Source: Promethearchaeota archaeon
GTDB lineage: Archaea > Asgardarchaeota > Lokiarchaeia > Sigyniarchaeales > SOKP01
Direction: 5' to 3'
Length of the DNA: 32,000 bases
Assembly (NCBI GenBank): GCA_030606485.1
Contig: JAUWGH010000001.1
Location: forward strand, 90,001 to 122,000
Shown here piece by piece: positions 1-32,000 of the stretch; position 1 is the first letter of the stretch; each line of letters starts with the position of its first letter. The position numbers and the translations under genes are program-made. The notes beneath the pieces are model-generated. The model did no database searches. It saw nothing but the letters and a program-made list of their open reading frames with translations, and was not told the origin of the DNA.

Positions 1-9
1 TTTAAAAAT

Positions 10-3000
10 TTGTTTTCTGAATTATTTTCAATTAATAAAATTTATGAAGAGAAACAAACTCTAAATAAAAGTTATATAATACCAATTTTAGAAGAAGGAC
101 TTTCAAAAAGTATATATTTATCTGCGTTACTTGTACGGAGCCAACCCATAGAGGTTTTAGAACGAGAATTTCAAAAATATTTAGACACAATGGATTTTAA
201 TATTCAATATGGATATAGACTAAATGAAGTTTTAAAATCTTATTATAATGGTTATGTCAATTTATTACTTTTTGAATCTGAACGATTTCATTTCACCGTA
301 CATATAAAATTTAATAAAAATCTAACTGATACATATAATCTTAGAGTGATTTTTACTTTTTGGTATGAAAATCTAAAAAAAAGAAATGATTTCGATTTAA
401 ATTATTTACATGGAATCTATGATGATTTCATATTAGGTCATAAAATATCAAATTCTCTTGAATCCATTGGTTATTCAAAGATTCAGTTAATCGACATTGA
501 TAATTATAACCCTCAGACATATGTAAGTCAAAAGCCAAAAAATTTCTGGGTTGAGGAGAGACCTTTTATGTGTATAACAATGATGATTGAATTGCTTAAT
601 GCGAATCCAATTAAATTAATTAATGATTTAGTTGAACATGTCTCAAGTGTAGAAAAGATTATTATTAATAATCGTGAAAAAACTTATGGAACATCCATAC
701 AATTCTTTAAGGAATTTTCAATTGAATTACAAAATTTTATTGCAAAGGGAAATGAATTATTTAGAATTGCGGTTGATTCGAGTGAAACAGTATCAGAAAG
801 AGGGATTCAAGCACAAAAAAAAGAAGACCTTTTAGAAGAGGAAAGTAAAACAAGAACATTAACACCACAAATAATAATTGAGTTATTTCAAAAAGCGTAT
901 GAACAGGATCTGAAAAAAAATGAATCCAGAGAGGATAGAGGGTTCCGCTCATTAAGTACACTTTATGAAGAATATGGGAAAAGTTACCATTTTTCACGAG
1001 CAACATTGTATAATTGCTTTAATAATTCAAAATTAGAATTATTATTAGAAAAAAAAGAAAGAAAAAAACAAGGTGGTGGTTTTAAATTCAGAATAAAAGA
1101 TAGAGAATTATATGAAGAGATTAATGAAGAAAATCTTGAAGATCAGTTTATGAAAGAGAAAATGGAAATTGAAAAAGCATTATATCATTATAATAAAGAA
1201 GAGCCTGATCTTACAATAAAAATTCTTAAAAAAGTCTTAAGATCTTCAAGTAAACAATTACAAAAGGATCATAATTTATTTTTGGGCGCAAAATTTTATT
1301 TGTCAAAATGTTATTACCAAAAAGAGACTTATCAGCAATCATATGAGCTATGTGAACAGATACTGAGGGAGGATGATTCTCTTATAGATGTAAAACATTT
1401 AAAAGTCAAATCTCTCTTTAAATTACGAAAATTTGATGAGATAAATAATCTTTTAAAATCTTATATAAATGAGATAGAAAAAATATTCAAAATTTATGAT
1501 TTTTATTATGAGAAACATAAAAAATTGATAATTGGAAAATTTACTCCTAGCTATGAATATGCGAAAGAATTTTTTAAAAAATTAAATGAAGCAGATGACT
1601 TAACCAAATTTGTCTTATTGATCAATAAAGCTGAGTTCGACAATCGAATACATTTTACCGGGCGGAGAAAAAAACTGACCTTCTATAATAATAATACGAT
1701 AATTTTTGAAAAATTATTTAGATTTCTGGCAGAATATCTAATAATAAATATTGAACTTCACCGAAGGAAATTTTTCAGTCTAATTTTGGAAAATGATTTG
1801 GAAAAAATTAGAAAATCATTATCCGAGTTTATTTATATGTTAAAAAGTGAAAGATATGATAATTTATTTGAAGATGACTATTTTTTATATTACCTATATT
1901 ACTTTAGAAATATCTTAAATATATATATCGGGGAATCCGAATTATTGCTATTTGACAAGGAGTTAAAAGATAAATTTCCTAATTTTAACTTTAGAAGATT
2001 ACCTATCGGTAGGTTTCCCAATGATCTTGCCGAAATCAGCAAATTTATAAACAAAGTAGGAAGTTATTATAGGTTTGAAAGATTACATTATTTCGATTTT
2101 CCTGATTTAGATTTTGATTTTCAGATAAGTTTTAGAGATCCTGAATTAATTATTGAGTTAAGACATATTGAAGCGAATAAAAAGGAAGGAATAAAGGCCA
2201 TTGAACATCTTATTCAACATGTAAGTACCGAATTAGAAAATGAAGAACTAATTAATAGTAATGACATTGAATTACTAAATACGAGATGGTGGAAGTATAG
2301 CTTTTCTTCTTTATATGTAGCACCAACTAAATTCCTAAAATTAATTGAAGTGGCCAAAAATCTTTGTAAACAATATAACATAAGTGATTTTATTAACCAG
2401 TTTAGTAATATATATAAAAATCTTGAACAAAAAGTAAAAAATTTGAATCAATTTAGAGCAAAAGGAAAAAGATTGATATTAAATAGGCTATTTGAATTAT
2501 TATCACTCAAGTTTTCCCTTGTCAAGGAAGAAGAATTTACATTAAACTTTAATACTATTCCTAAAGGTGTTAAAAAAGAAGATTTCTTCTATGATACTGT
2601 GATACCTGAAATTGAGACTACTATTCGAAATTATCAAGAGAAGAGATTTAAATTGACTATCAATTTACCTAGTAAATATTTTACTCAAAATATTCCAAAA
2701 CACTTGAAAACATTCAATTGGAAGTCTTCAGATGGATTATACAATTCATTAACCTTTGAGAATGTTTCAGACAAAAATTTATTAATAAAACCTGCATGTA
2801 TTTGTGGGATTTATGGAGATGAACTCTTTAAAAATAATTTAGACTCTTTACTTTACTACATTACTAGACTTCTGGAATCCAATTCAAATGAGATGATAAT
2901 TGAATTAAGAAGATCTAAAAATAGAAAATCTTTTGAGGATTTTTTACAACAGTTTCCAGAAGAATTGAAAAATAATTATTTTTCATTTGATATTGAAGAA

Positions 3001-3045
3001 TTATCAGAACCTAATAGGGTTAAAGTATTAGTAAGAAAATTATAA
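10..3045 (+). CDS. Large hypothetical protein with central TPR-like repeats and a possible HTH; 5' end probably outside the window
   Basis: 1011-aa ORF whose frame is open back to position 1. TPR-like helices (IEKALYHYNKEEPDLTIKILKKVL...AKFYLSKCYYQKETYQQSYELCEQIL) and an HTH-like segment (SLSTLYEEYGKSYHFSRATLYNCF). Confidence 0.7.
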   Translation: MFSELFSINKIYEEKQTLNKSYIIPILEEGLSKSIYLSALLVRSQPIEVLEREFQKYLDTMDFNIQYGYRLNEVLKSYYNGYVNLLLFESERFHFTVHIKFNKNLTDTYNLRVIFTFWYENLKKRNDFDLNYLHGIYDDFILGHKISNSLESIGYSKIQLIDIDNYNPQTYVSQKPKNFWVEERPFMCITMMIELLNANPIKLINDLVEHVSSVEKIIINNREKTYGTSIQFFKEFSIELQNFIAKGNELFRIAVDSSETVSERGIQAQKKEDLLEEESKTRTLTPQIIIELFQKAYEQDLKKNESREDRGFRSLSTLYEEYGKSYHFSRATLYNCFNNSKLELLLEKKERKKQGGGFKFRIKDRELYEEINEENLEDQFMKEKMEIEKALYHYNKEEPDLTIKILKKVLRSSSKQLQKDHNLFLGAKFYLSKCYYQKETYQQSYELCEQILREDDSLIDVKHLKVKSLFKLRKFDEINNLLKSYINEIEKIFKIYDFYYEKHKKLIIGKFTPSYEYAKEFFKKLNEADDLTKFVLLINKAEFDNRIHFTGRRKKLTFYNNNTIIFEKLFRFLAEYLIINIELHRRKFFSLILENDLEKIRKSLSEFIYMLKSERYDNLFEDDYFLYYLYYFRNILNIYIGESELLLFDKELKDKFPNFNFRRLPIGRFPNDLAEISKFINKVGSYYRFERLHYFDFPDLDFDFQISFRDPELIIELRHIEANKKEGIKAIEHLIQHVSTELENEELINSNDIELLNTRWWKYSFSSLYVAPTKFLKLIEVAKNLCKQYNISDFINQFSNIYKNLEQKVKNLNQFRAKGKRLILNRLFELLSLKFSLVKEEEFTLNFNTIPKGVKKEDFFYDTVIPEIETTIRNYQEKRFKLTINLPSKYFTQNIPKHLKTFNWKSSDGLYNSLTFENVSDKNLLIKPACICGIYGDELFKNNLDSLLYYITRLLESNSNEMIIELRRSKNRKSFEDFLQQFPEELKNNYFSFDIEELSEPNRVKVLVRKL

Positions 3046-3127
3046 AAAATTCTAAATACATGTATTAAGTATTATTATAAAAATGAAAAGATAAGATCTT
3101 TAAGAATTATTAGAATTGAATTAGTAT

Positions 3128-4144
3128 ATGACAAGTGAAAAAGAATATTTGAACTTGCCGAAGAGAAAAAAAGAAATGATTCGGGAATTCGAAAGCTTGT
3201 TTGGTATTAAGCTCTCTAGAGAGTCAAGAGGATTCGATAAATGGGTTATAGAACGGCATATGTTGTTCGAGATTTGGTATTCGAACAAGACAGGTTATTC
3301 GAAAATAAAAAATGAACTCATGAAATTTTACGAAGAAACAGAACATAAGATATCAATAAGATCCTATGATAAACTCACCAAACAGTATATGAAATGGAAA
3401 TCGAAACATATTCCGAGATTTATTGAAAAAATGAGCGAAGATTTCGAGAAATTCGTAAAAAAAATCTTTCTCGATTATTTAAAATATCCTCCTAAAAATA
3501 TTAAACAAATTCTTAAATCACCCGAGTGGGAAATGGTCTTTTGGGAGGACTACACTCATACTCACATTGACAATTTTAAGGAGTGGTATATGGAATGGGT
3601 AAAAAAAAAGATGCCCATCAAGCGAGTTGGCGGTGAGGCTATTGTTGAATATCGTCCTACTAAATTAATAATTGATAATTCCGTTTTTGAAGATTATAGC
3701 AAATCCATCAAAAAAATCGGATATGTGGGGGAAGAATATGTGTTCTACGAAATACTTCCAAGAGAGCTGGAAAAAAATTACCCCAATTGCGACATAAAAG
3801 TGGAAGAAAATATATTGCATGTGTTAATTGACGGAGAATTAAAGGTTAAAATTGTCTGGAACAATAAATTTCGAGAATCCGGATTATCGTTCGATTTAAA
3901 AATGGATATTAATGGAAACGAATATTTCATAGAGGTTAAGGCAACTAAGTCTAACGACACTAATTTTACAATGAGCCTTGACGAGTTTAATCTTGTTAAA
4001 GAGAAAAAGGACAAATACATTCTTTATTTAGTGAACAACCTCGGCACAGCCAACCAAAGTTATTATCGATTCGAAAATTTCTTTAAGCATTACGAAGAAG
4101 GATATCTCGAAAAGCGCGATATAAGCTTTCGAATAAAGAGATAA
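3128..4144 (+). CDS. DUF3883 (NO VEIN C-terminal-like) PD-(D/E)xK nuclease domain protein
   Basis: C-terminal motifs typical of DUF3883: IGYVGEEYVF, ESGLSFDL, YFIEVKAT, FTMSLDEF, YILYLV. Confidence 0.8.
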   Translation: MTSEKEYLNLPKRKKEMIREFESLFGIKLSRESRGFDKWVIERHMLFEIWYSNKTGYSKIKNELMKFYEETEHKISIRSYDKLTKQYMKWKSKHIPRFIEKMSEDFEKFVKKIFLDYLKYPPKNIKQILKSPEWEMVFWEDYTHTHIDNFKEWYMEWVKKKMPIKRVGGEAIVEYRPTKLIIDNSVFEDYSKSIKKIGYVGEEYVFYEILPRELEKNYPNCDIKVEENILHVLIDGELKVKIVWNNKFRESGLSFDLKMDINGNEYFIEVKATKSNDTNFTMSLDEFNLVKEKKDKYILYLVNNLGTANQSYYRFENFFKHYEEGYLEKRDISFRIKR

Positions 4145-4240
4145 ACTAAGATATTAAACGTACATATGGAAAATATTAAAATATATTGATAATTTTAATA
4201 ATGAAACAAGAATTGCTCTAAAAATAAATAATAAAAATTT

Positions 4241-6121
4241 CTAAATCCTTTTTGAAATGAAAGGATACTTCTTTAAAGCACTTAGCGGAATAATTTTTAC
4301 TGCTTCATCTTCAAATAAATCTCTAGTCAAGGATTCTTCAAAAGTAGTTATTATTAATTGCTTGATTAAGCCTACCTCATGTATTCTTTTTAAATATTCA
4401 ATTATTTGAGCTCTATTTTCAACATCAAGGTGTTCAAGAGGTTCATCCATTATCACGAAATTTAGGTTTGAAAAATGATGCATTATTAGAGTTTTTGTTA
4501 TTATCGTTAGGATTGTCTTCTCTCCGCCACTTAACCCTTCAAAACCTATTTCTCCTTGATCATTTTTAAGAATAGGATTCAATTTTTCATCGAAAGAAAC
4601 AAAACGGTCTTGATCGTTAAATAATTTACGCCAAATTTCCGTGATTTCTTGCGTTAATGGATGCAAATAATCAAGTTTAACCTTATATAATATTCTTCCT
4701 ATTACTTCTTGTAAGATATCGATTAAATACAGGCTGTATTTTATGTTTTGTTTCTTATCTTGAATATAAGAAGGATCTAAATCTCTTTTTTTAGCTTCTT
4801 TTCTTGCCATTTTATATATTTTATCATTAATTTCATCGATTTCATTTGTAAGATCATATTTTTTTTTTAAATTCACTTGGATTTGGTATTTTATTTCATC
4901 GAAATGCTCTTTCATTACTTTATATTTTTTGATATTTACTTTCCAATCAGGTAAATATTCTTGGATTTTATTGAACAGATAATCTTTTCTATTTAATTCA
5001 TCTTCAATATCATTTTGTTCATTTTTTAAATCACTTGTTTGCGATTTGATTTTATCAAAATTAGATTTTAAATTTCTAAAAAGATCAGCTTTCTCTCTAT
5101 AAATTTCTTCATATTCATTCGATTTAAATGTCTTATTGCAGATGGGGCAAGGTTGTTGGTTTATATCCATATCGTAATATATTTTTTCTAAATCTTTCAA
5201 TACTCCAAAAATTTTATCTAGTATTCTTAATTCTTTATCAAGTTCTTCTTTTTTAAAGTCTAATTTTTGAATTTTCTTTAGGGATTCTTCCCTCTTCTTT
5301 TTTAATTTAACAAGGTCAAGGCCAAGTTGAGTATTAATATTTAAAATATCTACATCAAAAACTTTCAAGTTAAGAATTGTACGAAACGCATCTTCCAAAT
5401 CTTCAAATTTCTTTATTTTAATACTTAAGGAATTATATTCTCTCTTTAAGTTAGATAAGATTTTTTCTACTTTGATTAATTCTCTAGATTTTTCATCCTT
5501 CTTTTGACTAAAAATGGAGATTCTTTCTGTTGGAACAGTTTCTAAAGTATCTGTTATTAGGTCTTCGATTAATATATCCAATTTCTTTCCCTCTTTTCTA
5601 TAGAACGCTTGTAGCTCCTTAATATCCACGTTAAATTCCTTCAATTGTTGGATCCCTATTAAACCTTCAATATACTCTTTGAAATTGAATTTTCTTCTTG
5701 GATATGAAAAACCTCTAAAAATATCCCCTTCACCAAAATAAACCATTCTCTTTAAAAAAACTCTTTTAGTGTGAAATAGGCTTAAAATTTTATTTTCAAT
5801 ATCTGATTTTTTATGATACACTTCGAATTGAGTAAAAAGAGAATGTTTTGACGATTTTTCATCAAATTTTCTTTCGATGCTTAATTTTTCACTATTATGA
5901 ATCATCTCCAATCGTATGAGAGTTGGTTCAGAAGCCCCTATTCGTCTCACTTTATTGAGAGAGCTTCTTCTAAGATCTCCTGTAATAGCATAATAAATTG
6001 CTTCTAATAATGAAGTCTTTCCAATAGCATTTGGACCAATTATGAAATTTAAACCTGACTTAAATTTGAAATTTAAATTTTCATGTAATTTCCAATTCCT
6101 AATCATAATACTTTCTAACAT
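4241..6121 (-). CDS. Rad50/SbcC/SMC-like ABC ATPase with coiled coil and zinc hook
   Basis: Walker A GPNAIGKTS, signature LSGGE, Walker B/D-loop VIMDEPLEHLD, central CPIC zinc hook (5138-5149) and long coiled coils. ATG at 6121 preferred; the ORF extends to TTG at 6130. No Mre11 gene is adjacent. Confidence 0.88.
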   Translation of the reverse strand: MLESIMIRNWKLHENLNFKFKSGLNFIIGPNAIGKTSLLEAIYYAITGDLRRSSLNKVRRIGASEPTLIRLEMIHNSEKLSIERKFDEKSSKHSLFTQFEVYHKKSDIENKILSLFHTKRVFLKRMVYFGEGDIFRGFSYPRRKFNFKEYIEGLIGIQQLKEFNVDIKELQAFYRKEGKKLDILIEDLITDTLETVPTERISIFSQKKDEKSRELIKVEKILSNLKREYNSLSIKIKKFEDLEDAFRTILNLKVFDVDILNINTQLGLDLVKLKKKREESLKKIQKLDFKKEELDKELRILDKIFGVLKDLEKIYYDMDINQQPCPICNKTFKSNEYEEIYREKADLFRNLKSNFDKIKSQTSDLKNEQNDIEDELNRKDYLFNKIQEYLPDWKVNIKKYKVMKEHFDEIKYQIQVNLKKKYDLTNEIDEINDKIYKMARKEAKKRDLDPSYIQDKKQNIKYSLYLIDILQEVIGRILYKVKLDYLHPLTQEITEIWRKLFNDQDRFVSFDEKLNPILKNDQGEIGFEGLSGGEKTILTIITKTLIMHHFSNLNFVIMDEPLEHLDVENRAQIIEYLKRIHEVGLIKQLIITTFEESLTRDLFEDEAVKIIPLSALKKYPFISKRI

Positions 6122-6130
6122 AATAATCAA

Positions 6131-6868
6131 TCAAAAAGTTTTTAATCCTAAATTATCTAAAAAATCTCTAAATTCTTTTTTCCTATCCTTATCTGATTCT
6201 AGATATTTTTCAAAAACAGTAATTAATTTTTTAATTTTAATATCATCTAATTTAGACAATAAGTCCTTTTTCTCCGCTCCTAGTCGTCTTGATTCCTCAA
6301 TGAGTATAATATCTTTTAAGTATTTTTCAAAACTATTAATTATATCAGATATTTTAAAGTCATGAAACATTATTTTTGGAAAGTTATAACACTTTTCAGA
6401 AGTCAGAGTATCAAGTAAATTATCTAATTTTTTAAATTTATCTTGGATAAATTCCTTGAAATTAGAAAAATCTATAAAGCCTGAATAAAGATCATCACTT
6501 CGTAAAAGCAGAGAATGTAAATAATCATCATTGAAAATAATAAGGATACCGTCTATTCTCGGACTTTTTACAAAAATCTTGAAATACATCTTTAGATCTT
6601 TATGAGATAGTTCGATAGGTTTTTTATTTATCAAAACCACAGAATACATTTTATCTTTAATTATAATGAGAAAATTTATATAATCTAAAGAATATCTATC
6701 TGTTCTTAAATTTATTACTTTTGGTTTAATTTCCAACTTATGTATTTTTTCACTGAATTTATCAAAAATTTCCAAAAATCTTATATAAAAATCGATTAAA
6801 TCTGATAATAACCCACTTTCCTTAATTTCCATACGTCTATCTATTTCTGAAAATTCATTATCAAACAC
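6131..6868 (-). CDS. Hypothetical protein, possibly a degenerate restriction-endonuclease-like fold; middle gene of the PIN/ATPase operon
   Basis: 245-aa ORF with GTG start and upstream GAGGGG RBS. It overlaps the PIN gene by 8 bp and abuts the ATPase ORF. The helix/strand pattern (DYINFLIII, YSVVLIN, DGILIIFN) resembles the PD-(D/E)xK core without a clear ExK. Confidence 0.65.
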   Translation of the reverse strand: MFDNEFSEIDRRMEIKESGLLSDLIDFYIRFLEIFDKFSEKIHKLEIKPKVINLRTDRYSLDYINFLIIIKDKMYSVVLINKKPIELSHKDLKMYFKIFVKSPRIDGILIIFNDDYLHSLLLRSDDLYSGFIDFSNFKEFIQDKFKKLDNLLDTLTSEKCYNFPKIMFHDFKISDIINSFEKYLKDIILIEESRRLGAEKKDLLSKLDDIKIKKLITVFEKYLESDKDRKKEFRDFLDNLGLKTF

Positions 6869-7685
6869 TAATATTCCCCTCTTTTTTTGATTTAAGAATT
6901 ATATAATAGGCAATGTCAGAAGCAGAAGAATTACTTAATCGAACTTTTGCTTGTAGTGTTTCAACATTCCTGACTTCTCCTACAAATCTATTTTGCTCTG
7001 TTTCATAGAATTTAATTAATTCTCTAATAAAATGAAACTTACAATCGTTATAAATAGGTAATAAAAAAGAGATATAACCTTTAGAAATAGTATTTTTTGT
7101 CTTCAAGACATTTCCTTCATTACTAATAAATTGAGATAAACGATTTATTTTTTTTTCTAAAACAATCTTTAATTTTATATCTTCAGTTACAATTATACTT
7201 TTAAATTTTCTATTTGTAGATTCTCTTAATCCTAATAAAATTAAAGATAAATCATTTTTACTTGGCGTTTTCCTTCGAAATATAGGATATACGATAGATT
7301 TTATTTCATTTAAATCAATTTGATTTAATTGGATTATTTCAAAGTTTTTTTCAATTAATCTTTTAACTTTTTTTATATAATTGATTTTTGGATGATTTTT
7401 ATAATTTCTAAAAAAAACCGAATTATAAACTAGACTAACATCTCTACCACCTCTTAATTTGTTGGTTGTATTGAGCTCCCCATCATAAAATAATTTAGAT
7501 ACATTTATCTTACCATTAATAGAACATTTTGTAACCCAAGAAAGGAATTGTCCAAATTGAGTTAAAAAATTACTGTCAGTATTATTATTTCTTTTAAAAA
7601 TAAAATCCATTATATAGATGAGAAAATTACAATCACAAATAATAAATCCGTAATTTTCACATTTCTTACAATCTGGCATTTCCAT
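6861..7685 (-). CDS. PIN-domain-like ribonuclease
   Basis: PIN-type acidic motifs FIICDCNFL (D/N), PSKNDLSLILL (S..D) and IIVTEDIKL (T.D); N-terminal CxxC. Confidence 0.7.
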   Translation of the reverse strand: MEMPDCKKCENYGFIICDCNFLIYIMDFIFKRNNNTDSNFLTQFGQFLSWVTKCSINGKINVSKLFYDGELNTTNKLRGGRDVSLVYNSVFFRNYKNHPKINYIKKVKRLIEKNFEIIQLNQIDLNEIKSIVYPIFRRKTPSKNDLSLILLGLRESTNRKFKSIIVTEDIKLKIVLEKKINRLSQFISNEGNVLKTKNTISKGYISFLLPIYNDCKFHFIRELIKFYETEQNRFVGEVRNVETLQAKVRLSNSSASDIAYYIILKSKKEGNISV

Positions 7686-7772
7686 AATAATAAATTAATT
7701 TTAATTTAATTAAAGAAATATATAAAATTTTGTCGATTACTGTAAAAAACAAGACATTTTTTCTATTAAAAT

Positions 7773-8102
7773 TTATTGCAAATTGATTTTTAAATCTCTA
7801 TAATAAGAATCTGACTTAATTATTTTTGAAATAATTTTTTTATGATCCATTTTAAATAGTTCCAAGAACTTTTTTGATAATTTCTGCTTAATTTTATTGA
7901 ACATAGCTTAATAGTAGTAAATATCTCTTACTGCGCTACAAAAATGGGTATCAAAAACACCTTCTAACGCTTGTGCGTTTAAAGGTTCTAATTTTAATAT
8001 ATCCCCTCCGCTTCTTTTAAGAATCTCTCTTATAATTGCGGAAATTTTCTTCCATCCTAATTTTTAACATGCTAAATATCTTCGCTGTCCCACAATTAAT
8101 TC
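7773..8102 (-). pseudogene. ParB/Srx-domain pseudogene fragment
   Basis: Minus-strand translation ELIVGQRRYLAC*KLGWKKISAIIRE matches the ParB GxxR box. In-frame TAA codons at 8064-8066 and 7908-7910; 5' part missing. Confidence 0.75.
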
Positions 8103-8672
8103 GTTTTAATTCGTTCTATTCCATCTAAATTATTATCGACGCAATTTTGAAAAAATAAATTTCCACTTTCGTAGCCAATTGATTTTCCAATCATATCATT
8201 ATAAATTCTTAAAATAATGCTGGTCATAAAAAGACAACTTATTATCAACTGAGAAAATTGGTATTAAACCGGATTCAAAATTTGGATTTTCATATTTTGT
8301 ATTCCATTTATATATTGATATTACCATTTTTCTCTAATAAAACTTATGGTAGATGTCTGTTGGAAATAGAAAAGAAATTTAAATATTTCAATTATACAAA
8401 TAAGATTTATATATTAAAGAAAACAAGACAAGTCTAAAGGAAATCAAATTTTAAGATCTTTTGTTATTGTTTAATTTAAGAAAATTTTGTATAAATACAA
8501 TAATTTAAAAATATTTATAACGTATTAAATAATTTCACAAAACTACATAATGATTATAATTGTAAATTGTTTTTAGTGCTTAATAATTAAGGATCAAAAA
8601 ACTTAGTATTTACTTATTTTTTAATCTAATAAGACTGATAAAAGAAAATAAACCCATTTCAAAAAAGGAAAT

Positions 8673-8822
8673 TTATTCTGGGGTAATTTCATCTAAATCT
8701 GATAAATCCAACCCTGAATCCATCTCGGAATGAACCTCCGCTAAAAATTCATTCAATAATTCTTTTAACTCCTCCCCACTCTGATAAATTAGGGAAACCC
8801 ACTTATATAAAAATTCAAATCC
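8673..8822 (-). pseudogene. Orphan 3' gene fragment with acidic tail
   Basis: A 49-codon open frame with no upstream start (GFEFLYKWVSLIYQSGEELKELLNEFLAEVHSEMDSGLDLSDLDEITPE*), more GC-rich than its flanks. Confidence 0.35.
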
Positions 8823-9143
8823 TTACTTTATTTAATCTCTATTTTTAAAAAGAGTTATATAAAAAATCCTTTTAATAATAGTCTTAAAATTTGTCTAAAG
8901 TTTAAATATTAATAACTTAATAAAGTTGTTATTTAATTAAATAGAAGTTTGTAAAAAAATAGATATTTGATTCAATCGTTTTAAAAGAGTTTAAAATATC
9001 AAGTCTTTTTAAGGAAAATAACACTGATTTAAAAGAATTATACAATTTTATGAGCAATTATATGACACCAAGACCAGATAAGATAAATGAAATTGAGAGT
9101 AAAAGAGATTTTATCGTAAAAATTAAGGATGAGATAAGGAGAA

Positions 9144-9425
9144 ATGTCTGATTTACTAGAAATGATTGATAATATGTTAAATAAGAAAAAAGAAACATAT
9201 CAAGAAATTCAACTGAAAAAAAATGATCTTCAGGAAGAGATCGAAATTCCAAATGCAAAAAAGGAATCTAAATATGAAAGAAACGACTTAATATTACCCG
9301 ATTCCGATACACTAAGAAAATTTTGTAGAGATTTAGGATTTAGAGGTAAAAATCTTAGGCTTGTTAATAGAGGACATACCAAATTAATTATTGAATATTT
9401 AATGAAAATACTTTTATATCTTTAG
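9144..9425 (+). CDS. Hypothetical protein
   Basis: 93-aa ORF with AAGGAG RBS directly upstream of the ATG. Confidence 0.5.
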   Translation: MSDLLEMIDNMLNKKKETYQEIQLKKNDLQEEIEIPNAKKESKYERNDLILPDSDTLRKFCRDLGFRGKNLRLVNRGHTKLIIEYLMKILLYL

Positions 9426-9505
9426 AAAAAGCTAATTATCCAAGATTAATAGAATAACTCTTTAATAAAAATATTTAAAAATATGAAATTGGTGGAAATT
9501 AATTA

Positions 9506-17421: not shown

Positions 17422-18171
17422 TTACCATTGAGCTTGTGGAGAGAATTCAACATCCTTATCTTTATACTTGTTTTTTGCCATTGCCTTATATTTGGTATAT
17501 CTGATTTTTTTCAAATTAAAATTAATCAAATTCAGCATGTGAGTCAATCCCATTCCCGAATATTTTACTACGTAATAGAAACCCATTGAGAGCATCGACA
17601 ACACAACCAAAAAATCGAACATAAAAATTTCATAATAAATTATTATAAGGTAGGAAATTGCAAGCGCTATAATAAGTACAATCGTTTGTATGAGTGCATA
17701 TTTTCTAAACAATTTCAGGGATGTGAAAATATATTGTATATCGGCTCCGCTGGGACTTATCTGCGTAAGAATTGAAATTGCAACATAAATTAGGATTGCC
17801 GCGATTGTATAATTAACACCGGGGCTTGCGATATAATGAATAATAAATCCAATGATATAAGTTCCAACAAACAACGGTGCAAAACCGATTAACAACGCCT
17901 GTAGAAAACTTGGTTGCTGAACAGGCTTAATAAACGCTGTAAGACAGCCATCTTCATCCCTATCTGGGAGGATTCTCGCTTTCTCTACAGGTACGTGTGT
18001 TAAAAGACACATCAAGTAATGGCTTAATTCATGCACCACAATCCCGAGAAAGAAAAATGTCATAAAAATCTTTTGCGAAGTCGGGCTTCTCGAGAAAAAA
18101 GTTAGCACACAAGAGGCAATAAATGATAAAATCCAAATGCAGAGAAATATCCAAATATACTCGATTATCAT
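17422..18171 (-). CDS. Membrane zinc metalloprotease (M50-like/DUF3267-type, HExxH)
   Basis: GIVVHELSHYL, LIGFAPL and SPSGAD motifs with multiple hydrophobic TM segments. Confidence 0.75.
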   Translation of the reverse strand: MIIEYIWIFLCIWILSFIASCVLTFFSRSPTSQKIFMTFFFLGIVVHELSHYLMCLLTHVPVEKARILPDRDEDGCLTAFIKPVQQPSFLQALLIGFAPLFVGTYIIGFIIHYIASPGVNYTIAAILIYVAISILTQISPSGADIQYIFTSLKLFRKYALIQTIVLIIALAISYLIIIYYEIFMFDFLVVLSMLSMGFYYVVKYSGMGLTHMLNLINFNLKKIRYTKYKAMAKNKYKDKDVEFSPQAQW

Positions 18172-18288
18172 TGTTGATAATTCTATAAAATATTTCTATA
18201 TAAAGAAAAAATAATTTTTTCAAATTATTTTTCTTCTTGTTCAATCGAATTTTTTTATTTAAATATAAACAATTTATTTTATCTTAAA

Positions 18289-21200
18289 ATGTTGGAATCA
18301 GCAAGATCAACTAGCGATAATAGTGAGCAATTTAAAAAACCAGATAACGACGAGTCCCAGAAATATAGTGCTAATGATATACTTAATATCTGGAGGGATC
18401 GTCCAGCAAAGAGAGATATTAAATACTGGACAAATGCCATTAAAGTTCTATTCATCGGCTTTATTTGGGGTGCATTATTTTCAATATCATATTTTAGCAG
18501 TGGGCTACTAATAACTTCTTTTTTGTTTTCAAGCATAATGGTAATCTCCTTTATCATAGTCTCTTTTGGGAACATATTCTTTTTTTATGAGAAGGTGCGT
18601 TTTAGGGGAGGAAAAAGAATCGATTTATTTGAGGATTTAAATTTTAGAATTAGAGATAAGAATTCGGACACGCTTTTTATTTTCAATAGGAAGGGATACG
18701 GGACAACAGGCTTAAAAATATTTAAAATAGACATCATTCCTGAGACGGTTCATGGCAATGTAAAGCGATTTTTAAGGTCCTTAGATAGATTGGGAGTTCC
18801 ATATACTTATCAAATTATTCAAACTTCTAATATTCAATTGATTGAGAATTCTGCAGAATTATTCGATAAAGAAGAAAGAAAGAAGGCGAGATCTCAATTG
18901 TTAAATTCACAGAATTCTTTAATAACATCGTTATATTTATCAACATCATACTGGGGTAAGACTCTATATTTCTCAGCTACTTTAGATAATATTCAGAAGC
19001 AGTTAGATAGTTATTCAAAAGTGATATTTTCTTCTTTTACCTCGACTTTCCCGCATCATCACTTATCAGAATTAAAGGGTTTGGATTTAATTGACGCCCT
19101 TTACGCACTCTTTTTTAAGACTAAAGTAGCGCCAAAAAATAAACAAGAAAGTATTGAGGAATTGAAGAATAATAGACTCATGATTTCTATGATAGTTAGA
19201 AGTATTTATCTAATGATTTTTTCAGTTCTCAATGTATTCATTATTCAAAGTTTAGGCGTTCCTTTTAGTTATAATATTTTAATAACCCTAACCTGTAATT
19301 TTCTTATTATATACATCTTCTGGAAAGATTTACTTAGTCCCTTGGCAGATAAGTTCATTTTTAGAGATTTTTACAGACTCAATCTTTTTACGGATTTTAA
19401 ATTTTTTATGCGAACAGGAATTCCCGATACTTTATTTGTTTGGAATCAGAAATTGAATTTATTATTAGGCACCAAGATGCTTGCTGTAAAGCAAATTAGG
19501 TCGAATGGTTATAATGAACCTGACCAATTTTTTCGGGGAATTGCTCCCTTACAGTTATCATTTTCATATACAACGATTCAATCGCCCTTCTCTTGTCTAG
19601 ATCTTAAACATGGGTTTATGAAACATCTTAATGAACCTAATCAACGGTATCTAATTAAATATGCTGGAAATAAGGGTCGTTTAATAGATTGGCTTTCAAT
19701 GAGGGCAAGTATTTGGTGGTTTATGTTCTTTATTTCCGCGAATTCATACAAATTTACTTCTATCATCAATAATAATGTAATTGACAGTTTAGAAGAAGAA
19801 TTACAGGATAAGTTTGATGAGATTGATTTAGTTTTTCGGACATACTTTAGTAATTATCCACGTGTTGTATTAAAAGACCGTAAATTATTATCCGGACTAA
19901 AAGTGATTCTCTTAAAAAATAAGTTTTTCAGGCGAGAAGGGACATATTTGCCCTATACACTGATTCAAGGAGTAGTTCTATCTAACATTAATAAGATCAT
20001 GGATGAATTAAAGAAAAGTATAAAGACTCAAGTCGCTGCTGAATTTAACACGCCTTTAAATTTACAAAATCAAATCATCGTAGGAAATACGATTAATACC
20101 GAATTTTGTAGGGAAGAGATTTCATTTGGTTTTAAACTTGATCAAGTTAGAAACCTTCTCATAAGTGGAGGGAAAAATTCTCAAAGAGATAATGTCGCTA
20201 TGAATATTATCTCGGAATTAGTGAAAAATAATGTTCCTTCAATTATATTTGATTTCAAAGGAAATTACAGTAAAATAATTAATTCATTTTCAAAAACTCA
20301 ATTTAAAAACGACTTCCACTATTTCAAATTGGGACAATCTTTTCAAATTTCCTTATTAAAGTCAGATATAAAGAATGATATTGATAATACTAAATATTTA
20401 GATTATGTTTTTGAATGCCTTGGAATGGTGTTTAAATTAGATGATAAGGCACTTTTAGATTTAAAAAAGGAAGTTAAATCGCTAGATTTGGAAGTAAAGT
20501 CGCTAGAACTCGATGATGAATTAAAAAAGGCTTATGAGAAGAACCGTAAATTAGAACAATCAATGTCAAAGCTTACAGAATTTTTAGATCTGACTCGATC
20601 AACCATTAGTGCCTTGGGATTACCGGAAGGAACAATAACTTCAGAAGATTTTCTAAAAGATGGTAAAACGGTAATTATTGATTTGAGTTTATTAAGACCG
20701 CCTTATAATCTATTTGGGATGTTTGTAATTATTTCAAAAATAATTAGATATATTGAAGAATTTGAAGAATTCCAGCCAAAAATGTTGATTATGCCCAATA
20801 TTGAATATTTTTTTGATAAATATTATTTAGATAGGTGGATAAAATCTCCTATTATCGATTTATTTCTCGATCCATTAGCCGAAAAGGGGTTCGGGTTTTT
20901 ATTCTTGGTTAATGAAATAAATAAACTCCACCCAGCCGTTTATAATTATTTAGAAAATTTCATTGCACTAAAGACAGTCAATAGTTATGATTTTCAAGTA
21001 TTAAAGAATTTGTTTAATCTTCAGGAAATTCAAGGGCAGGGCTATTATACCAATAAGAGAAAAAACACTTATCAAATAGATTTCTTAAAGCAGTTAAGAG
21101 AAGATATGGCCATAGTAAAGCGAGATGATTACGACCAACCATTTCCTGTTAAATTTAGGTTAGATAAGATAAAGAATTTAACTCCTTTACAGTATGAAGA

Positions 21201-22170
21201 GCTCATCTCTTATATGAGACAATTCGGCTATGATTTCCAGAAAACTGAAAAACAAATAGAGCAGTCCCTCAAAAAAACCTTTTTTCAAAAAGATTTTGAA
21301 GGATATTATTATTTAATTGATGAGATAAAAAATTTTCTCCTAACTTTAAAAGTAACAGATACTATTGCCGGTATAGATGAGCATAAACTCAAAGGATCAC
21401 TCTTTAAATTTATACATAATAAATTAACTTCTAAAAACTATAAAAAAAAAGATATTATTAAGATAAGAAATGAATTATTTAATCTTCTTCTGAGTCATCG
21501 ATATATAATCGAAAGTCATCCCAGAACTGCAGGTAATACTGAAAGTCTCCGGACAAGTTATCGAGTTGGTCCTCAATATGATAAGGCATTGGGGGATGAA
21601 CCAAAATCTATGCAGCTATTTAATATGGATGTTAATATGGAGCCTATTGAACTTTACAATAATGATTTCGAGAGCGTTACGCCTAAAAAGAAAGAAGTCA
21701 AAAAGTATTGGAATCCTTCAGATAAGAGTCAAGAAAAAATAAATGAGTATGAAATTGAAATTAACAGTGAGCACTTAAATTCTAGGGAAAATATACCTTG
21801 GAAAAAATTAGTTGGTGGTTTTTTAATACCTGAAACGGCTCGAGTCGGTACAAAAATAAACAATAAGAATTATAGAGAAGCAATTCTTTCCGTTAAAACA
21901 ATAATTCCAGAATTCTTATATAAATTATATAATCGAGATTTTAAGATTAGGAGTAATAAGAATATTGCTATTGAGGATTTTGAAAAATCAATTGAATTTA
22001 TTATTAATTCCAAGATTATTCCATTTGATCGACAAGAATTAGAGAAAATTCTAAAAAAAATTAATGTCGAAAAGTATAAACCAAACGATTTAGAGAATAT
22101 CGCAAATGAAAATTACAAAATCCTTTATAATTTCTCAGCAAAAATTTTGATGGCTTTAACTGAAATATAA
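18289..22170 (+). CDS. Membrane-anchored HerA/FtsK/VirB4-like protein with degenerate ATPase motifs
   Basis: Two TM hairpins each followed by a repeated alpha/beta domain. NLLISGGKNSQRD...IIFDFKGNY marks a DUF87-like start with a broken Walker A. Also VIIDLSLL, GFGFLFLVN and a C-terminal wHTH-like region. Confidence 0.7.
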   Translation: MLESARSTSDNSEQFKKPDNDESQKYSANDILNIWRDRPAKRDIKYWTNAIKVLFIGFIWGALFSISYFSSGLLITSFLFSSIMVISFIIVSFGNIFFFYEKVRFRGGKRIDLFEDLNFRIRDKNSDTLFIFNRKGYGTTGLKIFKIDIIPETVHGNVKRFLRSLDRLGVPYTYQIIQTSNIQLIENSAELFDKEERKKARSQLLNSQNSLITSLYLSTSYWGKTLYFSATLDNIQKQLDSYSKVIFSSFTSTFPHHHLSELKGLDLIDALYALFFKTKVAPKNKQESIEELKNNRLMISMIVRSIYLMIFSVLNVFIIQSLGVPFSYNILITLTCNFLIIYIFWKDLLSPLADKFIFRDFYRLNLFTDFKFFMRTGIPDTLFVWNQKLNLLLGTKMLAVKQIRSNGYNEPDQFFRGIAPLQLSFSYTTIQSPFSCLDLKHGFMKHLNEPNQRYLIKYAGNKGRLIDWLSMRASIWWFMFFISANSYKFTSIINNNVIDSLEEELQDKFDEIDLVFRTYFSNYPRVVLKDRKLLSGLKVILLKNKFFRREGTYLPYTLIQGVVLSNINKIMDELKKSIKTQVAAEFNTPLNLQNQIIVGNTINTEFCREEISFGFKLDQVRNLLISGGKNSQRDNVAMNIISELVKNNVPSIIFDFKGNYSKIINSFSKTQFKNDFHYFKLGQSFQISLLKSDIKNDIDNTKYLDYVFECLGMVFKLDDKALLDLKKEVKSLDLEVKSLELDDELKKAYEKNRKLEQSMSKLTEFLDLTRSTISALGLPEGTITSEDFLKDGKTVIIDLSLLRPPYNLFGMFVIISKIIRYIEEFEEFQPKMLIMPNIEYFFDKYYLDRWIKSPIIDLFLDPLAEKGFGFLFLVNEINKLHPAVYNYLENFIALKTVNSYDFQVLKNLFNLQEIQGQGYYTNKRKNTYQIDFLKQLREDMAIVKRDDYDQPFPVKFRLDKIKNLTPLQYEELISYMRQFGYDFQKTEKQIEQSLKKTFFQKDFEGYYYLIDEIKNFLLTLKVTDTIAGIDEHKLKGSLFKFIHNKLTSKNYKKKDIIKIRNELFNLLLSHRYIIESHPRTAGNTESLRTSYRVGPQYDKALGDEPKSMQLFNMDVNMEPIELYNNDFESVTPKKKEVKKYWNPSDKSQEKINEYEIEINSEHLNSRENIPWKKLVGGFLIPETARVGTKINNKNYREAILSVKTIIPEFLYKLYNRDFKIRSNKNIAIEDFEKSIEFIINSKIIPFDRQELEKILKKINVEKYKPNDLENIANENYKILYNFSAKILMALTEI

Positions 22171-22457
22171 AATCTTTTTTATAATTTAATTATTAGATTA
22201 AGATTTAAGGGATTTTGTTATTTTCTAGAATTTAATATTATAGAATGATTACAAAAAAATGAGTAAATTCTAAACAATCTTAAACTTCTTTTTTATACAT
22301 TTTCTCAAAAAAAACCCGAAATAATAGTAATTATTTTTAAAATTATTGTTTTGCTCACATTTTAAAACTATTTACAATTTTAACTCCATGATTTCAATAA
22401 AATATTTTAAAAATCAAATATTTTTAATAATAGAATTGAAAAAAAATAGAAGAAGTT

Positions 22458-23291
22458 ATGCCATTCTTTCGAAATAAGGATTCTCTAAGCATTTATTTTG
22501 AGGATATCAATGACGATCCTAAGAATTTCCCCATTATATTTTTACACGGGCAAGCTTCTTCTGTTATTTTCTTCAAACATCAAATCTCATTTCTAAAGAA
22601 AAAAAAATACCGGTCAATTTGTATAGATCCCATAGGTTTAGGACGTAGTTTTAAGCCAATTAGCATAAATCTAAAGGGTCATTTAAGGGAAACTTATATA
22701 AGAGACATTGAGGATTTATTAAAACATTTAAAAATTAATAACAAATTTGGTATTTTGGCCCATTCTTTAGTTGGTGGCATGATAGCTCAACTTTTCACTA
22801 AAAAGCATCCTGATAAAGTTAAATTCTTAATTCTTTTGAACTCTGGAGACTTAATGATTGATAATGACATCCGAAGTTCATTTTGGAATGTTTTGCCTTA
22901 CAATGTCAGAATTAATTTCCTCCAGATTGTAGAAAATTCTCTTGATGACGTTTTAAACCGTACAATCCCATTTATAAAGCTAGCTTTTAAGGAGGATCCT
23001 GTTTATAAAGATTACACGGATCAAGAATTAGAGGAAATTATCGAAGAGGAAATATTTGATATGGTAAAAGAAGCAAAATCCTTTGATCCTTCTGATATTA
23101 AATGCCCTACATTGATCGTGAGTGGGATGTTAGATAATTACAGTCCTATGACTTTTTCTGAAAGATTAGCAGAAAAGATTCCTAATTCTGAATTGATTGC
23201 AGTAGAAATTGCTGGGCATCTTGCTCCATCACAAATCTATAAAGAGATAAATGGTCTTATTGGCAATTTTCTTAAAAAAATAGCCAAATAA
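22458..23291 (+). CDS. Alpha/beta hydrolase
   Basis: IFLHG oxyanion motif, IDPIGLGRS, AHSLVGG nucleophile elbow, PTLIVSGMLD acid residue and AGH catalytic His. Confidence 0.85.
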   Translation: MPFFRNKDSLSIYFEDINDDPKNFPIIFLHGQASSVIFFKHQISFLKKKKYRSICIDPIGLGRSFKPISINLKGHLRETYIRDIEDLLKHLKINNKFGILAHSLVGGMIAQLFTKKHPDKVKFLILLNSGDLMIDNDIRSSFWNVLPYNVRINFLQIVENSLDDVLNRTIPFIKLAFKEDPVYKDYTDQELEEIIEEEIFDMVKEAKSFDPSDIKCPTLIVSGMLDNYSPMTFSERLAEKIPNSELIAVEIAGHLAPSQIYKEINGLIGNFLKKIAK

Positions 23292-23325
23292 TAAATTTTT
23301 TTAAATATCATTTTTTGTGTTTATT

Positions 23326-23709
23326 ATGAATTTAGAAAAAAGCAGTATTATTTTTAATGATGGTCATCAAACAATTTCTTTTTTAAAAAAAGAGGTCGAA
23401 AAATTTGTAAAAGAAAGAAAATGGAATAAATATCATACTCTTAAGGAGCTAGCGCAAGCAATTTCCATTGAGAGTGCAGAATTATTAGAATTATTCCTTT
23501 TTAAAAACCTCGCTCTTGATGAAATATTGAATGATTCTGATCTTATCTCAAAGATCTCTGAGGAATTTGCTGATATCTTTATTTATCTTCTTAGTTTTGC
23601 AAATGTAATTAATTTAGATATCTCCTATGCTTTTCAAAAAAAAATAGAAAAAAATCGTAAAAAATATCCGCTAAGTGAGTTTTCTAATGGTACATATAAA
23701 AAGAAATGA
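23326..23709 (+). CDS. MazG-like nucleotide pyrophosphohydrolase (dCTPase-like)
   Basis: FVKERKWNKYHT, ISIESAELLELF, EEFADIFIYL and KKIEKNRKKYP motifs. Confidence 0.88.
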   Translation: MNLEKSSIIFNDGHQTISFLKKEVEKFVKERKWNKYHTLKELAQAISIESAELLELFLFKNLALDEILNDSDLISKISEEFADIFIYLLSFANVINLDISYAFQKKIEKNRKKYPLSEFSNGTYKKK

Positions 23710-23778
23710 CTTCTTTAAATATTTACCACTTGATTAATAATCTACCTTATAAGGCATAACAAATAAAATAAGAATGAA

Positions 23779-24747
23779 ATGATTGACGAAATATTAAATG
23801 AACAGATAAGATATACTCTTAAAAAAACTAATTTTCCAAATTTGGGTAAACTCTATAGAGGCAAAGTTAGAGATAACTACATTAAAGAAGAAAAAAGGAT
23901 TATTATAGCTACTGATAGGTTGTCTTCCTTTGACCGAGTTATCACCACTATTCCATTTAAGGGACAAATTTTAAATCAGCTCTCATCATTTTGGTTTGAA
24001 AAATCTAAAAATGTGGTAAAAAATCATTTGATTTCTGTTCCGGATCCTAATGTTTCAGTTGTTCATGAATGCAAGACAGTTCCAATAGAAATGGTGATTC
24101 GTGGTTATATTACTGGAAGCTTGTGGCGTGCTTATCAAAAAGAAGAAAAATTCTCTGGGATTGAATTTCCAAAGGGATTAAGAAAGAATCAAAAATTTGA
24201 TGAACCAATAATTACTCCCTCAACTAAAGCCACTCACGGTCATGATATCTATCTCTCTAAAAAAGAAATTTTAGATAAAAATTTGGTATCAAAATCCATT
24301 TATGAACAGATGGAAGAAGATACCATTAAATTATTTGAATTTGGGCAAAATTTTAGTAAAAAAAATAATCTAATATTAGTAGACACAAAGTATGAATTTG
24401 GATTAAAGGATGATGAGCTTTTAGTTATTGATGAGATTCATACACCTGATTCATCAAGATTTTGGATTGCTGAAACATACGAGGACTTATTTGGTAAATC
24501 TGAGGAACCTGAAATTCTTGATAAAGAATTTTTTAGAGGTTATCTTATGGAAACTTTTCCCGAAACGTTTCCTAATATTAAACCAGATGAAAATATCCCC
24601 GAAATTCCAAATGATATAAAAGTAAAGTTAGCAAAACGTTATATTAACAATTTCGAAAGAATAATTGGGGTGCAATTTAATCCTGATACTAAAAAGGATC
24701 CTATTGAACGAATTAAAAATAATTTAAAAAATGCTGGTTATTTATAA
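23779..24747 (+). CDS. purC: SAICAR synthetase (long form)
   Basis: GKVRDNY, TDRLSSFD, KGQILN, PIEMVIRGY, LVDTKYEFG and DEIHTPDSSRFW motifs. Confidence 0.95.
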   Translation: MIDEILNEQIRYTLKKTNFPNLGKLYRGKVRDNYIKEEKRIIIATDRLSSFDRVITTIPFKGQILNQLSSFWFEKSKNVVKNHLISVPDPNVSVVHECKTVPIEMVIRGYITGSLWRAYQKEEKFSGIEFPKGLRKNQKFDEPIITPSTKATHGHDIYLSKKEILDKNLVSKSIYEQMEEDTIKLFEFGQNFSKKNNLILVDTKYEFGLKDDELLVIDEIHTPDSSRFWIAETYEDLFGKSEEPEILDKEFFRGYLMETFPETFPNIKPDENIPEIPNDIKVKLAKRYINNFERIIGVQFNPDTKKDPIERIKNNLKNAGYL

Positions 24748-24977
24748 TTTTTAGATGAAAAAACCAATGAATTGATAAGAATTTTGATTGGGATCAAACT
24801 GGAGTTTCTTTTTCTATATTAAATCGTTTAAATGATTAAAGATTTTTGTCGGTATAAGATGCTCTTTAAAATCATTTTATTTTTCCTTTAATAAAAATTA
24901 ATAAAAATTAATAAAAGGCATTAAATATTTTGTTAATTATTAGAATCTTGAAGGATTACATAAAGGAATAGAATATT

Positions 24978-25241
24978 ATGGAATTTATCGTAGAAATTGT
25001 CTTAGAAAACAAACCGGCGGCACGAGATCCGGTAGGTTCCACTATTCAGAAAGATTTGATGGCTAAGCAAGGATATGATATGGTTTCAAATGTCAGAACA
25101 GGGCAATATTTAAGGATTTATGTAGACGCCGAAAATGAGCAATCAGCAGAAAAACTCGTGGAAAAAATGTGTAATGATCTTAGGATTTTTAATCCAGTGA
25201 CCCAAAATCTAACAGTTCTAAGTGTTAAAAAGAAAAATTAA
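24978..25241 (+). CDS. purS: FGAM synthetase subunit PurS
   Basis: ENKPAARDPVGSTI, VRTGQYL and LRIFNPV motifs; directly precedes purQ. Confidence 0.92.
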   Translation: MEFIVEIVLENKPAARDPVGSTIQKDLMAKQGYDMVSNVRTGQYLRIYVDAENEQSAEKLVEKMCNDLRIFNPVTQNLTVLSVKKKN

Positions 25242-25258
25242 AAAATATTTTTAAAAAA

Positions 25259-25969
25259 ATGAGTATAAGAATTGCTGTTATCCAATTCCCAGGGTCAAAT
25301 TGCGACCGTGATGCAACTCATGTATTAAACAATGTTATTGGCATCCAAGCGGATTTGATTTGGCACACTAATTTTAAAGAAAGAAAATATGATGGTTGTA
25401 TTCTTCCAGGTGGTTTTTCTTTCGGGGATTATTTACGTGGCGGAATTATTGCAGCTCATAGTCCTGCTATAAAGGAAGCTGAGATAATGCTTAAAGATGG
25501 ACGTCCTGTATTAGGGATTTGCAATGGTTTTCAAATTCTTACAGAAGCTGAATTTTTACCTGGTGCACTTTTAAGAAATGACACTTTAAAATTTGAATGT
25601 AGGTGGGTGCATTTAAGGGTTGAAAATAATGAAACAGCATTCACAAATCAAATGAATAAAGATGCTATAATCGATATTCCTATTGCTCATGCTGAGGGAA
25701 GATATTTTTATGATAACTTAAAAGAATTATATGATAATGATCAAATTGTTTTTAAATATGTTTCAAAAGAGGGGCTTCTTAATGAAGAATCAAATCCAAA
25801 CGGCTCATTCGATAATATTGCTGGAGTTTGCAATTTAGAACGAAACTGTGTTGGTTTAATGCCTCATCCTGAAAGAGCTTCAGAAGAAATCTTAAGCCCA
25901 TTTAAGAATACTCATGGGATAAAATTATTTAATTCAATGATTAATTTCATAAAATCCAGAAAATTTTGA
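25259..25969 (+). CDS. purQ: FGAM synthetase glutaminase subunit PurQ
   Basis: FPGSNCDRD, LPGGFSFGDYLRGG, LGICNGFQIL, PIAHAEG, NPNGS and GLMPHPER motifs. Confidence 0.96.
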   Translation: MSIRIAVIQFPGSNCDRDATHVLNNVIGIQADLIWHTNFKERKYDGCILPGGFSFGDYLRGGIIAAHSPAIKEAEIMLKDGRPVLGICNGFQILTEAEFLPGALLRNDTLKFECRWVHLRVENNETAFTNQMNKDAIIDIPIAHAEGRYFYDNLKELYDNDQIVFKYVSKEGLLNEESNPNGSFDNIAGVCNLERNCVGLMPHPERASEEILSPFKNTHGIKLFNSMINFIKSRKF

Positions 25970-25976
25970 TAATCAA

Positions 25977-28220
25977 ATGCCTATAGTTGGAAATGAAAGA
26001 GATACAGTCGAGGTTGCTTTAACAGAAAGGGAAATAGAAAAAATCAAATCACTTCTAGGAAGAGATCCTTATATTACGGAATGGGGAATGTTTGATGTAA
26101 TGGGAAGCGAGCATTGTTCTTATAAATCTTCTCGCCCTAAATTAAAGTTATTTGAACCTGCCGAAGAGAATTATGATTATGTTCTAGCGGGTCCCGGACA
26201 AGATGCAGGTGTTGTAGATATTGGAGATGATTATTGCATTGCATTTCGAATTGAGTCTCATAATCATCCTTCTGCAATAGAACCATATCATGGTGCAGCT
26301 ACGGGTATAGGGGGCATAATTAGAGATATTTTATGTATGGGTATGCGTCCAATAGCATTATTAGATCCCCTTCGATTTGGAAGATTAGAAAATAACTCTC
26401 ATTCTCAATGGCTACTAAAATATGTTGTAAAGGGAATTGCTGATTATGGAAATTGTACTGGAATTCCTACAATTGGTGGAGAAGTTGAATTTGATGATAG
26501 TTTTGAAAATAATTGCTTAGTTAATGTAGCATGCATTGGTGTTGGCAAAGTTGAAGATTTAGCTCCAAGTAGAGCATCGAAACCTGGAGATTATGCTGTA
26601 TTAATGGGAAATTCAACTGGGAGAGATGGTATTCATGGAGTTACTTTTGCTTCCAGAACTTTAACACAACAATCTGAATCAGATCGACCAGCGGTTCAAA
26701 TTGCTGATCCCTTTAGTAAAAAATTAATTATTGAGGCAACGGTTGAGGCAGTGAAGACTGGATATGTAAGAGGATTAAAAGATTTGGGAGGTGGGGGACT
26801 TTCTTGTGCCTCAAGTGAATTAACGGGAGATGGAGGTACTGGGATTGAATTTGATGTTAATAAAATTTTTACTCGCGAACCCAATATGACTCCATTTGAG
26901 ATAATGCTCTCAGAATCACAAGAAAGAATGATGTTTATAATAAAAGCTGAAGGCTTAGAAACTATTCTTGATATATTTAAAAAGTATGAGACCCCCCATG
27001 CCGTATTAGGAAGAATTGATAATTCAAAATTACTAAGAGTTAAAGATGCTGATAAAATAGTAGTTGAGCTAGATCCTACTCTATTATCAGACTTTCCGGT
27101 TATTATTAGAGAAGAGAAACGCCCAGATTTTCTGAATGATTTAATTAATCAGAAAACTCCTGAAAGAACATTAAAATTTGATGAGATAATATATCAACTA
27201 ATTGCGTCCGAAAATATTTGTAGCAAAGAATGGATTTATAGACAATATGATCATGAAGTAGGCGTAAGGTCAGTAGTAAAATGTGGAGATGGAGATTCGG
27301 GCGTATTAAGAATAATTGGAACAAATAAATATATATCTGCTAGCGCTGGGTGTAATTCTAAACATTGTTTTCTCGATCCGTATGAAGGAGCAAAAGGTGC
27401 AGTAGTCGAAATTGGATGTAACATTGTTTCTAATGGCTTAAAACCTATTGCAATGGTTAATTGCTGTAATTTTGGCAATCCTGAGAAGCCAACATCTTTT
27501 TGGTATTTCTCTGAATGTGTTAAAGGTATGGCAGATAGTATAAAATTTCTAAATATCCCTTGTGTTGGGGGAAATGTTTCTTTTTATAATGAGGATGAAG
27601 TTCTTCAAAAAGTAATCAAACCAACACCCATTATCATGCTGTTAGGGTATATTGAAGGTCAAGAAAATATAATCACATTACCTTTTAAGAAATCAGGTAA
27701 TCCAATCTTTTTAATTGGAGAAACAAAAAATGAATTAGGGGGTTCGGAATATCACTCAGTTATTTACAATATTGAAGGAGGTACTCCACCAAAAGTGAAT
27801 CTCGATTCCGCTAAAAGGACATGGGACTTTCTATTGGATGCCAATAAAAAAGGTTTTATTAAATCCGCTCATGATGTTAATAAGGGAGGATTTTTAATTA
27901 CTATTTTAGAAATGAGTTTTCCAAATGAATTGGGAGCTGATCTAAATCTTTATGATTGTTTTGATAAAGATTTAACTTCCGAGCAATTTTTATTTAGTGA
28001 GTCGGTTGGAAGATTCATAATAGAAGTAGACGCTGATAAAATAAAAGAATTTATAGCATTAATTAAAAAGTGTAAACTCTATTTTAAAGAAATCGGTGTT
28101 ATAATGGAAGAAAAGCAAATTATGATTAAAGGACTTGAAGAAAATTTTAATTTAGATATGATAATAGGTAAAAATTTATTCAATTCAACATTACCTAGAA
28201 TCATGGAAGGAGATATGTGA
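25977..28220 (+). CDS. purL: FGAM synthetase subunit PurL (small type)
   Basis: SEHCSYKSS, ESHNHPSAIEPYHGAATGIGG, GRDGIHG, KDLGGGG, LSESQERM, QYDHEVG and GGNVSFYN motifs. Confidence 0.96.
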   Translation: MPIVGNERDTVEVALTEREIEKIKSLLGRDPYITEWGMFDVMGSEHCSYKSSRPKLKLFEPAEENYDYVLAGPGQDAGVVDIGDDYCIAFRIESHNHPSAIEPYHGAATGIGGIIRDILCMGMRPIALLDPLRFGRLENNSHSQWLLKYVVKGIADYGNCTGIPTIGGEVEFDDSFENNCLVNVACIGVGKVEDLAPSRASKPGDYAVLMGNSTGRDGIHGVTFASRTLTQQSESDRPAVQIADPFSKKLIIEATVEAVKTGYVRGLKDLGGGGLSCASSELTGDGGTGIEFDVNKIFTREPNMTPFEIMLSESQERMMFIIKAEGLETILDIFKKYETPHAVLGRIDNSKLLRVKDADKIVVELDPTLLSDFPVIIREEKRPDFLNDLINQKTPERTLKFDEIIYQLIASENICSKEWIYRQYDHEVGVRSVVKCGDGDSGVLRIIGTNKYISASAGCNSKHCFLDPYEGAKGAVVEIGCNIVSNGLKPIAMVNCCNFGNPEKPTSFWYFSECVKGMADSIKFLNIPCVGGNVSFYNEDEVLQKVIKPTPIIMLLGYIEGQENIITLPFKKSGNPIFLIGETKNELGGSEYHSVIYNIEGGTPPKVNLDSAKRTWDFLLDANKKGFIKSAHDVNKGGFLITILEMSFPNELGADLNLYDCFDKDLTSEQFLFSESVGRFIIEVDADKIKEFIALIKKCKLYFKEIGVIMEEKQIMIKGLEENFNLDMIIGKNLFNSTLPRIMEGDM

Positions 28221-32000: not shown

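Follow-up and report, generated by a model that had tools for sequence, protein, structure and literature searches.

Does the three-gene cassette on the minus strand of this archaeal contig encode an immune module, or does its zinc-hook ATPase serve DNA repair in the manner of Rad50? We examined the cassette (4241-7685) within a window of 32,000 nt, the whole stretch of DNA that was analysed, taken from Promethearchaeota archaeon GCA_030606485.1 (JAUWGH010000001.1, 90,001-122,000 forward). Comparisons of sequences and gene order lead us to regard the cassette as probably a mobile immune module of Lamassu architecture in which both the effector and the middle component are new.

Layout and inheritance of the cassette

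An initial annotation of this DNA had described three coupled minus-strand genes, in the order PIN-like protein, middle protein and ABC ATPase, and a CPIC zinc hook in the last of these. Our reading of the open reading frames and motifs agrees with that description, and the results given below support its proposal of a Lamassu-like defence system. The genes, here termed A (274 aa), C (245 aa) and B (626 aa) in their order of occurrence, are tightly coupled, with an 8-bp overlap between A and C and a 9-nt gap between the stop codon of C and the ATG of B (6121). The genes and a putative promoter element are as follows.

6861..7685, minus strand: gene A, PIN-like nuclease by homology, 274 aa, candidate effector (LmuA analogue), with a PIN core at residues ~10-200 and a helical C-terminal part at ~204-267
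6131..6868, minus strand: gene C, 245 aa, LmuC analogue by position, always located between A and B
4241..6121, minus strand: gene B, Rad50/SMC-like ABC ATPase with coiled-coil arms and a zinc hook, 626 aa, LmuB analogue, candidate sensor
7719..7726, minus strand: TTTATATA, possible archaeal TATA box, a candidate read from the sequence and preceding the start codon (ATG) of A by ~37 nt

Relatives of A begin at its second Met (7679), and those of C have Met at the residue encoded here by a GTG start codon. For B, the list of open reading frames gives a TTG start at 6130; all relatives begin at the ATG at 6121, which yields the 626-aa protein. The TATA-box candidate is weak because the surrounding region has a GC content of ~21%. 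A 63-aa open reading frame upstream (L023/L024) was rejected as a part of the cassette, since nothing equivalent precedes A at the other loci.

The search for shared synteny that the initial annotation had proposed recovered the same A-C-B order in at least 14 loci, at identities down to 20-28% and in varying contexts, and the trio is therefore not a chance arrangement. Over 11 loci the pairwise identities of the three proteins rise and fall together (Spearman 0.76-0.84). Full-length A occurs in 6 of the 135 genomes of the family and in 0 of the 265 others of the phylum, and one copy of the cassette is decaying, with three in-frame TGA codons. A search for related loci in genome contigs with a close alignment of A yielded no confirmed relative, and no segment of a deeper alignment was sufficiently conserved to serve as a query.

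The three proteins

The PIN-like assignment of A in the initial annotation was borne out by profile-profile comparison and by a conserved acidic quartet. A family profile of 41 A sequences matched a 21-sequence Nob1-type PIN_6 family (hhalign 97.3%, E 2.3e-11, 113 columns), one member of which was checked and corresponds to PF17146 PIN_6 (1.8e-22). The A protein itself has no match in Pfam, PADLOC (E up to 1, LmuA models included) or NCBIfam; single family members match PIN_4, NYN and PIN of Pfam weakly, and no Pfam CTD family was detected at E up to 1 in the 41 members. The four acidic residues, D18, E70, D145 and D169, are retained in the cassette copies compared, and they are listed here with the conserved cysteines.

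7632..7634, minus strand: Asp18, first acidic residue, at the end of strand 1 in a D-T/C-N motif; in at least 90% of 41 relatives, aligned with the DT of PIN_6, codon checked
7476..7478, minus strand: Glu70, second acidic residue; in at least 90% of 41 relatives, aligned with the Glu of PIN_6, codon checked
7251..7253, minus strand: Asp145 of the DLSL motif, third acidic residue; invariant in 41 sequences, aligned with D..LlALaL of PIN_6
7179..7187, minus strand: Thr167-x-Asp169 (IVTED), the PIN 'TxD' motif with the fourth acidic residue; D169 invariant and T167 in at least 90% of 41, aligned with iTdD of PIN_6
7659..7670, minus strand: Cys6-x-x-Cys9; C6/C9 in ~70% of 41 sequences
7524-7526, minus strand: Cys54; in at least 90% of 41 sequences
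7041-7043, minus strand: Cys215; invariant in 41 sequences

Of 11 copies of the cassette that were compared, 10 retain C6 and C9; the gaps at these positions in the eleventh are probably due to a mis-set start. Cys6/Cys9, Cys54 and Cys215 may constitute a family-specific metal site. For the AF2 model of A, which is poor (pLDDT 54), the top solved-structure matches are PIN domains (Z 4.5-6.6), among them the DIS3 PIN domain (Z 6.6, rmsd 5.1, 162 aligned), 1y82 (Z 5.5, rmsd 4.3, 142 aligned) and VapCs (Z 4.5-4.8). Shape matches of the same model in the Atlas are to PIN_8/12, PIN_4 and PIN_6 (TM 0.37-0.51), and Foldseek against the PDB returned nothing at E up to 0.001. Homology places A among the PIN-like nucleases, and its acidic site is intact.

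Gene C had been labelled REase-like, a description that survives at most as a weak hint of fold, since no relatives of C were detected beyond the cassette and a 12-member alignment shows no conserved residues of a catalytic kind (acidic or Lys). The label draws on a language-model lead of 0.90 in the Atlas and on a match to NA-iREase2 at E 0.16 in one C-family member. The Atlas lead, whose recognition value falls short of the usual threshold, points to a cluster named 'restriction enzyme alpha subunit', and PDDEXK_4 is present in 19% of the members of this cluster. An active restriction nuclease was rejected, the residues of the D...(D/E)xK motif not being conserved in the 12 members; an inactive REase-like fold is compatible with the data. 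None of 12 C-family members matched the Pfam MC families or PADLOC LmuC at E up to 5, and a PDB profile search with the family gave nothing meaningful. The weak model of C (AF2 pLDDT 54) comprises a long N-terminal helix, a small beta core and a helical C-terminus. Fold searches of the Atlas and the PDB with this poor model produced generic helical matches only (TM up to 0.37, Z up to 7.3), and Foldseek against the PDB found nothing at E up to 0.001. Co-folding of the three proteins had also been suggested, and here complex prediction lends weak support to a pairing of A with C, with a median of 0.33 against 0.00 for the best control, a partner pLDDT of at least 58 and contact agreement of at least 47%.

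The landmarks of B, compared with those of the Rad50 encoded elsewhere in the same genome, are the following.

6014..6037, minus strand: Walker A GPNAIGKT, residues 29-36; conserved in the family, codons checked
5729..5731, minus strand: Glu131 at the Q-loop position; E-G invariant in 10 members, Gln in the genome's own Rad50 (FVKQGE)
5138..5149, minus strand: zinc hook CPIC, residues 325-328, midway between the arms; C325, P326 and C328 invariant, aligned with CPTC of the own Rad50
4442..4531, minus strand: signature SGGEK (531-535) and Walker B FVIMDE (555-560) with the D-loop, from the sequence and the family alignment
4340..4342, minus strand: Phe594 at the H-loop (His-switch) position; QLIITTFEESLT invariant in 10 members, ITH in the own Rad50

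Two arms of ~150 residues each, poor in Pro/Gly, rich in Lys/Glu/Leu and with raised heptad contrast, flank the hook. With both the Gln of the Q-loop and the His of the H-loop replaced, B probably hydrolyses ATP slowly. It matches SMC_N of Pfam (2.5e-17) and, over the full length of the model, the PADLOC LmuB model PDLC03859 (7e-28), which was the top PADLOC match in all 10 B-family members scanned (best 6.7e-32). This model scores B at 95 bits versus 60 bits for the genome's true Rad50, whereas the Rad50 model gives ~160 bits summed for the own Rad50 versus ~99 for B. PDLC03859 matches every control genome too, and a PDB profile search with the B family reached archaeal Rad50 heads (E 3e-26) and no LmuB chain; B may thus be an independent offshoot of Rad50 rather than a member of the LmuB clade. 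Word-based searches with B returned cassette members only, and tblastn against plasmids gave one weak match to a Mycobacterium AAA ATPase. Two other identities were rejected for B, namely a Rad50 orthologue (equivalog 86 bits versus a cutoff of 700, no Mre11 nearby, Q-/H-loop residues replaced) and ASRP, the archaea-specific SMC-related protein NF045487 (79.6 bits versus a cutoff of 300).

Whether B might be the only Rad50 of its genome was a concern of the initial annotation. A separate operon at C10:802803-809153 encodes Mre11, Rad50, HerA and a 387-aa protein, and this Rad50, of 703 aa, has a zinc hook and intact Q- and H-loops. The window itself contains no Mre11, NurA or HerA gene, as had been noted. 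With the query used, a canonical Rad50 was detected in two other cassette-bearing genomes (G184 and G249); none was found at E up to 1e-10 in three more (G160, G182 and G232), a result that does not show absence.

Genomic setting and competing explanations

The cassette sits in a strain-specific island of low GC content that also holds candidate defence genes, and a multi-copy repeat adjoins it. It is missing from four genomes of the same genus, in which positions 1-14000 of the window have no DNA match apart from a repeat. Neighbours in the window include PDC-M19A/B, a TmtA-type domain and two ParB_N genes (L058 and L059) near the cassette. Other loci have Mrr, AbiTii, CHAT and D12 methylase genes as neighbours, and several further neighbours at these loci are ordinary genes, coding for an RHS protein, a subtilase and a Na/Ca exchanger. 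No integrase, tRNA, Rfam family or meaningful flanking repeat marks an island boundary in the window. Contigs of four metagenome studies aligned to window positions 1-14000 as short pieces, with joints of only ~20 nt a side, and are uninformative on the presence or absence of the cassette.

If the cassette is an immune module, B would dimerise through its CPxC hook and, as a slow hydrolyser, would sense DNA that is foreign or abnormal, for example ends or replication intermediates. As an adaptor, C would act with B to keep the PIN nuclease inactive until DNA-dependent, ATP-driven engagement of the B heads freed or repositioned A. The freed nuclease would then cut nucleic acid, RNA being somewhat more likely than DNA because the nearest relatives of A are Nob1, DIS3 and VapC-type PIN domains, and either growth arrest or destruction of the invader would follow. 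We infer an RNase rather than DNase output and the gating of A by ATPase B; that the proteins form a complex, what triggers it, what A cuts and that the cassette acts in defence are likewise inferred. More tentatively, and with less confidence than in the immune module as such, the cassette could combine a Rad50/SMC immune sensor that arose from archaeal Rad50, independent of or basal to LmuB, with an unrelated adaptor and an RNA-cutting PIN effector. If true, RNase output would be seen here for the first time in a defence system of the SMC family, and the system would be confined to the archaeal lineage closest to eukaryotes.

A role in the service of the host has to be weighed against these readings. 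An accessory complex for DNA repair or replication intermediates might unite a Rad50 paralogue with a PIN/FEN-like nuclease that replaces Mre11 and acts on ends or flaps. The PIN-like superfamily includes 5' flap DNases, and B, for which archaeal Rad50 heads are the closest sequences, has kept the hook, Walker A/B and signature. We nevertheless consider such a complex unlikely, given that the genome already has Mre11-Rad50-HerA, that the Q-loop and H-loop of B are degenerate and that the nearest PIN relatives of A are RNA endonucleases. The restriction of the cassette to 6/135 family genomes, with one copy pseudogenised and contexts that vary, and its absence from the four same-genus genomes also speak against a host function of this kind.

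Equally improbable, in our judgement, is a selfish module of an integrated mobile element, active in addiction (toxin-antitoxin-like), maintenance or competition, with a PIN toxin held in check by C and B. Classic toxins such as VapC are PIN domains, the cassette is transferred whole between contexts, and the nearby ParB_N genes, the adjoining repeat and the strain-specific, low-GC island would all suit a mobile element. However, the window lacks an integrase, tRNA or flanking repeats, and a 626-aa zinc-hook ATPase is much more elaborate than known antitoxins. This explanation also overlaps with defence because many defence systems ride on mobile elements. Three unrelated neighbours or mis-called open reading frames with no joint function would fit the absence of curated family matches for A and C, but the tight A-C-B order in at least 14 loci, the parallel divergence and the conserved motifs make such a coincidence extremely improbable.

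Relationship to known systems

The cassette resembles Mre11-Rad50/SbcCD in that a nuclease is the partner of an ABC ATPase that has coiled-coil arms and a zinc hook, and by analogy B may control that nuclease. Archaeal Rad50 heads are the nearest solved sequences to B. The cassette differs in having no Mre11/SbcD phosphoesterase, in the shorter arms of B and in the loss of the Q-loop Gln and H-loop His. In the bacterial RloC, one polypeptide contains both a Rad50-like zinc-hook ATPase and an anticodon nuclease. The cassette may share this coupling of a zinc-hook Rad50-like ATPase to an RNA-cutting output; by its description, the nuclease domain of RloC differs from A. A precedent for defence is provided by HEC-03, a validated two-gene phage defence consisting of the ABC ATPase HEC-03A and the VapC-like PIN protein HEC-03B (10.1101/2024.01.29.577857), which likewise pairs an ABC-family ATPase with a separate PIN-domain protein. 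Unlike the cassette, HEC-03 consists of two genes and lacks a middle component, and a zinc hook has not been described for it; A had no match in PADLOC at E up to 1, and HEC-03A was not among the matches listed for B.

Our literature searches found no published description of this combination of PIN protein, C and zinc-hook ATPase. The initial annotation had recognised neither a PIN effector nor a middle gene of this type in any named system; PADLOC and Pfam scans were empty and published effector lists agree (PMC12663957; 10.1101/2022.05.11.491447). The Lamassu effectors in these lists are Cap4, Mrr, PDDEXK, HNH, Sir2, protease, hydrolase, lipase, FMO and SMEK, and PIN, the effector type of the cassette, is not included (PMC12663957; 10.1101/2022.05.11.491447). 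In further differences from Lamassu, C matches none of MC1-8 or PADLOC LmuC, A has no described CTD (CTD1-12; Pfam), and the B profile reaches archaeal Rad50 and no solved LmuB. Attenuation in Lamassu is by a Walker B Glu-to-Gln change, whereas in B it would lie in the Q-loop and H-loop instead. The host is an Asgard archaeon; the few archaeal Lamassu in published surveys are from Euryarchaeota and Thaumarchaeota, with none from Asgard.

The short type II Lamassu systems (LmuA-LmuC-LmuB; DdmABC; ABC-3C) share with the cassette the order of effector, middle component and SMC/Rad50-like ATPase, and also a patchy distribution and an island context. Published LmuB proteins of the short type have ~600 aa, often with a CxxC hook, within an A-C-B gene order (PMC12663957; 10.1101/2025.03.14.643221), and B shares this size and hook along with an ATPase site predicted to be slow. 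Lamassu is the model for how SMC/Rad50-type proteins have been turned from chromosome maintenance to immune sensing. If the cassette is a defence system, it would indicate either a deep modularity of Lamassu or a convergent recruitment of Rad50 for immunity, and it would offer a compact three-protein system for studying how a DNA-sensing ATPase gates a PIN nuclease.

Structure, conservation and distribution of the three-gene cassette

The genome comprises 3.75 Mb in 13 contigs, with the window at C10:90001-122000, where GC content ranges from 21 to 37 %. That the genome is archaeal is consistent with its Mre11-Rad50-HerA operon and a gene for a histone-fold protein. The cassette stretch is filled by three ORFs:

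4241-7685, minus strand: three-ORF cassette
6861-7685, minus strand: A, PIN-like protein of 274 aa
6131-6868, minus strand: C, middle protein of 245 aa, with a GTG start and an 8-bp overlap with A
ATG at 6121, minus strand: B, Rad50-like ATPase of 626 aa, with the start set from relatives and lying 9 nt past the C stop codon

The initial annotation described three minus-strand ORFs, an 8-bp overlap of A and C and tight spacing of C and B, and was accurate on all points that could be checked. A search for this synteny showed that the A-C-B order recurs, tightly spaced, across metagenome or MAG contigs (L023-L027, L029/L030, L058 and L059) and in genomes G160, G182, G232 and G249, and twice in G184. 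Identity to the window copy falls to 20-28 % for A, C and B alike. Genes flanking the cassette differ from locus to locus at all loci. Pairwise identities of the three proteins co-vary over 11 loci (Spearman 0.76-0.84, values inflated by shared ancestry), a pattern that fits inheritance of A-C-B as a unit. Full-length A was found in 6 of the 135 genomes of the window's family, own genome counted, and in none of the other 265 of the 400 phylum genomes searched. The three-gene module is real, conserved and rare. In the second G184 copy (L057 6743-7647, on G184:C24), A is broken by three in-frame TGA codons and C and B are open, which may represent decay of a costly effector.

Predicted activities of the three proteins

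Protein A was unmatched in curated family libraries; a word-based search found only four close relatives and an exhaustive profile search 42 proteins. In a 41-sequence alignment of the family, D145, D169 and C215 are invariant, D18, C54, E70, L148 and T167 are kept in at least 90 % of members, and the motifs xDTN, DLSL and IxTxD are apparent. The family profile matches proteins of approximately 180 aa in many Asgard genomes (about 1e-7 per genome), one of which, when scanned, was assigned to Pfam PIN_6 (1.8e-22). Profile-profile comparison of the A family with 21 of these proteins gave 97.3 % probability (E 2.3e-11, 113 columns), with all four acidic residues of A aligned with PIN motifs. The AlphaFold model of A is poor (pLDDT 54); its best solved-structure matches are almost all PIN domains (DIS3 PIN, Z 6.6; Pyrococcus 1y82, Z 5.5; VapCs, HARP and Nmd4, Z 4.5-4.8), and its Atlas neighbours are PIN_8/PIN_12, PIN_4, DUF3368 and PIN_6. 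Because of the profile-profile match, the aligned acidic residues and the PIN domains recovered in structure searches, A is predicted to be a nuclease of the PIN-like type whose site is intact, in agreement with the PIN-like assignment originally proposed. The family-specific cysteines C6, C9, C54 and C215 possibly form a metal site.

Separately, a protein of approximately 665 aa (L039 1321-3333; G000:C2:114173-114487 in the own genome), conserved in most family genomes and without a Pfam match, is matched by the A-family PIN profile (positions about 100-210), with per-genome values of about 1e-6 to 1e-9, and may contain an unrecognized PIN-like domain.

Protein B has Pfam matches to SMC_N, AAA_15 and AAA_23 and a weak match to SbcC_Walker_B. 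It carries a Walker A motif (GPNAIGKT, residues 29-36), a signature motif (SGGEK, residues 531-535), a Walker B motif (FVIMDE, residues 555-560) and a CPIC motif (residues 325-328). The CPIC motif sits at the centre, with an arm of about 150 residues on either side; both arms have few Pro/Gly, many Lys/Glu/Leu and raised heptad contrast. Across a 10-member alignment of the family, neither the C-P-x-C hook nor the head motifs vary, and nor do two replacements relative to the Rad50 of the own genome, namely Glu for the Q-loop Gln and Phe for the H-loop His. Because these two residues are replaced, established knowledge of ABC ATPases predicts that B would bind ATP and engage its heads with slow hydrolysis.

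We examined whether B is simply the Rad50 of this genome. An operon at C10:802803-809153 (L022 4803-11153) encodes a Mre11-like phosphoesterase (424 aa), an unusually short Rad50 of 703 aa with a CPTC zinc hook, HerA (585 aa) and a 387-aa gene product; the genome also encodes three long SMC proteins. A B12-type ribonucleotide reductase gene adjoins this operon. B scored 86 bits with the Rad50 equivalog model, whose cutoff is 700, and 79.6 bits with the ASRP model, whose cutoff is 300. The separate operon and a score far under the equivalog cutoff led us to reject B as the plain Rad50; B being the only Rad50 orthologue of the genome, an outcome that would have refuted the initial proposal, was not what we found. 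The top PADLOC match of B is, over its full length, the LmuB model PDLC03859 (E 7e-28), which is also the top PADLOC match of all 10 family members (best 6.7e-32), LmuB being the SMC/Rad50-like ATPase of bacterial Lamassu; this model is of low specificity, with matches in 14 of 14 control genomes. Within the own genome it favours B (95 bits) over the true Rad50 (60 bits), whereas a Rad50 model favours the true Rad50 (summed score of about 160 bits, with B at about 99). In the PDB, the B-family profile matched archaeal Rad50 heads (E 3e-26) and found no LmuB chain. Judged by sequence, B is a paralogue that derives from Rad50 and resembles LmuB in some features.

Protein C belongs to a family whose 12 members align end to end, none of which matched PADLOC LmuC or any Pfam family of ABC-3C middle components. 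The REase-like label given initially is weakly supported: a language-model neighbour at 0.90 (a recognition value under the usual threshold) and the match that one member has to an inactive-REase family (E 0.16) hint at this fold, whereas no catalytic acidic or Lys position is conserved in the 12-member alignment. The structure model of C is poor and fold searches with it were uninformative. We read C as a non-catalytic adaptor. Complex prediction for A and C gave a median score of 0.33, against 0.00 for the best control, with a partner pLDDT of 58 or more and contact agreement of 47 % or more. This lends weak support to a modelled pairing; most passes with such scores are wrong where the pairing was not already likely.

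A low-GC island and its candidate defence genes

The cassette lies in a low-GC island that extends from the window start to about 22 kb, with purine-biosynthesis genes beginning at 23.8 kb. The island also encodes ParB_N proteins and a DUF3800 protein, and includes:

1-3045: ORF left open by the window start, 1014 aa or longer
3128-4144: gene convergent with the cassette; the NOV_C domain at the C-terminal end of its 338-aa product matches the C-terminus of PADLOC TmtA models (3.6e-18)
8228-9021: multi-copy non-coding repeat, ORF-free, upstream of the cassette
14848-16700: two genes with matches to PDC-M19, a candidate defence system in PADLOC
14848-15621: PDC-M19B (PADLOC 1.8e-48)
15525-16700: ParB_N, HTH_ParB and DUF488 fusion matching PDC-M19A (7.9e-25)
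17422-18171: ORF of 249 aa
18289-22170: ORF of 1293 aa

One weak TPR-like match aside, the ORFs at 1-3045, 17422-18171 and 18289-22170 have no significant Pfam or PADLOC family. Copies of the repeat occur elsewhere in the own genome (C3:30275-30713, 92 %, 439 bp; C1:10447-10686, 87 %; and shorter pieces), and four genomes of the same genus carry several copies (71-96 %). Beyond this repeat, window positions 1-14000 have no substantial DNA match in those four genomes, other matches being of 31-142 bp. Neighbours at other cassette loci include Mrr, AbiTii, a CHAT protease and a D12 methylase, as well as ordinary genes.

A second conserved SMC-like module is present at L080 2574-7790 (G000:C2:339574-344790), encoding a 156-aa protein with a double histone fold, two uncharacterized 273-aa proteins, a 239-aa AAA ATPase, an ORF of 119 aa and a 623-aa SMC-like ATPase without a Pfam match. 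Compared by size alone, ORF sets beside the PIN cassette match this module at L055 9335-14544 and, in part, at L058 8206-12479.

Proposed function of the cassette and relationship to Lamassu

The cassette is best read as an immune module of Lamassu architecture, whose function and mechanism we infer. It could instead be an accessory repair complex or a mobile element's selfish module; both are less likely because of the distribution of the cassette, its context and the separate repair operon. In the Asgard defensome papers examined, the main text makes no mention of Lamassu or SMC, and 'PIN' appears there only as a chance part of other words.

In published Lamassu systems, LmuA combines an N-terminal effector with a C-terminal domain, LmuC is the middle component and LmuB is Rad50-like and often zinc-hooked, with a length of about 600 aa in short-type systems; LmuB and LmuC keep monomeric LmuA sequestered, and sensing of DNA ends brings this to a close (PMC12663957; 10.1101/2025.03.14.643221). 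The immune module proposed here has its layout and ATPase type in common with these systems, and the helical C-terminal part of A could, by analogy, serve in docking as the C-terminal domain of LmuA does. Bacterial LmuB is reported to have a Walker B Glu-to-Gln variant (10.1101/2025.03.14.643221), to which the replacements in B would be functionally analogous by a different route. In contrast, a PIN effector is outside the published list (Cap4, Mrr, PDDEXK, HNH, Sir2, protease, hydrolase, lipase, FMO and SMEK), and C and the tail of A have no sequence relation to described middle components or effector tails. This agrees with the early impression that no named system has a PIN effector or a middle gene of this type, and for these reasons we consider the cassette probably Lamassu-like in its working, short of Lamassu membership. 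HEC-03 likewise combines a PIN protein and an ABC ATPase, and demonstrates that such a pairing can defend bacteria (10.1101/2024.01.29.577857).
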